Below, piece after piece: positions 1 to 64,000 of a stretch of DNA of 64,000 nucleotides. This DNA comes from a phage. Positions within the stretch are counted from its first letter, which is position 1. Every line of letters begins with the position of its first letter. The stretch lies in NCBI GenBank assembly GCA_024572335.1, contig GCA_024572335.1_3052.1; one strand, given 5' to 3'. Position numbers and translations under genes: made by a program. The notes under the pieces were generated by a model. It saw nothing but the letters and a program-made list of their open reading frames with translations. It searched no databases and was not told where the DNA came from.

Positions 1-29
1 AAAAAAAAAAATTTAAACTTTATGCAAAT

Positions 30-449
30 TTATGCTAAAGCTGCTTCGCACCATTTTTTAATTTGGAATTCAGGAACTACCATGAACTGGCCTGCAAAAA
101 CAATATTGTAGAGCTTGACACCATCTTCTACCCAACGGTCCGAAATAAAACCAGCGACTTGATTCGTTGTCCATGGAGTTCCATCTGTTGCCGCCGCAAT
201 TGTGAATTTATGGTCTTTTACAACTAAAACTGAAGAACAAAGTTTCCATTTAAATGCGCTTTCTTCTGGCTCAATGAACTGACTTGAGACATAACCAATG
301 TTACCATCAGCGTCACGAACTTTAACCTCGTTACGACCAAAAACTGGATCACTTACAGAAAGAACTTCAACCAGCTTTCCTGCAACTTTAGAACGAGAAG
401 CAACGGATACATATACGTAATCACCAGTAGAGAGATTTACAATATTCAT
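30..449 (-). CDS. Hypothetical early protein; member 1 of a tandem paralog trio sharing a C-terminal domain
   Basis: 139 aa ATG ORF, SD AAGGA upstream; C-terminal motif ISDRWVEDGVKLYNIVFAGQF shared with the next two ORFs. Confidence 0.6.
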   Translation of the reverse strand: MNIVNLSTGDYVYVSVASRSKVAGKLVEVLSVSDPVFGRNEVKVRDADGNIGYVSSQFIEPEESAFKWKLCSSVLVVKDHKFTIAAATDGTPWTTNQVAGFISDRWVEDGVKLYNIVFAGQFMVVPEFQIKKWCEAALA

Positions 450-458
450 AATAATTCC

Positions 459-932
459 TTAAGCTTTACGAGGAGAAGCATAACGAGTGATTTCAGATTC
501 TTCAACAACCCGGAAGTCACCTAAGAATACGATATTGTAGAGCTTTTCACCATCTTCAACCCATTGGTCTGTGATGAAGCCACACATCCTATCAGTTTTA
601 CTTGGACCAGCGAAATCATCAATATAATCGAATTCTTCATCAGTTACAAATTCAACGCCTTTACACAACGCCCATTTAAATTGTGCATTAGACTCAGTGG
701 ATTCAACTTCTTCAACAGAAGCAAAATGAGAGCTAACACGAGTTTCCAGAAATTTAGGACTTACGTAAGCGTACTGAGTTTCAGTTTTTCCAGAACTAGG
801 AATGATTCGAACTTTAACTTCTATAACACGACCAGTACCATTAGTACGAAGTCCTACCACTTCAACTAGACGACCTGCAGCTTTAGAACGAGATGCAGAC
901 GATACACGCTTAATTTCACCGATAGTAATCAT
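459..932 (-). CDS. Hypothetical early protein; paralog trio member 2
   Basis: 157 aa ATG ORF; C-terminal ITDQWVEDGEKLYNIVFLGDF; N-terminal SASRSKAAGRLVEV resembles member 1. Confidence 0.6.
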   Translation of the reverse strand: MITIGEIKRVSSASRSKAAGRLVEVVGLRTNGTGRVIEVKVRIIPSSGKTETQYAYVSPKFLETRVSSHFASVEEVESTESNAQFKWALCKGVEFVTDEEFDYIDDFAGPSKTDRMCGFITDQWVEDGEKLYNIVFLGDFRVVEESEITRYASPRKA

Positions 933-1004
933 AATTTTTCTCTCTTTGTTGTTAAGATTTATTCTCCATGAGAGCCATTATAACAGGCTCTCTATAAAGT
1001 AAAC

Positions 1005-1499
1005 TTAATTAAGGATATTAATTACTGCACTACGTGGAACTACACTAAAATCACCTGCATGAACAACGTTCAGAAGTTCAACACCGTCTTCAATCCACTG
1101 ATCAGTTACCCATCCACTCACTGGACCTGCGAACGGACGTCGAATTGAAACAGCTTTACACAACAAATCAGTAGGCTCAATAGGCTTAACCAGAGTACCG
1201 TACATACAAGCGATATCCATATCAATACAGATGTCTTTAACGGGTTCTACTTCTTCAATCAACAGTTCAAAGTCGGTGCTTGGAAGGGCGGTAGTAGAAA
1301 TTGTACCGTATGAATTTTTAATTTCTAAGAATAACCAAGGGCCTTCAGCTTGTTTGATGAAGTTAACAATAGTGAAACTATTACCTTGAGTGGCGCCTAA
1401 AATTTCACAAAACTTTTCATAAGCTCGCACTGAAGCACCATACCAGTTGATTTGCTTTTCGTCTTTCAGGATGTAAGTAGCTGTAGTACTGATATTCAT
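1005..1499 (-). CDS. Hypothetical early protein; paralog trio member 3 (C-terminal domain only)
   Basis: 164 aa ATG ORF; C-terminal VTDQWIEDGVELLNVVHAGDF. Confidence 0.6.
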   Translation of the reverse strand: MNISTTATYILKDEKQINWYGASVRAYEKFCEILGATQGNSFTIVNFIKQAEGPWLFLEIKNSYGTISTTALPSTDFELLIEEVEPVKDICIDMDIACMYGTLVKPIEPTDLLCKAVSIRRPFAGPVSGWVTDQWIEDGVELLNVVHAGDFSVVPRSAVINILN

Positions 1500-1511
1500 G
1501 ATGTTTTCCCC

Positions 1512-2024
1512 TTAATCTAAGGTAATAAAGCCTTTTAATTCGGCGTGTGATTTGCGGAACATTACTTGATGTCCGCCAATGATAACTTGGTCATCTGGAA
1601 CTTCATAAATCGCAATGTACATTCCACGTTCTTTTAAGTCTTCACGCTCTTCTCGAGTGAACCATCTCATCATATCATATTCACTAGCGAAAGCAAAATG
1701 ATATAATGCAATAAACCACAATGGAATATAATTTTCAATTCGTGAATAATCTTTATTCCATTTAGTTTTAATAACATCATTAGCATTTTCAACTAATAAC
1801 TTATCATCGTGTGGAATAGGAATACTTTCATGGCTTTCATAATTATCGCTATGATGATGAAATGACGATGAATTAATACCGCAAAATTTTAGCCAAGTTC
1901 GAGTTTTCATAGAATCAAATCCACGATAAGGAGTTGATTGAACGCATAACTCTTGCCTAATTTTCATTATACCACTATCATCATTTAATGCGCTAAACGA
2001 TGATTCAACACGATAAATTTTCAT
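1512..2024 (-). CDS. Hypothetical protein
   Basis: Track ORF 1512..2063 begins at TTG inside a promoter; internal ATG at 2024 (MKIYRV) follows SD GAGGA. Confidence 0.5.
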   Translation of the reverse strand: MKIYRVESSFSALNDDSGIMKIRQELCVQSTPYRGFDSMKTRTWLKFCGINSSSFHHHSDNYESHESIPIPHDDKLLVENANDVIKTKWNKDYSRIENYIPLWFIALYHFAFASEYDMMRWFTREEREDLKERGMYIAIYEVPDDQVIIGGHQVMFRKSHAELKGFITLD

Positions 2025-2050
2025 TTTATTATCCTCAGTAGCTATGGTGT

Positions 2051-2081
2051 TATAATACCACAACTAACCGAGGAAGTAAAC
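2051..2081 (-). promoter_or_regulatory. Early-type promoter
   Basis: Minus strand GTTTAC, 18 nt, TATTAT; followed by SD GAGGA and ATG 2024. Confidence 0.5.
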
Positions 2082-2087
2082 AACTTT

Positions 2088-2771
2088 TTATCGTTTTGTT
2101 GGAAGAGACAGAGGATCGCACTCTTCCTCTGACGGAGCATCTTCAAGACCCATAGCATATCGCAAAGCATACTTCATCATCAGGATGTCTTTCGCACAAT
2201 CATGAATAGAATCATGCGCAACGAATCCATCTAAAGTTCCCTTTGGAAGAGGACATGTAGTCATATCACGAACAAGCAGAAGTGCTTCAATTCTGGTACG
2301 AATATCACGCTGATTCCAAAATTTACAAGGTTCTAACTTAAATGTATCAAGCTCATTCTCGGAAACACCATTAAGACGTTGAATATCGCGAATGAGATCA
2401 ACTAAAATTGGAAAATCAAACGACATTCCACGGCACCAGCCTTGAGATTTCCAAGGATCGATGTTATGTGCATTGATGTAATCATTAAATTTTGCAATAC
2501 CATCGATAGTGCTTACATCTTCATCTGATGGTGCAATATTTTTTCGAGCTTCAGGAGATTGATTTTTCCACCATTCGATAGTGCTTTTAGTAAAAAGACG
2601 ATGTCCTTTTTGACTTTTTAAGTCAAATTTAATTTTAATGCCACGTGAAACTAATTCATCGAATGTTTCAACAACTTCCGGGTTAGGGTCAAAAGCAATT
2701 ACAGCCAAATCAATAACAGCTGCTTTTTCACCGCTTCCCATCGTTTCAAAATCTATAATAAAATCAAACAT
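2088..2771 (-). CDS. dexA: Exonuclease A (DexA), DEDD-type 3'-5' exonuclease
   Basis: 227 aa, matching T4 DexA size; N-terminal FIIDFETMG acidic motif; position below dda. Confidence 0.8.
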   Translation of the reverse strand: MFDFIIDFETMGSGEKAAVIDLAVIAFDPNPEVVETFDELVSRGIKIKFDLKSQKGHRLFTKSTIEWWKNQSPEARKNIAPSDEDVSTIDGIAKFNDYINAHNIDPWKSQGWCRGMSFDFPILVDLIRDIQRLNGVSENELDTFKLEPCKFWNQRDIRTRIEALLLVRDMTTCPLPKGTLDGFVAHDSIHDCAKDILMMKYALRYAMGLEDAPSEEECDPLSLPTKR

Positions 2772-3013
2772 TAAACTTTCCTCGCTAAATCGCGAATTTG
2801 ACCTACAGTATAATCTTGGATATAAACTTTATTAATGGGCTCATCAATAAATTTTGCCATAGATTCAATATCTTTTTGCATCTCTTCAAGACTGTATACT
2901 ATCTTTGAAGCTTTTTCACGAATAGTTACATTTTCAGGTCCTGGATTTTCTTCAATGACAGCTTTAACATTTGCCATAAGAGATTTAAACTGATACCAAC
3001 TTAATTCAATCAT
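2771..3013 (-). CDS. Hypothetical small protein
   Basis: 80 aa ATG ORF, start overlaps dexA stop. Confidence 0.45.
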   Translation of the reverse strand: MIELSWYQFKSLMANVKAVIEENPGPENVTIREKASKIVYSLEEMQKDIESMAKFIDEPINKVYIQDYTVGQIRDLARKV

Positions 3014-3266
3014 TAATAATCGCCTTATAAAGATGGCTAATTTCGCCTAAAACATAATCACTGATTGTAACAGTTTTCACTTCACCACAAAAGAATTCTA
3101 ACGCAATTAAATCTCGTTCAATTTCTTCTAATTGAAGCATTAACTTGCCTGATTCAGTTTTCACATTTTTGCGATTTTTACTATAAGCTATTTCATAAAT
3201 TTCGCTTACTTTATCTTGAAGAAGATAAAACTGGTCTTTAGTTATTTCCACGAATAGCTTCCTCAA
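3006..3266 (-). CDS. Hypothetical small protein (start uncertain)
   Basis: 86 aa track ORF with TTG start; in-frame GTG at 3251 preceded by GAGGAA is a possible true start. Confidence 0.4.
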   Translation of the reverse strand: MRKLFVEITKDQFYLLQDKVSEIYEIAYSKNRKNVKTESGKLMLQLEEIERDLIALEFFCGEVKTVTISDYVLGEISHLYKAIIND

Positions 3267-3498
3267 ATTTAATTAGTAATTTACAGACACTTTCATCTAG
3301 TGTAATTACCGTATCTGTATTACTGTGATATGATTGTTTTTCAATTCGTTTAATTGCTAATATAGTATCACTTATAAGATAAAGCTTATGAAGGAGCTCA
3401 GCTCCTGTTACCATAACATCGAGATTATCTTGCTTATTAGTATGCTTCCTTATACCATCTATTAGACGATTTAAATATTTTGAATTGATGTTAATCAT
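3238..3498 (-). CDS. Hypothetical small protein
   Basis: 86 aa ATG ORF directly downstream of dda. Confidence 0.45.
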   Translation of the reverse strand: MININSKYLNRLIDGIRKHTNKQDNLDVMVTGAELLHKLYLISDTILAIKRIEKQSYHSNTDTVITLDESVCKLLIKFEEAIRGNN

Positions 3499-3504
3499 AT
3501 AGCC

Positions 3505-4824
3505 TCACACATAAAACACATCATAACGACCACGTGTTACACCAACATAAAGAAGCTGCTGAGCTAGTTCAGCATCTGCATAATGAATACAAGGCGTATA
3601 AATGAAAGCACGGTCTACAGACATACCCTGAGCTTTATGGAATGTTGATGCAGGAAGCGCTTTCACTTTACTAAACTGTGATTTAGCATCCCAAAAATCA
3701 CTCCACGGAGCTTTTCCGCCTTTATTCCAATTTTTATAAGTTTCTGCCGTTTTACCTAAAAACAGGTTAAACTTATATAGCTCTTCATCAGATGAAATTA
3801 TTTTAATCTTTTCACGATAATATTCATCATCGCCGTAAGTTTCTACTGTTAAATCCCAATGACGAATTAAGTATTCTCCAGGAACACCACGAGCTTTAAC
3901 AAACGTTGATGTATACTCTGCTTCTATAATACGAACTAATTGTCCATTATTAAAAATAATTTCTGATACAGGCTTTCCATCAATTTTATATGTTTTAATT
4001 AACGGTTCTTGCATTACAATAATTTCACCGACAATAAAATCTTTATCAGTTTCAAAAATCTTTTTACGAATAATGCTATTTAACTTATCAACAGATTTAT
4101 TCGTAAATGCCATTACGCGATTTTCAAACAAATCATCTAGTGATTTGACGATTGAAAAATAATTTACCATAAAATCGCGTAAAGCGGTATCACCAGTAAA
4201 TCCACGTACTCCATGACCGTCAACAACTTTATCATAAATCCACTTACCGTTACGAACGTCAGTAGCTACATCAATAATAGGAGCATTACTGCGTTTAACT
4301 TCAGTGAGTTCACACTGATAAAAATCTTTGTGTGTAAAGAATGGACTGATATAAGCAGTATTTTCTCCTGGATCAACAGGTCTAATTTGCTTATTATCAC
4401 CTATTCCAATTATAGTACACCACGGTGGGATAGTTGAAAGCAGAATTTTAAATAGCTTTCTATCATACATTGACACTTCGTCGCAGATTAATACCCTGCA
4501 TTTAGCTAAATCTGGTACTTCCTTCTGTTCAAAAAGAACGTTTTCTTCATACGTAACTGGGTTAATTTTAAGAATACTGTGAATAGTACTCGCTTCTTTC
4601 CCCGACAGTTTTGAAAGAATCTTTTTAGCTGCATGTGTAGGAGCTGCCAAAATGATACCAGTTTCGCCTGTTGATATTAAAGCTTCAATGATGAACTTAG
4701 TAAGAGTAGTCTTACCAGTACCAGCAGGTCCATTAATAGTTACATGATGTTTCTTTTCTTTAATAGCCCTCATAACGATGTTAAAGGCATTTTTCTGGCC
4801 TTCTGTCAAATCATCAAATGTCAT
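3505..4824 (-). CDS. dda: Dda DNA helicase (SF1B)
   Basis: 439 aa; Walker A GPAGTGKTT, Walker B CDEVSMYD; N-terminus matches recalled T4 Dda. Confidence 0.9.
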   Translation of the reverse strand: MTFDDLTEGQKNAFNIVMRAIKEKKHHVTINGPAGTGKTTLTKFIIEALISTGETGIILAAPTHAAKKILSKLSGKEASTIHSILKINPVTYEENVLFEQKEVPDLAKCRVLICDEVSMYDRKLFKILLSTIPPWCTIIGIGDNKQIRPVDPGENTAYISPFFTHKDFYQCELTEVKRSNAPIIDVATDVRNGKWIYDKVVDGHGVRGFTGDTALRDFMVNYFSIVKSLDDLFENRVMAFTNKSVDKLNSIIRKKIFETDKDFIVGEIIVMQEPLIKTYKIDGKPVSEIIFNNGQLVRIIEAEYTSTFVKARGVPGEYLIRHWDLTVETYGDDEYYREKIKIISSDEELYKFNLFLGKTAETYKNWNKGGKAPWSDFWDAKSQFSKVKALPASTFHKAQGMSVDRAFIYTPCIHYADAELAQQLLYVGVTRGRYDVFYV

Positions 4825-5132
4825 CGGAAAGTCCCTGCAATTGGAATACTAACAATACGCCCAGTATCTAGAATTCGTTGATATAATCTTTGTGTATCTA
4901 CATCAGGCTTAACATGTTTAACTTCTATTTTATTAAACCAAAACTTGCGTGGAGTCTCAACTAGTCTTGGAATTCCCATACCTAAAGCTAGTTTATATTG
5001 GTCTTTGAGAGTAGTAAAAACTCTATCAGCAATCTCTCTTTCAAAAAACACAGCAGGACGATGTTCATCAAGTGGAACTGGCGCCGTAAATCCGTCTTTG
5101 TCTCGGTAAACTATCGCATATACATAAACCAT
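4821..5132 (-). CDS. Hypothetical protein (dda.1 position)
   Basis: 103 aa ATG ORF overlapping dda start by 4 nt. Confidence 0.5.
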   Translation of the reverse strand: MVYVYAIVYRDKDGFTAPVPLDEHRPAVFFEREIADRVFTTLKDQYKLALGMGIPRLVETPRKFWFNKIEVKHVKPDVDTQRLYQRILDTGRIVSIPIAGTFR

Positions 5133-5133
5133 A

Positions 5134-5880
5134 TTATCCTCGGATAAGTTTAAAAATTGAACAATTTAGCGGGTATCCTCTTTTCAGTTTAAGTTTATCA
5201 ATAAAAGACAAGTTTTGATACCGCTCTACACCTTGAATAATTTTATCACACATATCATATTGCATTTCTGCTTCTGACAACTTTTTCACAATTTTCCAAT
5301 CCGAGCCTTTAAGAAGAACGTTCAGTTTAACAACTTCAGCGCCTTCTGCTATGCGAGAACCATCAATACGAGCTTTAAGTGCTATAATCCTTAGCTTAAT
5401 GTCAGAGGTCTGTTTTGATTTAGAAAGCTGAGAAATGTGTTCAATTCGATTTTCACGCTTTTTCTGTATAGCTTTAATTTGATTATAAGTCTTTTTGATT
5501 TTAGCCCATTTCTTTTCATCTAAATTTAGTTTATGAACTTTTTTCGCAGATGAACGACCAATTCGCAAAGCAAATAAATCCCGTTTTTCAATCAACTCTT
5601 CTAAAGTATAATCAGAACGAAATGTATTATACTTTTTCTTTACTGCAATAACATTCCCTTTAATGTATCCAATGTTATTATCAAAACGTTCTAATGATAA
5701 TTTCTCTCCTTCAATACGATTATCAAAAGGTTCTCCCGAGTAAGCACAAACTTTTTGATCTAAAATGTTCTTAATGTAATTGAAGTCTAAGTTAAAATCT
5801 TTAGAACGTCTTTTTGCAGATGCCTGAGTATGCTCTAAACGACGTTTAATTTTACGAATTTGGTTATTAGACAGTTTCAT
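5134..5880 (-). CDS. Hypothetical protein at the T4 srd position
   Basis: 248 aa ATG ORF; size and position fit T4 Srd; sequence not independently recognised. Confidence 0.5.
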   Translation of the reverse strand: MKLSNNQIRKIKRRLEHTQASAKRRSKDFNLDFNYIKNILDQKVCAYSGEPFDNRIEGEKLSLERFDNNIGYIKGNVIAVKKKYNTFRSDYTLEELIEKRDLFALRIGRSSAKKVHKLNLDEKKWAKIKKTYNQIKAIQKKRENRIEHISQLSKSKQTSDIKLRIIALKARIDGSRIAEGAEVVKLNVLLKGSDWKIVKKLSEAEMQYDMCDKIIQGVERYQNLSFIDKLKLKRGYPLNCSIFKLIRG

Positions 5881-5910
5881 ATTTTTCTCACGGACGGTTA
5901 ACTTACTTAT

Positions 5911-5940
5911 ACTATATCATTTTTACTTCAGCTTGTAAAC
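5911..5940 (-). promoter_or_regulatory. Early-type promoter upstream of the srd-position gene
   Basis: GTTTAC, 18 nt, TATAGT on minus strand. Confidence 0.5.
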
Positions 5941-5996
5941 AACTTTATGTAAAATGCTTCAAAAATTTCATGGTATAATGAATCTAAGTCCTTCCA

Positions 5997-6599
5997 TTAT
6001 AGATTAAATCCTTCAAAATCAAGAGTATAGATAGTGTATGTTGAATACTTTTTATACTCATATCTATCTGCAATTCTAAATACACTTCCAGCTGGTATCA
6101 TTACTTCTTGTTCATCTGAAACTAATTCCATATTACGATAACGATGGCTATCCGGAAACTTAAAGTTTGGATTGTATTCTTTACAGCGTAGAGCTTTTAT
6201 AGCATACTCCTGGAAATTGAATACCATAGGAGCTTTGAATTCAAAAATAACTTGTGTGTTATACTCTAAACCAGAAGCAAAATGTAGAGCTATATTTTTA
6301 TCATATGAAGCTGATACGACTTTATCAAATGTAATAATATCAATTCCTTGATTTAACACCTGCTTAGTCTCGACTGGAACACCTCTCCAAAGAGGTTTAT
6401 CGTTTGGAACCAAACGAGATTTGATTATTTCATTTAACCAAGTATGGTCATCTGGTTTGTTGGTAATACAATGAATTAAAAGTTCAATTTCAGATAAATT
6501 AAACCCTTCAGAAAGTAATTCTTCACGAATAGAAGCACGCACCGATGCATCCATTGATTTTATTTTAAAATCTTTTAGTTGCATTACTGAGTATTTCAT
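5997..6599 (-). CDS. modA: ADP-ribosyltransferase ModA
   Basis: 200 aa; R (LWRG), S-x-S (VSASY) and E-x-E (DEQEVMIP) ART motifs; size and position as T4 ModA. Confidence 0.75.
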   Translation of the reverse strand: MKYSVMQLKDFKIKSMDASVRASIREELLSEGFNLSEIELLIHCITNKPDDHTWLNEIIKSRLVPNDKPLWRGVPVETKQVLNQGIDIITFDKVVSASYDKNIALHFASGLEYNTQVIFEFKAPMVFNFQEYAIKALRCKEYNPNFKFPDSHRYRNMELVSDEQEVMIPAGSVFRIADRYEYKKYSTYTIYTLDFEGFNL

Positions 6600-7219
6600 T
6601 CAACTACCTCAATATCATAAACTTTAAATGTTCCAAACGAATCGTGTAATTTTTCTTTTGAAATAGAAGTTATTTTATACTTTCCAATTGGAATCATCCA
6701 TTCTTGTTCACACACAATCATCATTAAGTTATCAGTTCTTTCTGAATCTAACCCGTCAGTATCTTCATACGTGTACTTAAACTCAGTATTAGGAGAAGAA
6801 AGTATAATATCGCTGATATGGTCAGAATAATTAAAAGCTTTATCAGTTTTTAAGCGAAAAATTATTTCAGTGAAATACTCAAAATAAGAAAAACCACATG
6901 CTGTGTGCAAACTAGTAGTAAATGAATCTACCCTGTTCGTTGAAAACACTTCTCCAACTTGTAAATCTTTAATAAGTTCTTCTGTTGATTTTGATATACC
7001 ACGATATAACTGATAAGGTGATTTAGTTAAATGCTTTTTAATGATTTTATTCAACTGCCGATGAAGAGCTTCATTCTTTTTGGCTTCCATACATTGCCAA
7101 AGAACAGACTGCTCAAAATCAGTAAATTTTTCACAGACCTTTTTATACATATCATATTGAAAATCAACGCTTTCAGCTTTTATAGATAACTGTTCAACAT
7201 CTGCAAGATTAATAATCAT
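6596..7219 (-). CDS. modB: ADP-ribosyltransferase ModB
   Basis: 207 aa; R (LYRG), S-T-x-S (FSTNRVDSFTTS), E-x-E (CEQEWMIP); strong SD GGAGG. Confidence 0.75.
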   Translation of the reverse strand: MIINLADVEQLSIKAESVDFQYDMYKKVCEKFTDFEQSVLWQCMEAKKNEALHRQLNKIIKKHLTKSPYQLYRGISKSTEELIKDLQVGEVFSTNRVDSFTTSLHTACGFSYFEYFTEIIFRLKTDKAFNYSDHISDIILSSPNTEFKYTYEDTDGLDSERTDNLMMIVCEQEWMIPIGKYKITSISKEKLHDSFGTFKVYDIEVVE

Positions 7220-7246
7220 GATAGCCTCCGTATACTTCAGAAGCTA

Positions 7247-7275
7247 TCATATCATCGTTAGAAAGGAAAGTAAAC
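7247..7275 (-). promoter_or_regulatory. Early-type promoter upstream of modB
   Basis: GTTTAC, 18 nt, TATGAT. Confidence 0.45.
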
Positions 7276-7286
7276 AACTTTTTGAA

Positions 7287-7469
7287 TTATTTTGCCCAGG
7301 GAGCCCAAGGCGGAGGGTCAAGATGGTATGAAGCTAGTTCTTCTAGAAGAGCATCTGGGGCTTCAATTCCATAATTCTGTAATACTATACGGTATTCTTT
7401 CTTATAATCACTAGAATCATTCTGGATATTCGTAGAATGATTATCTTCTAACATCTCAAATAAATCCAT
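7287..7469 (-). CDS. Hypothetical small acidic protein
   Basis: 60 aa ATG ORF. Confidence 0.4.
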   Translation of the reverse strand: MDLFEMLEDNHSTNIQNDSSDYKKEYRIVLQNYGIEAPDALLEELASYHLDPPPWAPWAK

Positions 7470-7477
7470 ACTAATTC

Positions 7478-7948
7478 CTAGCGATAAAAACCAAATTGAC
7501 GATTAGTTTCAATGATCTTTCTTTCTTCTTCGGACATTCTCCAGCGTAGTCCAACATCAAAATGAGCCCAGACCATCCTAACAAATGCATTTATATCTTT
7601 AATATCTTCAATAATGAATGTTTTACTTTTAGAAGGTTGACTCGCTAATTTAACTTTATCGTCTTCAAACATGTCAAAAAGACCATATTCATGAGCTCTT
7701 TTATAGCCTTTAATAGTTAAAGCTTCAGAAGAAGAAAATGGTGAATCTGTATTCTGCAAAATATCTTCAGTATGCTTTATAATTAGAATAATATTTTCTG
7801 GATATTTTCTTTCTTTTATATCTTTAATTAAAATATCCGGATTTTCTGCTAAAGGAATAATTAACGAGCATTTTTTATCAAGTGTATTTACTGATTTACC
7901 TTCTTTAGACATAAATCCTATTGAATACAGTTTTGCTACTTCAATCAT
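7478..7948 (-). CDS. Hypothetical protein
   Basis: 156 aa ATG ORF. Confidence 0.5.
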
Positions 7949-8101
7949 GTGATTTCCTCTTGCCTACTAATGGACCGTCAGGAATTTTATTTTCCTGAAT
8001 GTATTTTTCATTTTCTTCCATCATTTTACTGCCAATTTTAAGAAGCAAATCCAAAGCTTCATTTGCTTTAGCCTTTGCCTCTTCTAACGTCATATCTTTG
8101 G

Positions 8102-8305
8102 TCATGATTTATCACCATAGATGTCTCTCATCAATTTAAGCGCTGAGCGTTCTAATTTCTTTTCTTTCTCAGCACTAATCATTGATTTCATCCATTCTTC
8201 TGACTCGTTCTGCATTTCTTTATTTGCTTGTTCAACCCAACCATCATCAATATACATTGAGTTTGGTCTATTGAACCATTCAAGAATCTTCTTGAGAGCT
8301 TTCAT
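8102..8305 (-). CDS. Hypothetical small protein
   Basis: 67 aa ATG ORF. Confidence 0.4.
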
Positions 8306-8765
8306 TTATTTTACCTAAAACAATAGTATGGACACCGTCAAATTCATGAATTTTTAGCAAATTTGGATGTAAACTATTCCATACAGAAGAAATAAAGTAT
8401 GATAACGCATCTTCACTCGCAATTATAAATTTGTTTCCTTTATCTATTTTCCAGTTATATATTGAATCGTACGAATAAAAAGATAAGGGTTTATCATTAT
8501 ATTGTTCTGCGCTAACATTAATGTATTCGGATTTAGTAAATGCTTCAATTGCTCTAAATGGAATATTTGGTACAGTTTCAATAATTCCGATCTTTTTAAG
8601 TTTTATTTCAGCATCTTCTGGAACTGGCATTGAAACGAAATTTTCTACGAGATACATTGGGTCACAATAACCCTTATCAATCACTACGGCTACAGTAATT
8701 GGAACATCTTTAGCAAACGACATGCTATTACTGCTAATATACATTTCAAACAAAATCGCTTCCAT
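8280..8765 (-). CDS. Hypothetical protein
   Basis: Track ORF 8280..8777 has TTG start; internal ATG at 8765 (MEAILF) follows SD GAGGA. Confidence 0.45.
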
Positions 8766-8773
8766 AATTTTCC

Positions 8774-9115
8774 TCAATCACAAGATGTAGATGAACAACT
8801 AGAATCACAAGAACTTCCACATGAATCACCTGCCCATACATGAACAGGAACATTGGTGTCATATGAATCAGAACTAGACTGTGTATTCTGTGCATTAGAT
8901 GATGTAGTAGGTACTGACCAGCGCCAAGGATTTTTATAATATTCTTGGGCTTCTTCATAAGTCATAGTAACTGCTTCTACTGTTCCATCTCCCATATAAA
9001 CATATTCAACTACAGTTAAAGGAAGATAGTCATTTGAGATAGGAACTACACCTTCTCCCGGAGTTGTAGAGAAAAAATCTGTAAAGAAATTTTTAAACCA
9101 ATTAAAGATAAACAT
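8774..9115 (-). CDS. Hypothetical protein with Cys/Ser-rich C-terminal tail
   Basis: 113 aa; C-terminus [18 protein letters not shown]. Confidence 0.45.
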
Positions 9116-9327
9116 TACAAAAAGCCTCTTTGAAATTCGACTCTTTGAAATCCACCCCAGTCAGTATATCGCATTTCAGCATTGAACTCGACTGAACCAT
9201 CTGCATGCATCATGAATGAATGCGTGACGACATCACAATCCCAGCTTTTCATACCCCATTTATCAGAGATAGCTTTATCAAGAACCTTCTGAAGGTCTTC
9301 ATTTGGTTTAATCCAACGATTTAACAT
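9115..9327 (-). CDS. Hypothetical small protein
   Basis: 70 aa ATG ORF downstream of a canonical early promoter and SD GGAG. Confidence 0.45.
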   Translation of the reverse strand: MLNRWIKPNEDLQKVLDKAISDKWGMKSWDCDVVTHSFMMHADGSVEFNAEMRYTDWGGFQRVEFQRGFL

Positions 9328-9353
9328 AGTGTTCTCCTCTATAAGATATTTTT

Positions 9354-9383
9354 ATTATACCATACTCATTTTGGAAAGTAAAC
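9354..9383 (-). promoter_or_regulatory. Early promoter (canonical)
   Basis: GTTTAC, 17 nt, tgGTATAAT extended -10; SD GGAG then ATG 9327. Confidence 0.65.
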
Positions 9384-9397
9384 CAGTAAAATGAAAA

Positions 9398-9419
9398 AAG
9401 GACTCCCGGAGGAGTCCTT
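9398..9419 (-). terminator. Intrinsic terminator after soc
   Basis: Minus-strand RNA AAGGACUCC-UCCG-GGAGUCCUU followed by UUUUUUCAUUUU. Confidence 0.75.
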
Positions 9420-9423
9420 GAAA

Positions 9424-9669
9424 TTATTCACCAATTACTTTCCACAAATCTTCGTTTGCAGTAATCCATTCAGTACGTTGATTTTCTTCATATACTGTAG
9501 AATATGCTGCTTTTTCAGAAGGGAATGTCTGATAATGAGCACCAGAAATTTTGTGAACGTCAGAATAAAGAGGGAAAGCTACTGAAATTTCCTTTCCTTC
9601 AATTTTCTTATTTCCATCTAATTTCTGCTCAAATGTTTTGATATTAACATAACCGCGAGTACTAGCCAT
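9424..9669 (-). CDS. soc: Small outer capsid protein Soc
   Basis: 81-codon ORF matching recalled T4 Soc (MASTRGYVNIKTFEQKLDGNKKIEGKEISVAF...); late promoter TATAAATA upstream, terminator downstream. Confidence 0.85.
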   Translation of the reverse strand: MASTRGYVNIKTFEQKLDGNKKIEGKEISVAFPLYSDVHKISGAHYQTFPSEKAAYSTVYEENQRTEWITANEDLWKVIGE

Positions 9670-9699
9670 GTAATTCTCCTTTTATTTAAATTACATGAT

Positions 9700-9707
9700 T
9701 ATTTATA
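9700..9707 (-). promoter_or_regulatory. Late promoter for soc
   Basis: TATAAATA on minus strand about 30 nt upstream of soc ATG, then SD AAGGAG. Confidence 0.65.
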
Positions 9708-9751
9708 ATAATTCTCACGGCTTTTAAGTCGTCGTTTAAATAAACGAGCTA

Positions 9752-10270
9752 TTAATAACCTCGGTCTTGACGAGCGAAGTTTTCAGCATTTTTCAGATAA
9801 TAAAGTTTAAAGATTTCTTCAGCCGTAAGACCAAGACCTTGGAACATGTTCAGAACGAAATGAAGAATATCAATCATTTCGAATTTAATTTCCAATTGGT
9901 CTTGCGGAGACAAATCAGTAATTAGAGTTTCACGACGTTCACCATGCTGAGCTTTCCACGGCTTCCATACAGCAGATGCATCTTTTTCGCCATTGCTCAT
10001 ACCACCAAGAGAAGTCAGAAGTTCGCGGAATTCATCATCAATATAATCTTTCTGATTACGCAGCCAATCAACAACTTCACCTGCGGTAGCCAAATCATCA
10101 GGATGACGATTATATTCAGGTTTATCTTTAGCTAAACGAATCTGCAGAGATTTCTGCATGTCAAGCATTACCTGTAGCGGGTCTTTTTCATCACCGAGAA
10201 TATCCCAATATTCATTTTGAGCTTTATCAGCGCCTTCGATCAGTTGACTACATTCGTTAAAGTAAGCCAT
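9752..10270 (-). CDS. 56: dCTPase/dUTPase gp56 (MazG-like pyrophosphatase)
   Basis: Track ORF has TTG start; ATG at 10270 (MAYFNECSQ) gives a size matching T4 gp56; MazG-like EExxE/D helices. Confidence 0.8.
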   Translation of the reverse strand: MAYFNECSQLIEGADKAQNEYWDILGDEKDPLQVMLDMQKSLQIRLAKDKPEYNRHPDDLATAGEVVDWLRNQKDYIDDEFRELLTSLGGMSNGEKDASAVWKPWKAQHGERRETLITDLSPQDQLEIKFEMIDILHFVLNMFQGLGLTAEEIFKLYYLKNAENFARQDRGY

Positions 10271-10330
10271 TATTTTTCCTTTCAATTCATTAATAAGTTA
10301 AATAATTATATCATTTGAGTATGTAAGCAA

Positions 10331-11670
<1,340 letters not shown>

Positions 11671-11695
11671 TATATCATCCTCAGCAATTTATTTT

Positions 11696-11725
11696 ATAAT
11701 ACCATAACAAGCTGAGAAAGTAAAC
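11696..11725 (-). promoter_or_regulatory. Early promoter upstream of the 186-aa ORF and dam
   Basis: GTTTAC, 18 nt, GTATTATA; SD GAGGA. Confidence 0.55.
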
Positions 11726-11769
11726 AAATTTATGAAATTTATGATAAATATTAATTTAAAGGAGGATAC

Positions 11770-11970
11770 ATGGTACAAAAATTAATGGCACTTGTTAATG
11801 CCATAAAAGGTAATAAGAAACGTATAGCTTTTACTATTTCTGCTATGATAGGAATTTTACTTTGGAATTTTGTTTTATCGCCAGTTGCTATTGCTCATGG
11901 CGTTAGTATTCCAGTAGTTACTCTTGATACATTCGTAGATTTAGCATTTGCTTTAGTTGGGTTAATTTAA
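11770..11970 (+). CDS. Small hydrophobic membrane protein, the only convincing plus-strand gene
   Basis: 66 aa; strong RBS AAAGGAGG 5 nt before ATG; predicted TM helix; stop codon overlaps gene 61 stop on the opposite strand. Confidence 0.5.
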   Translation: MVQKLMALVNAIKGNKKRIAFTISAMIGILLWNFVLSPVAIAHGVSIPVVTLDTFVDLAFALVGLI

Positions 11971-12995
11971 ATCTTAGCATATTTAGATAGCCGCATTTTA
12001 GCCATCAACCCCTGGGCAATATTATTTTTCATATATTCCATAATTTGTTCAGGGGTTGCACCTTCCTTTCTAATCATATCATTAACATCTTTTGATTTCC
12101 AGGGAGATTTATCCCAAAACATAACCCTTTCTCCTGCATCAACTAATTTAGTCATTCGTTTAATAGTGTCAGGGTGACGAGGTTCATTATCTAAGACCCA
12201 CACTCGTCTATCTTTAAATGGAACAACTTCTAGGTCTAATTGACCACCCGTAATAGCTATACCATTTTCAATAAAAAGTGAATCTATAGGTCCTTCTAGA
12301 ACATATACATCACCATCTTTGACTCGTTCGACTCCATAGATTTTTGTTGCCTCAGGATAAGCTTTGATGGTGATATATTTTTGAGGAGCATCTTTCTTTA
12401 ATGCACGTCCTTGAAAAGACTCAGCTTTTCCGTTAGCATTATAAATTGGAATAACAAGACGAGGCTCAGGTGTTTCCTTTTTATATGTTCCTGGAGCTAT
12501 ACTATTAACTAATTTAGGCCATTCAGTTGTAAACCAAAGATATTTCCATTTATCCTTTGGAATACAACGAGCTTTTACATATTTTATAATTGCATGGTCT
12601 TCCGCCAATTTATCTAATCTGATGCATGACGGAAGAGATTTAATTATTTTCTTCTCAGGTTGTTTAGGAAGTTCTTTAGGTTTTTCTACTGGACGACTTT
12701 TACCTTTTTCTTTTCTTATTTCAAAGATATACTCACGATATAAATCAGGTTCAAACTCCTTTAAATATATTCCGATTGGTGCATGATAGTTACAGTTATA
12801 ACAATGAATATTTCCTTCATTATTATCACCGTAATACCATCCACGGGCTTTATTCTGGTCGGTTTTTGAATCTCCACAAACAGGACATCTAAACCGTAAT
12901 TTAAAAGTTGAACTATTATTTACTTGTGTGAATTTAGGTAAATGAGCTAATGCACGGTATGCAAACTCATTATCAATCCAAGGTATTGATGACAT
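11967..12995 (-). CDS. 61: DNA primase gp61
   Basis: 342 aa; zinc ribbon CPVCGDSK...CYNC; TOPRIM-like EGPIDSL; adjacent to helicase 41 region. Confidence 0.9.
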   Translation of the reverse strand: MSSIPWIDNEFAYRALAHLPKFTQVNNSSTFKLRFRCPVCGDSKTDQNKARGWYYGDNNEGNIHCYNCNYHAPIGIYLKEFEPDLYREYIFEIRKEKGKSRPVEKPKELPKQPEKKIIKSLPSCIRLDKLAEDHAIIKYVKARCIPKDKWKYLWFTTEWPKLVNSIAPGTYKKETPEPRLVIPIYNANGKAESFQGRALKKDAPQKYITIKAYPEATKIYGVERVKDGDVYVLEGPIDSLFIENGIAITGGQLDLEVVPFKDRRVWVLDNEPRHPDTIKRMTKLVDAGERVMFWDKSPWKSKDVNDMIRKEGATPEQIMEYMKNNIAQGLMAKMRLSKYAKI

Positions 12996-12997
12996 TT

Positions 12998-13162
12998 TTA
13001 CTCTTCTTTTTCTTTAGATTCCTCTTTTTTCTTTTTAGGAATCTGTTCAGGACCTTTATTTACTACAGCGCCTGATGTTGTTCCAGTAGAGATATTTTCA
13101 GGACTACCACCTGAATCTCCAGCGACCATATTTTCTTTGATAAATTCTTTATATGTTTTCAT
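12998..13162 (-). CDS. Small low-complexity protein with capsid-targeting-like N-terminus
   Basis: 54 aa ORF not in track (below 60 aa); translated by hand: MKTYKEFIKENMVAGDSGGSPENISTGTTSGAVVNKGPEQIPKKKKEESKEKEE; stop 2 nt before gene 61 ATG. Confidence 0.35.
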   Translation of the reverse strand: MKTYKEFIKENMVAGDSGGSPENISTGTTSGAVVNKGPEQIPKKKKEESKEKEE

Positions 13163-13206
13163 ATTAACCTCTATTCATAAAAGCATTAAAAATTTGGTCA
13201 TCAATA
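13160..13206. repeat. Direct repeat copy A (3' end of the 118-aa gene plus next start codon)
   Basis: About 47 nt, roughly 90 percent identical to 13518..13564. Confidence 0.8.
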
Positions 13207-13520
13207 GATGGCGCAGTAATATTTTCTGCATCATTTAGCAAATCATTAATTTCATCAGATAGCATAACACACGTACCTTTATTTCCTGTAATTGTTACTG
13301 CACAATTACGAACGTTTTCTTTATCAAATTTTAGGTTAATATTTTCATAGTGAAAATCCTTTAATGCCGAATATATCTTTAAAATGAAATTGTCTTTTAC
13401 TACAATAAACCCAACCTCACTATTAAAACGCGGTTCATGGAAACTGTAATAAACCTTTTCATCTATAAAATCGTATGAAATTTTTTCCATTTTTAAATAT
13501 GAAAATTCAGAACTATACAT
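13164..13520 (-). CDS. Hypothetical protein (61.1/61.2 region)
   Basis: 118 aa ATG ORF; C-terminal SIDDQIFNAFMNRG duplicated from upstream gene. Confidence 0.5.
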   Translation of the reverse strand: MYSSEFSYLKMEKISYDFIDEKVYYSFHEPRFNSEVGFIVVKDNFILKIYSALKDFHYENINLKFDKENVRNCAVTITGNKGTCVMLSDEINDLLNDAENITAPSIDDQIFNAFMNRG

Positions 13521-13564
13521 ATTAACCTTTATTCATAAAAGCATTAAAAATTTGATCGTCAATA
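13518..13564. repeat. Direct repeat copy B (3' end of the 213-aa gene plus next start codon)
   Basis: Near-identical to 13160..13206; both encode IDDQIFNAFMN[RK]G-stop. Confidence 0.8.
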
Positions 13565-14154
13565 GAAACTTTTACTTTAGGCTGTTCTTCAAACGGTAAT
13601 TCATATCCACATATTACAATTTTGTGATCGATACCAAAATACACAGAAGCAATATTATTAATATTATTTTCAGTGAAATCTAAATCAACATCAATATCTT
13701 TTTGACTAACGCTCAAAGGATAATTAATACGAATAATTCGATTATCTTTAACAAAGATTCCACCGACATACTCTGTGCTGCGTTTAAAGTTTACACGTTT
13801 CCTAAATGAAAAATATTCAGGTTCTTTATGCGCTCGACTCATAGGGCTTAAAGTGTATTCCGAATATGAAATATCAAATCCTACACCTTCAATATGAGCC
13901 AACGTGTCATGATTAAACCAATTATAATCATATGCCAAATCCATTATATTGTAATATGTGAAAGGCACCGGATTAACATCATGTGTTGTACCTTTAAAAT
14001 CTGCCCAGGCAACGATTTCGTTATCTTTAACAATTACAAAAATTGTGCCAATAAGATATCCACGGTTATTTTCATCAGGCGTTATATTATAACATTGTGC
14101 ATCAGGAAATTTACCGTATTTAAACGGTGGATTTTTGTGCATATAATAAATCAT
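13522..14154 (-). CDS. Hypothetical protein (61.1/61.2 region)
   Basis: Track ORF 13522..14163 has GTG start; ATG at 14154; C-terminal SIDDQIFNAFMNKG. Confidence 0.5.
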   Translation of the reverse strand: MIYYMHKNPPFKYGKFPDAQCYNITPDENNRGYLIGTIFVIVKDNEIVAWADFKGTTHDVNPVPFTYYNIMDLAYDYNWFNHDTLAHIEGVGFDISYSEYTLSPMSRAHKEPEYFSFRKRVNFKRSTEYVGGIFVKDNRIIRINYPLSVSQKDIDVDLDFTENNINNIASVYFGIDHKIVICGYELPFEEQPKVKVSIDDQIFNAFMNKG

Positions 14155-14155
14155 A

Positions 14156-14449
14156 TTATTCACCTGTGATTTCAGTTACGATATTTTTGTTATTAAAGTT
14201 TTTATCGCAATACAAAACATAATTATACTGCATTACACCACCAGACTTAAGCTGTTTTTGTACTTCAGCTTTCATTTCAGGGCGATCACGCTCAACGATA
14301 TTCATAATATCTGCTTCAATCTGAGTTTCAACTTCAGTCTGATCCGCAGTCATAGACCATTCACACAAATCTTTATCATAACCTGCCATAGCAGGCTGAG
14401 CAGCACAAGAAGCTAAAGCAAAAATTGCAGCAAAAACAAATTTTTTCAT
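14156..14449 (-). CDS. sp: Periplasmic protein Spackle-like (Sp)
   Basis: 97 aa with cleavable signal peptide MKKFVFAAIFALASCAAQPAMA; size and position as T4 sp. Confidence 0.6.
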   Translation of the reverse strand: MKKFVFAAIFALASCAAQPAMAGYDKDLCEWSMTADQTEVETQIEADIMNIVERDRPEMKAEVQKQLKSGGVMQYNYVLYCDKNFNNKNIVTEITGE

Positions 14450-14476
14450 GATAATCTCCTCAGTAGTTTATGTTTA

Positions 14477-14507
14477 TATAGTATCTCAATTTCCAACAAA
14501 AGTAAAC
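14477..14507 (-). promoter_or_regulatory. Early promoter upstream of sp
   Basis: GTTTAC, 17 nt, TACTAT; SD GAGGAG. Confidence 0.55.
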
Positions 14508-14509
14508 AG

Positions 14510-14767
14510 TTATTTTAAAACTTCTGCATAATCACATGTTACAAACTGTTTCTCTAACTTGACGATTTTACGAAAGTATCTTTTGCATTGACGAATCTGT
14601 CGCTTCGTAGGACGTACAGCAAACTTAATAAATTCCACTCGACCAAATGGAGGACTTTCTTCTGCTGGAATATCTAACACCAATTCCCACGTATCTGCAA
14701 TAAGTGCTTTGAATTGAGTATTTTTCCTGACGTTATACGGAGTAGGTTTAAATAAAACAATATGCAT
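14510..14767 (-). CDS. Hypothetical protein (61.4 position)
   Basis: Track ORF 14510..14821 has TTG start; ATG at 14767 (MHIVLF) follows SD AGGA and abuts dmd stop. Confidence 0.45.
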   Translation of the reverse strand: MHIVLFKPTPYNVRKNTQFKALIADTWELVLDIPAEESPPFGRVEFIKFAVRPTKRQIRQCKRYFRKIVKLEKQFVTCDYAEVLK

Positions 14768-14768
14768 A

Positions 14769-14951
14769 TTATCCTCGGAAATCCACTTCGCACACTTTCT
14801 TGTCATCAATGAAAGCTTCAACTAATGCTTTATTAACTTCAGCATATTGAGTAGTAGCCCATTGAACGTCATCTTTCATCATTGTGATTTCTTTAGTAAA
14901 CATGCTTTCATTCTTAAACCACCCCATAAAAACTACCTTTACCAATTCCAT
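14769..14951 (-). CDS. dmd: Dmd-like antitoxin (discriminator of mRNA degradation)
   Basis: 60 aa, same length and position as T4 Dmd (gene 61.5) just downstream of gene 41; own early promoter. Confidence 0.6.
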   Translation of the reverse strand: MELVKVVFMGWFKNESMFTKEITMMKDDVQWATTQYAEVNKALVEAFIDDKKVCEVDFRG

Positions 14952-14980
14952 AACAATCTCCTCATTTAACCAACAAGACT

Positions 14981-15010
14981 ACTATACCATAGTCTTGTCA
15001 GCTTGTAAAC
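14981..15010 (-). promoter_or_regulatory. Early promoter upstream of dmd
   Basis: GTTTAC overlapping gene 41 stop, 17 nt, GTATAGT; SD GAGGAG. Confidence 0.55.
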
Positions 15011-16437
15011 TAAAATTTTAATTCATTCGCCAAAGCATCTAACTGAGCTCGAGCTGATTCATTTCTTTGATAGCGATTTTGCTCAGCCTGAATCTGTTGT
15101 GAACCTGCTACTTCGTTCACTTCGGTTGGAGTAGAATCTTGTTCAATTTCTACCCATTTCTGATTTCCTTTTTGAACACCCATCAAAAACTTATTCCACT
15201 TATTCTTATCGCCATATCGTGATTTGATTTGCTTAATGAGTTGTTGTTCAGCAGCTGCTAGCTCCTCGGTTTCAATGACCGCAAGCATAAAATCAGCTGT
15301 TGCTGGAAGACCAGCAGATTCTGCAATATCGCTCATGTTAACATCGGAAGAGTCCCAAGCTTGTTTACCAACCTGTGCTGCAGTCCAAAGAACGGTTTCG
15401 GTTTCAACAGCCAGAGCACGTAATTCCTCTGCAATAGCTTTAACAGTTGTGTAACTATTTTCTGAATAAACTCTAATGCGGCAAGATTTACAAATACCTA
15501 GATAGTCGACAATAATGATTGTTGGAACAAAATTCTTTTTGAGCTTCAATTCATTCAAGAGAGACCTGAATGTATTAGCGTCTGCTCCACCAGTAGGATA
15601 TTGTTTAACGATTAAACGACCGAGAGTAGATTTCTCACGCCATTTTTCCATTTTTCCTTTATACTCAGCGTAAGAAATATGCCCATCATCAATGTCATCA
15701 AGAGAAACATCAAGCATATTAGCATCAATACGCTTAGCACAGACTTCTTCTGCCATTTCCATGGAGATATAAAGAACGTTATGACCAAGCTGCAAATAAT
15801 CTGCTGCTAATGAACAAAGTCCTAATGATTTACCAACGTTAACACCAGCCATTAAAACGTTCAGTGTTCCAGTCTCAGCTCCGCCTTTAGTAATTTTGTT
15901 TAGAATTCTGAGTTTAAATGGAACCTTACGAGCTTTATTCATATAAGATAGCCAACGTGCTTCGTAGTCATCCATCCAATCATGACCAACGTAGCTATCA
16001 AATGAAATTGATAATGCTTGACGCATGATGTCAGGAATAGCACCAACATCCGGCATTTTCTTATTTCGTTTTTCCGGAGGAAGCTCAGCATTAGTTTGAA
16101 TTTCGATTATTTTAGACGTAGCATTAAACATTGCTCGTTGCTGAACATATTTTTCAGTTTCTTTTACTAACCAACTGTGATCTTCTGGAGAATCAACTAG
16201 TTTTGAAATAAGTGTTTTTACACCAGAATATTCTGTTTCAGTAAATGAACTATTTTCTAATGCAACAATTAACGCATTAATAGATGGAACGCTATGGTAC
16301 TCATTAACATGAGATTTAATTAATTTGAATGTATTTTTAGCTGGACCACTTTCAAAATATTCTGAATCCATATATGGCCAAACTTTTGAAAAATAAGCTT
16401 GATCAAATATGAGATGAGAAAGAATAATTTCTACCAC
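15010..16437 (-). CDS. 41: Replicative DNA helicase gp41 (DnaB family)
   Basis: 475 aa; Walker A GVNVGKS; GTG start with strong SD TAAGGAG. Confidence 0.9.
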   Translation of the reverse strand: MVEIILSHLIFDQAYFSKVWPYMDSEYFESGPAKNTFKLIKSHVNEYHSVPSINALIVALENSSFTETEYSGVKTLISKLVDSPEDHSWLVKETEKYVQQRAMFNATSKIIEIQTNAELPPEKRNKKMPDVGAIPDIMRQALSISFDSYVGHDWMDDYEARWLSYMNKARKVPFKLRILNKITKGGAETGTLNVLMAGVNVGKSLGLCSLAADYLQLGHNVLYISMEMAEEVCAKRIDANMLDVSLDDIDDGHISYAEYKGKMEKWREKSTLGRLIVKQYPTGGADANTFRSLLNELKLKKNFVPTIIIVDYLGICKSCRIRVYSENSYTTVKAIAEELRALAVETETVLWTAAQVGKQAWDSSDVNMSDIAESAGLPATADFMLAVIETEELAAAEQQLIKQIKSRYGDKNKWNKFLMGVQKGNQKWVEIEQDSTPTEVNEVAGSQQIQAEQNRYQRNESARAQLDALANELKF

Positions 16438-16446
16438 ACTTACTCC

Positions 16447-16791
16447 TTAAAAGAATTTAAATTTTTTCTTTGACCTTTTATTAAATGCATCTTGTAGTTG
16501 CATTGTAATACATTTTTCTACATGAGGAGCTAACTCAGCTTTTCTTTCTTGGTCAAGAACAGCAAAGTCCATTACAACCTTTCCATCAACCCAATCTAAT
16601 TTTGTCACATACACAATGTGTGTAGAACCATCTTCTAGTTTAATGACAATCTCCTGGATAACATTTTCCATGGCAGATTTAATTATCTTAAGAGATTCAT
16701 TAAAAAGACGTTCTTTTCTTTTTTCTTCCCCCTCCGAAGAGGGGGATTCATCTATAATTTCTAGATCTAAGTCTAAATCATCTTTATTCAT
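16447..16791 (-). CDS. 40: gp40-position protein (head vertex assembly factor in T4)
   Basis: Track ORF has GTG start at 16809; ATG at 16791 overlaps uvsX stop; size about 114-120 aa. Confidence 0.55.
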   Translation of the reverse strand: MNKDDLDLDLEIIDESPSSEGEEKRKERLFNESLKIIKSAMENVIQEIVIKLEDGSTHIVYVTKLDWVDGKVVMDFAVLDQERKAELAPHVEKCITMQLQDAFNKRSKKKFKFF

Positions 16792-17965
16792 TAAATTCTT
16801 CCATACCACTTAACTGCTCGAGGTCAGTTTCTAAATCAGCAGCTGATTTACTTTTACTTTCTGGAGATTTAAATTTTTCAACCTTTGAGTTAATCAATTC
16901 ATCAACTTCAGCTTCAACAATTTCATTACTATCAATAGCACCTAACTGATAAGCACGTTTAATAGCATCTCGGAATGGTTGATGCTTAAATAAAGGACCC
17001 CAGAATGTAGTGCAGTTGGTATCTTTTGCACGCCAAGATTTTTCTTCGCGAATCATCTCGCCGGTTTCTTCGTCAAGAAATTCACGCGCATACCAGCCAT
17101 TTTTAGGTTTTACTACAAATCCTAATTCTAGAGCCATATCTAACAATCCAGAATAAGGATCGATACCACCGTCAAATTTAACATCAATAAAGAATTTACT
17201 TTTTTCTTTAACGGTACGAGATTTTTCTACATTTAGAACAAATTGATATCCCTGAAGATCAGAACCATCTTTAATCTGACGTTTACCGATAATGAATACA
17301 GTATCAGCCGAATACATTACGCCTGTACCGCCTGTCATCACGGTTTTACTAAACATTTCAATTGTTTCAATTGTATGGTTAACCGCAACACATGGAATAT
17401 TTTTAATGCTAAAGTAAGGAGTAACAATACGGAATAATGACTTCAGTGATTTAGCACGAGTCATATCTGCCACAGATTTTTCATTCAAGGCATCTTCCGT
17501 TTCTTTCTTAGAAGCCATATTACCAATTGAGTCGATGAATACAATAACCTTTTCACCACGCTCAATAGCTTCAAGCTGGTTCACCATATCAATTTTCAGC
17601 TGTTCAACTGACTGGATTGGTGTATGAATTACTCGTTCCGGGTCAACTCCCATAGATCGCAAATAAGCTGGAGTGATACCAAATTCGCTATCATAGAATA
17701 GACAAACCGCGTCAGGATATTTGTTCAAATATGCCGCAACCATAGTCAAAGACATATTTGATTTAAAGTGTTTAGAAGGCCCTGCGAAAATAGTTAAACC
17801 AGACTGCATGCCGCCATCAATCGCACCAGAAATAGCAATATTAAGCATTGGGATTTTTGTACGGATTACATCCTTTTCATTAAAGAATTTAGATGTAGTC
17901 AGTTCAGCAGTCATTTTAGAAGTTGAAGCTTTAATCAAACGGGATTTTAAATCTGCAATAGACAT
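16784..17965 (-). CDS. uvsX: Recombinase UvsX (RecA/Rad51 family)
   Basis: 393 aa; Walker A GPSKHFKS; highly similar but not identical to recalled T4 UvsX. Confidence 0.9.
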   Translation of the reverse strand: MSIADLKSRLIKASTSKMTAELTTSKFFNEKDVIRTKIPMLNIAISGAIDGGMQSGLTIFAGPSKHFKSNMSLTMVAAYLNKYPDAVCLFYDSEFGITPAYLRSMGVDPERVIHTPIQSVEQLKIDMVNQLEAIERGEKVIVFIDSIGNMASKKETEDALNEKSVADMTRAKSLKSLFRIVTPYFSIKNIPCVAVNHTIETIEMFSKTVMTGGTGVMYSADTVFIIGKRQIKDGSDLQGYQFVLNVEKSRTVKEKSKFFIDVKFDGGIDPYSGLLDMALELGFVVKPKNGWYAREFLDEETGEMIREEKSWRAKDTNCTTFWGPLFKHQPFRDAIKRAYQLGAIDSNEIVEAEVDELINSKVEKFKSPESKSKSAADLETDLEQLSGMEEFNE

Positions 17966-18042
17966 TCATTTTTTCCATAGGCATCATTATATTTTCCTCA
18001 CTGGTTAAAGATAGAGTAATTATAACACAATAAATTTAGGCA

Positions 18043-18885
18043 TTAATCAACTGCTATCGGATGAATAGCATTAAACTTATGAAATGCTTCTGATTTTTCT
18101 TTGCGCGAAACACACATGCGAAGAACCTTTAATGGCTCGTCTTCTTCACCCAACGATTTTCGTTTTTCAATATTAGAAGTTTTCCAACGAGCTTGCTCTG
18201 GAAACTCTCTATTGATTTGCTCAAGCGCTCTATTATGTTTAGAATTACTACGAATTGAACTGCACCCGCCAGGAGCTTGTGCTTTTCCAGATACAACCAG
18301 ATATTTGAACAAGGCCAAATGCGGATAACCTTGATTAATTAAATTGAGAAATGCATACATATCTTCGCACAAATCAATTTTTCCATACCCAATTTGTTCT
18401 GTAGTAAGTTTTCCGAGGTCATACCATGTATTCGTGAATCCATATGAATTTTCACGATAATTACCCCAAGATGAAGTAATTTTAAAAATAGGTAGACGAG
18501 CATGACCGTGATAATACCCACAATCCATGGCATCTTCGACGTATTGAATCAATTCATAGAACTGTTCACGGGTTAATTGATTGACTTTATCCACACAACG
18601 ACGGTCATCTCTTTTTCGCATTGAACTCATACGAATAGTAGTATCATCGTCAATCATCCAGATTCGTTGACCTGCATACATATCAGTAATTGCTTTACGA
18701 GTACCGGCAATTCCGTTTACATCATCAGGAATAGTTATAATTTTAGCTCTAGACCCATAGGCATCATAATAAGCTTTTTCTTCATGTTCACGCACTACAA
18801 TATGGGGTTCATAATCAGTCGGAAACATATCAAGGGCAGAAACTGCCCCGACACGCTGATAACTTGGAATTACGAATTGAATCAT
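18043..18885 (-). CDS. GT-A fold glycosyltransferase at the beta-gt locus (not T4 Bgt)
   Basis: About 280 aa; GT2-like N-terminus FVIPSYQR and DxD-type motif IWMIDDDTTI; sits between uvsX and gene 42 where T4 has bgt. Confidence 0.6.
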   Translation of the reverse strand: MIQFVIPSYQRVGAVSALDMFPTDYEPHIVVREHEEKAYYDAYGSRAKIITIPDDVNGIAGTRKAITDMYAGQRIWMIDDDTTIRMSSMRKRDDRRCVDKVNQLTREQFYELIQYVEDAMDCGYYHGHARLPIFKITSSWGNYRENSYGFTNTWYDLGKLTTEQIGYGKIDLCEDMYAFLNLINQGYPHLALFKYLVVSGKAQAPGGCSSIRSNSKHNRALEQINREFPEQARWKTSNIEKRKSLGEEDEPLKVLRMCVSRKEKSEAFHKFNAIHPIAVD

Positions 18886-19622
18886 TTCCACTCACCTTTA
18901 TAGTCTTTTTTCACAATATGAGTTTCGCCAGTATTCCACCAATGATCAACCAAGTAAAAATGACGAGAATATACATGAAGACTTCCGACATTCCATATAA
19001 TAGAACCTGCTTTATACTGACGAGTTGAATCGCCGGCATTCAAATCAGATACTAATTTATCTAATACGTATTTTTGCCATGCATAATCATTACGGAATCC
19101 GAAGACCACGTCATTTGAGCGCATGCTTACTACTGCATTGACTTTCTTATCACGAATCAGGTACTGTACTGTATTAGTACACATGAAATCTGACATACCA
19201 TCTTTATTGTAGTCAAATTGCATGGATGGACGAGTATAAATCATAATACCACGTCGAGAATCAGGGTTTTGACCAAGTTCAGCTAAACACATATCATACT
19301 GGGCGTAGTTATCTTCTGACCAAATAGCCCAACCGTAATTCGAATTAATTTCGCCTTTAGAAGATGCGACCTGCTGCCAAATCTTTGGTGTTTCACCTGG
19401 AATATCTTTAACAAACAAGCTCTTAGATTTATACCATTCAAGTTCACGCTGAATGTATTCATCATTAAGAGCGCCAAAAATAAACGGTTCATCTGCTACA
19501 AATGATGTGCCAATAATTTCAATAGTTTTAACACCAGTTTTATCAACTACGAAATCTTTTTCTTTTAATGCAAGCCCCAAATGAAGACGGATTTCTTCAA
19601 CTGTCATAGAGTCACTAATCAT
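18882..19622 (-). CDS. 42: dCMP hydroxymethylase gp42
   Basis: 246 aa, size and position as T4 gp42; thymidylate-synthase-like fold. Confidence 0.85.
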   Translation of the reverse strand: MISDSMTVEEIRLHLGLALKEKDFVVDKTGVKTIEIIGTSFVADEPFIFGALNDEYIQRELEWYKSKSLFVKDIPGETPKIWQQVASSKGEINSNYGWAIWSEDNYAQYDMCLAELGQNPDSRRGIMIYTRPSMQFDYNKDGMSDFMCTNTVQYLIRDKKVNAVVSMRSNDVVFGFRNDYAWQKYVLDKLVSDLNAGDSTRQYKAGSIIWNVGSLHVYSRHFYLVDHWWNTGETHIVKKDYKGEWK

Positions 19623-19775
19623 TTAAACCTCAATTGATACATTCATATTTAACTTGTAACAGTAATAAACCCCAACCTAAAATAATAGTTGGAATCATAA
19701 GAGGAACCGTTACACTATAGTATATACTTATTATAATCATCAAGATTAAAAGCAACACTGCTATAATTTTGCTTT

Positions 19776-20027
19776 TCATTCCTTCTCTCTGATGATAATT
19801 ACCTGATTTGGTTGTGCAGACTTTTTAGTTTCACCCGCAATTGACCAAATAAATGTAATAAACCAACCAATAATTGACCAGTTAAACAGTAAAGATGTGA
19901 AAAAGATTCCTACTGTCGATTTTGACCCACGCATCAAGGCAATGAACCATGGAAGCATGTATATAATAATAGCCAACACACCTGAAACTAAAACCATAAA
20001 AATTGAACCTGCTACTAAAGTTTCCAT
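19776..20027 (-). CDS. imm: Immunity protein Imm (membrane)
   Basis: 83 aa, two predicted TM helices; size and position as T4 imm. Confidence 0.6.
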   Translation of the reverse strand: METLVAGSIFMVLVSGVLAIIIYMLPWFIALMRGSKSTVGIFFTSLLFNWSIIGWFITFIWSIAGETKKSAQPNQVIIIREKE

Positions 20028-20034
20028 GTTTTCC

Positions 20035-20415
20035 TCACTTAGTCAAATTTTTTACACATGAATTATAAGAATTCACTACATACTCCATCGGAGCATTTTT
20101 ACCAGTACGCCATTGGTAATTATTAGCCCAATTAGCCCAAAGCTCGGCGCAGTAGTTTTCAATTTTTTCTTCGCGTGTAATTACATCAGAATTACGATAT
20201 GCTTGAGCAGATTCATCTGGACGAATAGCTTCGTCAAAATTCGCCTGCATTTGTTCGACTGTTTGATTTGGAGCTTCTTTATAACACTTGACATTAGGAT
20301 TATAAAATTTGCTTGAACAGTTTACAATTTTTCCTACATCAGACTGATTTACTACCGGTCCTTGAGCCACACAACCAGTAAGACCTAATGCAATAACCAA
20401 AATAGCGATTTTCAT
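20035..20415 (-). CDS. Lipoprotein (imm.1 position)
   Basis: Track has TTG start; ATG at 20415; lipobox LTGC after signal peptide MKIAILVIALG; SD GGAGA. Confidence 0.55.
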   Translation of the reverse strand: MKIAILVIALGLTGCVAQGPVVNQSDVGKIVNCSSKFYNPNVKCYKEAPNQTVEQMQANFDEAIRPDESAQAYRNSDVITREEKIENYCAELWANWANNYQWRTGKNAPMEYVVNSYNSCVKNLTK

Positions 20416-20450
20416 TTCATTCTCCAAATCCGTATCAGTAGTTGATATTG

Positions 20451-20483
20451 ATATAGTACCATGGAAGAACAGTCTTGTAAACA
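20451..20483 (-). promoter_or_regulatory. Early promoter of a repeated promoter-leader cassette
   Basis: A/T-rich UP-like run, GTTTAC, GGTACTATAT -10, then conserved leader with SD GGAGA. Confidence 0.55.
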
Positions 20484-20570
20484 GTTTTGTGAAAAAATTT
20501 TTAATGAATTCTAAAGGTCCAGAATCATCTGTTTTTCATAAGTATAGATTTATATTACTTGTATGAAAAA

Positions 20571-20586
20571 GGGACCCGGAGGTCCC
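20571..20586 (-). terminator. Intrinsic terminator after gene 43
   Basis: GGGACC-UCCG-GGUCCC hairpin followed by U5 on the minus transcript. Confidence 0.75.
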
Positions 20587-20599
20587 TAGATTTATTCTA

Positions 20600-23296
20600 T
20601 CAGCCAAACAGGAAGTCTAACGAAGCTTTTTCTTCATAGTCCATACCAGCCGATTCACACATGCCTGCAAGCGGTTTAACAAACGATTTTTGGAACAAAG
20701 TTGAGTAGTCAATCCAAGACAGTACGTCAGAACGAATTTCTTTTGGAAGTTCTGTACCCGACGGCCAAGCAATGCATTTGTCACCAAATGGATTTCCTTC
20801 ACGCAATGGAAGAACCATTACTTTATTTCCATCCAAAATTGGAGCTACACCTAAACCGCTAACAGCTCGACGATAAGTTAGCACACCACGAATATGGAAC
20901 GGGCATTTAAATCCTGGCCAACCTTTATCATCATATTTCGCTATATCGTTCGCAGTTTTTACTTCAGCAATAACTTTATAGTCAAGTTGACGATATTCTT
21001 TCTCGAAGTTCTTGTAATATTCTTGGACAGACTCTTCACCTTCCTGAAGAATACGACGAATACTTTCTTCGAGAGCTTCTTGAACCGCTTTAGGCGTTGA
21101 ACTCTGCTGAGTTTCCATACCCATGATTTTTAGATGTGGTTCAGCAAAACGCTTATCTTCCATATCATATACGTTCAGAGCATAACGCTTTTTCGCTTTC
21201 CAAAATCCACCAACGCCCTTTGAACCAAGTGGAGGGCAAGAAATAGCTTCACGGTCCATATGCATCAGATGCTCGCGGTTATTCATATAATCACATAACT
21301 CACGATATGCAGCATCAATCATAGGTTCCATCTTTTTCTTACCGAACTGATTCATGAATTCAACTAAATCGTTCTGCTCTTTGAATCGGTCAAGACCAAC
21401 TTTTTCAATAACTTTATCTACACAAACATATACCGAATCAGTATCACCTGCTGCAATGAAATCTTCGCCATTAGTTCCGCATACTTTATTCAGATATTCA
21501 TTAATTTTACGAGCAATCCACTGAATACCAACTTGGCCGAAAATTGTGATAGCAGTAGCATTTCGCAAATCATAGTAACGGAAATGAATATTACCAAGAG
21601 CACCATAAAGACTGTTAATAAGAATTTTACGGTTCAGCTGATTTGTATTAGCAAGTGTAGCCGCTTTTTCACATTCTTCAATCAAACTATTGAGAACAGA
21701 TTCAGTATAATTCGATAGTTCATTTAAGAAATCATCACTGAACTTAACATATCGTTCAACTTCAGGTTTAGTTGAACAAGACCCTGCGCCTTTCATAATA
21801 ATCTTTTTAATAGCTTCGGCATTCATTTCTTCAGCGAACATTTTCTTTTTCCAATCTTTACGCTGGAAAAATACTTTAGCGATTTCCTTTGGAATGATAC
21901 CTTCTTGATGCTTATCGTACATCCATCCATTCGGAGAACAAGAATATTCATCACTCGGTTTAGGAGCTGTTCCTGCGATATATTCATGAATTGGATGAAC
22001 TTTAAACTGACCACGAATAGTCTCAGGACTAATGTTAACCTGACGAATAATGCTCGGATACAGAGACGTCAAGTCAAAACTCATAATATATCGACGAGCA
22101 ATTGGTTTAGGTTCAAACACAAATGCACCCGGAAAACTCTGTTTAACATGCGAACCTTGTTGAGGAATAACCTTATGTTCACCTTTCAATGAGTTAAAAA
22201 TAATAGCATCCCAGGTTTTAATAGGACTCATTACACCAGAAAAAGGCATTTTAGCGTAATAAGACATACTTAAAACTAGATCGATAAACCCGCGAATTTT
22301 ATCAATTGCTTGAACTGATTCTACGTCAATGATGTTATAACTAATGTATCGTTGATGATTAGTCTCACGAAGTTTATTAATAGGACCGTCGTATGGTAAT
22401 TTACCTTTTTTGGTTTCATGCTGAGCAACTGATTCCAAAGAGAATGACGGCAAATTAGTAAATGCGAATTTCTTATACAAATCTAAATAATCAAGAATAG
22501 ATACGCCATCAATAGAATAAATTTCTTTGCTACCGTACATATTTTGAATAAGTTTAGATTTTACTCGACCGATTGGAGAGAAGCGTTTCATACTACGTTC
22601 ACCGAGAACCATTTTAACACGATTCATGATATACGGAACGTCAAATCCCTCAATATTCCAACCAGTAAAAATAGCAGGTCGTTTCTGTTCCCAAAGATTG
22701 ATATATTCCATGAGCATATCACGCTCGTTATCGAATGGCATATAAATTACTCGGTCAAGAATTTCTTGAGGAACTTCATCACCACCTTCACAGTCAAGCT
22801 TAGCAGCTAACTTTGCATCCCATTTTGATACTGAACCATACATTGAATTCAAAAGGTCGAAAACATAAAAACGATCATCAATTGAATCGTAATGAGTGAT
22901 AGCATCAATTTCATATTCAGCTTTCATTGGGTCAGGAAATTTATCACCAGTAACCTCAATGTCACAGTTAGCTACACGAACAAATTTTCGGTCATAAACA
23001 ATTTCTGAACCATACGTATCACTGATATAAGCGAGTTTAAAATCGTTCATACCGAGAGCTTCGAAACCGATGTCTTCCATTCGTTTCATCCAATCTCGAG
23101 CATCTTTCATTGATGGAAATTTTTGAGGAGCGCAGTTTTTACCATAGATGTCTTTGTACTTTGACTCTTCCTTACAATGCCTAAACATAGTCGGAAGATA
23201 TTCTACTTCACGAGTACGTTCCTTTCCGTTTTCATCAATATAACGTTCAACAATGTTATTTCCGACTGTTTCGATAGAGATATAAAATTCTTTCAT
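20600..23296 (-). CDS. 43: DNA polymerase gp43 (family B)
   Basis: 898 aa; PolB motif DTDS (AAGDTDSVYV), exonuclease motifs; matches T4 gp43 length. Confidence 0.95.
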   Translation of the reverse strand: MKEFYISIETVGNNIVERYIDENGKERTREVEYLPTMFRHCKEESKYKDIYGKNCAPQKFPSMKDARDWMKRMEDIGFEALGMNDFKLAYISDTYGSEIVYDRKFVRVANCDIEVTGDKFPDPMKAEYEIDAITHYDSIDDRFYVFDLLNSMYGSVSKWDAKLAAKLDCEGGDEVPQEILDRVIYMPFDNERDMLMEYINLWEQKRPAIFTGWNIEGFDVPYIMNRVKMVLGERSMKRFSPIGRVKSKLIQNMYGSKEIYSIDGVSILDYLDLYKKFAFTNLPSFSLESVAQHETKKGKLPYDGPINKLRETNHQRYISYNIIDVESVQAIDKIRGFIDLVLSMSYYAKMPFSGVMSPIKTWDAIIFNSLKGEHKVIPQQGSHVKQSFPGAFVFEPKPIARRYIMSFDLTSLYPSIIRQVNISPETIRGQFKVHPIHEYIAGTAPKPSDEYSCSPNGWMYDKHQEGIIPKEIAKVFFQRKDWKKKMFAEEMNAEAIKKIIMKGAGSCSTKPEVERYVKFSDDFLNELSNYTESVLNSLIEECEKAATLANTNQLNRKILINSLYGALGNIHFRYYDLRNATAITIFGQVGIQWIARKINEYLNKVCGTNGEDFIAAGDTDSVYVCVDKVIEKVGLDRFKEQNDLVEFMNQFGKKKMEPMIDAAYRELCDYMNNREHLMHMDREAISCPPLGSKGVGGFWKAKKRYALNVYDMEDKRFAEPHLKIMGMETQQSSTPKAVQEALEESIRRILQEGEESVQEYYKNFEKEYRQLDYKVIAEVKTANDIAKYDDKGWPGFKCPFHIRGVLTYRRAVSGLGVAPILDGNKVMVLPLREGNPFGDKCIAWPSGTELPKEIRSDVLSWIDYSTLFQKSFVKPLAGMCESAGMDYEEKASLDFLFG

Positions 23297-23356
23297 AGAT
23301 ATTCCTTAGTTTATAGCCCGAGTTATTAGGCTCTTGATATATTATACTCCAAATAA

Positions 23357-23370
23357 GGGGCCGAAGCCCC
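23357..23370 (-). terminator. Terminator-like hairpin between regA and gene 43
   Basis: GGGGC-UUCG-GCCCC tetraloop hairpin then UUAUUUGG. Confidence 0.6.
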
Positions 23371-23374
23371 TTGC

Positions 23375-23743
23375 TTAATTACCAATCGTATATTTAGGAA
23401 CGAGTTTCCATTCATGTTTTTGTTTAAAAGAAATAACTCGGAAGTTATTAGTTAAATCTTTCATAAAAGTTCTTTGACCAGGGACGATTTCAATCAGTCC
23501 CCAATCTTCTAACAGCCATGCAATCGAATCACGACGAACTTCATCTTCTTCTGTCATTTCAACTTGACGGCCATCCATACGAAGCATTTCTTTAAAATGA
23601 ACGATATAGTATAGTCCTTTTTTCTGAAGAATATGACAGGACTGATACAGAACTTTATCTTTATTATTAGCAATTCCCATACGAGTCAAAGTTTCTTTTA
23701 CTTTCAGAAAATCTTCAGGTTTTTTAAGAGTAATTTCAATCAT
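23375..23743 (-). CDS. regA: Translational repressor RegA
   Basis: 122 aa between genes 43 and 62, as in T4. Confidence 0.8.
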   Translation of the reverse strand: MIEITLKKPEDFLKVKETLTRMGIANNKDKVLYQSCHILQKKGLYYIVHFKEMLRMDGRQVEMTEEDEVRRDSIAWLLEDWGLIEIVPGQRTFMKDLTNNFRVISFKQKHEWKLVPKYTIGN

Positions 23744-23744
23744 T

Positions 23745-24308
23745 TTACCATTCCAATGCTAGTTTTTTGAGTTGTTTCTGTTCTTTTACGTTCTTAGTCA
23801 CTTCTTTCAAAAAATCATCCGTGACTAATCCTTTAAGTTCTTTTAATACTAAAGGTAGTTTTCCATTTTTAGTAAGAATTGATTTATAGTTAATTGCATC
23901 ATTTGTATTAACTTGATACCGCTTAGCAAGTAACTTAATAATCAATACTTCGGTGGAATCTTCAACTAGTTTTGCCCATTTACCATATCTTTTACCACGA
24001 GGAACTGCAGCCATTAGATAATTAAAATGAGCTTCATCACTTAAACCTGATCCAATTAAATTCATAGCATATACAGCTGGCATGCACTCTGGAAATTGTG
24101 ATAATGCATTTTCAACCATGAATTTTGAATAATCTTTTTGAGCAATAGAGCATTTAGTTTTATTATTAATAGCTCCAATTATTTCAAAAAATTCATTTTC
24201 AGCTTTTTCTTTAAAAGAATCAGCAGCGGATTGGACAGCTGTCCAATCTTTTGAATACCAAGCAACTTGATGCTCGTTTAATTGAATATCATCTTCAAAT
24301 AAGCTCAT
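23745..24308 (-). CDS. 62: Clamp loader small subunit gp62
   Basis: Track has GTG start; ATG at 24308 gives 187 aa as T4 gp62. Confidence 0.8.
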
Positions 24309-24309
24309 A

Positions 24310-25269
24310 TCACTTCCACTGCATTTCACATGCTAACTGAATGAAAAGATAAGCTAAATGCAATTCAGTATTAGCTGCAATACCATGATACTGATTATTT
24401 TCGCCGACAATTTCGTACATACGAATAATACTCTGTGGAGTTACACGTGAATAGATTTCTTCGGCAAGTTTACCCACGAACCACGAATAATCGGCTGCAT
24501 ATTTTGGTGCTAAAGCTCTGAGTTGTTTAACATCTTTATTTTTGAGAGACTCAAGAACATCATCAATAGCACCACGATCGTTAGTAACCAGTGATAAAAT
24601 ACCAGCATCCAAAACACCTTTAGATGAATAACTATCGAGCTCGCCAATAGTTTTACGAAAATCAGGAAAATTCTTTTTAACCAAAGCTGCTACAACTTTC
24701 ATATCAGCTATAGCAATTCCTTCATGCTTGCAGATTTCAGTCAATCGACGAATCATCTGCTTCATCATTTCAATTTTATCTTCATCGGTCGGTTGACCGA
24801 ACGTAATAACTCGGCAGCGTGACTGAAGCGGTTTAATAATACCATCAATATTGTTAGCAGTAATAATAATACTACAGTTTGAACTATAAGCTTCCATAAA
24901 GGAACGAAGATGTCGCTGAGACTCTGCTAATCCTGAGCGGTCAAATTCATCAATAACGATTACTTTTTGACGACCATCAAATGAAGCTGCACTGGCAAAA
25001 TTAGTCAAAGGACCACGAACGAAATCAATTTTACAATCTGATCCATTCACAAACATCATATCAGCATTTACATCATGACACAGTGCTTTTGCTACAGTTG
25101 TTTTACCTGTTCCTGGAGAAGGAGAATGAAGAATAATATGTGGAATCTTACCTTTACTTGTAATAGATTTAAAGGTTTCTTTATCAAAGGCGGGAAGAAT
25201 ACATTCATCGATAGTAGATGGACGATATTTCTGTTCAAGAATGTGTTCTTTTTCATTTACGGTAATCAT
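24310..25269 (-). CDS. 44: Clamp loader large subunit gp44 (AAA+)
   Basis: Track has TTG start; ATG at 25269 gives 319 aa; Walker A GTGKTT, Walker B DEFD, SRC motif. Confidence 0.9.
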
Positions 25270-25304
25270 AATTTCCTCATTCAAGTTTTAGTGTAAATTA
25301 TAAA

Positions 25305-25316
25305 GGGCCGAAGCCC
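25305..25316 (-). terminator. Terminator-like hairpin between genes 45 and 44
   Basis: GGGC-UUCG-GCCC then UUUAUAAUUU on minus transcript. Confidence 0.6.
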
Positions 25317-25320
25317 TCTA

Positions 25321-26007
25321 TTAAAAATCGTGGGTAGAATCAGCTTCAAGAGCTACTACATAATTCGCGTGTTCACCTTCAAATTTAGCAGCACCTTGTT
25401 TACCTTTTGCCCAGAGCAGAAGTTTATAATTTCCTGGTTGCATTTTCATATTTGCCATATTGATAATGAAATTAAATGTATTTTCACCATCATAATCACC
25501 AAGAGTCAAAGAATATTTAACACGGGTCAGAGCAGAATCTTCTACTTTATTAAAACCGTTAATTACGATTTTACCCTCTTTTACCGTGATAGCAATTGTA
25601 TCAATCTGCAGACCACGAGATACACGCAACAGTTGTTGAAGGTCTTCAGCTTTAATTTCAGTAACAACAGATGCTACCGGGAATGGAATTGGTTTATTAG
25701 GAGCAACTACTGTACTCGGATCGGCTGCTGGCCAAAAAATTGTTGAGCGGGCATCAGCAATTTTAATATTTCCATCTTCTGACTGGGAAATTTCTGCATC
25801 ATCATTAACTAAAGACAGAATACCGAGAAAACCGTTCAAATCGTAAATTGCTACATCAAAATCAATAACGTCAGAAATATTTGCTTCCGCATAAGTTGTA
25901 CCATTAACTGCGCGAGTCATAATAAATTGACCGGATTTAAGCATAATACCAGAGTTAATAGTAGCGAAATTTTTAAGCAGAGCAGTAGTATCTTTAGACA
26001 GTTTCAT
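25321..26007 (-). CDS. 45: Sliding clamp gp45
   Basis: 228 aa, position between 44 and rpbA; middle promoter upstream. Confidence 0.85.
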   Translation of the reverse strand: MKLSKDTTALLKNFATINSGIMLKSGQFIMTRAVNGTTYAEANISDVIDFDVAIYDLNGFLGILSLVNDDAEISQSEDGNIKIADARSTIFWPAADPSTVVAPNKPIPFPVASVVTEIKAEDLQQLLRVSRGLQIDTIAITVKEGKIVINGFNKVEDSALTRVKYSLTLGDYDGENTFNFIINMANMKMQPGNYKLLLWAKGKQGAAKFEGEHANYVVALEADSTHDF

Positions 26008-26038
26008 GTAATTTCCTTCAATTCAAATGAGATTTAAT

Positions 26039-26062
26039 TTTATAACTAATTTAATAAAGCAA
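26039..26062 (-). promoter_or_regulatory. Middle (MotA-dependent) promoter candidate upstream of gene 45
   Basis: MotA-box-like TTGCTTTA about 10-12 nt upstream of TATAAA on minus strand. Confidence 0.45.
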
Positions 26063-26452
26063 TTAACGATTAAAATCAGCCGCAATTGTTTCCGCAACAA
26101 TTTGAGCAGCAACAATTAGACGTTCATCTGCATTACCGCAATAATCATCTTCAAGGCGTTCACCACATGAAGTCATAATAAATTTAGCACCAGCATTTAA
26201 AGATTCTGTCGTATGTTTGCGCATCAGTTCAATCCATTTATTACTTACTTCACGATCGATAGCTTCATAATACGCATGACGAGCAGGTGCAGATTTAATT
26301 TTGTTCTGAATAACTTCCATTGCGTTATCAGAAAGAGACAAAACCCATGCTCGACGAATTTTATTTTGGTTTTGTGGATTTGATTCAGAACGCACGTGTT
26401 TTGGCTGAATATCTTTTACATCAACAGTATAATTCACAGTAATTTTAGTCAT
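26063..26452 (-). CDS. rpbA: RNA polymerase binding protein RpbA
   Basis: 129 aa, position between 45 and 46 as in T4. Confidence 0.7.
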
Positions 26453-26461
26453 AATACACCT

Positions 26462-26650
26462 TTAGTCATAATAATCAGTAACAGTCCAAGCTTCATTTCT
26501 ATTGGACATTATTTTTGTATATTCTGCTTTAAATGCATTCCTAAGCATAGATTCAGTAACTATATGCTCTTCATTAGAAAAATTATTTCTCAGAATATAT
26601 CGTTTTATTTCAGGAATAGTTAATAGATGCTGTCCAGTTGAATATTCCAT
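26462..26650 (-). CDS. Hypothetical small protein
   Basis: 62 aa ATG ORF. Confidence 0.4.
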   Translation of the reverse strand: MEYSTGQHLLTIPEIKRYILRNNFSNEEHIVTESMLRNAFKAEYTKIMSNRNEAWTVTDYYD

Positions 26651-26705
26651 GTTTTTCCTCCATAGAGATTATACTCTAATAAATTAAAGCATAATCTCTT
26701 ATAAA

Positions 26706-28388
26706 TTAAACCATTACAGTAAATCGACCAACTTTCTTCATTTGAAGATGCTGACCATATGCTTGTGGGTCATGGTCTCTATGTGAAATAACAAAAACAT
26801 TAGTATTTTTTAAACTATCTAAAATAGTTGAAATAGCTTTTACACCTTCAACGTCGGTCGCTGAATCAAAAACTTCATCAAGAATTAGTGTGTTTATTTT
26901 AACACCTGAAACTTTTTCAGCAATATCACGCCAAGTAAATAAAAGAGCAATATCAATTCGCGCTTTTTCACCTTGACTGAATGAAGCATAACTAAAATCT
27001 TCACGACCACGGGATTTAATTGTCTCATTAAATTCTTCATCTAATGTAAACACATAATCCGCTTCCATTATTTTAAGATAATGGTTAATCTGCTTATTAA
27101 ATAATGGAATGTACTTTTTAATAATAGCACCTTTAATACCAGAATCTTTGAGCATATCAGTCAAAATTCCTCGGTGGTATTTTTCCATTACTAAATTAGT
27201 TTTTGTCTTAACAATTTTATCAAGTTCTTCTTGAAGCAGTGCTATTTCATCAGCATGGTCAATAAACTCAGAAGATGCTTTTTCTATAGCTGCTTTAACT
27301 TTTTTAGCTTTATCTACCGTCGTGATTAGAGATTGCTTTTTATTGCGAATATCATTTGCCAACGACTGCTGTGTTTTAATATTATCTCGGTATTCATCAA
27401 CAAGAACTTTTAAATTATCACGATGTGTTGAAAGCTGTTCAAACGAATGCGTACATTCAGAAACTTTATCTTTAATTTTAGAAACAACTTTATCACCGGA
27501 ACTTAATTGTGACAAGCAGGTTGGACATAATCCACCTTCGTGATACATATTAATGACTTTATTATACGAGTCAATTTTTGATTTAATTAAAACTGCTTCT
27601 TGACCGATTTTATTAAATGCATCAGTCGGGTCTTCGTCTAAAACAATATTAACTAATCTTTCATTAGCTTCTTCTATTTCTGATTTTAGCGTTCTAGCTT
27701 CTTTTGCCAAATCATCATACATATTTTGTAGACGAGTAAGGTTGTCACCCGTTAATTTTTTATGGCGTTCAACGTTATCATTATATATTTTAATTTGTTG
27801 GATAATACTATCTTTTTTAACATCAAGCACTTGGTTCTGCGAATTTAATTCGCGTATTAGTGCTTTATTAAGCTTATCCATTTCAGCTAATGTTCCTACC
27901 TCAAGCAGGTCTTCCACAAGCTTTCTTCGTGCAGGGGTCGACAAACCCATGAAAGGGGTATACCCTGCTGTACCAAGGACAACAATCTGCTTGAAACTGG
28001 CATATGACATTCCAATAAGCTGTTCAAATTCTGCTTGGAAATCTTTACTGCTGGCAGATTCATTAAGACGTGTACCGTTAACGGTGATTTCGAAAACGTT
28101 CGGTTTTTGTCCTCTTTTGATATAGTACTTTTTCTCATCATATTCCATCCACAGTTCAACTAAAAGTTCTTTCTTATTTGTACTGTTTATTAATTGACCT
28201 TTCTTTACATCACGAAATGGCTTGCCAAAAAGCCCAAATGTGATGGCTTCTAACATAGTAGACTTACCACCGCCATTTCGTCCAGTAATAAGAGTTTTTT
28301 GAACCTTATCTAATTGAATGTCAATAGGATTTCCACCTACTGACATTATATTTTGATACCTAACTCGGTTTAGTTTAAAATTCTTCAC
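26706..28388 (-). CDS. 46: Recombination nuclease subunit gp46 (Rad50/SbcC-like)
   Basis: 560 aa; Walker A GRNGGGKST, coiled coil with CPTC zinc hook, signature FSQGEKA; GTG start. Confidence 0.9.
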   Translation of the reverse strand: MKNFKLNRVRYQNIMSVGGNPIDIQLDKVQKTLITGRNGGGKSTMLEAITFGLFGKPFRDVKKGQLINSTNKKELLVELWMEYDEKKYYIKRGQKPNVFEITVNGTRLNESASSKDFQAEFEQLIGMSYASFKQIVVLGTAGYTPFMGLSTPARRKLVEDLLEVGTLAEMDKLNKALIRELNSQNQVLDVKKDSIIQQIKIYNDNVERHKKLTGDNLTRLQNMYDDLAKEARTLKSEIEEANERLVNIVLDEDPTDAFNKIGQEAVLIKSKIDSYNKVINMYHEGGLCPTCLSQLSSGDKVVSKIKDKVSECTHSFEQLSTHRDNLKVLVDEYRDNIKTQQSLANDIRNKKQSLITTVDKAKKVKAAIEKASSEFIDHADEIALLQEELDKIVKTKTNLVMEKYHRGILTDMLKDSGIKGAIIKKYIPLFNKQINHYLKIMEADYVFTLDEEFNETIKSRGREDFSYASFSQGEKARIDIALLFTWRDIAEKVSGVKINTLILDEVFDSATDVEGVKAISTILDSLKNTNVFVISHRDHDPQAYGQHLQMKKVGRFTVMV

Positions 28389-28648
28389 AAAAGATTCCTT
28401 TTAATGTATCTTTTAGACCATTCTATCATATCATCATAATCTAAAAAGTATTCATCAAATTCAGCCATGCAAACAACGCCTTGTGCTGTTTTTGATGTAA
28501 TATAAATTATTCCAACATATCTAGAATCTTCTTCGGTATAATCAATATTTGCTATGAATTCATCATTAATGTCAAATGTCGAAAACTTCACAGTATGCAT
28601 CCTTAATACAAGATACAGCCATATCTTGTAATGATTTAGGTGTGTCAT
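28385..28648 (-). CDS. Hypothetical small protein (46.1 position); start uncertain
   Basis: 87 aa track ORF overlapping next ORF by 77 nt; true start probably internal. Confidence 0.35.
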   Translation of the reverse strand: MTHLNHYKIWLYLVLRMHTVKFSTFDINDEFIANIDYTEEDSRYVGIIYITSKTAQGVVCMAEFDEYFLDYDDMIEWSKRYIKRNLL

Positions 28649-28835
28649 TATCTAAAATGTTGAAGTTAAAAGATACAGCCCAGTCAGTGCAGACCGTAAC
28701 CTTTTTAATACAATTATCTTCAACCTCTAGCGGTTCAAACCAATATTCAATAATTTCTTTATGACCAATATCATCTTTTACTTCGCATTCAAAATGCTGA
28801 CTCATCATAACATTTTTAAATTCATCAAAAGTCAT
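28572..28835 (-). CDS. Hypothetical small protein (46.2 position)
   Basis: 87 aa ORF, start overlaps gene 47 stop. Confidence 0.4.
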   Translation of the reverse strand: MTFDEFKNVMMSQHFECEVKDDIGHKEIIEYWFEPLEVEDNCIKKVTVCTDWAVSFNFNILDNDTPKSLQDMAVSCIKDAYCEVFDI

Positions 28836-29851
28836 TGCGTTGCCTCTACATATAACTGATTTGCATATTGAATAAGTGCTTCGCGGTCAGAATCAGTGAT
28901 GTCTGGAATTGCATTAATGTATTCTTCCATCAACGTCTGAAGAGATTGAACTTCAACTTCTTCACTGTCATCTGACTCGACAGAGTTATCAATCTTTGAC
29001 ACAACTCGTAACGAATGCACAACTTTTTCTAGTTCAGATTCGAACTTCGTTAGATTTTTGTCTACTTCAGTTACTATAACACGTACTGATAGATTTGTAA
29101 AATCTTTATAGTCAATTTTTCCTTTAAATGGATAATGAATTCTACGATGCCAGGTAGTGTTGTTTGGAATAAATTCCATTCGTTCTGTTTCTGTATCAAA
29201 CATCCAGAACCCACGAGGGTCATTCTCGTCACCTGCAGTTAGTGTCCATGGTGTCCCAATATATCTGACGTTTGCAGCCTCAGAAATAGTATGGAAGTGA
29301 CCAGACCACACCTCTTTATAAGTCTTAAGGAAATCAGGTTCAAGACCGTGAGATTTCATTCCTTTATAAAAATAAAATCCATTCAGTTCCCAGTGACCAA
29401 CACAAAAAGAAGCAGAAGAAGTTTTTATGTGCTCGAGAATTTCACCAGTATTTTCTTCACACATCCAAGGAATTAAATCAATTAAACATCCGTCAAAATC
29501 TACTGTAGTAGGCTTATCATATACTTTAACATTAGGATATTTAGCCAAAAGCTCAGTAGAGGCATTTGGAGTTAAAGTATTTTTAAAGTGCATATCATGG
29601 TTTCCTACAACAGTATGCAGGGTAATACCAGCATCATCAAGCATTTGAACTATTTCACGAGCGAACTCCATAGTTTTATGTGTGATTGCTTTTCGCACAT
29701 CAAAAATATCACCATATTGAATCCAGGTAGTAATTCCATTTTTCTTAGAATATTCTATTGCTTGTTTAATTCCATCTAACTGAATGGATTGAACCCACTC
29801 ATCATCGGCTTTAACGCCTAAATGCCAATCACCTAAATTTAAAATTTTCAT
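28832..29851 (-). CDS. 47: Recombination nuclease subunit gp47 (Mre11/SbcD-like)
   Basis: 339 aa; calcineurin-like phosphoesterase motifs GDWHLG, GDIFD, GNHD. Confidence 0.9.
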   Translation of the reverse strand: MKILNLGDWHLGVKADDEWVQSIQLDGIKQAIEYSKKNGITTWIQYGDIFDVRKAITHKTMEFAREIVQMLDDAGITLHTVVGNHDMHFKNTLTPNASTELLAKYPNVKVYDKPTTVDFDGCLIDLIPWMCEENTGEILEHIKTSSASFCVGHWELNGFYFYKGMKSHGLEPDFLKTYKEVWSGHFHTISEAANVRYIGTPWTLTAGDENDPRGFWMFDTETERMEFIPNNTTWHRRIHYPFKGKIDYKDFTNLSVRVIVTEVDKNLTKFESELEKVVHSLRVVSKIDNSVESDDSEEVEVQSLQTLMEEYINAIPDITDSDREALIQYANQLYVEATQ

Positions 29852-30011
29852 ATATCAAGAACCGTCATTGAAATGCAAAATAAAATTATTGAAATAAATC
29901 CATCTGGAGTGCTAAAGAACCCAATCCAACATGCTCTAGTGAATAGATAAAATGCAAGAAAAAGTATCACATATCCAAGAAATATCATTATATCAAACTC
30001 CGTATAAAGCT

Positions 30012-30029
30012 AAAGGGCCGAAGCCCTTT
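30012..30029 (-). terminator. Terminator hairpin at the agt stop
   Basis: AAAGGGC-UUCG-GCCCUUU then UAGCUUUAUAC. Confidence 0.6.
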
Positions 30030-31230
30030 ATTTTGTAATAATGTCAAACTGTTCTTTAAAACAGAAGCTTGAATCTTGATGCTGATACAAAAATTCATAT
30101 GCTTTTTCTCGCTCACGGTCATAAAGAGCTCGGTCAGATGACAGTTCTTTAATACGTTCAAATGTTGATTCCATATCATTTTCATCAAACCAAATGATAC
30201 CGCTATCATGCGAGGTCAAAGGAGTATTATCAACACGGAATTTTAAATTTTCGCCAGTAGATTTCCAAAATACCGGAATTGTTCCACATGCACCAAGCTC
30301 GAGATGAGTATATTCTAAAGAACGTTGTAAATATTTTTTGTCCAACTTACTCAGTTGATAACCAAATCCGGATTTACTCATGCGTTCAAGCATTTCGCTA
30401 TTTACATAACGGTCAAGAATTTGCGTTGGCAAATTAGGAGCAATTTTAATTTGGTCTACTTGATGAAGACGATAATACTCGTATGGAATTCCTTTTTCTT
30501 TAATAGGAATGAACGCTGGAGAACGTTCCAGACCTTCCATAATAGTACTTAGTCCTGCAGGTTTAAGATGTTTTTCATGAAAATCAAACATCTGATAAAA
30601 ACCTTTCCATGTAGTAGTACGACCAATCCAACGGTTGATATTCATGTTAATTTCAGAAACATCTTTCCAGTAGGTTGATCGAACCTTCGCAATATCCATA
30701 GGAGGCTGAAAGTTGTATACGGTCGGTGCTTCTTCAACATCATCAAACAGTGAAACAGTTTCTGGATACCATTCTTTCATTAAAACTTTATTAAAATCAC
30801 CATTATCAGAATGGCTAAAAATAACATCAGCTCGACGAACAGTTTCTTCTAATCCCAAATTTCGACGCAAAGAAAGAGAAGAATGGTCATGCTGATAAAC
30901 TACAACACGAACAGAAGGTTTAATGTTATCAATAATTTTTTTATAGTTATTAATAGTGTCTTCTTCAACCGAAGTAGCAGGAACTGAATTGATAATTAGA
31001 ATATCACAATCATTTACCAGCTTAAGTGTTTTATCGTATTCTTTTGCCAATAAAACCGGAATTGAAAATGATTTATAATCATGCGCGCAATTACGAGTAA
31101 ATGATTTATCTTTAGCATAAACCAAAGTCACTTCATGACCATTTTTAATAAACCAATCACGTTGCTCGAGTGAGAATTTTGTTACACCACAACCTTCAAG
31201 ACCTCGAGCCATAAAAATACATACTTTCAT
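30028..31230 (-). CDS. agt: Alpha-glucosyltransferase
   Basis: 400 aa; sequence closely matches recalled T4 Agt (MKVCIFMARGLEGCGVTKFSLEQRDWFIKNGHEVTLVYAKDKSF...). Confidence 0.85.
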   Translation of the reverse strand: MKVCIFMARGLEGCGVTKFSLEQRDWFIKNGHEVTLVYAKDKSFTRNCAHDYKSFSIPVLLAKEYDKTLKLVNDCDILIINSVPATSVEEDTINNYKKIIDNIKPSVRVVVYQHDHSSLSLRRNLGLEETVRRADVIFSHSDNGDFNKVLMKEWYPETVSLFDDVEEAPTVYNFQPPMDIAKVRSTYWKDVSEINMNINRWIGRTTTWKGFYQMFDFHEKHLKPAGLSTIMEGLERSPAFIPIKEKGIPYEYYRLHQVDQIKIAPNLPTQILDRYVNSEMLERMSKSGFGYQLSKLDKKYLQRSLEYTHLELGACGTIPVFWKSTGENLKFRVDNTPLTSHDSGIIWFDENDMESTFERIKELSSDRALYDREREKAYEFLYQHQDSSFCFKEQFDIITK

Positions 31231-31280
31231 TTAATATCCTCTTTGTTTTGGTTTATTTTACCAAAAATTTATAAAGCAAT

Positions 31281-31300
31281 ATAGGAGCCGAAGCTCCTAT
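31281..31300 (-). terminator. Terminator-like hairpin upstream of agt
   Basis: AUAGGAGC-UUCG-GCUCCUAU then AUUGCUUUAUAAAUUUUU. Confidence 0.6.
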
Positions 31301-31470
31301 CCGCATAATACACCGTATAGAGGCTCATTAGAGCTTCTAAATTTTATACGCTTATATGTTATAGTTCCTTCTGCTTTAGCTTTATCATGAGACTCTTTAA
31401 AGCGTCTCATCATTTCCTCTTTAGAGGAACGAATTTTATTATAATCTATTTCAGAAGTCTGGGTGTTCAT
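31297..31470 (-). CDS. Small basic protein (unlisted ORF)
   Basis: 57 aa hand-translated ORF MNTQTSEIDYNKIRSSKEEMMRRFKESHDK...; stop lies inside a terminator hairpin. Confidence 0.3.
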   Translation of the reverse strand: MNTQTSEIDYNKIRSSKEEMMRRFKESHDKAKAEGTITYKRIKFRSSNEPLYGVLCG

Positions 31471-31473
31471 CTT

Positions 31474-31680
31474 TCATAGTTGCCACCATTTTTTGACTTG
31501 ATAGGAATCAACCCACACTTTCATATTAGGGTCTGCTCTTACAATAGGAGGATTAACTTCTTTAATTGAACTATCATGGTATTCTTTTTCAGAAATTTTC
31601 ACACAAAGATGACCATTCAAAGATTCAGTAAATCCTGCATTAATTTTAAGACGCTTGAATTTTACGTGTGTAAGCATCAA
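31474..31680 (-). CDS. Hypothetical small protein
   Basis: 68 aa ORF. Confidence 0.4.
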   Translation of the reverse strand: MMLTHVKFKRLKINAGFTESLNGHLCVKISEKEYHDSSIKEVNPPIVRADPNMKVWVDSYQVKKWWQL

Positions 31681-31963
31681 TCATATCCTCAATTTGCGAT
31701 CTAGTAGTCTTCCAAAGAATACTGATGAGTTCATCGTTATATGGCTGTTTTAGAATATCCCGACTTTTCTTGATAGCATATTCGTATTGAGCAAAATTAT
31801 TGTTTTCAGCTGCAATCTGAGCGTGCTTATAAAGACGATTCAGTTCGCGTTTGTTTTTAGACAATAACTTATTTGCTTTTCTTTCTGCTTCAAGACGGTT
31901 CTTTTCTTCAATAGAAGAAATAAGCTTTTCCACTTCATCATTAATTTCGGGTTTATCAGTCAT
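31646..31963 (-). CDS. Hypothetical protein
   Basis: 105 aa ATG ORF. Confidence 0.45.
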   Translation of the reverse strand: MTDKPEINDEVEKLISSIEEKNRLEAERKANKLLSKNKRELNRLYKHAQIAAENNNFAQYEYAIKKSRDILKQPYNDELISILWKTTRSQIEDMIDAYTRKIQAS

Positions 31964-31964
31964 A

Positions 31965-32183
31965 TTATTTCTCTAATATAAAATAAAAATCATCATCTGT
32001 TAAATGATACCGATAGTTTAATTCTACACCATTAGATTTAAAAGCGGTATCATACGGATTTTCTGGATCAATATCAATGTCAAGAGCTAAAACTTCCCTG
32101 AGATACATTTTAAGTAAATAGGGAATAGCTTCAACTTCAGGTATTTCTTCCAAGAATCCGGAGAGGTTAATCGTTAGCCTCAT
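31965..32183 (-). CDS. Hypothetical small protein
   Basis: 72 aa ATG ORF. Confidence 0.4.
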
Positions 32184-32724
32184 ATAAAAAATCCAAACTA
32201 GGAGAATCGTCTACAACACTTTTCTTTTCAGCCCCCGGTGTTCTATAGGTTGATTCTTCGTAATGCGTCATTTTATCGTAGATGTCTTGAATAAAAGTTT
32301 CATCTACTAACGCAACCATATCGTCGTCACGACTGTCATAGACATTGTGAACGAAGTAACTGTATTTCTTTGCAACTTCCTTACGTTCTTTTTTAATACG
32401 TTGGACGAATGCATTAAAACAAGCTTGAGTTATATATGCATGTGGGTTTTTATATTTCGTTTCATCAAAATTATGAAGCCCCTTAATAGAAGCTTCTATA
32501 CCATCTGCAATCATTTCTTGTTTCCAAGACTGGGTGTATCCTGAAAAGTTGAAACGCTTAGATAAGCCTTCTGCAATAAGCATAATGGCTAATCCGATAG
32601 TATCATTCTGACGAACTACTTTATTTGGGTCTTTATTATTTGCTAATTCTGTTTTCCAATCAATAATAGCTTGTAAAAGCTCTTTATTGTTTACGTAATT
32701 ATATTTAGGCTTAGTTTCTGACAT
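32167..32724 (-). CDS. 55: Late sigma factor gp55
   Basis: Track has GTG start; ATG at 32724 gives 185 aa matching recalled T4 gp55 ([26 protein letters not shown]...). Confidence 0.9.
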
Positions 32725-32802
32725 TTTCACCTCTTAGCTCAATTCATAGATCTATTATATCATAATATTTGAAGATCTATCTTAAAGCATAGAGGATATC
32801 AG

Positions 32803-33072
32803 TTATCTAAGTAAGCAGTATGCTTGGAATACTTTCTCCATCATCTTTTTAAATTCATGAATATCTATATAATGACTAGTTAGATCAGCATGATATAAAA
32901 AGTCTAAAAACTTTTCATGTGTGCTAACATATTCGCTTTCATTTAATTCAGAAACATGGCTTTCCCAATATCCAACACCAGTCTTATTTGGGAAAAATGA
33001 AATTTTCATGTATTGGTCAACATAGAAAATGCCATAATTTTCAATAGTAATAGAAATATTAATAAATTTCAT
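32803..33072 (-). CDS. Hypothetical protein
   Basis: 89 aa ATG ORF. Confidence 0.4.
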   Translation of the reverse strand: MKFINISITIENYGIFYVDQYMKISFFPNKTGVGYWESHVSELNESEYVSTHEKFLDFLYHADLTSHYIDIHEFKKMMEKVFQAYCLLR

Positions 33073-33284
33073 ACATTCATCAACTTAGCCGCTTCAAGAG
33101 CTGCATCTAGTGAATCAAATTGATCGACATATTCAATCAGTTCGCCATAATTGGCATATAACCACCATTGGCTAAATTCATACTCAAGGATGAATCCGTT
33201 TCCTTCAATTTGAGTTAAACCAATGCCATTTGTATTTACTTCATACCCAGCAAGACGCAAATCGTTAATAAGAGCTTCGTTCAT
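33069..33284 (-). CDS. Hypothetical small protein
   Basis: 71 aa ATG ORF. Confidence 0.4.
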   Translation of the reverse strand: MNEALINDLRLAGYEVNTNGIGLTQIEGNGFILEYEFSQWWLYANYGELIEYVDQFDSLDAALEAAKLMNV

Positions 33285-33286
33285 AA

Positions 33287-33613
33287 TTATACCTTAGTAA
33301 TTTTCAGGTCTGCAAATTTTTTCTTGCGTTGATTTTTCATGCGACGAATAGTTTTATCGGAAATTTCATGCTTTTGATAAGCTTTAGATTCTACACCAAA
33401 AGCTTTAACATCAAATTCTGACAAGATATATTGAACCAGCAATTCACGGACAGTATTGCGTCCAATCTTCTGATCATTCTGTTTCATCGTCTGATGAAGC
33501 TCTTTTTCCCATTTATCCAAAATTTGAGGAGTTACAATATCGCCTTTTTCTAGCAGAGAAACTACTTTATCATATGCATAAGAATTGATGGCGTTTTTAA
33601 TTTGAATAGTCAT
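33287..33613 (-). CDS. Hypothetical protein
   Basis: 108 aa ATG ORF. Confidence 0.45.
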   Translation of the reverse strand: MTIQIKNAINSYAYDKVVSLLEKGDIVTPQILDKWEKELHQTMKQNDQKIGRNTVRELLVQYILSEFDVKAFGVESKAYQKHEISDKTIRRMKNQRKKKFADLKITKV

Positions 33614-33651
33614 ACATTATCCTCAATTACATTAAAATTTTATTATCCAAA

Positions 33652-33667
33652 AAGGGCCGAAGCCCTT
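33652..33667 (-). terminator. Intrinsic terminator
   Basis: AAGGGC-UUCG-GCCCUU followed by UUUUGG and AU-rich tail. Confidence 0.7.
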
Positions 33668-33866
33668 AGCTAAACTGTTTGGCACCCTTCCAGCCTTCAT
33701 ACATCATTGCGACTGACAATGACAAAGCTCCTTCACATGCTGCATACTTATTATTCCAGAACCAATTTAGAAAAACTTCATCCTCAATACCATTGTGTTT
33801 CATGTTCTGGAAAAATTTGGCGCGTTCTTCACGAAGCTTTTGCGATAATTTAGATTCAGGATTCAT
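33666..33866 (-). CDS. Hypothetical small protein
   Basis: 66 aa ATG ORF; stop inside a strong terminator. Confidence 0.4.
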   Translation of the reverse strand: MNPESKLSQKLREERAKFFQNMKHNGIEDEVFLNWFWNNKYAACEGALSLSVAMMYEGWKGAKQFS

Positions 33867-33998
33867 TTAAATTTCCCAATTACCATTTTCATCAATAAAT
33901 TTAATCCAGTCATTTACTGACCACTTGGTCGTATCGCCTTTTGGAGCAACATTTAAAGTGTATAATCCTTGTTTAAAAAGCATTCGTTTGATATTCAT
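33867..33998 (-). CDS. Hypothetical small protein (start corrected)
   Basis: Track ORF 33867..34082 overlaps the next gene; internal ATG at 33998 follows SD GAGGA, giving 43 aa. Confidence 0.3.
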   Translation of the reverse strand: MNIKRMLFKQGLYTLNVAPKGDTTKWSVNDWIKFIDENGNWEI

Positions 33999-34005
33999 AT
34001 TTTCC

Positions 34006-34299
34006 TCAGCTGTAACGATAGCACTCGTTTGATTTGCGCTTAGCAACTCGTTGAGAAGTATTGTAATCAAAATCATCGTCAATGTAAACTGATTTTTTCA
34101 ACTTTCTTACTTCACCACGTAATTGGCGATTTAGCTCATCTTTAACTTCTGAATCAATACCTTTCATTCTACGCCATTTATCAGAGCGAAAAATGTTTTC
34201 AACCATATCTTTATGACTTACCCCATCAGGAGCTTTACGCTTTCCGAAATAGTCATAATCACGCACTTTTAAGTCTTTACGACGATACGTTTTACCCAT
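34006..34299 (-). CDS. Hypothetical basic protein
   Basis: Track ORF 34006..34338; ATG at 34299 (MGKTYRRKDLK) follows AAGGAA. Confidence 0.4.
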   Translation of the reverse strand: MGKTYRRKDLKVRDYDYFGKRKAPDGVSHKDMVENIFRSDKWRRMKGIDSEVKDELNRQLRGEVRKLKKSVYIDDDFDYNTSQRVAKRKSNECYRYS

Positions 34300-34474
34300 G
34301 GAGTTTAATTTCCTTAGCAACTGAACTAAATACAGCACGATCGCAAATCATGCGTTTATGTAACTTGAGTATAATATAGCAAACTTCAAAACTATTTACA
34401 TGAGTAACACGAACAGCATTACCATTAATGAGATAATACTGCCCCTTTTTAATTTCTTTATCAACCATAACCAT
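34292..34474 (-). CDS. Hypothetical small protein
   Basis: 60 aa ATG ORF downstream of an early promoter. Confidence 0.4.
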   Translation of the reverse strand: MVMVDKEIKKGQYYLINGNAVRVTHVNSFEVCYIILKLHKRMICDRAVFSSVAKEIKLHG

Positions 34475-34504
34475 ATCAATTCCTCAAAGGCAATTCATAT
34501 GTTA

Positions 34505-34534
34505 ATAATACCACAGTTTGAGCTTGTTGTAAAC
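34505..34534 (-). promoter_or_regulatory. Early-type promoter
   Basis: GTTTAC, about 17 nt, GTATTATTA; SD GAGGA. Confidence 0.45.
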
Positions 34535-34614
34535 AACTTTGTGAAAATTATTTTAGGGAATGATAAGAAGGGAACGATAGCTTAGAATGGTAATATACAG
34601 AATGTGAGAAAGAA

Positions 34615-34629
34615 AGGCCCAGAGGGCCC
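34615..34629 (-). terminator. Terminator after nrdH
   Basis: GGGCC-UCU-GGGCC hairpin then UUUCUUUCU. Confidence 0.55.
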
Positions 34630-34632
34630 GTC

Positions 34633-34956
34633 TTAGTCTTCTATGATATCTCTATCATATCCAAGTGAAATGAGAGTTTCTTTGAAGTGTTTAATGTTCT
34701 TTTGTCTAGAATCATTAATGAAAATGACTGGATAACGAATGTTAAGAGATGTGAATCCAGCGCGTTTAGCAAGAGATACAATCAGCGGACGATCATACTC
34801 AATCTTACCGTTATTTGTAAGAACTTTATAGAAAGTAAAAGGAGCATTAAGCTCCTTTAGAAGTTTTGTAACTGATTGACATCCAGGACAACGACCTACT
34901 TCTTCGGGGATGCCATAGATTTCAATCTTATTCTTTAAATTCGAGTTTTGTTCCAC
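34633..34956 (-). CDS. nrdH: Glutaredoxin-like protein NrdH
   Basis: CPGC redox motif; track ORF 34633..35085 over-extends; in-frame GTG at 34956 preceded by AAGGA is a plausible start; adjacent to nrdG/nrdD. Confidence 0.5.
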   Translation of the reverse strand: MEQNSNLKNKIEIYGIPEEVGRCPGCQSVTKLLKELNAPFTFYKVLTNNGKIEYDRPLIVSLAKRAGFTSLNIRYPVIFINDSRQKNIKHFKETLISLGYDRDIIED

Positions 34957-35239
34957 GAGAAATAATTCCTTGATAAGCCCAGTATGGCGGGTTAACAGAA
35001 TCCTCACCAGAGTTTTCTTCAGGAAAATAAACCTGGATAACGAAGCCGGATTCATCAAAGGTGAAATAAGTAGTAGGCAGTTCACCTAACAAATCGGCAC
35101 GAGCGTTGATTTCTTCGAGGTCTTGTTCACGTCCAGCCCAGAAGCTTGGGTTCAGACTACATTCATAGAAATAATAGTCATTACCGAACATATCAAAACC
35201 ATTCCAACTCTCTACTACATACCGCTCAAAACTAATCAT
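34928..35239 (-). CDS. Hypothetical protein
   Basis: 103 aa ORF upstream of nrdH. Confidence 0.45.
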   Translation of the reverse strand: MISFERYVVESWNGFDMFGNDYYFYECSLNPSFWAGREQDLEEINARADLLGELPTTYFTFDESGFVIQVYFPEENSGEDSVNPPYWAYQGIISRGTKLEFKE

Positions 35240-35241
35240 AA

Positions 35242-35457
35242 TTAAGCCTTTTTATCAAGAACAGCATTCAGCTTGTTAGTAATTTTATCCAGACGCTTAT
35301 TGAACTCACTAGAAGATAAGCCCTTTTCTGGAGAAATTAAACTAATAACGAAAAATACAACAATAAAAGGAATAAGAAAAATAGCTCCAACTGCCATAAA
35401 CAAAAAGAACGTTACAGTTGTAAGAAAATCAGCTAAACCTTTACGAAATTTATACAT
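35242..35457 (-). CDS. Small membrane protein
   Basis: 71 aa; hydrophobic stretch FLFMAVGAIFLIPFIVVFFVISLI. Confidence 0.45.
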   Translation of the reverse strand: MYKFRKGLADFLTTVTFFLFMAVGAIFLIPFIVVFFVISLISPEKGLSSSEFNKRLDKITNKLNAVLDKKA

Positions 35458-35572
35458 ATTTTACCCTTAATTGATTAACCAAGCATTGATAAGCACTAAA
35501 CTATATTGGGAATAAAATTCTGGACCAAAATGAAAAATCATATCATTTATAGTATCCATAATGTAATTCAGT

Positions 35573-36043
35573 TTAATCATGTTTCCACACCCCATCGGTA
35601 TTTGACCAAAGTCGCTGATTATCTGATCCTCGCCACAGCTTTTTGGTCGGAAGATTTTTCTCATACTTCCCATCAATAATAACATCAACATATTTAAGCA
35701 TTTCTAGTTGTTTAATATCTTCAAACTTATATCCTGTCCACAACCAAATGCTTTTATTGGGATAAAGATTTTTAACTGTTTGAACGATGCAATGAATCAC
35801 GTCTCTGTTATCAGGATAAAGAGGGTCACCTCCGGTTATAGTTAATCCTTCTATATAATCATTATTCAAACATTCAATTAATTGTTCTAGTGTTTCACCA
35901 GTGAATGGAATACCATTTCTAGCATTCCATGTTGATTTATTATAACACCCTTCACATTTATGCAAACAACCTGTAACGAAAAGAACGGTCCTGCAGCCAG
36001 GACCATTAACAAAATCGCAAGGATAAAATCTATCATAATTCAT
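35573..36043 (-). CDS. nrdG: Anaerobic ribonucleotide reductase activating protein NrdG (radical SAM)
   Basis: 156 aa; CxxxCxxC cluster motif GCLHKCEGC. Confidence 0.85.
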   Translation of the reverse strand: MNYDRFYPCDFVNGPGCRTVLFVTGCLHKCEGCYNKSTWNARNGIPFTGETLEQLIECLNNDYIEGLTITGGDPLYPDNRDVIHCIVQTVKNLYPNKSIWLWTGYKFEDIKQLEMLKYVDVIIDGKYEKNLPTKKLWRGSDNQRLWSNTDGVWKHD

Positions 36044-37857
36044 TGGTGCTTAACCCTATGCATGATTTCTTTATTTTTGCCGAGATTAAATCCGCGTTCG
36101 TTCGGATTTCCAAGATAGCCGCATGTTCTTCTTATTGTGTTCATCTTTTTAGGATCAGTTTCTCCACAGATAGAACAAACAAATCCGTTTTCAGTAGGAG
36201 TCATTTCATGGGTGCTTCCGCATGTAAAACATTTATCTACTGGCATATTAACACCAAAATAATCTAAATGTTGTGCAGCATAATCCCATACAGCCTCAAG
36301 GCCTTTTAGGTTATTTTTCATATCAGGAAGTTCAACATAAGAAATGTGACCACCTGTCGCAATGAAATGATATGGCGCTTCACGAGAAATCTTTTCAAAC
36401 GGAGTAATATTTTCTTCTACTGAAACATGGAAACTGTTAGTGTACCATCCTTTATCGGTAACATCTTTTACACTTCCATATTTTTCTGTATCAAGTTTAC
36501 AGAAGCGATAACAAAGGTTTTCAGCAGGAGTCGAATACAAACTAAAAGCAAACCCAGTTCTTTCAGCCCACTGTTTAAGACGAGCATTCATTTTAGTTAA
36601 AATTTCTTGTCCAATGTCACGACCGACAAGAATATTCAATTCATGAATACCAATGTATCCTAAAGACACTGAACTTCTACCGTTTTTAAATAACTCAATT
36701 ATGTCGTCATCAGGTTTAAGACGAACCCCGAATGCACCTTCTTGGTAAAGAATAGGAGCAACAGTAGCTTTAACTCCTTTTAAGGAACTAATTCTACACA
36801 TCAAAGCTTCAAAACACAAATCCATACGTTCATTGAATAATTCAACAAATTTCTGTTCATTGAACTGTGTTCCAATATAAGAATCCAACGCGATGCGAGG
36901 AAGATTCAGTGTTACAACACCAAGATTATTACGTCCATCAAGAATTTCATTACCAGTCGAATCTTTCCATACGCTCAAGAAACTACGGCAACCCATTGGA
37001 GAAACAGGAATAGATGAACCGGTGATAGCTTTATTATTCTTAACTGAAATAATATCAGGATACATCCTTTTGCTTGCACACTCTAGAGCAAGCTGCTTAA
37101 TATCATAGTTCGGATCGTCTTTATAAAGATTAACGCCTTCTTCAACGAACATAACAAGTTTAGGAAAAATAGGAGTTATCCCATCACGACCAAGACCTTT
37201 AATACGATTTTTCAGAATTGCTTTCTGAATCATTCGTTCAGTCCAGTCAGTTCCCGTACCAAATGTAATTGTTACAAAGGGAGTCTGTCCGTTTGAACTA
37301 AAGAGAGTATTTACTTCATATTCATAAGCTTGGAATGCATCGTATACGTCTTTTTCTGTTTTAGATTGGGCATAATTCAGTGCATCGGCGATTTGCCATT
37401 TTTCTGCGTCCTCGATATGTTTTGCATAGGTGCGTTTAACATAAGGAGAAAGTACTTTATCTACATTCGCAAAAGTCGTTCCGCCGTATTGGTGAGAAGC
37501 AACCTGTGCGGTAATTTGTGCCATAATTGCAGTAGCAACGCCAATTGATTTAGGAGTTTCAATCTGTGCATTACCAAGCTTAAATCCGTTTTCAAGCATT
37601 CCTTTTAAATCTACTAAACAACAATTAGTAAATGGAAGAGCAGGGGAATAATCAATATCATGGAAATGAATAATTCCGCTTTCATGCGCTTTCATAATAA
37701 AAGACGGGACCATATTTTTGGCAATGTGTTTAGACACAATACCAGCCATAAGGTCCCGTTGAGTTGGAAAAACACGAGAATCTTTATTAGCATTCTCGTT
37801 TAAAAGGTCTTTATTAGTTTTATGAATCAATCCTTCAATTTCTTTTTCAATTGTCAT
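36040..37857 (-). CDS. nrdD: Anaerobic ribonucleotide reductase NrdD, uninterrupted
   Basis: 605 aa continuous ORF; C-terminal glycyl radical motif RRTCGYLG and Zn site CFTCGS...CSICG. Confidence 0.9.
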   Translation of the reverse strand: MTIEKEIEGLIHKTNKDLLNENANKDSRVFPTQRDLMAGIVSKHIAKNMVPSFIMKAHESGIIHFHDIDYSPALPFTNCCLVDLKGMLENGFKLGNAQIETPKSIGVATAIMAQITAQVASHQYGGTTFANVDKVLSPYVKRTYAKHIEDAEKWQIADALNYAQSKTEKDVYDAFQAYEYEVNTLFSSNGQTPFVTITFGTGTDWTERMIQKAILKNRIKGLGRDGITPIFPKLVMFVEEGVNLYKDDPNYDIKQLALECASKRMYPDIISVKNNKAITGSSIPVSPMGCRSFLSVWKDSTGNEILDGRNNLGVVTLNLPRIALDSYIGTQFNEQKFVELFNERMDLCFEALMCRISSLKGVKATVAPILYQEGAFGVRLKPDDDIIELFKNGRSSVSLGYIGIHELNILVGRDIGQEILTKMNARLKQWAERTGFAFSLYSTPAENLCYRFCKLDTEKYGSVKDVTDKGWYTNSFHVSVEENITPFEKISREAPYHFIATGGHISYVELPDMKNNLKGLEAVWDYAAQHLDYFGVNMPVDKCFTCGSTHEMTPTENGFVCSICGETDPKKMNTIRRTCGYLGNPNERGFNLGKNKEIMHRVKHQ

Positions 37858-38327
37858 TTTAAACTCTTTCTAAGCTGCTTCTTAAATGAAGCTATTAATT
37901 GTGTTTTGGTGTCAAATTCATTATATTCAAATCCTCTTTGAAGCATCTCAGCCATCATTTCCTCTTTTCCTAAACGAGAAAATTCCTTTGATTTATCTCC
38001 AACGAAGTTAGGGTGAATATTATTTTGGGTGTAATCGGATTTTAAATAAGTAAGTAAATTTTCTAACCATTCAAGATAATCAACACCCTGTCCCTTTAAT
38101 CCAGAACGATTAAATTTATGCTTCATTTGACCTTCTGCAGCATTGCAGAGATTACAGAGCAATCCACGTACCTTTCCTGCTTTTGGTCCATTTAATTCAT
38201 GGTCATGGTCGAGGTGATTAGCTTGAACATCAGGATTTAGTTCTCGTTGGCAAATTAAACATTTACCATTTTGTGCATCATAAAATTTCTGTTTTTCTTC
38301 TTTATATAATTTGCCAGTCAATAACAT
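37854..38327 (-). CDS. 49: Endonuclease VII gp49 (Holliday junction resolvase)
   Basis: 157 aa; zinc-binding CLICQ...HLDHDH...CNLCN. Confidence 0.85.
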   Translation of the reverse strand: MLLTGKLYKEEKQKFYDAQNGKCLICQRELNPDVQANHLDHDHELNGPKAGKVRGLLCNLCNAAEGQMKHKFNRSGLKGQGVDYLEWLENLLTYLKSDYTQNNIHPNFVGDKSKEFSRLGKEEMMAEMLQRGFEYNEFDTKTQLIASFKKQLRKSLK

Positions 38328-38368
38328 AATAAACCCTTACCTTAAATAGATAAGGGTATTTATTATTT

Positions 38369-38854
38369 TCAAGTATTGTAAAACATTTGATTCAATCGCT
38401 TATATTGCCGAATCTTTTGGTCAGAAAAAGAAATTTGAGTTTCAAGCCATTCAATGTACTCTGCGGCAGCTTGCATTAAATTTCCTTCATAGCCATCGTT
38501 ATTTTCTTGTGCAGCTAATTTAGCTAATGCGTATGGAATACGTTCACCTTGAAAATCGGCTTTAGGCTTCTGAACAACTTGATTAGTTCTCTCTACAACT
38601 TCTTCAATTTCGCCATTTTCGACTGATTCAGTATTCCACAAGCACCAATACGTAATTGGCTTATCGTAGATATTAATAATCTTTCCATCAGAAAGTTCAA
38701 TTTCAATAATTCCAGTAACAGGTTCTATATCATCTTCACATTCTTTTGCAAGTTCACGAACTTTAAAGACAGTACCTGCACTAAGTTCCGGCCAGTAATT
38801 ACACAGCCCTGTATCAGCACGATTAATTCTAAACCACTTATCTACTGTAATCAT
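38369..38854 (-). CDS. Hypothetical protein at the T4 pin position
   Basis: Track ORF starts at TTG 38872; ATG at 38854 gives 161 aa (T4 Pin size); own early promoter. Confidence 0.5.
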   Translation of the reverse strand: MITVDKWFRINRADTGLCNYWPELSAGTVFKVRELAKECEDDIEPVTGIIEIELSDGKIINIYDKPITYWCLWNTESVENGEIEEVVERTNQVVQKPKADFQGERIPYALAKLAAQENNDGYEGNLMQAAAEYIEWLETQISFSDQKIRQYKRLNQMFYNT

Positions 38855-38904
38855 GTCCCATCTCCATATCAATTAAGTCATTTATCGTTGGTTCATTATA
38901 TACT

Positions 38905-38934
38905 GTTTCTTCATCAGTGTAAACCGGTTCTTCC
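38905..38934 (-). promoter_or_regulatory. Early-type promoter upstream of the pin-position gene
   Basis: GTTTAC, 16 nt, TATATAAT; SD GGAGA. Confidence 0.5.
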
Positions 38935-38976
38935 GGCTCTGGCTCTACAGTTTCCCATCTAGCCGCCCACCAAGGT

Positions 38977-39147
38977 TTAACCCCGAAGCTTATTAAGTTC
39001 TTCATAATCAATCCAGGATTCTAATCCTGATGGCAGGTCACATTCAATTTCCCAAAGAAGTTCTTCAATTTTATGAAGACGATCTAATTCTTCAACAGGA
39101 ATAGTAACCATTGATGGAGCTCTTGCTGCACTAATATCGTATATCAT
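38977..39147 (-). CDS. Small acidic protein (unlisted ORF)
   Basis: 56 aa hand-translated: MIYDISAARAPSMVTIPVEELDRLHKIEELLWEIECDLPSGLESWIDYEELNKLRG. Confidence 0.3.
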   Translation of the reverse strand: MIYDISAARAPSMVTIPVEELDRLHKIEELLWEIECDLPSGLESWIDYEELNKLRG

Positions 39148-39149
39148 AT

Positions 39150-39365
39150 TTACCCCAATTTAACCATACAATCGCCATATTTCCACTTAGAAATAGACTT
39201 TTCACCATTAGAATAATAAACTTCGAGTTTAGCACGATTATTTTTAATTTGAATAACCTTGGCTGTCATCAAAGTTCCATACCCATAATAAACTGCAACT
39301 TCATCACCTACATATACCGCGCTTCCGCGGTAATCATGAATATAGTCAGTTCCTTCAAGCATCAT
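39150..39365 (-). CDS. Hypothetical small protein
   Basis: 71 aa ATG ORF overlapping nrdC stop. Confidence 0.4.
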   Translation of the reverse strand: MMLEGTDYIHDYRGSAVYVGDEVAVYYGYGTLMTAKVIQIKNNRAKLEVYYSNGEKSISKWKYGDCMVKLG

Positions 39366-39625
39366 TTAAAATATTCTCGCAATTGGTCAAATCCACCAAT
39401 ATGACTTCCATCAGGAGCAAATACCTGAGGCATTGTCAAGCCGATTTGAGTATCACGACCTAGTTTAGTCAGAAGCTCAGCAATTTTCTCATCATCAAAA
39501 ACACCTTTTTCTGGCATAATGTTGATAAATTCAAATGGCTGTTTCTTCACGGTCAAAAGACGTTTTGCATTATCGCAATACACACATTTATGGATGTTGC
39601 TATCATAACCATATACTTTAAACAT
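39362..39625 (-). CDS. nrdC: Thioredoxin/glutaredoxin NrdC
   Basis: 87 aa; CVYC redox motif; size matches T4 NrdC. Confidence 0.7.
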   Translation of the reverse strand: MFKVYGYDSNIHKCVYCDNAKRLLTVKKQPFEFINIMPEKGVFDDEKIAELLTKLGRDTQIGLTMPQVFAPDGSHIGGFDQLREYFK

Positions 39626-39626
39626 A

Positions 39627-39884
39627 TTATTCCTTAATTCCTAGTACTTGTTTAAAAGTCTCGTCGTAATCAAGACTTTGGCCCGTTTGTTCTTTATGTT
39701 TGTATATAATATCACTTACTTCTGATAGCATATTTTTATATGAACGAGTTAAAGCAGATTTAAGCACGCTGTATCTATCAGGAAATTTACCATGTTCATT
39801 ATAATACGCTATTGCTAATTCACGGACTGCCTTTTCAGCAGTCTCCATATATTCTTTACGCTTTGTCATTTTCTTCTCGGTCAA
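39627..39884 (-). CDS. Hypothetical small protein (start uncertain)
   Basis: 85 aa track ORF with TTG start; internal ATGs at 39869 and 39848. Confidence 0.4.
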
Positions 39885-40173
39885 ATCGGTGTTTACAATG
39901 ACGACATTTATAACGAAGATTACTAGTCTGCCAATGAACTAATTGTACCTGTTCAGTACCGCATTCAGGACAATTAGGAACGCTTTTAGAAGCCCTTTCG
40001 CGACGTTCAACCATAGCCATAATGGCATCCCAAGCTGGAGGTTTAAAATCTAAATCATCACAACCGTGAATCTTTCCACGCATTTCCAGATCGTCTTCTT
40101 CACCAGCCATAATAATTTTAATTAGACTGGAATTACTTGAAGCTGCAATATCTTCTAATAGACGCTTTTTCAT
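39856..40173 (-). CDS. Zinc-ribbon protein
   Basis: 105 aa; CPECG...(18 aa)...CRHCKH four-cysteine ribbon. Confidence 0.45.
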
Positions 40174-41093
40174 TTCAGTACCTCAATAGCATCACGTAAA
40201 CCATTTGCTTTGGCGGTTAAAGCCTTAATAACTTTAGTATGCTCTTCAATCTGTTTTTCAACTTCAATCAAACGGGCACTGAGATATTCGCGTTCTTCTT
40301 TCATAGTATCATTCCCATGATTGGGCTTTGGCGTAGATTTAAATTTACTAGGGTCCTTTAACTTAATAACAACTTTAGTTTCAAACAGTGAAAGACCATA
40401 ATTCGTATTATCATCAAAGGATTCAACTACGTCCATTTTAGACAATAACGTACGAAGATTATAAGTCAAAGAACGAATCGTTTTATTATGTTTATTAGCT
40501 TCGCATGGTTTCATATATGGAAGATTTTTATATATTTCATGTGGAGCACAAACAATAATTGACAATTCAACTGGTCCATTCTGCGATGGAATGAATTTAG
40601 CCGTAACCCAATCTTTTACATTTACATTAATAGTACGGTCATCGCCATGACAAAACAGTCTACGAGAATGCTTAAAAAGCATATTCACATTATTATTAAA
40701 TTCGTGTGAAAACTCACTAGCAAATTTTTCTTTACTATTTTTAGAAAACCATTCTTCTAAATAAGTTCTTTTCACGTCATTAATAATATTAAATGTAACA
40801 ACATTAGCATTTGATACATTAGTCTCAATGTAGCTTGGATACATAAATTTTTTAACATTATTAACAGCTATCACAGAAGATAGTAATCGGGAACGTTTAA
40901 ACCATTCAAGCAAATTGCCTAACGAATGAGAATAAGCGTTTTGAGTATCTTTACAGATATGATTTTCCTGACCAACATATTGAAGGAAATCACGAAGAAT
41001 ATTATTGATTACTGCTCTGTGCCCGATCTGATAATTACGGTGTTTAGTAATAAGACTGTCAAAATAATCAATATAATGTTTACGAGTTTTCAT
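40170..41093 (-). CDS. Hypothetical protein with C-terminal coiled coil (array member 1)
   Basis: 307 aa; last about 40 aa heptad-like [42 protein letters not shown]. Confidence 0.5.
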   Translation of the reverse strand: MKTRKHYIDYFDSLITKHRNYQIGHRAVINNILRDFLQYVGQENHICKDTQNAYSHSLGNLLEWFKRSRLLSSVIAVNNVKKFMYPSYIETNVSNANVVTFNIINDVKRTYLEEWFSKNSKEKFASEFSHEFNNNVNMLFKHSRRLFCHGDDRTINVNVKDWVTAKFIPSQNGPVELSIIVCAPHEIYKNLPYMKPCEANKHNKTIRSLTYNLRTLLSKMDVVESFDDNTNYGLSLFETKVVIKLKDPSKFKSTPKPNHGNDTMKEEREYLSARLIEVEKQIEEHTKVIKALTAKANGLRDAIEVLK

Positions 41094-41145
41094 ATTCTTC
41101 TCACTTGGTTAATGGTTTATACTCCGAGCCATCCTTGGCTTTAAA

Positions 41146-42147
41146 TTACTTAATTAACTGTAAAGCTTGTTCAAGACGATCAAGACGATTAACGGATTCT
41201 TCCCAAATCTTTTTAGCCTGCTCATATTCTTTCTGCGCTTTATTAGAAATTTCTAGAACTTCTTTATAAGCTTTTTCTAGTGCAATAACTTCTGGACGAA
41301 TTTCTACCGGTTCAGGTGAATCGTCAAGATTATCCATTAGTTCCTCAAGGGTAGTTTCTTCTTTAGGAGTATTCACAATTTCCTCACATTTTTGTTGATA
41401 AATTTCTTTATCAGTAGGTGAATAAGCACATTTCACTTCACGAAGACTAATTACAATTTTATATCCTTCCCATCCGCATATATTCTTAAAAGGATATGTA
41501 TGAATATTTTCTACTGTTTCCATACAAAGTAATGCAGTCTCTAACTGACGAGTTATAGTGCTAGCAATTGAGAAAAATTTATTAATATTCTTTTGGTTAG
41601 TTTCTGGTGTAAAAAATCCATAATTCACAAAAATAGCTACTTTATTTTTATCAAGCTCATATTCTTTTACGATAATCATATCAGAAGCCAAAGGATGAAT
41701 TTGACGATAATCGCCATAACATAATTTAGAAGCTGATTTTAGAATTTGTCCTTTGAAAAGTCTGAAATTACTAATCCAACGACGAGTAAAAATATTCTCA
41801 GGGTCTTCTTTATTATTAAGATGATAAGAATTAACATCACCGAACCAATTATATCCTACTACATCTTTAGTTCGTTTAATTTCTTTCCCAAAATTACCAA
41901 GAATATCCCGATTAACCAAATATGAAAGAAGACGAGACTCTTTAAAAGTTTTTTTGATAACATCTTTATCTACACGGCTAGAAATTTTACGAATTTCATG
42001 AATAAATTTAGTAGAAGAAACAATACTTGCATCAACACTATTGAGCCATTGATTGATAATAGAAAGAACGATATTTTGACCAAACATCGGTATAGCTTTA
42101 TCATCAATAACGCTATTGAATGATTTGATATATTCGTTACGAGTCAT
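41146..42147 (-). CDS. Hypothetical protein with C-terminal coiled coil (array member 2)
   Basis: Track start TTG at 42201 lies in a promoter; ATG at 42147 (MTRNEY) follows SD GAGGAG; C-terminal coiled coil. Confidence 0.5.
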   Translation of the reverse strand: MTRNEYIKSFNSVIDDKAIPMFGQNIVLSIINQWLNSVDASIVSSTKFIHEIRKISSRVDKDVIKKTFKESRLLSYLVNRDILGNFGKEIKRTKDVVGYNWFGDVNSYHLNNKEDPENIFTRRWISNFRLFKGQILKSASKLCYGDYRQIHPLASDMIIVKEYELDKNKVAIFVNYGFFTPETNQKNINKFFSIASTITRQLETALLCMETVENIHTYPFKNICGWEGYKIVISLREVKCAYSPTDKEIYQQKCEEIVNTPKEETTLEELMDNLDDSPEPVEIRPEVIALEKAYKEVLEISNKAQKEYEQAKKIWEESVNRLDRLEQALQLIK

Positions 42148-42175
42148 AATAATAATCTCCTCAGTAGAAAGTAAG

Positions 42176-42208
42176 AACATTATACCACATCCTTGTGGCA
42201 ATGTAAAC
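42176..42208 (-). promoter_or_regulatory. Early promoter
   Basis: GTTTAC, 17 nt, tgGTATAAT; SD GAGGAG then ATG 42147. Confidence 0.55.
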
Positions 42209-43227
42209 TAGTTCAGTGCATTTAGTGCATTGTTCAGTTTAGAACGTTGCTTCGTAAGATTTTTGACTTTTTCTTGAGCTTTTTCCAACATCTTTTCAGC
42301 TTCTAGCACTTCATTAGTTGCTTTAACGAGTTCATCATCTACTGCCTTAAGGGACTTCTCAATCGCATCCGCGTGCCATTTTTCAACAGGTTTAAGACTC
42401 GGATTTTCAATAGGAAGAAAATTCACTTTATTGAATTTCCATGCATCTTTATTACCTGAACTATACATCCAAAATTTAGGATCATTTGACGAGTAATTAG
42501 ATAAATTTAAGGTATCTTGTACTTCCTGCTTTTTCTCTTGTGTAACTTCGTCCTTTCTCAAAAAATCGTATTTAAATGAAACGATCATATCAAGTTCATA
42601 TGTTGTTGTGTCTAATTTAAATCGTTCGAAATGCTGTGAAATCTTAGACTGAACTGCAGCAACAACATCCATATACTTAAATGCTTCTGTCAGCTGTGAT
42701 TTAAGGCATTCACAAATTGAAAGAGAATTTTTTGTATTAGGTTTAAAGCTAATTCGTGCAGTTCTATTATTTTCTTTTAATGGTCTTACTTCCATCTGAA
42801 GAGTATAACCATCAAATTTCAGATTCTTTAAGTTAATATCAGAGCCTTTTAATCGACTAGCCGTCGACAAAATTTGCTTTAATTGTTTACGGAATAGAGC
42901 AATAAATCTCCACTCAAGACGATAATGATTTGGATTAAAAAATCCAGATGATAAATCGACCTTACTCTGACCAACACCTTGAACAAACAGAGGATTTTTA
43001 TAATCAATAGTTTTACAGAAATCGGTGAGCTGCTCACGAGCAGTCATTTGTGTAATATACCCCGCTTTACTAAAATGACGTAACCATTCACTGCTATTCA
43101 TATATTTAAAGTGAATATCACGATTAACTTTATCAGGGTCTAAATTATTTTGGCACAAAAATGTCATAACATCACGAGTATAGCTGGCATTACGAACCAT
43201 ATCTTCAATTTGAGAACGAGTTTTCAT
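42208..43227 (-). CDS. Hypothetical protein with C-terminal coiled coil (array member 3)
   Basis: 339 aa; C-terminus LVKATNEVLEAEKMLEKAQEKVKNLTKQRSKLNNALNALN. Confidence 0.5.
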   Translation of the reverse strand: MKTRSQIEDMVRNASYTRDVMTFLCQNNLDPDKVNRDIHFKYMNSSEWLRHFSKAGYITQMTAREQLTDFCKTIDYKNPLFVQGVGQSKVDLSSGFFNPNHYRLEWRFIALFRKQLKQILSTASRLKGSDINLKNLKFDGYTLQMEVRPLKENNRTARISFKPNTKNSLSICECLKSQLTEAFKYMDVVAAVQSKISQHFERFKLDTTTYELDMIVSFKYDFLRKDEVTQEKKQEVQDTLNLSNYSSNDPKFWMYSSGNKDAWKFNKVNFLPIENPSLKPVEKWHADAIEKSLKAVDDELVKATNEVLEAEKMLEKAQEKVKNLTKQRSKLNNALNALN

Positions 43228-43235
43228 GGTGTTCC

Positions 43236-44123
43236 TTAAGATTTAAGTAAATCGACAATTTTAATTAACTTTTCACGCTCAGATTTAGCTTTACTACTCA
43301 ATCCAGATAGTCTGAAAATTTCATCGTCATACTGTTGAATAGAAATATTCAGCTCTTCAATTTGCTTATTAAAATAATCAATTTGTTCAGAATGTTTTTC
43401 ATTACTACGAACTGGTACAGGTTTTGTAGGTAATTTAGATGAACTGGATTCATCCGGGCGATAAATTAAAATACAACTTGAACCAATCGGGCATTTAGCA
43501 CCAGATGAATATTCTAATGTTCCGACTTCTTTTAAAACTTCAAAAGCTAAACAGAGATGATGCCCCATATTAACATAATCTGTAGAGCGAGCTCTGATGT
43601 AATAATCATCTCCGCGAATACTAAATTTAAAGCATTTAAGGTCTTCTGTATTATTGGTCTTAAAAATCATTTGTTTATCTAGACCTTTAGCTAATCGAGC
43701 GCCTAATGCTAATAATCGTCGTTGATTTTCCCACAAATCCGCAATCATTTGGTCAAATGATAATTTCGGCATTAGTCGACCATAAAGGTCGTATCCTTTA
43801 TTATAATTGCGAAGGATTTCACTCGCGTTAATACGAGACAATGCTCCAATTTTATTAAGTGCTTTCATAATGCGATTAGATAAACTCATTCCAGATCCGT
43901 TTGTTCGCTGTAAATGTTTTTCTAATCCAAATCCAATATCAACTTTAAATTTATCTAAAATTTCAGCATGAACATCTCTGTCAATAACATTCAAATCCAA
44001 AGTTGGGTTAAATCTATGAAAAAATTTATCTGGCTCTCCACGACGAAGTACAGTCCATTCATTTAATTTTTTATTAACTAAAGATTTAATTACTGCATTG
44101 ACATTATTAATTACTACTGACAT
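43236..44123 (-). CDS. Hypothetical protein with C-terminal coiled coil (array member 4)
   Basis: Track has TTG start; ATG at 44123; C-terminus QIEELNISIQQYDDEIFRLSGLSSKAKSEREKLIKIVDLLKS. Confidence 0.5.
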   Translation of the reverse strand: MSVVINNVNAVIKSLVNKKLNEWTVLRRGEPDKFFHRFNPTLDLNVIDRDVHAEILDKFKVDIGFGLEKHLQRTNGSGMSLSNRIMKALNKIGALSRINASEILRNYNKGYDLYGRLMPKLSFDQMIADLWENQRRLLALGARLAKGLDKQMIFKTNNTEDLKCFKFSIRGDDYYIRARSTDYVNMGHHLCLAFEVLKEVGTLEYSSGAKCPIGSSCILIYRPDESSSSKLPTKPVPVRSNEKHSEQIDYFNKQIEELNISIQQYDDEIFRLSGLSSKAKSEREKLIKIVDLLKS

Positions 44124-44134
44124 ATTTTTCTCAC

Positions 44135-44539
44135 TCAATTTTCAATTTTACTAAATACACAGAATATGATGGAAAAGACTATATAAGCACCGCATACAGA
44201 TTGAACTAATACCATTCCAAAGAACCAAACAATATTATCAAACAATGTCTGTTTTACGTCGAAAGGACGTAAACTTACAGTAATATTATCGCCTTTTTCT
44301 ATTGATGAATACATCTCTGGTGAAATATATTCACTAAATCTATAACCGTCTTTGAGTTCATATACGGCAATAAACGATAAACTAGACCCCTTTCCTTGAG
44401 TTCCTGTAAGGGTATTAACTACAGTAACATCATAATCTTTATAATGCATATAATCATTAATTGCGTAATAACCATATGCAATTACTACACATAAACAACA
44501 TATCAATAAATTCAATCTTTTAATTATCAACTGTTTCAT
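44135..44539 (-). CDS. Membrane protein
   Basis: 134 aa; N- and C-terminal hydrophobic helices. Confidence 0.45.
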   Translation of the reverse strand: MKQLIIKRLNLLICCLCVVIAYGYYAINDYMHYKDYDVTVVNTLTGTQGKGSSLSFIAVYELKDGYRFSEYISPEMYSSIEKGDNITVSLRPFDVKQTLFDNIVWFFGMVLVQSVCGAYIVFSIIFCVFSKIEN

Positions 44540-44594
44540 AATAATCTCAATTAAAAGGGCTTAGAACCATTATACCATCCTTGGTATAAAGCGG

Positions 44595-45122
44595 TTATGC
44601 GAGTACCGTCTTTAACCGTTCTTCAAACTTCCGAAGAGTATTTTGGCGTTCAGCTCTTTGCTTTTTGTAAGTTTCAATACGCTCTGAAATGAGAGTGTAT
44701 CGCTCATTTACTGATTCTTTCATAAAATCAGGAATTTCACGAGAAGCTTTAATCTCGTCAAATTTATCAATAACAGCTTGCTCTTCAGCAATTAAGTTAT
44801 CATACATTAAAATATCTTTCTTGATAAACTCAATATCTTCTTGAGTTACACGAGATAATTTAGATGCTTTATCCTTTTTGTACTGTTCGTTAGTATCACG
44901 AGACCAGTGTAATGTACGATTTTTATTCGTGTTCTTGTAAATTTCTACAATACCAATCTCATCGATAATAACGATCCAATTCCAACGGGATTTGTAAATT
45001 TGTCCTCCATCAACAGTGATTTCACCACCGATTGAGACATCATTAAAGAACTTGCTTTGAGCTTCAGATTTAAATTTACCATCGTTATAATTTATCAGGT
45101 TGAAAATATCTTTAGCGTTCAT
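44595..45122 (-). CDS. Hypothetical protein with helical C-terminus
   Basis: 175 aa; strong SD GGAGG; own early promoter. Confidence 0.5.
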   Translation of the reverse strand: MNAKDIFNLINYNDGKFKSEAQSKFFNDVSIGGEITVDGGQIYKSRWNWIVIIDEIGIVEIYKNTNKNRTLHWSRDTNEQYKKDKASKLSRVTQEDIEFIKKDILMYDNLIAEEQAVIDKFDEIKASREIPDFMKESVNERYTLISERIETYKKQRAERQNTLRKFEERLKTVLA

Positions 45123-45146
45123 TTTTGTTCCTCCGTAGTTGATAGT

Positions 45147-45179
45147 TGCATAGTACCACAGAGGAACGGTCTTGTAAAC
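45147..45179 (-). promoter_or_regulatory. Early promoter
   Basis: GTTTAC, 17 nt, GGTACTATG; SD GGAGG. Confidence 0.5.
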
Positions 45180-45181
45180 AA

Positions 45182-45484
45182 CTAAAAGAAACTTCTTTCA
45201 CAATTTTTTCCACTGAACCAAGCGCTCACTGCTTTCTTAGTCTCAGGAGCAGTGTTATCCATAAACCATTCAAAGGCAGCCTTTTTATGATTCTGGAGGG
45301 CTTCTCGGGCTTTAATCTGCTCACGGTCTATTAACACTAACATATGAGCCTTTCTTGTCACCAAAGGCTTCTTATGATTTTTTGAATACTCCCAATCATT
45401 TGTCCAACGCATTGTCGTTGCGAACTGATGAACCGCGTCTTTAATTTTAGTTTCATAAATTTCACGAGCTTTTGAGTATAACAT
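45182..45484 (-). CDS. Hypothetical protein
   Basis: Track ORF 45182..45496; ATG at 45484 follows SD GGAGG. Confidence 0.4.
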   Translation of the reverse strand: MLYSKAREIYETKIKDAVHQFATTMRWTNDWEYSKNHKKPLVTRKAHMLVLIDREQIKAREALQNHKKAAFEWFMDNTAPETKKAVSAWFSGKNCERSFF

Positions 45485-45585
45485 CTTTACCTCCATTTAC
45501 CAGTTTAATTCTAGTCATCTTTTTAATGGCAGTCCATATAATCTATTTCTGAACTGCCTTTTTGTCTTAGAAGTCCTCTTATGAA

Positions 45586-46554
45586 TTATTTCAGAAGAGT
45601 AACCTCAGCGATTTCTTCCCAACCGTTTTTGTCGGTCATAATAAAGTCAGCAAGATAAAGCGCAGTACGCAGTGAAACATTGCGTAAACGATTAACATTG
45701 ACTTTCATCCATGATAATGCTTTATAAGTTTCTTCATCAGAAAGACCGCGCTTTTGCATCATGTCAGTTGAAAGAATAACATCTTCAACCCTGACCATAA
45801 TTTCTTCATTAGTGTGAACACCCAAATCCAAATAAACTGAGCGGGACACTAATGCTTGTAAATGCGGAGCAAGTTTAGTACCACGGTCTAATTCGCGGTC
45901 AATGTCAACGTTTGTGATAAAAACAATCGTTCCTTTAAATTCAAACTCACGCTCAATGCCTTTTTCTTCTAAGTAAGAAGATGTGGTGCTCCAGCAGACT
46001 TTACGGGTCTCTCCAGTGTCCAGAGCAGCTTTCAGAAGATTAAGAATGTCCATATCAGAGAAAACATCCACATCATCAATCAAAAGGACAGAATTCTCTT
46101 CACGATTATTCCAAAGCTGTTCATAAAGACCAATACCAGAGATTTTACCATTAATGCTTTTATATTCAATGTATCCAATATCATTTGCTTTATTTAAAGC
46201 TTTATCTAAAGAATACGTTTTACCAATACCCGCCGCACCAGAGATAATTAATGAACGAATGTTTCCGTTAATAATACCATTCGTCATCATTCCCATAACA
46301 TTAAATCTTTTATTAATGCGGGTTTTCATATCTTCATACGATTCTTTAACTTCTTCAACTTTTACACCATCATATGAAATGTCTGATTTATAAACCCAAA
46401 CACCGCGACGTTTACCGTCAATTTCAACAAAAACTTTACCATCTCCTTGTGCATCTACCGGAGCATTATCTGGGAACCATTCGCCTAAGAGCTCAAAAGT
46501 TCCAGAGATTTCTTTACCGAAGTAGATACCCTTATTGATAGTTACAGTTTTCAT
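45586..46554 (-). CDS. AAA+/P-loop ATPase
   Basis: Walker A GAAGIGKT, Walker B VLLIDDVD, sensor-1-like TIVFITN; ATG at 46554 with SD GGAGA (track start is TTG). Confidence 0.6.
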   Translation of the reverse strand: MKTVTINKGIYFGKEISGTFELLGEWFPDNAPVDAQGDGKVFVEIDGKRRGVWVYKSDISYDGVKVEEVKESYEDMKTRINKRFNVMGMMTNGIINGNIRSLIISGAAGIGKTYSLDKALNKANDIGYIEYKSINGKISGIGLYEQLWNNREENSVLLIDDVDVFSDMDILNLLKAALDTGETRKVCWSTTSSYLEEKGIEREFEFKGTIVFITNVDIDRELDRGTKLAPHLQALVSRSVYLDLGVHTNEEIMVRVEDVILSTDMMQKRGLSDEETYKALSWMKVNVNRLRNVSLRTALYLADFIMTDKNGWEEIAEVTLLK

Positions 46555-46586
46555 TTTATTCTCCAAATCCGTATCAGTTGATAGTT

Positions 46587-46618
46587 GTATAGTACCATAA
46601 AGCTTTATGCTTGTAAAC
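46587..46618 (-). promoter_or_regulatory. Early promoter of the repeated promoter-leader cassette, upstream of the AAA+ ATPase
   Basis: GTTTAC, 17 nt, GGTACTATAC; conserved leader and SD GGAGA. Confidence 0.55.
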
Positions 46619-46648
46619 CGTTTTGTGAAAAATTTTTGAAATAAAAAA

Positions 46649-46666
46649 GGGAGCCCGAAGGCTCCC
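46649..46666 (-). terminator. Intrinsic terminator after the nucleotidyltransferase-like gene
   Basis: GGGAGCC-UUCG-GGCUCCC followed by U6. Confidence 0.8.
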
Positions 46667-46668
46667 TA

Positions 46669-47682
46669 TCATTTATAATAACTTCGGTGGTTTTCAAGAT
46701 AAACCCTCTCAAGGAAGTCATCCCAAAAACCCATGTCTACTTTTTGCTGCATACCGTTCTTAGAAGCTTCAATAGATGCTGCTTCTACTTGATCGACCAC
46801 ATCTTCCAAAAACTCTTGAACAGTTTTAAATGGGTGTTTACCCAGCTTCACGTCGAGAATAAATGGAGCGTCTTGAAGTGGATAGACTAAGTCACCAGTT
46901 TTGTAAATTTCCAATAGTTGGAGTCCACCACGACAAGCATGACTCAGAGCTTTCCAGTCAATGCCCTCATTCGCTTCAGCCTTACGAGCACGTTCGCCGT
47001 ATTCAGCATCAAGTTTATTCAAAGACTGCTTAAGCTCAATAAGAGAAAGTGTTGTCTGATATTTACGACCCAACACAGTGTAGAACGTTTGTGGACCGGT
47101 TTTCTCATGATTATGGAATACCCATTCACAAAACTCGTTTTCAGGGAGTCGGTGTTTGATATCTTCTACCTTAGTTCGGCGTAAACGATCTGGAATTCCC
47201 TCTTGGTAATCAACCCACTGGTCAGGGATTTGATTAACTACTTTCAATACATCACGTAATGCGGCCAAACGAGAACCCTTGACACCGTATTTAGAAGCTT
47301 GCTTGCGGACATATCCTAAATAGGATTTCATGTTAGTCGTATAAAAACGAGAACGGTTGTCTTGAATAAACTTCCACACATCAGGCAAATCAGATTTAAC
47401 CACTAGTTCAGGTGGAGTGTGAAGCATATCCAATGCTACAGTTTCACCATCTGCTGCTAATTTAAAGAAATATTTAAGACTGTATAGTTCATGGTCAATA
47501 TCATCTTTAGTGTTTTTAGATGATGTGTTGTTAGTGTTTTTACTCATGTGCTCTTTGACATTTCCGATAAGAATATCGCGGGCAGGAGGAACAAAGATTT
47601 CTTTAAAATCTACATCAGATTCTGGGGTAGAAGTTCCATAAAGATGACTACCAAAATAGCTTTTCATTACTGTTTTCATCAT
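46669..47682 (-). CDS. Pol-beta superfamily nucleotidyltransferase-like protein
   Basis: 337 aa; N-terminal hG[GS]x9DxD motif YFGSHLYGTSTPESDVDF and downstream VALDML acidic motif. Confidence 0.55.
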   Translation of the reverse strand: MMKTVMKSYFGSHLYGTSTPESDVDFKEIFVPPARDILIGNVKEHMSKNTNNTSSKNTKDDIDHELYSLKYFFKLAADGETVALDMLHTPPELVVKSDLPDVWKFIQDNRSRFYTTNMKSYLGYVRKQASKYGVKGSRLAALRDVLKVVNQIPDQWVDYQEGIPDRLRRTKVEDIKHRLPENEFCEWVFHNHEKTGPQTFYTVLGRKYQTTLSLIELKQSLNKLDAEYGERARKAEANEGIDWKALSHACRGGLQLLEIYKTGDLVYPLQDAPFILDVKLGKHPFKTVQEFLEDVVDQVEAASIEASKNGMQQKVDMGFWDDFLERVYLENHRSYYK

Positions 47683-48140
47683 TCAGCCTTATATTCAATA
47701 ACAGGACATACTTTAGCTTTACGAGCTTTTAAAAATTCAACGATAATCGATTTCTTGGGTTGAATAGGAGGTAAACCTTTATTTTTCCTATCAATGTTTT
47801 CTACGTGTAAAGCATAATCCTTTTTCCATTTATAATCTTTATATTTTTCACGCAAATGTGCAGGAATAACAAATGAACCGATAATAAGTAAAACAACCAA
47901 AAGCGCAAGTATAAATGCCGATGGAAGAAGAGCCCATAAACTACCGAAAATAAGCCAACGTTGTAGGCTTTCTGCACAAATAATTGTTAACCCTACGAGT
48001 ATAGCACACCCAAAAATAGAAACGAAAAATGTAGGTATGGCAATAGACCAAAAATATGCGCATAGTGTCTTAGGTCGTTGCCATTCATCGTTAAACAATT
48101 TGAATAATTTATAGTGCCAAGAGTTTTCATTAATAATCAT
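47679..48140 (-). CDS. Membrane protein, translationally coupled to the nucleotidyltransferase-like gene
   Basis: 153 aa; 2-3 predicted TM helices; stop overlaps downstream start. Confidence 0.5.
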   Translation of the reverse strand: MIINENSWHYKLFKLFNDEWQRPKTLCAYFWSIAIPTFFVSIFGCAILVGLTIICAESLQRWLIFGSLWALLPSAFILALLVVLLIIGSFVIPAHLREKYKDYKWKKDYALHVENIDRKNKGLPPIQPKKSIIVEFLKARKAKVCPVIEYKAE

Positions 48141-48142
48141 AA

Positions 48143-48664
48143 TTATCCTTTCATTGAAGGCGTAACGGTTGTTAAATACTTAATCATAGCTTCAGCTTCT
48201 GATTTTGATAGTGAAATTTCTTCACCGTTTTGGCGAATAGAAACAAAATCTGGATGACGATCACCACCAGCTTTTAAAACACACATATAAGTATCAGCTT
48301 CGCCTTCAATATTTGAAATGATTGAAGCAGTTCCACACGAATGTGGTTTTTGATAAATCAATACAGCTTTTCTTCCACCATTTGACTGTTCATAGGCTTT
48401 TAATACATCAAACAAATCAGTTCTTTTATCAATAGCTAAAATGTTATTTTCATCTTCAATGTTAAATCCTTCGGATACTTCATAAAGCGTTACCCATAAA
48501 TCGCCAATATCAATAACAGCATTTACTTTTCCACGGCTTTCAAGAGTATGACAAATTTTCTTGATTTCGTCATAACTCATTTTAATAATATCATCTCCTT
48601 GACTAAGAAAGATGTCATTTTTAAATTCAACACGAATTAAACCACTTCCACTTGAAATAAACAT
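48143..48664 (-). CDS. Hypothetical protein (paralog pair member)
   Basis: 173 aa; C-terminal EAEAMIKYLTTVTPSM resembles next ORF. Confidence 0.45.
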   Translation of the reverse strand: MFISSGSGLIRVEFKNDIFLSQGDDIIKMSYDEIKKICHTLESRGKVNAVIDIGDLWVTLYEVSEGFNIEDENNILAIDKRTDLFDVLKAYEQSNGGRKAVLIYQKPHSCGTASIISNIEGEADTYMCVLKAGGDRHPDFVSIRQNGEEISLSKSEAEAMIKYLTTVTPSMKG

Positions 48665-48670
48665 ATTTCC

Positions 48671-49228
48671 TCACTTTGAAATCATAGTTGGAATAACAGA
48701 ATCAAGATAAGTCTTTAGTGCAATAGCTTCGTCTTTGGTAAATGTGACAATATGTGCTCGAAAATCGTCAATTTGACGAATAGTTAAGACATCTCCTTCT
48801 TCATAACATTTTGATACGTTTAAAACAGTTTCATCATTCTGATTGCAAGCGTTAGTAATAATAGCATTGCAATTTTTAAACCATTTTAAACTATGTTTTC
48901 TTTCATTAGAATAATAAAAATATTTAATCTTATCTATAAAACTATCCCAATGGATAACTGATAAGCATATTGACTCGCTTTCAATATTAAATCCTGGGCA
49001 TGAAGAATAAAAATGAATTTTATGCTCATCATTAATGCTTACAATTTTATCAGTATAAGGATTTTCAATTTTGGTTAAATGAATGATTTCACTAGGCGTA
49101 AAATATAACATGTCATCTTCTTGCGTCAAACGATACATGTTATTTACTTTTTCTATAGCCAATTCACCAAAAAGTGGACTAACTTCTAATACTAATCGTT
49201 TCATATTGATTCTCTTCGACTCGCTCAC
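48671..49228 (-). CDS. Hypothetical protein (paralog pair member)
   Basis: 185 aa; GTG start with AAAGGAG 9 nt upstream; C-terminal DEAIALKTYLDSVIPTM. Confidence 0.45.
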   Translation of the reverse strand: MSESKRINMKRLVLEVSPLFGELAIEKVNNMYRLTQEDDMLYFTPSEIIHLTKIENPYTDKIVSINDEHKIHFYSSCPGFNIESESICLSVIHWDSFIDKIKYFYYSNERKHSLKWFKNCNAIITNACNQNDETVLNVSKCYEEGDVLTIRQIDDFRAHIVTFTKDEAIALKTYLDSVIPTMISK

Positions 49229-49230
49229 AA

Positions 49231-49335
49231 TTACATACTCCTTTGAATAATATCAATAATGTTGTTCACCAGATTATAGGTAAACAAAGGATAATTATAT
49301 TGAATCATCACATACACAACAAACAAAATTTTCAT
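49231..49335 (-). CDS. Very small hydrophobic ORF (leader peptide candidate)
   Basis: 34 aa hand-translated MKILFVVYVMIQYNYPLFTYNLVNNIIDIIQRSM; SD GAGGAG; immediately downstream of an early promoter. Confidence 0.25.
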   Translation of the reverse strand: MKILFVVYVMIQYNYPLFTYNLVNNIIDIIQRSM

Positions 49336-49360
49336 TCTCTTCTCCTCAGTAGTTGACAAG

Positions 49361-49393
49361 ATTACTATACCATAACCTTGCCAACTTGTAAAC
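49361..49393 (-). promoter_or_regulatory. Early promoter
   Basis: GTTTAC, 17 nt, GGTATAGTAA; followed by 34-aa leader ORF. Confidence 0.5.
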
Positions 49394-49558
49394 CATTAAA
49401 TGACGTTTTCGATAAAATTCTGAAGCTTTGTATGAGCATCAACCATGATTTTCATTTCTTCTTTAGCGAAAGCTGTGCCTCTTTCTCGAGAAGAACATTC
49501 ATAGTCAGAAACTGCGTTAGCATATTCTTCAATTAGTTTCATTAAAAACATCTGCTTT

Positions 49559-49753
49559 TCAGTTTTCATTATTCCACCTAATCATTTCAAGATATTGAAC
49601 TAACTTAGCTTTAGATTTATCCAAATCCTTTTTAGCTGTTTCTATACCGTCGTATGAATATCCTTCACAATGCTCAACCGCTAATTGATATGAATCTATT
49701 TCAATATCACGTGCTAATTTAATGATTTTTTCAAACTGTTCGCGTGTTAGCAT
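49559..49753 (-). CDS. Hypothetical small protein
   Basis: 64 aa ATG ORF. Confidence 0.35.
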   Translation of the reverse strand: MLTREQFEKIIKLARDIEIDSYQLAVEHCEGYSYDGIETAKKDLDKSKAKLVQYLEMIRWNNEN

Positions 49754-49755
49754 AC

Positions 49756-49959
49756 TTAAACTCTCGTATTATGATCGATAATTTCATCAAGAAACATATC
49801 TAACGCTTCTATAGCATTATCCACTTTAGTTTCAAAGTCTTTAATGCCTTTATTCGAAATACCCGATGAATACCAAGCAAAGTCAATCAGCTCTTCATCT
49901 GCTTTACGAATTGAAGCCACTAATTCCTTGATTTTATCTGCTTGCTCTATACTAATCAT
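49756..49959 (-). CDS. Hypothetical small protein
   Basis: Track ORF 49756..49995 has GTG start; ATG at 49959. Confidence 0.35.
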   Translation of the reverse strand: MISIEQADKIKELVASIRKADEELIDFAWYSSGISNKGIKDFETKVDNAIEALDMFLDEIIDHNTRV

Positions 49960-50147
49960 TATTCCACCACATATGACAGAGAGAATATTGCACACGCCAT
50001 GTGAGTTGCAACTTCATCACACATATTATAACGTTTCTTAAGAAGTTCTACAAGTTCTTCACTAGTAACTTCATCCATGTCGACGAAAAAATCACCATTA
50101 ATGATGACGTAGATATTTCCTTCTTGATTGAGCGCTTCAATTTTCAT
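49959..50147 (-). CDS. Hypothetical small protein
   Basis: Track start TTG at 50192 lies in a promoter; ATG at 50147 follows SD GAGGAG. Confidence 0.35.
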
Positions 50148-50174
50148 GATGTTCTCCTCTTTATCTAATAGTTG

Positions 50175-50205
50175 TATAGTATCACAGCTCAAACGGAAAG
50201 TAAAC
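50175..50205 (-). promoter_or_regulatory. Early promoter
   Basis: GTTTAC, 17 nt, GATACTATAC; directly downstream of a terminator. Confidence 0.5.
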
Positions 50206-50221
50206 CGGTAAAATGAAAAAA

Positions 50222-50237
50222 GTCTCCCGAAGGAGAC
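50222..50237 (-). terminator. Intrinsic terminator
   Basis: GUCUCC-UUCG-GGAGAC followed by U6. Confidence 0.8.
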
Positions 50238-50242
50238 TAATG

Positions 50243-50629
50243 TTATTCGAGGGAAAGAAGATACTTACTCTGGTAAAACATTCCAGTAATATCATCTATC
50301 GTGCTTTGAATGGCTGGAGGCATTTCTTTATAAATGCTGTTAGATTGGTCTAGTATGCGATCAATCATTTTAATTGTGTCGGTAGGAAGTTTACTGGCAT
50401 CTGGAATTGAAGGCGTGTATTTTCTACCAGAATACCCCAAATATTGCTCACCAAATTTATCAATCAAATCTGGCAACTCGGAGAAAATAAAATCGTATGC
50501 TTTGTGTCTAGCATAACTTTTAGTTTCAAAATGCGCAGAATGAAAATAAGCTTGTGCAGCCATTAATAAACCTAAGTATTCATCTGCCTTTGAAGGTTTT
50601 CCACTTTGTGAAAAGTCGCTGAATTTCAT
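50243..50629 (-). CDS. Hypothetical protein (rI.-1 position)
   Basis: 128 aa ATG ORF between a terminator and rI. Confidence 0.45.
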
Positions 50630-50919
50630 TCAGTCTCCAATTTAATGTTCATAATTCTAGCGTATGATTGTGCCATCTCCGCGCCTCGTTCTATACATTC
50701 AAAATCAGAAGAGCACGGGTCATTTTTATAGGTCGTTCTCATAAAACTATAGAACTGTTCAGATGATTCTACGCTTTTATTTTCAAAAAGCATATAAACA
50801 TGTCTAATACCAGATTCCATAAATTTATCAAAATGAGGATCGACATTCGCTTCAATTGATGGAGATAAAGCAAATGACAATCCTAGCATGGCAAAAAGTG
50901 CCGTTGCTTTTAAGGCCAT
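50626..50919 (-). CDS. rI: Lysis inhibition regulator RI (periplasmic, signal-anchored)
   Basis: 97 aa; N-terminal MALKATALFAMLGLSFALSPSIEA signal sequence; size and position as T4 RI next to tk. Confidence 0.6.
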   Translation of the reverse strand: MALKATALFAMLGLSFALSPSIEANVDPHFDKFMESGIRHVYMLFENKSVESSEQFYSFMRTTYKNDPCSSDFECIERGAEMAQSYARIMNIKLETE

Positions 50920-50931
50920 AAAGGCCTCCTA

Positions 50932-51144
50932 TCATTTTTGTCCTGTATTTACTTTATGCCGGTGCACGGCCTTAACTTTATCAAGGTATTTTTCAAAATT
51001 TCGCAATCTAGTATAGTCTGCCGGAGATTGGTTGAGTGATACTTCTCGACGCAAAGCTGAAATGATATTTCCAACTTCCCTACGAATTTCATCTAATTGA
51101 AGCACAGTAAGATTGCGAAGTTGCTTTTCAGTTAATTGTAGCAT
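50932..51144 (-). CDS. Hypothetical small protein
   Basis: 70 aa ATG ORF. Confidence 0.4.
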
Positions 51145-51186
51145 ATATACCCCTTTAGTTAGATAAACCTATTTATAACTTTTGCA

Positions 51187-51768
51187 CTAACCGAGCTTTT
51201 TAGTTAATTCGTTCCAGTGTTTTCTACACAAAGAAACATAAATTTCATCACCAATACAGATTTGATTACCTTCTTTAACTGGTGTTCCATCTTCCATTAA
51301 TCGAGCTGTCATAATCGCTTTTTTACCACAATGACAAACTGCCTTTAGTTCAATAAGTTTATCTGCAATCGCTAAAAGTTCTTTAGAACCTTCAAACAAT
51401 TTTCCAGCGAAATCAGTCCTTAATCCATAAGCCATAACAGGAACATTATATGTATCAACAATTCGGCTCAATTGATGCACTTGTTCAGTTTTTAAAAACT
51501 GAGCTTCATCTACAAATACACAATGAATATCTTTTTGTGCTTCAGCCCATTTATAGAACTCGAAAATATCCATATCATCTGTAATAATATTCGCTTCCTG
51601 CTTAATTCCAATGCGAGAAACAACTTCACAGACAGAATCGCGAGTATCAATAGCAGGCTTAAGAACTAATACACCCATTCCACGTTCTTTATAATTATGT
51701 GCAGCAGTCAAAAGAGAAGCAGATTTTCCAGCATTCATTGCTGCATAAGTAAAAATTAAACTCGCCAT
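51187..51768 (-). CDS. tk: Thymidine kinase
   Basis: 193 aa; P-loop MNAGKSASLL; C-terminal zinc-binding cysteines/His. Confidence 0.85.
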   Translation of the reverse strand: MASLIFTYAAMNAGKSASLLTAAHNYKERGMGVLVLKPAIDTRDSVCEVVSRIGIKQEANIITDDMDIFEFYKWAEAQKDIHCVFVDEAQFLKTEQVHQLSRIVDTYNVPVMAYGLRTDFAGKLFEGSKELLAIADKLIELKAVCHCGKKAIMTARLMEDGTPVKEGNQICIGDEIYVSLCRKHWNELTKKLG

Positions 51769-51777
51769 ATCACCTTC

Positions 51778-51963
51778 TTAAAGCGTATTCACATAAGCTA
51801 TTAATTCATTTTCTTTCTTATCAAACCGATCAGCAAATTCTTCCTGCTGTTCGGGAGATAGCGGGCCGTATTCATCATAAAAGGTGTTTGCTTCTGTATG
51901 CTCATCTAGAAGTTCATGGATAAGCTCAAACAATTTATCTTTTTGTTCTTTACTCAGACTCAT
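51778..51963 (-). CDS. Hypothetical small acidic protein
   Basis: 61 aa ATG ORF. Confidence 0.4.
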   Translation of the reverse strand: MSLSKEQKDKLFELIHELLDEHTEANTFYDEYGPLSPEQQEEFADRFDKKENELIAYVNTL

Positions 51964-52129
51964 ATATTAATTTCCAGGAGTTTTAAAATAATTCGCTTTT
52001 GCTTAAATATTTCCATAGTTAAATGATCAGTATCTTTTTGACCAATTCCAATGGCAAAACCTTTATTAGCAGCGAGTTCAATTAAATTATCAAGCTCACG
52101 TAACACTTCGTATTGTAACTCAAAACTAT

Positions 52130-52336
52130 TCATTTTGGTTTACCTTCTTTAACGAAATCTGGATAAGGATAAAATCCCGAATAAAATCCTTCACCTTTAT
52201 GATTGATACATCCTTTATTAGAACAATAGCACCAATAATCGAAATCACAAGTCATTTCATCGTTGCATAAAGCAAAAACAACCGGCCACTTACACTTTTC
52301 ACAGTGGGCATTTTTAAGAATGCTAGTTTGGCTCAT
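52130..52336 (-). CDS. Small Cys-rich protein
   Basis: Track ORF 52130..52357; ATG at 52336 follows AGGTGA; cysteine pattern CEKC...C...C...CYC...C. Confidence 0.4.
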   Translation of the reverse strand: MSQTSILKNAHCEKCKWPVVFALCNDEMTCDFDYWCYCSNKGCINHKGEGFYSGFYPYPDFVKEGKPK

Positions 52337-52545
52337 AACCATGTCACCTTTAAGCAATATTCTTCTACGTGCTGTTTACGACCTTTCTTATCAATAAAGG
52401 TATATTCAACGAATGTTCCAATGTAGTCTTTATCTACATCATGTGGACTATTAATTGGACATTTAGTACGGCAAATGCGTTCCCATTGACGAATAATTAC
52501 TGCTTTGTTTTTAGGATCAAACGGATGCGGGTAATGTACTTTCAT
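52333..52545 (-). CDS. Hypothetical small protein
   Basis: 70 aa ATG ORF. Confidence 0.4.
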   Translation of the reverse strand: MKVHYPHPFDPKNKAVIIRQWERICRTKCPINSPHDVDKDYIGTFVEYTFIDKKGRKQHVEEYCLKVTWL

Positions 52546-52996
52546 AATCCACCACTATTAAATCAATATCAGGAGTAAACATGTCAATTAATTTAGAAAC
52601 CTTATCCCAATCGCCGCCAGCGATACCACAACCTATGCGTGGAATGTAAATTACTGGTTTGAACAAAAGGGTTTCTGCCTGTAGATTTAATTCTATCATG
52701 CAGTTTACTAAAGCACCATAATCAAGATTAGGACCTGGTTCGTATTGCGTATACAGGTTATAGCATATACCAAATCCCGTAGGACTATGTTTAAAAACAA
52801 TAGACATATCGCCTAATTTATCACGAGAACCGTACTCAGTAGTGGTTTTATCTATTTCTAAAATTTTGGGATAGGCTCTTGCTAATTGACCCGCTACACC
52901 TGAACCCATAGTATGAAAACAATTGCACCCGTGCGCAATAATATTACCTTGAAGAAATAGGGCGACAATATCGCCCTTGATATATTTTACAATCAT
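52517..52996 (-). CDS. Macro domain protein (ADP-ribose binding/hydrolase fold)
   Basis: 159 aa; GDIV...NIIAHGCNC...GSGVAG and IPRIGCGIAGG motifs typical of macro domains. Confidence 0.65.
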   Translation of the reverse strand: MIVKYIKGDIVALFLQGNIIAHGCNCFHTMGSGVAGQLARAYPKILEIDKTTTEYGSRDKLGDMSIVFKHSPTGFGICYNLYTQYEPGPNLDYGALVNCMIELNLQAETLLFKPVIYIPRIGCGIAGGDWDKVSKLIDMFTPDIDLIVVDYESTLPASV

Positions 52997-53334
52997 CTAG
53001 TACTCAATCCTCGATTATAAGAATCTACCAAACGGTCAACCATTGAATGACAAGCGGCTTTATCTTTCTCCTCCGCAACTGAACATTCTAAGGTATTCCA
53101 CTTTTTAGCATATCGTTTTAACAATGTATCATTTTTGTATCTGCTTGATTTATCTCTTTCTCCGTCTTTATATGCATATATTAATTTCTGCGCAAATTCA
53201 GCTTGGCATGCTTTATTTTTCCCGCAATAATCCGCTGCAGTACGGTTTACATACTCTCTAATTTCAGTATATGATGTATCTGCTAACGCAGAAAATGAAA
53301 TTAATCCTATACATAAAACCAAAATTTTAGTCAT
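52993..53334 (-). CDS. Secreted/periplasmic protein
   Basis: 113 aa; signal peptide MTKILVLCIGLISFSALA; four conserved Cys. Confidence 0.45.
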   Translation of the reverse strand: MTKILVLCIGLISFSALADTSYTEIREYVNRTAADYCGKNKACQAEFAQKLIYAYKDGERDKSSRYKNDTLLKRYAKKWNTLECSVAEEKDKAACHSMVDRLVDSYNRGLSTR

Positions 53335-53872
53335 TTACTATTTCCAAAAGTTTATTATTTTTAAGGTAATTAGCCTTTTCTAGGACTTCAGAAGCATATT
53401 TAGAACCTGCTTTAACATTCCATCCCGAATTATAAGAGGATATTGCTTTTCTTATATCGCCCTTATGTATATTTAACCAATAAGAAAGTTCAATGTACGC
53501 CCAGGAAGCTGAATTGGACCGTTTATTCAACATTCTTTTTATTTCAGCATCGGTCATATTATAACCAAGTTCCTTAACTCTTGCTCGCATAGTAGGCAAA
53601 TAATTTTGGAACATTCCATAAGCGTGATGCTTTGGTTTAGATTTTAAATTAACTCCGCCAGAGCTTTCTTGCCATAAAATAGCAGCCATTATATGACCTA
53701 ATCCGCTCTTGTGGATATTTTTGTGTGTTTTATATTTTCCATCCTTAGAAAATTGTTCCCCGAATTGATACGCGTAACGCATGTTATCGAGTTGGACATT
53801 ACTGAAAGTATGCTCGGAGCTATGTGCCATCATTGAAATGGCCAATAGACCAGCGAGTAGTGCTTTTCTCAT
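53327..53872 (-). CDS. Secreted lytic transglycosylase-like (SLT domain) protein
   Basis: 181 aa; signal peptide; SLT-like ILWQESSGG ... GMFQ ... YNSG motifs. Confidence 0.55.
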   Translation of the reverse strand: MRKALLAGLLAISMMAHSSEHTFSNVQLDNMRYAYQFGEQFSKDGKYKTHKNIHKSGLGHIMAAILWQESSGGVNLKSKPKHHAYGMFQNYLPTMRARVKELGYNMTDAEIKRMLNKRSNSASWAYIELSYWLNIHKGDIRKAISSYNSGWNVKAGSKYASEVLEKANYLKNNKLLEIVND

Positions 53873-53879
53873 GCTTACC

Positions 53880-54341
53880 TCATTGAGTTTTAATTACTGC
53901 TTTAGAAGCCTTTCCTGGTAAACGACGACTGTTGATAATTGCCATCCTACATTGAAGTGACGGGTCTTTGAACTTCGCATTAGGTTTACAAACTGTAAAT
54001 CCAAGCCAAAGATTTCCATTTGTGATTTCTAAACGTCCAGGACGGTATTCAACCCCATCAATAAAATCCTCGTCAATGTCAGGACGCGGAGGCATACTCA
54101 GGAATTCATTAACTTCTAAAACATGGTCTTTTATTTTATGGAATAATTCAAAAACGTATGTCTCATCAATCTCCCGTTGAATTGCACGATCAAGAAGATG
54201 TTGAGAATATTTTAGATGAAACGATGAGACTCCTTCTGCTTTTGATGCTTCACGAATCTCATTGTTAATTTGACGAAACTCCGACTCAAAGTGACGACGA
54301 AGCTTATTTCGACGGATAAAAACTTCTGTATTGATAGTCAT
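53880..54341 (-). CDS. regB: Endoribonuclease RegB
   Basis: 153 aa as T4 RegB; position between tk-side ORFs and the lysozyme side; own early promoter and SD GGAG. Confidence 0.55.
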   Translation of the reverse strand: MTINTEVFIRRNKLRRHFESEFRQINNEIREASKAEGVSSFHLKYSQHLLDRAIQREIDETYVFELFHKIKDHVLEVNEFLSMPPRPDIDEDFIDGVEYRPGRLEITNGNLWLGFTVCKPNAKFKDPSLQCRMAIINSRRLPGKASKAVIKTQ

Positions 54342-54369
54342 GTTATTCTCCTCTTAACTGATAGAAAAA

Positions 54370-54398
54370 TTATACCACAGTCAAGAGGAAAAGTAAAC
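54370..54398 (-). promoter_or_regulatory. Early promoter upstream of regB
   Basis: GTTTAC, 17 nt, tgGTATAAT; SD GGAG. Confidence 0.55.
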
Positions 54399-54400
54399 AG

Positions 54401-54679
54401 TTATTCTTTAAATCTAATCAATTTATTCATAGACTTTGAAACTTCTGCACGAACCTCATGTAAGTTTTTAAGCTGTTCAAGACGCTGCTCATAGTAAGCA
54501 ATTTCATCTTCTTCGAGACAGTCCTGTGAATCTTCTTTAAGATAACGTGCATAGTCCTGAAAAGCTTTACGGACTACTTCCTGAAAGTCATCAAGACTTT
54601 GAATTTTCTTAGGAGCGGCAGATACACGACGAGGTGCAGTATAATACTCATAACCAAACCCTGCACTTAATTGAGCCAT
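54401..54679 (-). CDS. Hypothetical protein
   Basis: Track ORF 54401..54721 has GTG start; ATG at 54679. Confidence 0.4.
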
Positions 54680-54945
54680 TAGTATTTTTCCTCTGGTTGG
54701 AACACTGCACGACAAGCCCACATACTGGCTTCTTTGAGTTTCGTTTTAGCAATAGTTAACTGATCGAGGCTTTCAGCATAATTCTTCGCGAGTTCATAGT
54801 CTTCACAGCTATTAAATGCTTCCCAAAATTCATCGTATAAAGCATCAAAGATAAGTCCTAAACGAACTTCAGCGTCTTTGATAGCATTCACTTTACCGAT
54901 TTTCTCTTCAGTATGCGGCTTATAACTTTTAATGTCTTCAATCAT
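54679..54945 (-). CDS. Hypothetical protein
   Basis: Track ORF 54679..54981 has TTG start; ATG at 54945 follows SD GAGGAAG. Confidence 0.4.
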
Positions 54946-55159
54946 ATTTGACTTCCTCACCAGTACATAAATCATATTCAACTAAACGAATAGGTTCATG
55001 AATGCCATATCCTTGAACAGAAATTTCTGTCGTAGGATAAATTCCATCAATATCACCCATATTCCAGGCTTCGTTAAATTGCTGTTCGCCTGAATTACTA
55101 AACCACTCGGCGAAAGCATTTAGCACATCTTTAGAACCTTCAATAATTATCTTTGCCAT
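54938..55159 (-). CDS. Hypothetical small protein
   Basis: 73 aa ATG ORF. Confidence 0.4.
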   Translation of the reverse strand: MAKIIIEGSKDVLNAFAEWFSNSGEQQFNEAWNMGDIDGIYPTTEISVQGYGIHEPIRLVEYDLCTGEEVKYD

Positions 55160-55521
55160 TACAAACTCTCAGTAAAGGTACGAGCGATAACGTCGCGCTG
55201 CTGTTCCGGAGTCAGAGAGTTAAAGCGAACTGCATATCCGGATACACGGATGGTCAGCTGCGGATATTTTTCCGGATGCTTAACTGCATCTTCCAGAGTT
55301 TCGCGACGCAGAACGTTAACGTTCAGGTGTTGACCACCTTCAATTTTAACTGTAGGCTGTTGCTCAATTTCAATTTCACGGGCATGCAAACCGTAGAAAA
55401 TTTCTGGGTCTACAAAAGAGTCCTCTTTAAAGGTTTTGGAGACAATAATTCGTGCTTGAATACCATCTTCAAAATAAATAGTACCTTTATGTGTGCCTTC
55501 AAGAATTTGATATGCTTTCAT
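55159..55521 (-). CDS. Autonomous glycyl radical cofactor-like protein (GrcA/YfiD-like)
   Basis: 120 aa; glycyl radical signature [11 protein letters not shown] near C-terminus. Confidence 0.6.
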
Positions 55522-55528
55522 ATAAACC

Positions 55529-55909
55529 TCAATTAGAAAATAAATTTATCCAAGATTGTTCTTTAATTAAAAATGGCTCAGAATCATATGCCATTAAACT
55601 CTGTGTGATTAGTCCTTTAAAAGGCCCATCAATAAATTCCATGGTAAAATATGGAATTTTATTCATTAGCCGTGCATTAGGAGCAGTACATAAAACTCTG
55701 CATCCTTTGAATACGCCTTTTTGTAATTTGTATTGCTTAGGATAAAATTCGCTTAAAATGTTATTTTTTGCCAAAATTTCAAAATGATTCACCAATTTAT
55801 TTTTAATAGTTTTTGGCGAAAAATAAAGATATTCGAAAAGCTGAGTGTCTGTCATCATTGCATTCCAATCACAAAAAATTGAGGACGAGTAATACCACCA
55901 ATGCAACAT
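55529..55909 (-). CDS. Hypothetical protein
   Basis: 126 aa ATG ORF. Confidence 0.4.
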
Positions 55910-56394
55910 TTACTATTACAGCAGTAGTGTACAGTGTCAATATGGACACTATAAATCTTATCCATATCAGGAGATTTGACAGGCTCATCAATTATATACA
56001 AAATTCGCGAAAGCGATAAACCTCTGAACTTGCTTCCTTTATTACCAATAAAACTGCGCACAGAATCAGTAAATAAACGAAAACGTATATCATCATTAGA
56101 ATAACGCGAAAATTCCTTTTTAATGTTATTTGCAGAAATTTTAGCGTAAGCTGAAGTATTAGAAAGAACAATAACTGTTCCGCCATCATACAGCCAATTA
56201 GCAGCAAAGTTAGTCACAGCAATTGATTTACCAGATTGACGTCCACCGTCTAGTCGAAGTGTGCAATACTGCTTAAATAATTCTTCAAATGGCGGGATAT
56301 ATTCGTTTTTACAAATTTCTTCTACTCTAGCATCAGAATGGTGTGTAAAAGCATTCATCAGGGATAGATAAGGACCAGTTAAAAATGTTCTCAT
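55855..56394 (-). CDS. Small P-loop NTPase
   Basis: Walker A DGGRQSGKS, Walker B ILYIIDEP; likely start ATG 56394 (track start 56442). Confidence 0.5.
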   Translation of the reverse strand: MRTFLTGPYLSLMNAFTHHSDARVEEICKNEYIPPFEELFKQYCTLRLDGGRQSGKSIAVTNFAANWLYDGGTVIVLSNTSAYAKISANNIKKEFSRYSNDDIRFRLFTDSVRSFIGNKGSKFRGLSLSRILYIIDEPVKSPDMDKIYSVHIDTVHYCCNSKCCIGGITRPQFFVIGMQ

Positions 56395-56535
56395 TTTATT
56401 CTCTCTAGGTTTGGGCCATTCCGTGGCGCATGAATTGTCCATTTCTGTATTTACCCATTACCGCACTTGGGCTCGACCTTATTACAGGTTGGCGGGAATC
56501 CCTCATAGAATCATGAGGTCCAGTTTGTTCCCATA

Positions 56536-57009
56536 TTATTTGAACGATTTAACGTACTGAATAGAACCCTTACTATTCACAAAGGCAATTTTACCATTTT
56601 TATTATACATGGTAGCAGTACGCTGATAACCATAGGTTTGTTTACCAGATTGATAACCAACTAATGCAAAATTATCTTCACCCATTTTATTCTGTTTAGC
56701 GCGAATGCGTTCATGACCATGTGCCATAAGAACCTTAGCATCACCAGTTGCAATGGATCGACGAGTTTTTTCATCTTCAACTGCATTAACAAAGTCGTCA
56801 AATGAATCAAATTTAGCATGAGATTTATTATACAATTTTCCATCTACTGCATAATTATATCCCTGTACATCCATCTCAACTTCTGTACCATCATCCAATA
56901 CAGCAGTAATTTTTTGACCTTTTTTAAATTTCAAAAGATCAGTAAAAGATTCAGCAATAATTTGAGAATTAATAGCTGCTTCAGTGATAAATTCTTGATA
57001 TGTTTTCAT
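56536..57009 (-). CDS. Internal protein (IP) with capsid targeting sequence
   Basis: 157 aa; N-terminal MKTYQEFITEA matches the T4 IP capsid-targeting decapeptide; located just downstream of e as T4 ipIII/ipII. Confidence 0.6.
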   Translation of the reverse strand: MKTYQEFITEAAINSQIIAESFTDLLKFKKGQKITAVLDDGTEVEMDVQGYNYAVDGKLYNKSHAKFDSFDDFVNAVEDEKTRRSIATGDAKVLMAHGHERIRAKQNKMGEDNFALVGYQSGKQTYGYQRTATMYNKNGKIAFVNSKGSIQYVKSFK

Positions 57010-57060
57010 GGGTTTCCTTTAAATATTTTAATTAGTAATTTGTCTCTTCAAGCAACTGTG

Positions 57061-57093
57061 AATATACTATCACAATTCTAGGAGAAAGTAAAC
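57061..57093 (-). promoter_or_regulatory. Early promoter upstream of the IP gene
   Basis: GTTTAC, 17 nt, GATAGTATAT. Confidence 0.5.
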
Positions 57094-57097
57094 AACT

Positions 57098-58066
<969 letters not shown>

Positions 58067-58085
<19 letters not shown>

Positions 58086-58555
58086 TCAGTGATAAAGTTA
58101 TTTAAATTTTGAGTGTATTTCTTTTCATCAAAAATCTTTTGCTGTCTGCGTAGCCGCCATGGCATTTCAATGAACACGCACCATATCCCAGATAATATTG
58201 CTGCAGTAAAAATATTAACAAGTATGGTTAAAAGAATCCAATCTCCTATTCTGTCCATTGGATTTTTTATAAAAAAGTAAAATACGAATGATGTCACAGG
58301 AAGACTAATAATATACCACAGAATCATAATTTTATCTGTGAACCAATCAGCGTTCGTTAACTTAGCGCGACCATTATGAATACACACGAATTTATCATCT
58401 GTTATAATAGATGGCTTAGCTGCTTGATATCCCATTCTAAACTCACTAATCAACAAATTTTTCATATCTTCGGAACAACCATTCCAGTCAACTCTATCAA
58501 CTGAAATGCCATCATCCCCATCATCTAAATCATACCAGCGAGTTTTTAAAATCAT
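58067..58555 (-). CDS. Membrane protein
   Basis: 162 aa; two predicted TM helices. Confidence 0.45.
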
Positions 58556-58914
58556 TTAATTTTCCTACAATCACTCACAAACTCTTCCATTGATTCTTTT
58601 TCAATATAAGACATGTAGCTATTATATTCCTTTAATTGTATTTTGTAATCTTTTTTTCTTTGCCAATTTATTTTAAAATTATCATAATGAAAATATAACA
58701 TGGTACCAAAGAATGAAAATAATGAAATAATTTTAGTATAGTGAAGTTCACTCCAAACTTCTATTATATTTACTGTGCCGTCAATGTTTAAAATAAGACA
58801 GTCAATTAACAATCCAAAAAGACTACCCGCAAGAGCTGCAGCCAACGCTACAGCAAAAATTAAAAATGACTCAGGAAGAGAATATTTGACTTTATTTAGT
58901 TTTGGCTTTTGCAT
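58552..58914 (-). CDS. Membrane protein
   Basis: 120 aa; predicted TM helices. Confidence 0.45.
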   Translation of the reverse strand: MQKPKLNKVKYSLPESFLIFAVALAAALAGSLFGLLIDCLILNIDGTVNIIEVWSELHYTKIISLFSFFGTMLYFHYDNFKINWQRKKDYKIQLKEYNSYMSYIEKESMEEFVSDCRKIK

Positions 58915-59288
58915 CGTGATTCCTTAACAAATTTCATAATTTCATCAAATTCATGCGCAGCAAGTTTAAGCTGATGTTCCTTTTTAATCTTTTTACACTG
59001 AGCTTTCCAATCACGTACACGTTTACGATAGTGTCTTCCTTGATACCAATATCCTATCCAATTTATAGGTACTAATAAAAGCGGAACTACCAATGGAAGA
59101 ATTAGTGTTGCTCCAAATATTGCACCAGATTCAATATCAGTCATAACGTCTATAACTATTCCAGCAATCAACAGAATCACAAATGATACGGCTACCACAG
59201 GACCTATTAACACATCAGTAGAAATTATCTGACGCTTTAATTCATACTTTAAGGGTTTACTTGGAAGATACATTGATGGCTTTGACAT
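58896..59288 (-). CDS. Membrane protein
   Basis: Track ORF 58896..59309 has TTG start; ATG at 59288 follows AAGGAA; two TM helices. Confidence 0.45.
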   Translation of the reverse strand: MSKPSMYLPSKPLKYELKRQIISTDVLIGPVVAVSFVILLIAGIVIDVMTDIESGAIFGATLILPLVVPLLLVPINWIGYWYQGRHYRKRVRDWKAQCKKIKKEHQLKLAAHEFDEIMKFVKESRCKSQN

Positions 59289-59862
59289 ATTCTCTACATT
59301 CCTTAACAAATTTTTCTAATAATAAATCGCTTTCAAAATTAGGATTTTCCACGAATTTATCAAAAAGATCATCGACAACAGTTAAGATATTCTTTTTATT
59401 AAGAATACGCTTATTTTCATATTTTGTTTCAGAGTCAACTATAAGAGTAAAGAAATATTTCTTTCCCTGAAATTTTACCGTAGTATCAATATAGAACAAA
59501 TTTGACTTTTGTAAATTACGTTTAAACCATGCGTCACTTAAACTGTAAACGCCAAGATAATCATAATCGTCATTTAAATAACAAACTGTCCATTCAGGAG
59601 AAATGAAATCAGTAAATTCAACATCAAAATCACACGTCAATGAATGAATTGATTCAATACTTTTAATGAGTATTCCAGGACGTATTAAAGACTTTTTACC
59701 TTTATAAAATCCAGAAAGACTTTCATCAGTTTCGTATGAAGACCCCCAATAATAATTACGTCCTTCTGCCATATGTTTAAGAGCATTTAGTAATTGATCT
59801 GGAACATCAACCTGTCTTTGGAACTCTTCAAACATTGAATTGAAATCACTTTGCATTTTCAT
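59257..59862 (-). CDS. Hypothetical protein
   Basis: 201 aa ATG ORF. Confidence 0.45.
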   Translation of the reverse strand: MKMQSDFNSMFEEFQRQVDVPDQLLNALKHMAEGRNYYWGSSYETDESLSGFYKGKKSLIRPGILIKSIESIHSLTCDFDVEFTDFISPEWTVCYLNDDYDYLGVYSLSDAWFKRNLQKSNLFYIDTTVKFQGKKYFFTLIVDSETKYENKRILNKKNILTVVDDLFDKFVENPNFESDLLLEKFVKECREYVKAINVSSK

Positions 59863-59882
59863 TCCTATTTACTCCAAGTAAT

Positions 59883-59898
59883 AGGGGCCGAAGCCCCT
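59883..59898 (-). terminator. Terminator-like hairpin
   Basis: AGGGGC-UUCG-GCCCCU then UAUUACUUGG. Confidence 0.55.
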
Positions 59899-59903
59899 TA
59901 TCA

Positions 59904-60497
59904 TTATTTCAGAGAATTAATATATTCCTGAACATCGGCAGAGGTAGTTTCAACCCCAGAAATATTGCCATTAAAGGTTTCAACTCGGGCAAGAGTATCT
60001 TCAATATCAACCTTAGTCAGCGCTGCAATTTCAACTACATCATCAGCAGTACTAATTCCGAGGGCATTCGCGGCGCGAGTTTCACGGATATATTCCAATT
60101 TAACTGCAAGTTCTTGGCGAGCATCATCTAACTCAACTACTTTCTTGGCGATTTCAATTCGCATTTCAGCATAACCATCAGCTTTAGTAGTCAACTGCTC
60201 AGCTGTTCGACGATATAGTAAACCAAGTTTAGCATGCATTGTTACATCTTGACCTTCCGAAAGAAGCTTGCGAATTTCACGCTCTTTTGATTCGGCCTGC
60301 TTATTCTTTTCGACAATAAGTTCACGAATACGCTTTTCTTCATTAATAGATTTAACAGAAGCAGTTTTTAGATCTTTAATCTTATCAAGTAGTTTTGCTG
60401 CTGCAGCAGTATACTGTTCTTCAACAGATAGATTTTTAGCCATAGCAGAACCAAGTTTAGTGCGAATAAACTCAACAATTTTCTTCAGTGTGTTCAT
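59904..60497 (-). CDS. Coiled-coil protein, PspA/IM30-like by composition
   Basis: 197 aa almost entirely helical heptad-like sequence; early promoter upstream. Confidence 0.45.
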
Positions 60498-60541
60498 AGC
60501 ATTTCCTTTAGTTAATTAAGGGTTTTATAATCCGTGGGAGT

Positions 60542-60571
60542 ATTATACTCTACTCCCAAGAGTTTGTAAAC
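60542..60571 (-). promoter_or_regulatory. Early-type promoter
   Basis: GTTTAC, about 18 nt, GTATAATA. Confidence 0.5.
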
Positions 60572-60904
60572 TTATTCTTCGTCCAATTCATCAATAAATT
60601 TATCGATACTACTATTAATAGACTCATCGATGATTAACAAAGCATCATCATCTATAATATTAATATTTTCTAAAGCATCAATATAAGCTTGATTGACTAT
60701 AGACCATGCCCTTTGAAAATATGGGGTTTCATCATCAGGACTGAACCAACGTACACCTTCAAAGATACGTTTAGCATAATCCAACACCCATTGTACAGGC
60801 ATGTTTTGAGAGCGTTCATTAAACTCTTCAAAGTCCTTAGATTCAAAAAGCTCTTCAGGATAATAATTTCTATTACAAAAAGCTTTACTAAAGTTACGTT
60901 TCAT
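60572..60904 (-). CDS. Hypothetical acidic protein
   Basis: 110 aa ATG ORF. Confidence 0.4.
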   Translation of the reverse strand: MKRNFSKAFCNRNYYPEELFESKDFEEFNERSQNMPVQWVLDYAKRIFEGVRWFSPDDETPYFQRAWSIVNQAYIDALENINIIDDDALLIIDESINSSIDKFIDELDEE

Positions 60905-60960
60905 AATGTTCTCCTCAAAGTTATAGGCTCATAATATCTCAATCATGAGCCTGTGTAAAC

Positions 60961-61224
60961 TTATTTCATATTATTGAAATATTCTTCAGCAATTTCATCA
61001 TTATCATGATAAACTTTAGAAGACAGTTTAACATAACTTTCAGCAGTGAACATGTTAATCACAACCTTTACAGTATACCACTGACCATCTTCATTACCCA
61101 TTACTGCGTAAGTTTCAAACAACGGATGATCAGGACCGATAACTTTAATATCATTCACTGTACGACCGAAATCTTCTGAAACACATTTCATAAAGAAGTT
61201 GAACAGTTCGCCGTAATTATCCAT
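60961..61224 (-). CDS. Hypothetical small protein
   Basis: Track start TTG at 61287 lies in a promoter; ATG at 61224 follows SD GGAGA. Confidence 0.4.
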   Translation of the reverse strand: MDNYGELFNFFMKCVSEDFGRTVNDIKVIGPDHPLFETYAVMGNEDGQWYTVKVVINMFTAESYVKLSSKVYHDNDEIAEEYFNNMK

Positions 61225-61265
61225 TTCGTTCTCCAAGTTGTTTTCTGTATCAGTAGTTGATAGTT

Positions 61266-61297
61266 GTATAGTACCATGGAAGGACAAGGATGTAAAC
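61266..61297 (-). promoter_or_regulatory. Early promoter of the repeated promoter-leader cassette
   Basis: GTTTAC, 17 nt, GGTACTATAC; conserved leader and SD GGAGA. Confidence 0.55.
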
Positions 61298-61327
61298 CGT
61301 TTTGTGAAAAAATTTTTAAAAAGTTTT

Positions 61328-61351
61328 GGGGAATTCTAGGGCAGGGAGGGG
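61328..61351 (+). other. G-quadruplex-forming motif in non-coding DNA
   Basis: GGGG-N7-GGG-N2-GGG-N1-GGGG on the plus strand in an otherwise AT-rich genome. Confidence 0.5.
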
Positions 61352-61434
61352 AAATCAAAGGATAGGATAATATATTATAAAGGGTAGAAACTAAATGATG
61401 TCTAGAGAGGCCTGGAAAGGCCTAGATACCAAAA

Positions 61435-61458
61435 AGCCCCAACCTTTCGGCTAGGGCT
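61435..61458 (-). terminator. Terminator after the IP-like gene (copy 1 of a repeated hairpin)
   Basis: AGCCCxAGCCGAAAGGUUGGGGCU bulged hairpin followed by U5. Confidence 0.65.
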
Positions 61459-61465
61459 AAGAATG

Positions 61466-61939
61466 TTATTTGATTTGTTTAGCAGACCAAATGCGGTCTT
61501 TAATAATTTTTTGGATGTCTTCAACATACTCAAGAGAGTGAGCATGTGGGTTATCTTTGAAACTATAAGCACGAGCTAACTTTTGACCTTCAGTTTTGAT
61601 TACTAAAAGCTCTTTAAGGATAGCTTCATATTTGGAGATAATTCCTTTAACAATATTTTTCTCTTGTGCGACTTTAGGATCTGCTTTAGGAGCAGGTTTA
61701 CCCGAAGCCTTTGCAAAAGCAGCGCCAGTAGCAACTAAACTTTTCCAGGCCATACTAACTGCATTTCCCGTAAATCCTTCTGCTTTCATGTCGCGAGCAA
61801 ATTGGAATCGTGATTCATCAGAAGCATCTTTATAGGAATATTTACCCGCTGCAATGGCTGCTTTTGCGACAGCTTGAATTTCGGTGCTAGACGCTTCATT
61901 TAACACCGCTTCATTTAAAAATTGAGTATATGATTTCAT
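61466..61939 (-). CDS. Internal-protein-like gene with capsid-targeting-like N-terminus
   Basis: 157 aa; N-terminal MKSYTQFLNEA; late promoter TATAAATA upstream; flanked by duplicated terminator hairpins. Confidence 0.5.
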   Translation of the reverse strand: MKSYTQFLNEAVLNEASSTEIQAVAKAAIAAGKYSYKDASDESRFQFARDMKAEGFTGNAVSMAWKSLVATGAAFAKASGKPAPKADPKVAQEKNIVKGIISKYEAILKELLVIKTEGQKLARAYSFKDNPHAHSLEYVEDIQKIIKDRIWSAKQIK

Positions 61940-61975
61940 CTTATTTCCTGTTTTAATTTGTAGATTTAATATACT

Positions 61976-61983
61976 TATTTATA
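61976..61983 (-). promoter_or_regulatory. Late promoter upstream of the IP-like gene
   Basis: TATAAATA on minus strand about 35 nt upstream of ATG 61939. Confidence 0.55.
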
Positions 61984-61989
61984 CTAAAA

Positions 61990-62013
61990 AGCCCCAACCT
62001 TTCGGCTGGGGCT
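61990..62013 (-). terminator. Terminator after the tRNA/stable-RNA region (copy 2 of the repeated hairpin)
   Basis: AGCCCCAGCCGAAAGGUUGGGGCU followed by U5. Confidence 0.7.
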
Positions 62014-62064
62014 AAGCCTTGCGGCAACCTTGTCGGGGTTCCACCTGCTAAGGCAAGTGTTTGT

Positions 62065-62157
62065 ACGAAACGCCGGGATTCGAACCCGGTTATCAAGCAG
62101 TTGACGCTACTCAATATTTTTAAAAGGCCATATCTCGACCATATCCGAACGTTCCGT
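62065..62157 (-). ncRNA. tRNA-like stable RNA candidate (T4 rnaC/rnaD-type)
   Basis: 8-bp acceptor-like stem (ACGGAACG/CGTTTCGT) enclosing a perfect T-arm CCGGG-TTCGAAT-CCCGG but about 60 nt of non-canonical internal sequence. Confidence 0.3.
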
Positions 62158-62324
62158 CAAAAACGCTACTCGGCTTACGGCAAAGATATTTCCTCGAATC
62201 GATAATTCGGTGCGCCGTTTCTGCTGTGATATAAGGGGACATTAACAAAACATAAAGATTTATTAATGCCAGTCCTTAAACAGGGAACATCAGTCCGACG
62301 ACTTACCGGTAGCGACCCGGTTTC

Positions 62325-62675
62325 TTAATATTCTTTTAAAGCATCAATCTGTTCACGGCGTTTACGCCATAAATCAATTGCTTCATACGCAGATTCAGCA
62401 TTTCGAATTAGCCGGCATTTATGTAAAGACTTATGATTTTGATATTGTGTAGATAATGGAATTGTATCTAAAAGGTCTTTACGATCAAAGTATTCGTAAC
62501 CATCTAAACCAAATGAACGATTTTTGAGAAATTGCCAATGGCCAAATTCATTTTCAACATAAACATAATCTGCATGCTGATAAAGTAAATTAATTACACG
62601 TTCAGAAATAGCAGTATCATTATGATTAAAATAGAATGTTAAATCATGAACTACTAAATAAACATTACCTTTCAT
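62325..62675 (-). CDS. Hypothetical protein within the tRNA region
   Basis: Track ORF 62325..62723 starts at TTG inside tRNA-Arg; ATG at 62675 follows SD GAGGA. Confidence 0.4.
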   Translation of the reverse strand: MKGNVYLVVHDLTFYFNHNDTAISERVINLLYQHADYVYVENEFGHWQFLKNRSFGLDGYEYFDRKDLLDTIPLSTQYQNHKSLHKCRLIRNAESAYEAIDLWRKRREQIDALKEY

Positions 62676-62693
62676 ATTTTCCTCACTTATAAT

Positions 62694-62770
<77 letters not shown>

Positions 62771-62777
62771 TATTTTG

Positions 62778-62849
62778 CGGACGTGATAGGATTCGAACCT
62801 ATAACCAATCGCTTAACAGGCGATCGCTCTGCCATTGAGCTACACATCC
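62778..62849 (-). tRNA. tRNA-Asn (anticodon GUU)
   Basis: Acceptor GGATGTG/CACGTCC, D-stem GCTC/GAGC, anticodon stem ATCGC/GCGAT, loop CTGTTAA, T-loop TTCGAAT; CCA not encoded. Confidence 0.8.
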
Positions 62850-62853
62850 AAAT

Positions 62854-62940
62854 TGGTGGGGAGTGGTGGAGTCGAACCACCCGAGTCGCAATGACAATGA
62901 ATTTACAGTCCACACCGCTACCTCTACGGGATAACTCCCC
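62854..62940 (-). tRNA. tRNA-Tyr (anticodon GUA), long variable arm
   Basis: Acceptor GGGGAGT/ACTCCCC, anticodon loop CTGTAAA, variable arm TGTCATTGCGACTCG similar to E. coli tRNA-Tyr; CCA encoded. Confidence 0.75.
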
Positions 62941-62949
62941 AAATTAATT

Positions 62950-63024
62950 TGGTGGCCCTGGGTGGAATTGAACCACCATCTGGCGATTATGAGTCGCTTG
63001 CTTGAACCTTCCAGCTACAGGGCC
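62950..63024 (-). tRNA. tRNA-Ile (anticodon CAU, lysidine-type as in T4) or Met
   Basis: Acceptor GGCCCTG/CAGGGCC, anticodon loop CTCATAA, T-arm GGTGG-TTCAATT-CCACC; CCA encoded. Confidence 0.75.
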
Positions 63025-63025
63025 T

Positions 63026-63101
63026 TGGTGCTGATTAACGGAATCGAACCGCCGACCTTCTCATTACAAGTGAGTTGCTCTACCTACTGAGCTAAATCAG
63101 C
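63026..63101 (-). tRNA. tRNA-Thr (anticodon UGU)
   Basis: Acceptor GCTGATT, D-stem GCTC/GAGC, anticodon loop CTTGTAA, T-loop TTCGATT; CCA encoded. Confidence 0.85.
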
Positions 63102-63106
63102 AAAAC

Positions 63107-63196
63107 TGGCGGAGGCGATAGGATTTGAACCTATGAGTCGCCGGAGCGACTGCCGGTTTTCAAGACCGGTGCATTAAACCACTCTGCCACGCCTCC
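63107..63196 (-). tRNA. tRNA-Ser (anticodon UGA), long variable arm
   Basis: Acceptor GGAGGCG, anticodon stem CCGGT/ACCGG, loop CTTGAAA, long variable arm; CCA encoded. Confidence 0.85.
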
Positions 63197-63198
63197 AG

Positions 63199-63272
63199 TC
63201 TCCATACAAGGATTTGAACCTTGGACCTCCTGATCCCAAATCAGGCGCTCTACCAAACTGAGCTACACGGAG
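63199..63272 (-). tRNA. tRNA-Pro (anticodon UGG)
   Basis: Acceptor CTCCGTG, anticodon stem CCTGA/TCAGG, loop TTTGGGA, T-loop TTCAAAT; CCA not encoded. Confidence 0.85.
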
Positions 63273-63282
63273 TAAATTAAAT

Positions 63283-63356
<74 letters not shown>

Positions 63357-63361
63357 AAATT

Positions 63362-63448
63362 TGGTGCGAGAAGTGGGACTCGAACCCACAAGGAAATCAT
63401 TCCGCAGCATTTTAAGTGCTGTGCCTTTACCAATTTGACCATTCTCGC
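63362..63448 (-). tRNA. tRNA-Leu (anticodon UAA), long variable arm
   Basis: Acceptor GCGAGAA, anticodon stem CAGCA/TGCTG, loop CTTAAAA, long variable arm, T-loop TTCGAGT; CCA encoded. Confidence 0.85.
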
Positions 63449-63449
63449 G

Positions 63450-63522
63450 CTGGGAATAAAGGACTCGAACCTTTGCATCCTGGAATCAAAATCCAGTGCC
63501 TTACCAACTTGGCTAATTCCCA
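63450..63522 (-). tRNA. tRNA-Gln (anticodon UUG)
   Basis: Acceptor TGGGAAT/ATTCCCA, anticodon stem CTGGA/TCCAG, loop TTTTGAT; CCA not encoded; separated from tRNA-Leu by 1 nt. Confidence 0.85.
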
Positions 63523-63619
63523 ATTATTAACAAAGGCTCTCAAGCAAGAACCCTTGATGATAGAGGGTATTAATCAGTGCGGTATGAGTTAATAATAACA
63601 AATAATTCTTAAAGCATAT

Positions 63620-63907
63620 TTACCATTTATGATAATACATATTTACGATGCACTCAAGACCCAAAGGATTCTTGAAAATATCATATTCAAGAGGACCTTT
63701 TTCTGTTTCAATAAAGAAATCAAAATTTACTGTATTAAATTTACGGTCTTCCTTCACTAATTTAACTTGAGAAGATGAACGGTCAACATAAACCTTTTCA
63801 ACTTCAAAACATGTTAAAACGCCATAATCATCAATCAAGGCTTTAGCCGCGTCTTGATCATATTTATATCCATTTTCAATGGACGATACTTTAGCATAAA
63901 GAATCAT
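63620..63907 (-). CDS. Hypothetical protein upstream of the tRNA cluster
   Basis: 95 aa ATG ORF. Confidence 0.4.
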   Translation of the reverse strand: MILYAKVSSIENGYKYDQDAAKALIDDYGVLTCFEVEKVYVDRSSSQVKLVKEDRKFNTVNFDFFIETEKGPLEYDIFKNPLGLECIVNMYYHKW

Positions 63908-64000
63908 TATTACCCTTCATCAACAATAGTATGAGTGTGGGCATTTACAATTTGCCACCAATCAAAGCGATTAGAACCATACATTGGTTTGTTCTCATTT
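63908..64000 (-). CDS. 3' end of a gene truncated by the window edge
   Basis: Open frame running off the window end, stop at 63908..63910; C-terminus ...RFDWWQIVNAHTHTIVDEG. Confidence 0.3.

Follow-up and report, generated by a model that had tools for sequence, protein, structure and literature searches.

Location and organisation of the vs.6 locus

The DNA analysed here, referred to as the window, is a 64-kb stretch of phage sequence which carries on its minus strand an open reading frame of 120 codons, starting with ATG and followed by a TAA stop that is counted in its end coordinate (Table 1). The first-pass annotation had singled out this frame for a 120-amino-acid product with the motif RVSGYAV near its C-terminus, and the motif is indeed located there. 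In a residue-by-residue alignment the candidate radical glycine of the product is Gly95 (codon 55237-55239), which aligns with Gly102 of GrcA and Gly734 of PflB; none of the 120 residues is a cysteine.

Table 1 Features of the vs.6 locus and of the anaerobic ribonucleotide reductase genes of the window.
Feature	Position	Strand	Basis
vs.6 coding sequence, GrcA-like autonomous glycyl-radical protein, probable T4 Y06I ortholog	55159..55521	-	ORF list, Pfam, TIGR04365, PDB, phrog_1209, T4 identity
Glycyl-radical fingerprint RVSGYAV, residues 92-98	55228..55248	-	Translation; residue-by-residue alignment with GrcA and PflB
GAGG ribosome-binding site (Shine-Dalgarno), predicted	55527..55530	-	Read from sequence, 5 nt upstream of ATG
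5' half, phage-type N-terminal region, gene nt 1-178 (codons 1-59 and first base of codon 60), GC3 0.23	55344..55521	-	Identity, GC3, change point
Putative host-derived patch, gene nt 179-353, folded glycyl-radical domain, GC3 0.44	55169..55343	-	Near-identity to E. coli grcA DNA
Last three codons and stop, GAG AGT TTG TAA, phage-type, 3' patch edge	55159..55168	-	Codon comparison
nrdD, anaerobic class III ribonucleotide reductase, 605 aa, single uninterrupted ORF	36040..37857	-	Pfam NRDD 2.2e-171, Gly_radical 1.2e-25
nrdG, radical-SAM activase of NrdD	35573..36043	-	Pfam Fer4_12 4.6e-48, Radical_SAM 2.2e-07

The gene is tightly packed into a string of minus-strand genes, with its GAGG sequence overlapping the TGA stop (55529-55531) of the upstream gene vs.7, and with its TAA stop sharing bases with the ATG of the downstream gene (TAATG). 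A scan for sigma-70-like promoters returned 14 sites where 13.7 were expected, corresponding to chance level, and the MotA-box/-10 pattern was found nowhere on the vs.6 strand between positions 54,272 and 60,653, leaving vs.6 with no assigned promoter.

Alignment of the window with the annotation of phage AR1 (97% identity) revealed the same gene order in both, being vs.8-vs.7-vs.6-(unnamed ORF)-vs.4-vs.3-regB, and the AR1 counterpart is annotated as vs.6, “autonomous glycyl radical cofactor GrcA”. The order from vs.8 to regB is also encountered at the corresponding loci of CC31, Jiaodavirus and Mosigvirus phages, and the 3.4 kb around vs.6 are 97-99% identical to many Tequatrovirus (T4-like) genomes. 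The T4 protein, as retrieved by tblastn, matches that of the window in 119 of 120 residues (99.2% identity), the sole change being Gln54 here for Pro54 in T4. T4 shares the neighbouring genes as well as the host-identical 3' patch described below; the window phage differs from it in having Ip4 between vs.8 and e, where T4 carries denV, ipII and ipIII.

Assignment to the GrcA family

The concern that the fingerprint might be an isolated match was dispelled, since the surrounding sequence aligns with glycyl-radical domains: Pfam Gly_radical matches residues 60-101 (E 2.5e-18), and the NCBIfam GrcA model TIGR04365 (family IPR011140) matches the protein with an E-value of 1.2e-45. The structure of E. 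coli GrcA (PDB 6owr) is matched by residues 22-120 (E 9e-42), and residues 697-759 of PflB align with residues 58-120 (E 5e-26), such that the comparison with both proteins proposed at first pass bore out its view of the product as a stand-alone GrcA-like glycyl-radical protein. Residues 61-120 are 100% identical to residues 68-127 of E. coli GrcA, the radical glycine included, and 84% identical to PflB 700-759. The N-terminal half is very diverged, and its BLASTP alignment with the GrcA N-terminus comprises 13 identities among 39 residues (33%, E 3e-5). Because of this divergence, the whole-protein score against TIGR04365 (154.9 bits) remains under the curated equivalog cut-off of 170, and the product is best filed, on profile evidence, as a phage Vs.6-type homologue that would work like GrcA rather than as a strict GrcA equivalog. 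A single-sequence AlphaFold2 model had a mean pLDDT of 34.8 and was uninformative.

The phage protein and E. coli GrcA (YfiD, PDB 6OWR) are thus both stand-alone polypeptides of about 14 kDa with the same last 60 residues. They differ in the N-terminal half, which is 7 residues shorter in the phage, in the score relative to the equivalog cut-off, and in genomic setting, vs.6 residing in a phage gene cluster and host grcA beside ung. With the C-terminal radical domain of PflB (PDB 1H16/2PFL), the piece of PFL that would be replaced, the phage protein has an identical 13-residue loop in common; unlike PflB, it is an independent polypeptide without the 695-residue catalytic barrel.

Among phages, the profile phrog_1209 (positions 1-121) covers the protein over its full length, residues 1-120, with an E-value of 5.7e-63, and is still labelled “unknown function” in PHROGs. 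A tblastn search of 50,697 phage records detected homologues in 1,589, among them T4-like phages of many genera (Straboviridae), T5-like Demerecviridae, and Aeromonas, Vibrio and jumbo phages. An identical protein sequence, named “autonomous glycyl radical cofactor”, is present on 167 contigs of a public protein collection. The names of the homologues vary, being GrcA in many records and “hypothetical” or “pyruvate formate-lyase” in many others, and the annotation of these records and of phrog_1209 could be corrected.

The T4 RefSeq record also gives vs.6 the name GrcA. As T4 genomes each yield a single tblastn match to the protein, the T4 protein known biochemically as Y06I is in all likelihood the product of vs.6. 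The ORF is very probably the vs.6 gene of a Tequatrovirus, a T4-like phage, and its product the ortholog of T4 Y06I and the phage version of the spare-part protein GrcA/YfiD, which rescues pyruvate formate-lyase (PFL). Both the gene and its biochemical function, characterised since 2001, are already known, and as a gene call it is nothing new.

Probable rescue of pyruvate formate-lyase and possible other targets

The biochemistry of these proteins goes back to Wagner et al. 2001 (pmid 11444864) and is given here after the account of Andorfer et al. 2021 (PMC8683613). There, YfiD (GrcA) and T4 Y06I are described as spare-part proteins of approximately 14 kDa on which the PFL activating enzyme (PFL-AE) installs a glycyl radical in vitro, and which form a complex with PFL that has been cut by oxygen at Gly734, the radical and cleavage site of the enzyme, thereby bringing back its activity. 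The same account presents YfiD and Y06I as the only validated spare-part proteins, which would make vs.6 one of only two such genes with experimental validation, and the same activase and PFL-rescue activity are reported there for both. It further describes YfiD residues 61-127 as sharing the fold of PFL 693-759, and residues 1-60 as disordered and needed for binding of cleaved PFL and for efficient radical installation. The phage residues aligned to this fold are identical to those of host GrcA, and the AT-rich 5' half of vs.6 corresponds to YfiD residues 1-60.

Based on these data, traces of oxygen would cut active host PFL at its radical Gly734 and leave a dead enzyme, as has been published, upon which the phage protein would dock onto the cleaved PFL core through its N-terminal half, by analogy with YfiD. 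Its C-terminal 60 residues, identical to those of the host protein, would then stand in for the radical domain that was lost, and the host activase PflA would set a new radical on Gly95, both of which steps are described in vitro for T4 Y06I. PFL so rescued, again an in-vitro finding, would resume the supply of acetyl-CoA/ATP and formate. The phage probably keeps its own copy because T4 shuts off host gene expression and would thereby block expression of host grcA. Since the diverged half is the part which in YfiD serves recognition of cleaved PFL and efficient activation, the affinity, the timing and even the partner of the phage protein could differ from those of host GrcA. Support of host fermentation, which the first-pass annotation had suggested, coincides with this published function of T4 Y06I in restoring oxygen-cleaved PFL in vitro. 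In the literature searched, an in-vivo role of vs.6/Y06I or a benefit to the phage during infection was not found documented.

The mode of action may be the same and the main targets different, namely other host enzymes of the PFL family such as TdcE (2-ketobutyrate formate-lyase), or intact, non-radical PFL rather than the oxygen-cleaved form. A median of 3 DNA places per E. coli genome resemble the gene, which fits a cell with several PFL-type radical domains, and several phage records name the homologue 2-ketobutyrate formate-lyase, these names being automatic. Against this, PFL rescue is the one activity demonstrated for YfiD and Y06I (PMC8683613), and such a shift in targets is considered improbable.

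Relation to the phage anaerobic ribonucleotide reductase

The first-pass annotation had also noted that the phage encodes NrdD and NrdG, both of which are present (Table 1), and had proposed a contribution of the GrcA-like protein to anaerobic nucleotide synthesis. NrdD, like PFL, is cut by oxygen at its radical glycine, and Pfam Gly_radical matches the two phage proteins alike, such that the vs.6 product might be thought to serve NrdD of the same phage as a spare radical domain, with NrdG as the activase. Such a role has a precedent: Nolan et al. 2006 (PMC1524935) counted vs.6 as one of eleven ORFs conserved across the T4-like genomes of their comparison, and guessed a role in nucleotide metabolism from its Gly_radical match, the same guess as that made at first pass. 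Furthermore, homologues lie within anaerobic reductase clusters in Aeromonas phage Ah1, with the order nrdD-nrdG-vs.6-nrdC-nrdH, and in the Yersinia jumbo phage fHe-Yen9-04, with the order nrdD-orf-grcA-orf-orf-nrdG.

A direct part in NrdD repair nevertheless appears very improbable. The alignment with NrdD that had been suggested gave a negative outcome, as BLASTP of the vs.6 protein against the NrdD of the window retrieved no similarity (best E 3.9), and without a cysteine the protein could not supply the zinc-binding cysteines that NrdD carries ahead of its radical loop; a Zn-binding domain of NrdD is mentioned in PMC4493059. The fingerprint RVSGY is of the PFL type, the C-terminal 60 residues match PflB and are those of host GrcA, the activase described in the literature is not NrdG, and in this genome the gene is situated 17 kb from nrdDG. 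The two radical domains have the Pfam match, oxygen sensitivity and the phage itself in common, without pairwise similarity. On the strength of the lack of NrdD similarity, the lack of cysteines and the GrcA-identical C-terminus, the vs.6 protein is predicted to be a PFL-type and not an NrdD-type spare part, and the NrdD spare-part assignment was rejected.

What stood of the proposal is an indirect link. Formate is the reductant of class III ribonucleotide reductases including that of T4, for which a formate site has been proposed (PMC4493059). Since PFL makes formate, it is plausible that live PFL feeds both ATP production and the anaerobic dNTP synthesis of the phage, and the clustering of homologues with nrdD and nrdG is equally explained by PFL-made formate for NrdD; this placement leaves room for activation by NrdG. 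Formate from rescued PFL would accordingly also reduce phage NrdD, and under the low-oxygen conditions of the gut vs.6 probably aids dNTP synthesis and energy supply alike, which offers a concrete and testable reason for phages of gut bacteria to keep the gene.

A further reading is a decoy that sits on cleaved PFL or sequesters PflA and so shuts down host fermentation or radical chemistry. This would be in keeping with the strong divergence of the N-terminal half, by which YfiD governs its binding and its activation, as the outcome of binding could have changed. A decoy is extremely unlikely, given that the in-vitro work on T4 Y06I (PMC8683613) reports activity restored and not inhibited, and that the phage has preserved in its catalytic half the exact protein sequence of the functional host copy, which is the opposite of what a decoy needs.

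A host-identical patch inside vs.6

At the DNA level the two halves of the gene have different affinities. Comparison with E. coli grcA placed a maximum-likelihood change point at gene nt 178 (window position 55343; log-likelihood gain 68): identity amounts to 49.5% on the left, where indels relative to E. coli grcA also occur, and to 97.8% on the right. At the same point GC3 jumps from 0.23 to 0.44, the latter being the value of E. coli grcA, and a local GC peak of 0.45-0.48 is seen at the patch vs approximately 0.30 in the flanks. When the 64-kb window was searched by megablast against 5,426 complete E. coli genomes, positions 55155-55343 were the only part to match every chromosome, with no match in these genomes for window positions 1-40000.

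Within the 171-nt interior of the patch, a single difference from the K-12-type grcA allele was observed, which is synonymous and falls in the Gly95 codon (dS 0.023); the corresponding number of differences is 0 for AR1, 1 for T4 and 3 for a Mosigvirus. For the same segment, dS amounts to 1.24 between E. coli and Salmonella and to 1.3 between this phage and phage CC31. The 5' half is conserved among T4-like genera with a dN/dS of ~0.1-0.25, a pattern of selective constraint, and its residual similarity to GrcA points to an N-terminal half that is very diverged yet probably homologous.

The host-like sequence does not extend to the end of the gene. In bacteria the final codons are GAA AGC CTG TAA, and in Slopekvirus, Pseudotevenvirus and Mosigvirus phages they are GAG AGT CTA TAA, the type to which the window gene belongs (Table 1); GTT AAA ATT, the codons that directly precede the patch, are of phage type too. 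The host sequence appears, then, as an internal patch with both junctions inside the gene, which is the signature of gene conversion rather than of whole-gene capture. As judged from DNA identity, these comparisons show the radical-domain half to have been overwritten by recombination with host grcA, with E. coli the evident donor in this phage. The patch was probably made by the phage recombination machinery acting on host DNA where homology sufficed.

Direction and authenticity of the exchange

The two halves of E. coli grcA diverge evenly from those of related bacteria, being 89% and 92% identical to Citrobacter and 84% and 84% identical to Salmonella, as in vertical descent, and the transfer is for this reason taken to have proceeded from host to phage. 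By megablast, the patch is present in 633 phage records, where it is 95-99% identical to E. coli grcA, and in nearly all phage rows sampled the alignment starts at grcA nt 199-202. The best match of the window patch in any E. coli genome is 97.8%, with none higher. Constraint on the protein does not explain the identity of the DNA, since the almost unchanged 60 residues of other T4-like genera are encoded with 27-40 nucleotide differences in 171 nt. Tracking of the host at the protein level was rejected as evidence, since the C-terminal 60 amino acids are identical in 13 of 81 bacterial species; the DNA level alone is informative.

An origin of the patch other than natural host-to-phage conversion is barely credible, whether through contamination in the laboratory, a misassembly, codon usage that converged, or movement of the sequence from a phage into E. 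coli. Such readings could appeal to E. coli being the usual growth host of T4-like phages and to the very strong constraint on the C-terminal protein sequence, attested by its identity across those 13 species. Against them, the same 5' boundary recurs in the 633 independently sequenced records, substitutions specific to phages lie inside the patch, no E. coli genome exceeds 97.8% identity to it, the even divergence of both grcA halves points away from a phage origin, the 27-40 differences in other genera demonstrate that selection on protein or codons does not force DNA identity, and Klebsiella phages have a Klebsiella-type patch instead.

A Klebsiella-type patch and probable recurrence of the conversion

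Jiaodavirus phages, which infect Klebsiella, exhibit the same architecture, with a GC3 of 0.24 in the 5' half and 0.60 in the 3' half. The patch in these phages reaches only 86-89% identity with E. coli grcA, and its best match among 81 bacterial species, a set in which K. pneumoniae was not included, is 88-91%. A metagenome scan for a Klebsiella donor with an exact 29-mer found nothing. A second scan, performed with a degenerate pattern for the bacterial junction, returned 78 grcA alleles, the commonest of which encodes a protein identical to Klebsiella GrcA (GRCA_KLEP7). In the 171-nt interior, phage PSE-D1 differs from this Klebsiella allele at 5 positions and from E. coli at 19, and phage K65_evo9 at 8 and 24 positions, respectively. 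At the 20 sites which separate the E. coli and Klebsiella grcA genes, E. coli phages are E. coli-type at 19-20 and Klebsiella-type at 0, and Jiaodavirus phages are Klebsiella-type at 16-17 and E. coli-type at 1-2. In the reciprocal megablast, 106 phage records were 95-99% identical to the Klebsiella allele, vs 86-88% in the rows sampled for E. coli phages. The homologues of Slopekvirus, Karamvirus, Pseudotevenvirus, T5-like, Aeromonas, Vibrio and jumbo phages had no near-identical donor among the alleles sampled.

Between Tequatrovirus and Mosigvirus, dS equals 0.48 in the 5' half and 0.10 in the patch (Fisher p 0.014). Because it is lower in the patch, the patch would be younger than the split of these two genera, or has been exchanged or renewed since. 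The allele comparisons indicate at least two independent gene conversions of the same segment from host to phage. The wider proposition, on which we are evenly divided, is that the radical-domain half evolves in concert with the grcA gene of the current host, the same segment of ~175 nt having been overwritten at least twice (from E. coli into Tequatrovirus and Mosigvirus, and from Klebsiella into Jiaodavirus) with the N-terminal half and the last three codons untouched. Repeated conversion might be adaptive, in that a perfect fit to the PFL core and the activase of the host is kept, or it might be merely self-reinforcing. If it is recurrent and ongoing, it would provide a clear example, from beyond the cyanophages, of how a strictly lytic phage that degrades host DNA repeatedly copies host chromosome into a gene of its own, and the patch would record the recent host of a phage lineage.

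A host-identical grcA patch in vs.6 was not described in the literature searched, coverage of which was incomplete and did not include the T4 genome review. What may be new is the host-specific conversion patch alone, as a modest evolutionary observation and not a new kind of system. It offers a compact natural record of recombination between a lytic phage and the host chromosome which could be used to measure this process, and from which recent hosts of T4-like phages could be inferred.

Intragenic host patches of this sort have a parallel in cyanophages, whose photosystem genes psbA and psbD are reported to be host-phage mosaics (Zeidner 2005, Sullivan 2006). They share with vs.6 that a metabolic gene of a lytic T4-like phage contains patches of host sequence marked by jumps in GC content and identity. 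The patch in vs.6 differs from them in that it covers exactly the functional domain, in being nearly identical to a present-day host allele, and in the use of the same two patch boundaries in two phage genera with two donor species.

A host-derived patch in vs.6

Comparison of the phage gene with bacterial sequences identifies the 3' half of vs.6, the T4-like gene for a GrcA-like glycyl-radical protein, as a patch of host grcA DNA. Over the 171 nt compared with E. coli grcA, the patch contains a single difference, which is synonymous, and it is flanked on either side by phage-type sequence. It matches every E. coli chromosome and is the sole segment of the 64-kb window to do so. At the same position, Klebsiella phages of the genus Jiaodavirus (L006 and L094) carry a Klebsiella-type patch, as judged against Klebsiella grcA (L096).

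Coordinates of the features discussed (window positions unless another locus is named).
Feature	Position	Strand	Remarks
Host grcA DNA patch	55169-55343	-	3' half of vs.6
vs.7	55529-55909	-	
vs.8	55855-56442	-	195 aa
Ip4-type internal protein (DUF7412)	56536-57009		within vs.8-e interval, 56443-57097
vs.4 (AR1 name)	54679-54981	-	100 aa; two genes downstream of vs.6
ORF at AR1 tk.4 position	52517-52996	-	Macro domain, E 1.3e-07
nrdD	36040-37857	-	single uninterrupted ORF, 605 aa
tRNA cluster	62694-63522	-	10 genes: Arg, Asn, Tyr, Met/CAU, Thr, Ser, Pro, Gly, Leu, Gln
grcA-like gene, Aeromonas phage Ah1	L091 3501-3884		after nrdG, 4-nt overlap
grcA-like gene, Yersinia phage fHe-Yen9-04	L010 1495-1857		between nrdD and nrdG

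Association with anaerobic ribonucleotide reductase genes

In the Ah1 and fHe-Yen9-04 lineages, the anaerobic ribonucleotide reductase cluster contains a grcA-like gene; in T4-like coliphages, 17 kb separates this gene from nrdD/nrdG. Its location within nrdD-nrdG clusters is consistent with a route in which pyruvate formate-lyase (PFL) would yield formate to supply NrdD. The nrdD gene of T4 (sunY) contains a group I intron, and since the reading frame of the present phage is uninterrupted, its nrdD appears to be without an intron at that site.

Annotation of the vs.6 family

The family to which vs.6 belongs (phrog_1209) is labelled 'unknown function' in PHROGs v4, and many GenBank phage records name its members 'hypothetical', 'pyruvate formate-lyase' or '2-ketobutyrate formate-lyase'. 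As the biochemical characterisation of the T4 protein dates from 2001 (Wagner et al. 2001, as summarised in PMC8683613), these labels represent an annotation gap.

Genes neighbouring vs.6

Upstream, vs.8 and vs.7 overlap by 55 nt; vs.8 encodes a Walker-A-like motif (GGRQSGKS) and weakly matches phrog_2, the ATPase part of large terminases (E 9e-06), both genes being otherwise listed as unknown in PHROGs and Pfam. In the close relatives NBEco003 and Shigella phage A2, the match to the vs.8-e interval is split in two pieces and a denV (endonuclease V) gene is annotated under it, which suggests a denV insertion in these relatives that is absent from the corresponding stretch here.

Downstream, the ORF at the vs.4 position matches the Pfam Acb2/Tad1 hairpin domain (E 3e-19), whose members are phage sponges that soak up the cyclic nucleotides used in immune signalling. 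The Macro domain, an ADP-ribose-binding/phosphatase module, is found in an ORF whose equivalence to AR1 tk.4 was assigned on gene order only. Elsewhere in the window, within the tRNA cluster, the tRNA-Tyr region (about 62851-62943) shows a ~88% match to tRNA-Tyr features of some E. coli plasmid records.

What the first reader, a model, noticed from the sequence alone, without database searches (positions are those of the whole stretch)
55855..56535. Small P-loop NTPase preceded by a GC-rich, structured non-coding stretch
The 179-195-aa ORF has Walker A (GGRQSGKS) and Walker B (IIDEP) motifs. The about 140 nt between it and the upstream IP gene (56395..56535) is conspicuously GC-rich for this genome and contains an inverted repeat CCTCAT-N6-ATGAGG. 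It lacks the usual early-promoter cassette, suggesting a structured leader, a small RNA or a relic of inserted DNA. T4 has denV in this neighbourhood and no denV-like ORF is seen here.
Basis: partly seen in the sequence, partly recalled or inferred. Interest (0 to 1): 0.45.

Follow-up and report, generated by a model that had tools for sequence, protein, structure and literature searches.

The report
Undescribed conserved folded RNA before vs.8
The GC-rich gap in front of a small ATPase gene (phage T4 gene vs.8) is a copy of a strongly conserved, pseudoknotted RNA that matches no catalogued family and also sits beside the tRNA genes of unrelated coliphages, so it is probably a functional small RNA and not spacer DNA.

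Summary
The window is a T2/T4-like phage. The ORF is gene vs.8, a 179-aa stand-alone P-loop ATPase starting at ATG 56394; the 195-aa form is a start-codon artefact. Walker A and B are invariant in the family, and the predicted fold resembles helicase and terminase ATPase domains. Its role is unknown.

The main result is the 141-nt gap (46% GC against 34% for the window). About 120 nt of it (56413..56532, minus strand) is a structured RNA element matching none of 4227 Rfam families. It has:
- a three-way junction with 23 invariant bases;
- a pseudoknot;
- an extra 3' domain found only in T4-like phages.

Helices covary while the junction stays fixed (88.5% of cells paired against 24-43% in slid controls). 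The core recurs in Vequintavirinae and several smaller coliphage lineages, almost always within about 0.05-1.2 kb of tRNA genes on the same strand. No copy was found in bacterial genomes. No reading frame is conserved, so it is neither coding nor a denV relic.

Most likely it is a discrete, processed small RNA that binds a conserved factor. Rivals are a cis-acting vs.8 leader and a ribozyme. No expression data exist.

The parts
55855..56394 (-). vs.8 gene: 179-aa stand-alone ASCE P-loop ATPase (Walker A DGGRQSGKS, Walker B ILYIIDEP)
   Evidence: PHROG 1488 matches full length, E=7e-79. The family alignment starts at MRTF/MKTF in all 18 members, and Walker A and B are invariant. AF2 pLDDT is 81. 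Foldseek hits are RecD, RadD, DEAD-box and terminase ATPase domains. Synteny with T4 vs.8.
56401..56405 (-). GAGAG, the likely Shine-Dalgarno of vs.8, 6 nt before ATG 56394
   Evidence: Read from the sequence. Purine-rich AGAG/AGGA lies at the same place in relatives. Inference.
56413..56532 (-). Whole structured RNA element, T4-like version: P1 domain, three-way-junction core, 3' domain
   Evidence: Homology with T4 begins exactly at the first G of P1. Covariation is shown. No Rfam match.
56494..56532 (-). P1 domain: outer helix GGGAA (56532-56528) with UUCCC (56498-56494), enclosing the internal loop CAAACUGGA and hairpin P1a
   Evidence: All pairs are canonical. The P1 sequence differs between lineages but stays complementary, with 11 different helix sequences. 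16 of 19 representatives have a perfect 5-bp partner, against 4.6 expected.
56501..56518 (-).
   Evidence: Compensatory variants: CCUUAU/AUAAGG in L187, and CCUCA/UGAGG with different loops in L027 and L190.
56453..56493 (-). Three-way-junction core. P2 is GCC (56493-91) with GGU (56455-53). P3 is ACCU-GUAAUA-AGGU (56489-56476). P4' is the mini-hairpin GC-CCAAGU-GC (56472-56463). Junction strands are AA, UCGA and GGUAAUG.
   Evidence: 23 columns are invariant in 27 sequences from all lineages. P2 pairs: CG20/UA3/GC2/AU1/GU1 and CG21/GC5. P4' changes C-G to U-A in L051 copy 2 and in L206. CM hit 56446..56500, 74 bits.
56445..56447 (-). CAG, the candidate 3' strand of the pseudoknot; its partner is CUG at 56521-56523 in the P1 internal loop
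   Evidence: Placed by homology with the pseudoknot of other T4-like genera, where alignment columns 13-109 show CG/AU/UA/GC and columns 14-108 show GC/CG. It is only 3 bp in this copy, and 4 bp (CCUG/CAGG) in L190. Weak here.
56415..56427 (-). P5 hairpin GCCA-CGGAA-UGGC, the end of the T4-like 3' domain
   Evidence: Compensated variants are GUCA/UGAC (L204) and CCG/CGG (S16). RNAalifold instead pairs its 3' strand with the core, so an alternative pairing is not excluded.
56438..56442 (-). AUGGA motif of the 3' domain (GGA invariant); its AUG is the start codon of the 195-aa ORF reading
   Evidence: GGA is invariant in the A3 and A4 alignments. The 16 extra codons are not conserved as protein, and homologues in other genera are 173-181 aa.
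56405..56506 (-). 33-codon ORF (MRDSRQPV...) inside the RNA element. In T4 an 8-nt insertion fuses it to vs.8, giving the annotated 219 aa. Judged non-coding.
   Evidence: No PHROG match. Outside Tequatrovirus nearly every frame across the element has stop codons, and no frame stays open across lineages.
56536..57009 (-). ip4 (internal virion protein, DUF7412); its stop codon lies 3 nt before P1
   Evidence: Pfam E=9.4e-96. Annotated ipIV/Ip4 in T2 and RB14.

Best explanation
Two separate things lie here.

**1. The ORF.** It is the T-even gene vs.8, a 179-aa single-domain ASCE (RecA-like) P-loop ATPase that starts at ATG 56394. It belongs to a small orphan family. This is shown.

**2. The gap.** The 141-nt 'non-coding' stretch is a copy of an undescribed, strongly conserved RNA element, transcribed on the minus strand together with ip4 and vs.8. 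Its structure is shown by covariation:
- a P1 hairpin whose loop or internal loop pairs with the segment just 3' of the core (a pseudoknot);
- a three-way junction (P2, P3, P4') whose junction strands and P3 are invariant: A-CCUGURAUAAGG-UCGAGC-NNNNGN-GCGGUAA.

T4-like phages add a 3' domain (P4, P5) that ends 8 nt before the vs.8 Shine-Dalgarno.

**How it most likely works (inferred).** The element is a self-contained functional RNA module. In most lineages it is released from polycistronic transcripts as a stable RNA of about 75-130 nt. It then acts through its invariant junction by binding a factor common to enterobacterial hosts or to these phages, plausibly something connected with tRNA biology.

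In T4-like phages the module sits between the variable internal-protein/denV cassette and vs.8. There it also forms the vs.8 leader and may influence vs.8 translation.
For: **Structure**
- MAFFT alignment of 21 non-Tequatrovirus T4-like copies: 88.5% of cells paired against 24-43% when partners are slid. Covariation score 0.218 against 0.044 or less. 0 of 500 shuffles reach it.
- One pseudoknot pair shows all four Watson-Crick types with no mismatch.
- Gapless 27-sequence alignment across all lineages: P2 covaries (CG/UA/GC/AU/GU) and 23 core columns are invariant.
- P1 has 11 different complementary sequences; 16 of 19 representatives have a perfect partner against 4.6 expected.
- P4' is compensated twice.
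- Every proposed pair is canonical in the window copy.

**Not coding.** Nearly every frame has stop codons outside Tequatrovirus, and no frame stays open across lineages.

**Independent module**
- The core is present in 1118 phage records, including Vequintavirinae and phages of about 45-96 kb.
- There the flanking genes are unrelated to each other and to vs.8.
- In pangalan a consensus promoter, TTGACA-17-TAAAAT, follows the element.
- In L049 an intrinsic terminator follows it.
- In the 46-kb group it lies between two long inverted-repeat hairpins.
- 22 of 30 non-T4-like loci carry tRNA genes. All are on the element's strand, at a median distance of about 520 nt. L202 is 47 nt from the array, and in L182 the element lies inside the array.

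**Selection on the RNA, not on neighbours.** The core scores 54-71 bits upstream of vs.8 homologues of only 40-55% amino-acid identity. Homology with T4 starts exactly at P1.

**Phage-specific**
- No true copy among 185,579 bacterial species genomes; pattern hits score 26 bits or less.
- None in 5,426 E. coli genomes.

**ATPase.**
Against: - There is no expression, end-mapping or stability data for this RNA in any phage. 'Processed stable RNA' is inferred from context alone.
- I derived the structure by inspecting the same sequences I then counted, which inflates the slid-partner control. The compensatory changes are not affected by this.
- Single-sequence folding is unremarkable (z = 0.06). 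The comparative structure (-21 to -23 kcal/mol) is not the MFE (-30.2).
- The pseudoknot is only 3 bp in the window's own copy. Per-sequence permutation tests of the pseudoknot are not significant.
- In T4-like phages the element lies about 6 kb from the tRNA cluster and directly in front of vs.8, which fits a cis role equally well.
- In T2, vs.8 is frameshifted and an otherwise invariant P3 base is also mutated. That hints at functional coupling between the RNA and vs.8.
- The binding partner is pure conjecture.
Confidence: 0.55

Rival explanations
1. The element is a cis-acting leader that controls vs.8. It would work as a riboswitch-like or protein-binding operator. The conserved junction senses a ligand or protein, and the T4-specific 3' domain (P4, P5, ending 8 nt before the Shine-Dalgarno) is the expression platform.
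For: - In every T4-like genus examined the element lies directly upstream of vs.8, with the 3' domain abutting the ribosome-binding site.
- The 3' strand of P5 can alternatively pair with the invariant core, a switch-like arrangement.
- In T2 both vs.8 and an invariant P3 base are damaged.
- In L049 the element is followed by an intrinsic terminator and then a gene.
Against: - In JD18-type phages an ip gene lies between the element and vs.8.
- In pangalan a consensus promoter separates it from the next gene.
- In L182 and L202 it lies inside or at the end of tRNA arrays.
- Downstream genes outside T4-like phages are unrelated: a 629-aa protein, an HNH endonuclease, a 116-aa protein.
- No vs.8 homologue was seen in those loci.
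Confidence: 0.25
2. The element is a small self-cleaving ribozyme of a new class, or another RNA-processing signal, that cuts polycistronic phage transcripts. In T4-like phages it would cut between ip4 and vs.8; elsewhere it would cut within tRNA precursor transcripts.
For: - It has a compact pseudoknotted three-way junction with about 23 invariant junction nucleotides and freely covarying helices.
- Its gene contexts are scattered and inconsistent across several phage families.
- From general knowledge, both features are typical of small self-cleaving ribozymes found in phage DNA.
- Tandem copies occur in Karamvirus-like contigs.
Against: - No match to any Rfam ribozyme model, even at E up to 10.
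- Junction strand lengths (2, 4 and 7 nt) and sequences do not fit the hammerhead core, judged from memory of that core.
- No cleavage data exist.
- The flanking long hairpins in 46-kb phages suggest that processing by host nucleases is sufficient.
Confidence: 0.12
3. The stretch is a DNA-level feature. It would be a deletion scar or relic of inserted DNA (for example a lost denV), or a recombination module that mediates cassette shuffling, like the promoter-early stem-loop (PeSL) cassettes of T4-type phages.
For: - It borders the hypervariable ip/denV cassette, and homology between T4 and the window begins exactly at its 5' edge.
- Its GC content is atypical for the genome.
Against: - Compensatory base changes keep the helices, including G-U pairs that work only on the transcribed strand.
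- The element is intact in T4, which still has denV.
- No early promoter lies in it.
- It is co-oriented with tRNA genes in every non-T4-like locus that carries any (22 of 30).
- Its core is far more conserved than the flanking genes.
Confidence: 0.04
4. The stretch is protein-coding. It would be either an N-terminal extension of vs.8 (195 aa here, 219 aa as annotated in T4) or a separate 33-aa peptide.
For: - One frame is open across the element in Tequatrovirus.
- T4's RefSeq annotation and ESH35's annotation include it.
Against: - The frames differ between T4, the window and T2. An 8-nt insertion creates the T4 fusion.
- Nearly every frame has stops in the other lineages, and no frame stays open across them.
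- vs.8 homologues in other genera are 173-181 aa and all begin at MRTF/MKTF. The PHROG profile is 177 aa.
- The 33-aa ORF matches no PHROG.
- The substitution pattern is compensatory pairing, not codon-wise.
Confidence: 0.03

Closest known systems
Phage T4 gene vs.8 (NP_049732; PHROG 1488, 'unknown function')
   Same: Same gene. It sits at the same position, between the ip/denV block and vs.7-vs.6. Nucleotide identity is roughly 95% or more, and the PHROG match is full length.
   Different: T4's annotated product is 219 aa, because an 8-nt insertion fuses a 33-codon frame inside the RNA element to vs.8. Here, and in other genera, the product is 179 aa (range 173-181).
ATPase domains of large terminases, phi29 packaging ATPase and SF1/SF2 helicases (ASCE P-loop NTPases)
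   Same: It has Walker A and Walker B motifs and a central beta-sheet RecA-like fold. Supporting matches are phrog_2 (terminase large subunit) at E=9e-6 and Foldseek probabilities of 0.9-1.0.
   Different: It is a single 179-aa domain with no nuclease or second RecA domain. Pfam scores are below gathering thresholds. TM-scores are only about 0.45. A profile search of 1.84 billion proteins finds only 50 small relatives and no terminase.
T4 RNA C and RNA D (stable small RNAs from the tRNA region, function unknown; Uzan and Miller 2010, PMC3014915)
   Same: They are phage-encoded structured small RNAs of unknown function associated with tRNA gene clusters. Outside T4-like phages this element occupies the same kind of position.
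   Different: No similarity was detected. The covariance model finds a single copy in the window, and none next to the tRNA cluster at 62.7-63.5 kb. In T4-like phages this element lies about 6 kb from the tRNAs.
T4/T2 gene 32 mRNA pseudoknot (translational operator)
   Same: It is a pseudoknotted structure in a 5' leader of a T-even gene (PMC3014915).
   Different: The sequence and architecture are unrelated; this element is a three-way junction plus a pseudoknot. No known protein partner exists. It also occurs outside any leader context, in other phage families.
Orphan structured RNAs of phages that cluster with tRNA genes (Drum, ROOL, GOLLD motifs of Rfam; the association is recalled from memory)
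   Same: It is phage-borne, lies near tRNA genes, is supported by covariation, and has no known function.
   Different: No Rfam covariance model matches. It is much smaller than ROOL or GOLLD. So far it is restricted to phages of Enterobacteria.
PeSL (promoter-early stem-loop) cassettes of T4-type phages (Arbiol, Comeau and Krisch 2010; from memory)
   Same: It is a conserved intergenic module at the edge of a hyperplastic region.
   Different: It has no early promoter. Covariation shows selection at the RNA level. It is shared with non-T4 phage families.

Membership tests
P-loop NTPase, ASCE division | Walker A motif GxxxxGK[ST] | tested here: met
   GGRQSGKS; DGGRQSGK is invariant in 18 family members.
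P-loop NTPase, ASCE division | Walker B motif: hydrophobic strand ending in D, followed by the catalytic E | tested here: met
   ILYIIDEP. I, I, E and P are invariant, and D is present in at least 90% of members.
P-loop NTPase, ASCE division | RecA-like alpha/beta fold with a central parallel sheet | tested here: met
   The AF2 model (pLDDT 81, pTM 0.81) has five strands alternating with helices. Best Foldseek matches are RecD, RadD, DEAD-box, phi29 and P74-26 terminase ATPase domains. TM-scores are only about 0.45.
P-loop NTPase, ASCE division | NTP binding and hydrolysis | not testable with these tools
   Needs biochemistry.
T4 Vs.8 family (PHROG 1488) | Full-length profile match and conserved synteny | tested here: met
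   E=7e-79 over 3-179 of 179 residues. Gene order is ip/denV - element - vs.8 - vs.7 - vs.6, as in T4 and T2.
Large terminase (Terminase_6N, PF03237) | Score at or above Pfam gathering threshold | tested here: not met
   12.5 bits against a cut-off of 22.
Large terminase (Terminase_6N, PF03237) | C-terminal RNase H-like nuclease domain | tested here: not met
   The protein ends at residue 179, straight after the ATPase domain.
Any Rfam 15 RNA family, including hammerhead, twister, pistol, hatchet, HDV-like, riboswitch classes and Drum | Covariance-model match | tested here: not met
   No hit over 56395..56535 at E up to 10, in a 3-kb or a 171-nt search. Only tRNAs reach gathering score in the whole window.
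tRNA / tmRNA | Cloverleaf detected by ARAGORN | tested here: not met
   The ten tRNAs lie at 62694..63522 only; none at this locus.
Riboswitch (generic) | Conserved structured aptamer with an invariant junction | tested here: met
Riboswitch (generic) | Consistent location in the leaders of functionally related genes, with an expression platform | tested here: not met
   This holds only within T4-like phages (vs.8). Elsewhere the element is followed by a promoter, tRNAs or unrelated genes.
Riboswitch (generic) | Ligand-dependent conformational change | not testable with these tools
   Needs in-line probing.
Self-cleaving ribozyme (generic) | Site-specific self-scission | not testable with these tools
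   Needs an in vitro cleavage assay.
PeSL cassette | Early sigma-70 promoter joined to a stem-loop | tested here: not met
   No promoter-like site on the minus strand within 56395..56535.
Intrinsic terminator | GC-rich hairpin followed by a U run | tested here: not met
   None found in the gap.

The most novel reading that the evidence does not exclude
The element is a new class of functional phage RNA that acts through its invariant three-way junction. It would be either a small self-cleaving ribozyme, or a decoy or sponge for a host factor of tRNA metabolism or of tRNA-directed anti-phage defence. Virulent coliphages of several families, T4 included, would carry it as a mobile RNA module.
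Probability: 0.2. Interest if true: 0.9.

Novelty: new variant of a known kind. Interest (0 to 1): 0.7.

Why it matters
T4 is among the most thoroughly studied genomes. Even so, the 2010 review of its post-transcriptional control states that no riboswitch or trans-acting small RNA has been characterised from it (PMC3014915).

Here is a roughly 120-nt RNA, present in T4, T2 and more than a thousand sequenced phages. Its core is held almost invariant across Straboviridae, Vequintavirinae and several smaller coliphage lineages while its helices covary. That pattern marks a specific molecular function: catalysis, or binding of a ligand or protein.

Its repeated placement in tRNA gene arrays links it to the open question of what phage tRNA clusters and their companion small RNAs, such as T4 RNA C and D, are for. 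One current idea is counter-defence against tRNA-targeting nucleases.

The element is small, easy to synthesise and easy to mutate in a genetically tractable phage, so the hypotheses can be tested directly.

It also corrects annotations. The vs.8 start codon in T4 and many relatives is probably wrong, because part of this RNA has been read as protein.

Tried and rejected
- **Rfam.** Three searches: 3 kb at E up to 10, 171 nt at E up to 10, and the whole window at gathering score. Nothing was found at the locus.
- **ARAGORN.** No tRNA or tmRNA at the locus.
- **Single-sequence folding.** z-scores of 0.06 and -0.88, so uninformative.
- **RNAalifold on a mixed alignment.** It recovered only P1a and a long-range core/3'-tail pairing. 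MAFFT had put the two P1 types out of register, so I treated the types separately.
- **Per-sequence permutation test of the pseudoknot.** Not significant; the search space is too large for helices of 4-7 bp.
- **Wasted scan.** One viral-contig scan used a wrongly spaced pattern and found nothing.
- **Bacterial genome scan.** 113 pattern hits, all in GC-rich sequence without the flanking motif, scoring 26 bits or less with the model. I rejected them as chance.
- **E. coli genomes.** No match.
- **Coding hypothesis.** Rejected on stop codons, frame differences and family length.
- **denV-relic hypothesis.** Rejected, because T4 has both denV and the element.
- **Promoter and terminator scan.** Nothing in the gap, and counts for the region do not exceed shuffles.
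- **Repeat search in L045.** The tool missed the imperfect flanking hairpins, so I read them by eye.
- **vs.8 function.** NCBIfam gave nothing. PADLOC gave only a weak HerA-like hit (E=0.004). PDB sequence search gave nothing below E=0.07. A profile search of 1.84 billion proteins returned 50 small orphans. Pfam on remote members gave only sub-threshold AAA_14.
- **Literature.** Searches by gene name, by sequence string and by topic found no description of this RNA.
Full report
**What the window is, and what the ORF is**

- The 1.7 kb around the finding is 99.8% identical to Shigella phage ESH35 and 96-97% identical to T2 and RB14. All are Tequatrovirus.
- On the minus strand the gene order is e (lysozyme, 57098..57592), ip4 (56536..57009, DUF7412), the gap, the ORF, vs.7, then vs.6 (GrcA-like).
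- In T4 the ORF's counterpart is vs.8.
- denV, ipII and ipIII of T4 are absent from the whole window. In relatives denV sits at varying places: next to vs.8 in T4, and between e and ip4 in NBEco003. Its absence here is ordinary cassette variation.

**The NTPase**

- PHROG 1488 ('unknown function') matches residues 3-179 at E=7e-79. There is a weak match to the large-terminase ATPase region at E=9e-6.
- Pfam, NCBIfam, PADLOC and PDB sequence searches give nothing above threshold.
- Homologues form 27 clusters, all from T4-like phages. Those from other genera are 173-181 aa.
- In the alignment every member starts at MRTF/MKTF. DGGRQSGK (Walker A) and the I, I, E and P of IIDEP (Walker B) are invariant; the D is near-invariant. 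Two arginines are also invariant.
- The AlphaFold model (pLDDT 81) is a five-stranded alpha/beta domain. Its best structural neighbours are RecA-like cores of RecD, RadD and DEAD-box helicases, and the phi29 and P74-26 packaging ATPases, at TM about 0.45.
- A profile search of 1.84 billion representatives finds only 50 small relatives and no known family.
- So the P-loop claim stands, the true product is 179 aa starting at 56394, and the function remains unknown.
- The 195-aa reading starts at an AUG inside a conserved RNA motif (AUGGA).
- T4's 219-aa annotation arises from an 8-nt insertion that fuses a 33-codon frame to vs.8.

**The gap is a conserved element**

- Among T4, T2, NBEco003, ESH35 and the window, the 130 nt before the ATG are as conserved as coding sequence. 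Homology with T4 begins exactly at GGGAAC (56532).
- A 161-nt blastn query hits 1118 phage records. In other T4-like genera (Jiaodavirus, Gelderlandvirus, Mosigvirus, Karamvirus, Winklervirus) only the central 80 nt align.
- In Vequintavirinae and in a 45-kb phage (Ivi) only about 32-45 nt align, at 86-97% identity, in unannotated intergenic DNA.
- Pattern scans of IMG/VR and of metagenomes added further lineages: contigs of 46-70 kb, 75 kb and 96 kb.
- The shared core is ACCUGUAAUAAGGUCGAGCC(C/A)AAGUGCGGUAA.

**Structure of the element**

*In T4-like genera other than Tequatrovirus.* I used a MAFFT alignment of 21 distinct copies, made without any structural input. The structure I wrote down has P1, P1a, P2, P3, a pseudoknot, P4 and P5.
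- 88.5% of cells are paired, against 24-43% when 3' partners are slid by 1-3 columns.
- The covariation score is 0.218, against 0.044 or less, and 0 of 500 shuffles reach it.
- Pseudoknot pair 13-109 shows CG, AU, UA and GC with no mismatch. Pair 14-108 shows GC and CG. P1 pair 7-54 shows GC, CG and AU.

*Across all lineages.* I used a gapless, anchor-defined alignment of 27 sequences.
- 23 core columns are invariant.
- The short helix P2 that closes the core covaries. Column pair 10-46 shows CG 20, UA 3, GC 2, AU 1, GU 1, with none unpaired.

*P1.* The 5 nt immediately 5' of P2 have a perfect 5-bp partner upstream in 16 of 19 representatives, against 4.6 expected. There are 11 different helix sequences.

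*P4'.* This 2-bp mini-hairpin inside the core changes C-G to U-A in two divergent copies.

*The fold.* The core is therefore a three-way junction (P2, P3, P4') with junction strands AA, UCGA and GGUAAUG. It is preceded by a hairpin whose loop pairs with the segment after P2. Examples of that pairing:
- CUCCGG/CCGGAG in Ivi
- CGGA/UCCG in the 46-kb group
- GUGAGGG/CCCUUAC in L048
- CCUGA/UCAGG in Kc304

*In the window copy.* All helices are canonical. The pseudoknot is only CUG/CAG here.

*Strand.* G-U pairs, and co-orientation with neighbouring genes, assign the RNA to the minus strand.

**What it is not**

- It matches no Rfam family and no tRNA or tmRNA model.
- It is not coding. Only Tequatrovirus has an open frame across it, and that frame differs between T4, T2 and the window.
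- It is not a relic, because T4 has both denV and the element.
- It carries no promoter or terminator.
- It is not of host origin. There is no hit in 5,426 E. coli genomes. The 113 pattern hits among 185,579 bacterial species genomes are chance matches scoring 26 bits or less, against 74 bits here.
- The window holds a single copy.

**Context, and the most likely way it works**

- In T4-like phages the element fills the whole gap between the stop codon of the last ip/denV-cassette gene and the vs.8 ribosome-binding site. In JD18-type phages an extra ip gene follows it.
- Outside T4-like phages, 22 of 30 loci contain tRNA genes. All of these are on the element's strand, at a median distance of about 520 nt. 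L202 lies 47 nt downstream of an array, and in L182 the element lies between two tRNAs.
- The downstream genes there are unrelated to each other.
- In pangalan a perfect TTGACA-17-TAAAAT promoter follows the element.
- In the 46-kb group two stems of about 19 bp flank it, resembling RNase III-type processing hairpins. That resemblance is my inference.
- Karamvirus-like contigs carry two tandem copies.
- These contexts fit a self-contained RNA module better than a leader. I therefore favour a discrete small RNA, released by processing, that acts through its invariant junction.
- The cis-leader model stays serious for T4-like phages, for three reasons. The 3' domain abuts the Shine-Dalgarno. The P5 3' strand can alternatively pair with the core. 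T2 carries lesions in both vs.8 and an invariant P3 base.
- A ribozyme cannot be excluded.

**Comparison with what is known, and novelty**

- The ORF is a known but uncharacterised gene.
- I found no description of the RNA in Rfam or in the searchable literature.
- The T4 review states that no riboswitch or trans-acting small RNA has been characterised in T4, and that RNA C and D of the tRNA region are of unknown role.
- In kind, the element resembles other orphan phage RNAs that accompany tRNA genes. It is a separate family with its own architecture.

**Caveats**

- There is no expression evidence.
- I derived the structure from the same sequences I counted.
- Sequences were collected with core-anchored patterns, so the invariance of the core is partly an ascertainment effect. 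The blastn and covariance-model hits with variant cores show it is not entirely so.
- The proposed partner and function are conjecture.

Noticed in passing
L004 (T4 NC_000866) 3395..3413, compared with window 56395..56410: T4 carries an 8-nt insertion (a duplicated CTTATAGAG) just upstream of the vs.8 ATG. It fuses a 33-codon frame inside the RNA element to vs.8, so RefSeq annotates 219 aa. The old entry X04567 already listed alternative starts at 219, 203, 190 and 179 aa. The 179-aa start is the one conserved across genera.
   Followed up: yes
L001 (T2 NC_054931) 2956..3602: In T2, two 2-nt deletions break vs.8 into three ORF fragments of 35, 57 and 116 aa. The RNA element upstream carries a G-to-U change at an otherwise invariant P3 base (AAGGUC becomes AAUGUC). 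This may indicate joint decay of the gene and the RNA.
   Followed up: partly
L051, L053, L198 (Karamvirus-like contigs): Two tandem copies of the element lie about 110 nt apart. The second has a divergent core (UCAGCCCGCGGCGGUAA or CCAGUCCGCGACGGUAA) and scores 34-43 bits. These copies give compensatory evidence for P4' and for the pseudoknot.
   Followed up: partly
L045 8650..8930 (- strand); also L041, L043, L052, L055, L172, L178, L189: In phages of about 46-70 kb the element lies between two imperfect inverted repeats. They have stems of about 19 bp (ACAACAGGAAAUGGCAUUU/AAAGUGCCAUUUCCGUUGU type) that enclose loops of 45-50 nt. The same repeat family recurs along the tRNA region and may mark processing sites.
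   Followed up: partly
L005 (pangalan) 2120..2150; L029, L048: A perfect sigma-70 consensus promoter (TTGACA-17-TAAAAT or TAAACT) follows the element in vequintaviruses. A repeated motif, AGAGGGCUUGA(U/A)AGUGC, flanks it on both sides.
   Followed up: no
window 62694..63522 (-): A cluster of ten tRNA genes (Arg, Asn, Tyr, Met, Thr, Ser, Pro, Gly, Leu, Gln) lies on the same strand as the element, about 6.2 kb upstream in transcription terms. T4 is usually described as having eight tRNAs, with Ile and without Asn, Tyr or Met (from memory).
   Followed up: no
window 56536..57009 and the whole window: A single ip4 (DUF7412) gene replaces T4's ipII and ipIII, and denV is absent from the 64 kb. This fits the T2-type arrangement; T2 is classically more UV-sensitive than T4 (from memory).
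   Followed up: partly
window 56438..56442 and 56419..56423; homologous positions in A3 and A4: The T4-like 3' domain carries two conserved GGA motifs. One is AUGGA; in Mosigvirus it reads AUACAUGGAUGA. The other is the P5 loop A/C-GGAA. From memory, they resemble CsrA-binding sites (GGA in a hairpin loop). I did not test this.
   Followed up: no
L007 / L032 (Escherichia phage Av-05, NC_025830): The record is classified under Vequintavirinae (Avunavirus). At this locus, however, it has a T4-type gene order (ip genes, denV, element, vs.8, GrcA, regB). The taxonomy or the assembly deserves a check.
   Followed up: no
L204, L206 (metagenomic T4-like contigs): The neighbourhood downstream of vs.8 includes an Acb2/Tad1-type gene (PF24729, the vs.4 position). 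The element therefore lies in a region rich in counter-defence genes.
   Followed up: no

Follow-up and report, generated by a model that had tools for sequence, protein, structure and literature searches.

A canonical G-quadruplex motif at a terminator/early-promoter junction of a T4-like phage is probably an incidental run of G-tracts

Introduction

Studies of T4-like phages have described PeSLs, composite cassettes in which a stem-loop terminator is combined with an early promoter (PMC2839356; PMC4122927), and the early promoters of T4 and PST follow the consensus TTTACW-N17-TAYWAT (PMC4122927). T4 early promoters also share extra consensus sequence beyond the sigma-70 elements, early transcription of T4 depends in part on termination by Rho, and rut sites have been described as lacking structure and being frequently rich in C (PMC2988021). 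The T4 homologue of the terminator considered here has been reported to end a tRNA/species I RNA transcript of about 1.75 kb (PMC2330249). As for G-quadruplex motifs, they are established as obstacles to polymerases and as a cause of instability in Escherichia coli (PMC10530614). Our literature search returned nothing specific on quadruplexes in T4-type phages.

The present work concerns a G-rich stretch in the window, by which we mean the whole 64-kb piece of phage DNA that was analysed. The window comes from a Tequatrovirus (T4-like), and its identity in this region is 99% with the Shigella phages ESH35 and SHBML-50-1 and about 92% with T4. The original prediction, made from the letters alone, placed a canonical G-quadruplex motif in an intergenic spacer between an early promoter and the terminator of an 'IP-like' gene. 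Here we describe the junction that carries the motif, the behaviour of the motif in related phages, and the explanations that may account for it.

Results

Every gene in the neighbourhood of the motif is on the minus strand. The features of the junction are collected in Table 1, in which the gene order was taken from annotated relatives and from T4.

Table 1. Features at and around the e.8 junction of the window
Feature	Position	Strand	Basis
Ten tRNA genes	63522-62694	-	annotated relatives and T4
132-aa ORF (phrog_3355), then rnaD and rnaC	between tRNA-Arg and the upstream terminator	-	annotated relatives and T4
Terminator copy 3' of rnaC	61990..62013	-	terminator scan
TATAAATA late-promoter consensus, 37 nt 5' of the ORF157 start codon	61976..61983	-	consensus scan
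ORF157 (157 aa; homologue of RB32ORF132c; phrog_2280, function unknown)	61466..61939	-	homology
Intrinsic terminator AGCCCTAGCC-GAAA-GGTTGGGGCT followed by TTTTT, ending the ORF157 transcript	61429..61458	-	scan; annotation of relatives
Spacer of about 115 bp, from the terminator to the UP element of the promoter	61320..61434	both	skew, alignment
Canonical G-quadruplex motif GGGG-N7-GGG-N2-GGG-N1-GGGG	61328..61351	+	regex scan, G4Hunter, shuffles
A/T-tract UP-element region AAAACTTTTTAAAAATTTTTTCACAAAACG	61297..61327	-	promoter scan
T4-type early promoter core TTTACA, 17-nt spacer, TACTAT, with TGG directly 5' of TACTAT	61268..61296	-	
e.8 (87 aa; phrog_2678, function unknown)	60961..61224	-	GGAG Shine-Dalgarno at about 61233-61236

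The junction shares most of its parts with a PeSL. It has a stem-loop terminator, whose stem-loop proper spans 61458-61435 with the T-run after it, an AT-rich region (80% A+T in the 25 nt 5' of the promoter), a sigma-70-like promoter of the TTTACW-N17-TAYWAT type (TTTACA-17-TACTAT), and a Shine-Dalgarno sequence (GGAG) with a start codon (ATG at 61224) at its 3' end. The promoter is annotated as 'predicted early promoter' in phage fPS-65. Like a PeSL, the junction also lies in a hyperplastic region, beside alternative cassettes (rnaC, ORF157 or RB14ORF136 type), and close relatives differ there by indels and replacements, with three upstream modules and 36-bp repeats. It differs in one respect: the published cassettes have the stem-loop just 5' of the promoter, whereas here a G/C-skewed spacer of about 115 bp stands between the two. 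The orthologous junction of Dhakavirus has the compact PeSL form.

The promoter block at 61247-61319 is repeated at 20432-20504, 46576-46637 and 45135-45158, which is typical of T4 early promoters, and the homology ends just before the G-runs. Within the A/T tracts of the UP region (61305-61327), an 11-bp indel distinguishes the window and T4 (GTGAAAAAATTTTTAAAAAGTTTT) from the RB14 type (GTGAAAAAATTTTT) and moves the upstream sequence by about one helical turn. A separate rearrangement is seen in Escherichia phage AV121 (395-440), which has lost the e.8 5'UTR and the core early promoter, so that the ATG is fused to UP-element sequence; a canonical G-run motif then lies about 25 nt 5' of the e.8 start codon, and a Shine-Dalgarno sequence is not evident.

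The sequences that meet the spacer on its upstream side vary among relatives. Three modules occupy this place: rnaC in T4 and T2, the ORF157 cassette in the window, and a different ORF with its own hairpin in RB14-type phages. The ORF157 cassette, which is missing from T4 and T2, consists of the late promoter, the ORF and the terminator, and on either side of it stand 36-bp direct repeats of the terminator, at 61426-61461 and 61981-62016, that are 94% identical. In the alignment of relatives, the cassette breakpoints fall within the hairpin of the terminator, some 90 bp away from the motif. The ORF157 site thus looks like the product of cassette swapping by recombination at terminator/promoter linkers. 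In T4, the intergenic region between rnaC and e.8 (NC_000866 70624-70907) is homologous over spacer, promoter and terminator, with 92% identity. It differs in having no ORF157 cassette, with rnaC directly abutting the terminator, and in having only three G3 tracts (AGGG...CGGAGA...GGGG). The homologous hairpin there ends the tRNA/rnaD/rnaC transcript.

The 'IP-like' label given to the gene upstream of the spacer found little support. BLASTP returned no alignment of ORF157 with T4 IPI, the one internal protein that was compared, there was no Pfam match, and phrog_2280 has no assigned function. The late promoter and a loose resemblance of the N-terminus MKSYTQFLNEAVLNEA to T4 internal-protein leaders (MKSYTQF... 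against MKTFKEF...) are what speaks for the label.

Further upstream, the tRNA cluster of the window (62325-63522) holds ten genes (Gln, Leu, Gly, Pro, Ser, Thr, Met/Ile-CAU, Tyr, Asn and Arg) and no segB. The T4 cluster differs in that it holds eight tRNAs and has segB inserted between Arg and Ile. The 132-aa ORF lies between tRNA-Arg and rnaD, and a version of it starting at TTG overlaps tRNA-Arg by about 30 nt.

The motif itself, GGGGAATTCTAGGGCAGGGAGGGG, reads GGGG-AATTCTA-GGG-CA-GGG-A-GGGG, in exact agreement with the pattern originally given for these letters; four runs of at least three Gs stand on one strand, separated by loops within the canonical 1-7 nt. A regex scan with that definition (G3+, loops 1-7) found no other match on either strand of the 64-kb window, and the site remained the sole match when the loops were widened to 1-12. 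As judged by 1000 dinucleotide-preserving shuffles, in what is a post-hoc test of a single site, the number of such motifs expected per window is 0.000 for the plus strand and 0.023 for the two strands combined, so that the occurrence exceeds chance and the motif is indeed unusual for DNA of 34.4% G+C. The 24-mer has a G4Hunter score of 2.0, against 1.2 in the runner-up 25-nt window. Shuffling of the local G-rich spacer yielded a canonical motif in 0.15-0.4% of trials, and the clustering of the Gs into runs is therefore not explained by composition alone. With a G4-aware energy model, whose RNA parameters make the values indicative only, the window variant was assigned -13.8 kcal/mol with the quadruplex and -2.9 without it. 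The same model, again as an indication only, predicted that the window and RB14-type variants form a quadruplex and that those of T4, RB18 and Mosigvirus do not.

The surroundings of the motif had also been described correctly in several respects. Promoter and terminator scans place it between an early promoter and a terminator, at about -67 to -90 from the inferred transcription start of e.8 (~61261); the stretch 61339-61398 ties as the most purine-rich 60-mer of the window (46 of 60); and the ORFs across the motif reach just 33-56 aa, in frames broken by indels in relatives. The strand had been misassigned. Since the local genes are all on the minus strand, the plus strand with its G-runs is the template and not the non-template strand, and the sense strand carries the complement CCCCTCCCTGCCCTAGAATTCCCC.

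The motif forms part of a longer stretch of unusual composition. Nowhere in the window is the G>C skew stronger than at 61321-61420, with 33 G and 7 C on the plus strand (z 5.1-5.7 for window sizes of 60-120). The minus-sense RNA made by read-through of this stretch would be untranslated, with 33% C and 7% G, and would have 28 YC dimers in 115 nt; its predicted fold showed no significant structure (z = -0.58). The runner-up in C>G skew of the minus-sense RNA, 34518-34617, has the same layout, in which a terminator (GGGCCCTCTGGGCC and a T-run) is followed by a pyrimidine-rich spacer, where TTCCCTAAAA is found, and then by an early promoter (-35 hexamer at 34533).

Other functions were considered for the spacer. 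There was no Rfam match in 60900-62800 save tRNA-Arg, the minimum-energy fold of the read-through RNA did not contain anti-Shine-Dalgarno pairing of the C-tracts with the e.8 GGAG, and the DNA fold of the plus strand gave no hairpin that would compete with or support a quadruplex (z = +1.05). Three small ORFs (33 aa on the plus strand, 56 aa on the minus strand and 19 aa on the plus strand, starting at 61396), some of which automatic annotations label 'hypothetical protein', do not keep their frame, given that relatives carry indels of 11, 2 and 1 bp and different terminator sequences. Inspection by eye revealed no middle promoter (MotA box TGCTT) in the spacer, and the consensus scan revealed no TATAAATA late promoter there. 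On the plus strand, TATAAATA was absent from the whole window, which leaves no obvious plus-sense late RNA. The TATAAT at about 61379-61374 (minus strand) was rejected as a promoter, since its only -35 is poorly spaced and is itself not conserved in T4. The element CCCTAGAATTCC, tried as a repeated sequence, was not enriched, with 38 matches in the window against 39 expected (at most 3 mismatches).

Two palindromic features of the spacer can be added. A perfect 12-nt AT palindrome, ATAATATATTAT (61367-61378), belongs to a spacer block that hardly any relative has altered, and the palindrome holds a perfect minus-strand TATAAT without a usable -35. A small hairpin, AGGCC-TGGAAA-GGCCT (61409-61424), with two StuI-like palindromes, lies just 3' of the terminator in the minus sense. 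In T4 and other phages, variants of AGGCC-N6-GGCCT pair in the plus sense through G-T wobbles only and are broken in the minus sense, the changes being few.

The conservation of the motif was assessed in 29 sequences, namely the window and 28 others (20 phage records, picked across the identity range of 546 BLAST matches, two IMG/VR contigs and six metagenome contigs), a phylogenetically unweighted sample of more than 500 available genomes. The spacer can be aligned throughout. The 24-mer occurs in 13 variants, and four G3 tracts are kept in 20 of the 29 sequences. One tract has been lost in the remaining nine, by seven different changes in tracts 1, 3 or 4: CGGAGA (T4), TCAGGA (RB18), CAGAGA, CAGGAA, GAGAGG, GAGTGG, and GTGG plus GAGG. 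The T4 variant, AGGGAATTCTAGGGCGGAGAGGGG, retains only three G3 tracts, and a bulged quadruplex would still be possible in four of the nine broken variants.

Nucleotide diversity was 0.096 in the motif and 0.091 at the third codon positions of e.8 (counted from the ATG at 61224-61222). The other values obtained were 0.058 for the spacer outside the motif, about 0.06 for the UP region with the promoter, and 0.03 for the 5'UTR. Among the Gs whose single loss destroys the canonical pattern, five of ten positions are variable, compared with five of the 14 other positions. What is invariant in the motif is loop 1 with its flanks (GGAATTCTAGGG) and not the tract pattern. The tracts are thus not kept better than neighbouring or neutral sites, and we found no sign in the alignment of selection on the quadruplex-forming arrangement. 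Variable sites are fewer in the surrounding spacer (15 of 77) than at the third positions of e.8 (36 of 89), and the spacer as a whole may be under some constraint.

Five sequences besides the 29 were available for comparison with other genera, which also have e.8 homologues. At the e.8 loci of the Dhakaviruses IME08, AnYang and LHE83 (positions 580-640), whose e.8 proteins are 80-86% identical, the terminator hairpin directly abuts the early promoter, with neither spacer nor motif. Mosigvirus ChristianSchoenbein (positions 555-600) has lost about 65 nt from the central part of the spacer, and its motif is broken (GTGG...GAGG). In Karamvirus KaAlpha the spacer is pyrimidine-rich and about 95 nt long, its complement is without G3 tracts, and the motif is absent. 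Both spacer and motif therefore appear to be dispensable for e.8 expression in related phages. Conservation in relatives, by which the original prediction was to be judged, is accordingly mixed and leans towards the negative: the four tracts stand in most of the sampled sequences, and they are absent from T4, from eight others, and from the regions upstream of e.8 in the Dhakavirus, Karamvirus and Mosigvirus phages that were compared.

Discussion

Our results suggest, with a probability of about 0.65, that the motif is an incidental run of G-tracts without a quadruplex-specific function, in a dispensable spacer of a terminator/early-promoter junction. The intrinsic terminator ends the upstream unit, which is the late-promoter-driven 157-aa gene in the window and the tRNA/rnaD/rnaC precursor in T4, and about 115 bp further on the sigma-70 T4 early promoter, with its A/T UP element, starts the e.8 mRNA. 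Both steps are seen from the sequence and from homology. Only polymerases that read through the terminator would cross the G-runs, and their RNA would then contain the C-rich complement. The four-tract arrangement appears to drift at a neutral rate and to have been lost repeatedly in relatives, while the junction is kept, probably as a shared recombination linker beside swappable gene cassettes. The locus is clearly a further example of the known PeSL-like cassette swapping at a terminator/early-promoter linker.

The main alternative is that the C-rich, G-poor RNA made by read-through loads Rho in the manner of a rut site and so reinforces the intrinsic terminator. The e.8 early promoter would then be insulated from upstream late and tRNA transcription, and the G-runs would be merely the DNA complement of the C-runs. 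Known rut sites, such as rutA and rutB of lambda tR1, consist of C-rich, G-poor RNA, and the spacer RNA is like them in its C-runs, its intergenic position, its length of about 100 nt (some 70-100 nt being typical of Rho utilisation sites), its weak structure, its lack of translation and its skew (z 5.7), which in the minus sense is the most extreme C>G skew of the 64 kb. That the second-most skewed stretch of the window shares the layout of terminator, pyrimidine-rich spacer and early promoter is also in line with this alternative. Regular spacing of the C residues speaks against it. A RhoTermPredict-like rule reportedly calls for six Cs spaced 11-13 nt and a C/G ratio of at least 3 in 78 nt; this rule is passed by 34513-34593 and does not flag the minus-sense spacer, because a C-free AT palindrome of 16 nt interrupts it, a result to which we give little weight. 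Further arguments against Rho loading are that Dhakavirus e.8 loci do without the spacer and a Mosigvirus has deleted most of it, that no part of the spacer varies more than the C-runs, and that an efficient-looking intrinsic terminator stands right before the spacer and an early promoter right after it, so that the window of termination would overlap the start of e.8. We regard this alternative as unlikely.

A second possibility, which we consider quite improbable, is that a DNA G-quadruplex does form on the plus strand, the template, while the DNA is being transcribed, replicated or recombined, and that it would act there as a roadblock to read-through polymerases, a replication pause site or a recombination hotspot at the cassette junction. 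The motif resembles the promoter quadruplex elements of viruses and bacteria in its exact (G3+N1-7)x3 G3+ pattern, its high G4Hunter score and its nearness to a promoter. Its loops are short (7, 2 and 1 nt), the strand has no competing hairpin, the energy model would favour the folded form, and the motif adjoins a junction at which relatives have three different upstream cassettes. Unlike those elements, it is on the template strand, 5' of the UP element and outside the transcribed region, and its tract pattern is not kept in close relatives and is absent in distant ones. Outside any transcription unit, between a terminator and a promoter, the strand should rarely be opened. The seven independent disruptions among the relatives, the missing fourth tract of T4, the predicted failure of the T4, RB18 and Mosigvirus variants to fold, the drift of the motif at the synonymous rate, with the critical Gs not spared, and the distance of the cassette breakpoints from the motif all weigh against a quadruplex that is used by the phage. 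It has also been considered that the G-/C-run tract is a polymorphic insulator between the swappable late-gene cassette and the e.8 early promoter, working as a template-strand quadruplex roadblock or as Rho-loading C-rich RNA. The 'on' variants (the window phage, T2 and the RB14 type) and the 'off' variants (T4, RB18 and Mosigvirus) would then set how much read-through enters the e.8-e.1 operon, a proposal that we hold to be very unlikely. Least probable of all is the idea that the invariant (T)TTT-GGAATTCTAGGG, or the whole spacer, is a protein-binding or far-upstream element of the e.8 early promoter to which the G-runs are incidental. Its core at 61330-61341 does not vary among the 29 Tequatrovirus-type sequences or the Mosigvirus sequences, TAGAATTC stands at the matching relative place of the paralogous early promoter at 20481 and TTCCCTAAAA is carried by the promoter at 34533, and the 11-bp indel of the UP region preserves the helical phase of the tract. 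This idea would also fit the extra consensus of T4 early promoters (PMC2988021). On the other hand, in a spacer with about 80% invariant columns, chance alone is expected to give invariant runs of at least 12 columns, and further along there is a longer one. Moreover, CCCTAGAATTCC is not enriched in the window, the other early-promoter-like sites there (about 25) have no GGAATTCTAGGG-type element, and the e.8 promoters of Dhakavirus are without the invariant core.

Taken together, the reading of the G-runs as an incidental feature of the spacer indicates that a skewed spacer in an AT-rich phage can produce, as a by-product subject to drift, a quadruplex motif that stands out statistically. In its present state the finding is of little consequence, apart from putting the strand assignment right. 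If it were true that the motif or its C-rich transcript acts on read-through, the junction would offer, for a T4-type phage, a rare case of an insulator based on non-B DNA or on Rho loading, one for which natural on and off alleles would exist among its relatives.

Follow-up and report, generated by a model that had tools for sequence, protein, structure and literature searches.

In the 64,000-nucleotide stretch of phage DNA analysed here (the window), a terminator-like hairpin that follows the stable RNA gene rnaC was found twice, and the two copies bracket a late promoter motif and a 157-aa open reading frame resembling a T-even internal protein (IP157). The reading that we consider likely is that the terminator of the tRNA-rnaD-rnaC unit has been duplicated and now bounds a late IP157 unit, that this unit is lost or regained by recombination, and that the gene is ancestral at this position.

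Gene order around the repeat

The 1.5 kb around the repeat were 95-99.5% identical to several hundred Tequatrovirus genomes (closest ESH35, SHBML-50-1, RB51, RB68 and AR1), and the window is a Tequatrovirus of the RB51/RB68/ESH35 type. Every gene near the repeat lies on the minus strand. The order in the transcript is tRNAs, a 116-aa ORF, rnaD, rnaC, repeat copy 1, late promoter, IP157, repeat copy 2, e.8 promoter and e.8, and the features are given below in that order (positions in the window).

62694-63522, minus strand: ten tRNA genes, at the upstream end of the transcript order.
62208-62328, minus strand: rnaD (species 2 stable RNA), 120/120 identical to RB68 rnaD.
62064-62202, minus strand: rnaC (species 1 stable RNA), 139/139 identical to RB68 rnaC and 136/139 to T4 rnaC.
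61981-62016, minus strand: repeat copy 1, upstream in the transcript (repeat search, folds, terminator scan).
61990-62013, minus strand: copy 1 stem-loop, AGCCCCAGCC-GAAA-GGTTGGGGCT, with the T-tract at 61986-61989, then AGTAT.
61976-61983, minus strand: T4-type late promoter consensus TATAAATA, beginning 2 nt past the copy 1 T-tract; its function is predicted from the consensus alone.
61944-61949, minus strand: Shine-Dalgarno-like AGGAAA, 4 nt ahead of the ATG, read from the sequence.
61466-61939, minus strand: IP157 ORF, 157 aa (ORF list and translation).
61426-61461, minus strand: repeat copy 2, downstream (repeat search, folds, terminator scan).
61435-61458, minus strand: copy 2 stem-loop, AGCCCTAGCC-GAAA-GGTTGGGGCT, in which one C-G pair has become U-G, with the T-tract at 61431-61434, then GGTAT.
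61268-61296, minus strand: e.8 early (sigma-70-like) promoter, TTTACA-17-TACTAT with TG extension, conserved in all locus states.
60961-61224, minus strand: e.8 homologue, 87 aa, which forms the conserved boundary to the right of the variable site.

Rfam returned no family for rnaC, for rnaD or for the hairpin, so both stable RNAs were assigned through their identity with annotated RB68 and T4 records. In the window, in RB68 and in T4, 50 nt separate the annotated 3' end of rnaC from the start of the hairpin, and rnaC is the last gene before copy 1. As the initial annotation had proposed, both the late promoter motif and the leader-bearing ORF stand between the two copies; TATAAATA is a perfect match, with 37 nt from the end of the motif to the IP157 ATG. 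Copy 2 has no adjoining promoter, and the early promoter of e.8 follows about 135 nt further on.

In T4, rnaC is followed by one hairpin and then e.8, with no gene between, and the ip genes are elsewhere (ipI beside 57B; ipII/ipIII between denV and e). IP157 thus lies outside the classical IP loci. It had been linked to the known plasticity of T-even IP loci, but the gene lies between rnaC and e.8 and not at ipI or ipII/ipIII.

Sequence and predicted fold of the duplicated hairpin

A repeat search identified a direct repeat of 36 nt in two copies (61426-61461 and 61981-62016), with 34 of 36 positions identical (94%) and a spacing of 555 nt. A 30-nt element on either side of the IP-like gene had been described at the outset; the duplication was confirmed, and the repeat proved longer. 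The start of the first copy had been placed correctly at 61431, and the second copy, given as 61988-62018, was shifted 2 nt to the right of its match at 61986-62016. The 31-nt consensus of that description matched solely at 61431-61461 and 61986-62016 (64 kb, up to 3 mismatches), and 0 matches were obtained in 100 dinucleotide-preserving shuffles.

Two other kinds of element were considered and rejected. A genome-wide dispersed repeat was rejected because the hairpin was found at this locus alone (64 kb, up to 3 mismatches). A transposon target-site duplication was rejected because transposase and inverted ends were absent; it is also countered by the nature of the duplicated piece, a functional-type terminator that is single-copy in T4.

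On the minus strand each copy comprises a 10-bp stem with 6-7 GC pairs and a GAAA loop, followed by TTTT. The bare 24-nt hairpins folded at -20.1 and -17.8 kcal/mol, and folds of wider segments on the same strand gave -25.2 and -18.5 kcal/mol (z = -3.7 and -2.9). On the plus strand, G-U pairs become C-A mismatches, folds were weaker (-19.9 and -9.7 kcal/mol), and no T-run follows either hairpin. In a terminator scan the two repeat copies were the two best matches. The description of both copies as minus-strand, terminator-like hairpins was correct: the folds are stable and the T-run is present on the minus strand only. Copy 1 is predicted to be the intrinsic terminator of the tRNA-rnaD-rnaC unit, and copy 2 that of the IP157 late transcript. 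The sequence past copy 2 (GGTATCTAGGCC...) is that past the single hairpin of T4. Of the T4-like loci examined, 20 include the 3' end of rnaC, and the same hairpin stands behind the gene in every one of them and in T4; a few GenBank records annotate a 'terminator' at the hairpin match.

Stem variants (AG, GA and C-to-T) keep their pairing via G-U in the minus-strand transcript only, and one hairpin variant carries a compensatory CG-to-GC change. Covariation over 11 hairpin variants yielded 1 compensatory pair, and the observed score was reached by 31 of 500 shuffles and was not significant. Taken together, this gives modest support for selection on the hairpin at the RNA level.

Likeness of the two hairpins could also come from selection as strong GNRA-loop terminators, with the diversity of the site produced by recombination in the rnaC and e.8 flanks; convergence of this kind had been named as an alternative from the start. 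Exact matches to the 20-nt hairpin core CCGAAAGGTTGGGGCTTTTT were also obtained in IMG/VR contigs of unrelated phages whose flanks are quite unlike those here (about 20 of 34 loci), so independent origin of the motif is possible, and the flank haplotypes are mosaic, as general recombination would yield. However, the 34/36 identity of the two copies spans positions outside the pairing (5' CTT, the GAAA loop and 3' GTAT). In Mosigvirus L036 and Jiaodavirus phiKp_22, moreover, the homologous gene ends in a 3' terminator that bears no relation to the upstream hairpin, so termination does not require this sequence. Because of these two observations the near-identity of the copies is read as homology, by duplication or conversion. 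The breaks of all four locus states (below) also fall exactly at the T-run, and convergence as the sole cause is judged very improbable.

Locus states in related phages

Loci from 16 annotated phages and from 34 IMG/VR contigs containing the hairpin core were compared. Nine loci were aligned over the interval between the 3' end of rnaC and the start codon of e.8, and feature scans were run besides. Four states were distinguished (HP, hairpin).

State A (T4): rnaC-HP-GGTATCT...-e.8, with no cargo.
State B (window, RB68, ESH35, L042): rnaC-HP-TATAAATA-IP157-HP-GGTATCT...-e.8.
State C (Killian, ESh28, Pu-Krd-SF1): rnaC-HP-AGTTTGAATC...-IP187-different terminator CCCTATCTAAATGATAGGG-GGTATCT...-e.8.
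State D (ECO07P5, sb1, L020, L026): rnaC-HP-IP157-HP-AGTTTGAATC-IP187-second terminator-e.8.

The breakpoints of all four states are terminator T-runs, both in the nine-locus alignment and in the feature scans. IP187 has 187 aa and begins MKTYAEFLTEA; BLASTP aligned it to IP157 over those 11 leader residues only, yet both proteins match phrog_2280 end to end.

Further arrangements were seen in other genera. Mosigvirus phiC120 and L037 (the L037 sequence covers the locus only up to the second hairpin) have in first position an allele of 154 aa with about 76% identity, followed by the hairpin and IP187, and Mosigvirus ST0 has a 208-aa leader-bearing gene after the hairpin and TATAAATA. In Gaprivervirus RZ and VR20-like contigs the cargo is a membrane protein of 184 aa that has a terminator of its own, and the site is empty in Dhakavirus ABTNLS3. 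Klebsiella Jiaodavirus phiKp_22 has the hairpin AGCCCCGTC-TTCG-GACGGGGCT, then TTTTT-AG-TATAAATA and a 177-aa homologue (MKFKEFLAEA) that is about 52-58% identical to IP157 over the N-terminal half. The terminator-to-TATAAATA junction recurs in RB68, ECO07P5 and ST0, and in phiKp_22 with a different hairpin.

Bracketing by two hairpins was limited to IP157-family alleles (157, 153 or 154 aa). IP187, the 208-aa Mosigvirus gene and the 184-aa membrane protein have the 5' hairpin in common and differing 3' terminators of their own, and unrelated cargo between two copies of the same hairpin was seen in none of the loci examined. The initial annotation had interpreted the repeats as the mark of cassette-type exchange and had suggested comparing related genomes for different cargo between the same repeats. 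The site is indeed highly plastic, with all breaks at the hairpin, and cargo does differ behind it; cargo never differed between two same copies, and the two-hairpin bracket belongs to the IP157 family only.

IP157 homologues occurred once per genome in 512 records, and in every locus examined (Tequatrovirus, Mosigvirus and Klebsiella Jiaodavirus) they lay directly behind the tRNA/rnaC region. This shared position in three Tevenvirinae genera makes it most likely that the IP157-family gene was present ancestrally and that the empty sites arose by deletion. A roaming cassette, as first suggested, does not fit these placements, which point to an old resident lost in some lineages. A related account would have a mobile mini-circle, consisting of late promoter, IP157 and hairpin, recently integrated into the single rnaC terminator, with the empty T4 site as the ancestral form. 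The structure is exactly that of a one-hairpin circle integrated into a resident hairpin, the second unit of state D fits repeated integration, and there is precedent in the excision and integration between tandem promoter/stem-loop elements in RB49/phi1 (PMC2839356; PMC4122927). However, ancestry plus loss more easily explains a family found once per genome and always behind tRNA/rnaC, and no IP157-family copy was seen at another genomic position in the loci examined. Recent integration of a circle is considered unlikely.

Locus frequencies and flank haplotypes

In a junction BLAST of the phage collection, the B-specific right junction was found in 278 records and the D-specific junction in 125, which agrees with the 402 records that cover the whole 1.5-kb query. 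IP187 was present in 165 records; set against the 125 with the D junction, this leaves about 40 for state C. Empty sites were put at about 80 by extrapolation from an evenly spaced sample of records. Because BLAST joined pieces from either side of the 555-bp unit, the empty-site and state-C junction queries gave inflated counts; direct counts were used for the B and D junctions alone, A and C were estimated, and the census is approximate. Hairpin junction queries matched 530-736 places in 494-605 matching records, about 1-1.5 per record.

Over 275 positions of the left flank, the window (state B) differs from Pu-Krd-SF1 (state C) at 4 and from ECO07P5 (state D) at 31. Locus state does not follow flank haplotype, as expected if recombination reshuffles the states. 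Such reshuffling might also be driven by homing endonucleases, with SegB-type cuts in the tRNA cluster during mixed infection spreading the states by co-conversion and recombination at the hairpin playing no part. SegB-like genes lie about 1 kb away in the tRNA clusters of T4, RB68, ESH35, Killian and Pu-Krd-SF1 (absent in the window), and homing endonucleases are a parallel source of plasticity according to Comeau et al. 2014 (PMC4122927). Yet co-conversion passes on the state of the donor and leaves the coincidence of end points with terminator T-runs unexplained, and we regard it as quite unlikely to be the explanation.

The IP157 protein

The translation of IP157 begins MKSYTQFLNEAVLNEA, with the leader MKSYTQFLNEA. 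In an alignment of leaders from T4 IPI, IPII and IPIII and the IPs of the window and ESH35, M1, K2 and F7 were invariant and the pattern was MK[ST][YF]x[EQ]F[ILT]xE. About 7 of 11 residues of the IP157 leader are identical to the T4 leader MKTYQEFIAEA. Two L-x-E motifs were present, at residues 8-10 (LNE|A) and 14-16; L/I-x-E is the cleavage motif of the T4 head protease gp21, at the end of the leader. A 54-aa ORF far from any IP locus has a similar start.

Internal proteins have nothing in common save their capsid-targeting leader (PMC3012670; PMC12373910). The leader is thus the sole sequence test for IP status, and IP157 passes it. The label 'IP-like' is reasonable but unproven. Given an N-terminal leader of the capsid-targeting type, IP157 probably enters the prohead, is cut by the head protease and is later injected together with the DNA.

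The family belongs to phrog_2280, a PHROGs family of unknown function, and sequence searches returned no Pfam and no PDB match. An AlphaFold2 single-sequence model was all-helical, with moderate confidence (mean pLDDT 72, pTM 0.41). The product is labelled 'hypothetical protein' in all listed GenBank records and in all named members of its 216-member cluster, and among the annotations examined no database names it an internal protein.

Should the MK(S/T)Y..F..EA start be a translation-initiation feature or a relic, IP157 would be an ordinary late cytoplasmic protein. This fits the hypothetical status in every database annotation, the lack of Pfam and PDB relatives in the searches made, and a leader only partly identical to those of the T4 IPs; the start of the 54-aa ORF, far from the IP loci, implies that the motif may be less specific. 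On the other side, leader, L-x-E motifs, predicted late promoter and small size all agree with the definition of IPs, which are otherwise dissimilar, and the leader is found on three unrelated-looking cargo genes at this site (IP157, IP187 and the 208-aa gene of ST0). A cytoplasmic role is a real possibility, though the less probable one.

Proposed mechanism and history

In the preferred reading, that of a duplicated terminator bounding an ancestral late unit, copy 1 would halt early and middle transcripts coming from the tRNA-rnaD-rnaC unit. The late promoter, two bases past the T-tract of copy 1, would then start a short late IP157 transcript, whose product the leader would target to the prohead core. 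Copy 2 would end this transcript ahead of the e.8 early promoter and so insulate e.8. Promoter, ORF and terminator would in this way form a self-contained unit between two conserved units.

As the terminators form direct repeats of 36 nt with a spacing of 555 nt, exact removal of the unit is proposed: recombination or replication slippage between the repeats would excise it precisely and leave one hairpin, the T4 arrangement. T4 probably lost IP157 by such a repeat-to-repeat deletion, to judge from the IP157 homologues found at this position in three genera. Recombination with a co-infecting relative, via the hairpin or the conserved flanks, could restore the unit or add the IP187 unit, and the conserved hairpin may serve as a common left join for other units. 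The terminator-late promoter junction and the gene are most simply viewed as old residents, and the empty sites of T4 and Dhakavirus as deletions between hairpins.

Direct observation covers the repeat and its folds, the sequence motifs, the locus states (four or more) and the places where the breaks fall. Activity of the terminators and the promoter, packaging and injection of IP157, and the mechanism and direction of recombination are predictions made from sequence. Free recombination through flank homology could spread the states without a crossover inside the 36-nt repeat; given such flank recombination in T-even phages, the repeat is needed solely for the exact end points.

A candidate third internal protein locus

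The internal proteins are injected anti-defence factors that have been described as confined to two loci (PMC2839356; PMC12373910), and the literature up to 2025 counts two Ip loci (PMC2839356; PMC12373910). T4 Ip1, Ip2 and Ip3 each block a different GmrSD type IV restriction enzyme (PMC12373910). We tentatively suggest, as an idea that may well prove wrong, that the rnaC-e.8 site is a third IP locus of T-even and related phages. It would hold zero to two leader genes (IP157, IP187 and the 208-aa Mosigvirus form, all phrog_2280) in about 85% of sequenced Tequatrovirus, its terminator/late-promoter units would be a late counterpart of the PeSL/PmSL elements, and, by analogy with Ip1-3, the proteins it encodes would be injected and would counter host defences through new targets.

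That repeated regulatory stem-loops can act as sites of recombination has been described before, at T-even IP loci as well as with PeSL elements. What is modestly new is a leader-bearing site outside the two recognised Ip loci and a terminator paired with a late promoter. IP157 may already be catalogued as an IP variant in earlier T-even work, e.g. Repoila et al. 1994.

Should packaging of the proteins be real, one or two further injected proteins, annotated 'hypothetical' throughout, would be present in hundreds of sequenced T-even phages used in therapy or as models, and presence or absence of the rnaC-e.8 genes could contribute to differences in host range. The significance of the locus rises if IP157 and IP187 are injected anti-defence proteins. 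In addition, the locus is a simple natural case in which to test how duplicated regulatory hairpins fix the end points when virulent phages gain or lose genes: it has two repeats of 36 nt and a unit of 555 bp, and each of the four combinations occurs naturally.

Comparison with known systems

The morons of lambdoid phages were reportedly described by Hendrix and colleagues around 2000 as single genes placed between conserved genes, each with a promoter and a factor-independent terminator of its own. Like these, the IP157 unit is an autonomous promoter-ORF-terminator set, present or absent between the same neighbours, with a likely function in host interaction. Morons are, however, usually expressed from the prophage and have no duplicated-terminator bracket, whereas IP157 is predicted to be late-lytic and virion-borne. 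Integron cassettes (attC) resemble the hairpin units in that single ORFs are bounded by an imperfect palindrome and arrays grow at a fixed site. The likeness is an analogy only: integrase and an att-type site are absent here, the hairpins are terminators, and exchange presumably proceeds by general recombination.

The T-even IP loci are closer. Repeated promoter/stem-loop sequences flank the IP genes at two T-even loci according to Repoila et al. 1994, as cited in later work (PMC2839356, PMC4122927), and the early-promoter repeat was found to flank the ipI-locus gene of ESH35 on both sides. As far as these citing accounts extend, the IP loci share with the rnaC-e.8 site small non-essential leader genes with homologous regulatory stem-loop sequence on both sides, a number and identity of genes that vary among close relatives, and repeats proposed to mediate the shuffling. 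They differ in position, being at ipI (57B side) and ipII/ipIII (e side), whereas the IP157 unit lies between rnaC and e.8 (PMC2839356; PMC12373910). The elements differ as well: T4 early promoters with weak AT-rich stem-loops are described for the IP loci in the account given in PMC2839356, and a strong GC-rich terminator with a late promoter was found here. The rnaC-e.8 locus has no mention in Petrov et al. 2010.

PeSL and PmSL elements consist of a stem-loop with an early or middle promoter, are dispersed in hyperplastic regions, stand at indel ends and can be excised as mini-circles (PMC4122927). PeSLs have a sigma-70-like promoter (PmSLs a Mot-dependent middle one) and many dispersed copies per genome, whereas copy 1 of the hairpin adjoins a late promoter and there are two copies in the 64-kb window, at this locus alone. 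The term 'late promoter' is absent from the main text of both PeSL papers (Arbiol et al. 2010, PMC2839356; Comeau et al. 2014, PMC4122927). Like a PeSL, the hairpin is a GC-rich stem-loop of predicted terminator type. As in the IP157 unit, terminator stem-loop, promoter and Shine-Dalgarno sequence come right before a small accessory ORF, and as with the hairpin here the elements are located at the end points of indels and replacements between close relatives. Tandem PeSL/PmSL copies can delete the DNA between them, and the same is proposed for the two hairpin copies that bound IP157.

Terminator-like hairpins at related loci

In Klebsiella phage phiKp_22 (L049), a 177-aa homologue of IP157 lies immediately behind the tRNA genes, and the hairpin preceding it differs from that of the window.

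2440-3130 (phiKp_22): hairpin with a UUCG loop, then TTTTT-AG-TATAAATA, then the 177-aa IP157 homologue

The junction of terminator and late promoter is kept across genera, whereas the 3' terminator and the sequence of the hairpin differ.

A hairpin variant with a compensatory C-G to G-C swap (AGGCCC...GGGCCT) was found in Dhakavirus ABTNLS3 (L044) and in an IMG/VR contig (L036). At the empty site of ABTNLS3 it is the only hairpin; in L036 it is an extra hairpin just upstream of e.8, past the IP154 gene and the unrelated terminator of that gene. Hairpin copy 2 of the window is directly followed, in the direction of transcription, by a small palindrome, which is retained in most relatives and is imperfect in its T4 version.

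61409-61425: palindrome GGCCTGGAAAGGCC

Leader-bearing reading frames

Two further leader-bearing ORFs were recorded, one in an IMG/VR metagenomic contig (L039), compared with the 208-aa gene of phage ST0 (L045), and one in the window.

12437-12814 (L039): 126-aa leader-bearing ORF
12998-13162, minus strand: 54-aa ORF (MKTYKEFIKENMVAGDSGG...) with an IP-type leader and a match to phrog_1823

The 126-aa ORF seems to be a shortened version of the ST0 gene: the two have their N-terminus in common, and beyond the stop of the 126-aa ORF the sequence still resembles coding DNA. The 54-aa ORF is distant from every IP locus; its product may be a packaged peptide of very small size, or else the leader motif may have lower specificity than has been supposed.

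Stable-RNA genes

62325-62675, minus strand: 116-aa ORF (phrog_3355) between tRNA-Arg and rnaD
62694-63522, minus strand: cluster of ten tRNA genes

The 116-aa ORF is also present in RB68, ESH35, ECO07P5 and Mosigvirus phages, and is missing from T4, where tRNA-Arg is followed directly by rnaD; its presence or absence is a further indel adjoining the stable-RNA genes. No SegB-type homing endonuclease was found within the tRNA cluster of the window; such a gene lies between tRNA genes in T4, RB68 and ESH35. ESH35, which is 99.5% identical, additionally carries a tRNA-His, which is absent from the window.

Comparison with classical internal protein loci

56536-57009, minus strand: 157-aa internal protein at the ipII/ipIII locus (phrog_3155, 'internal virion protein')
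3600-4070 (Shigella phage ESH35, L008): 85-aa gene at the ipI locus (MKTYKEFATE...), with a repeat on either side

The repeat flanking the ESH35 gene contains an early promoter (AAATAATTTCACAAAGTTGTTTACAC...GTAGTGATACTATTAC) and is the same on both sides; IP-locus repeats of this kind are reportedly to be credited to Repoila and colleagues in 1994. In front of the window gene at the ipII/ipIII locus stands an AT-rich palindrome (GAATTGTGATAGTATATTCACA) resembling those ahead of T4 ipII and ipIII; the GC-rich hairpin found upstream of IP157 does not occur there.
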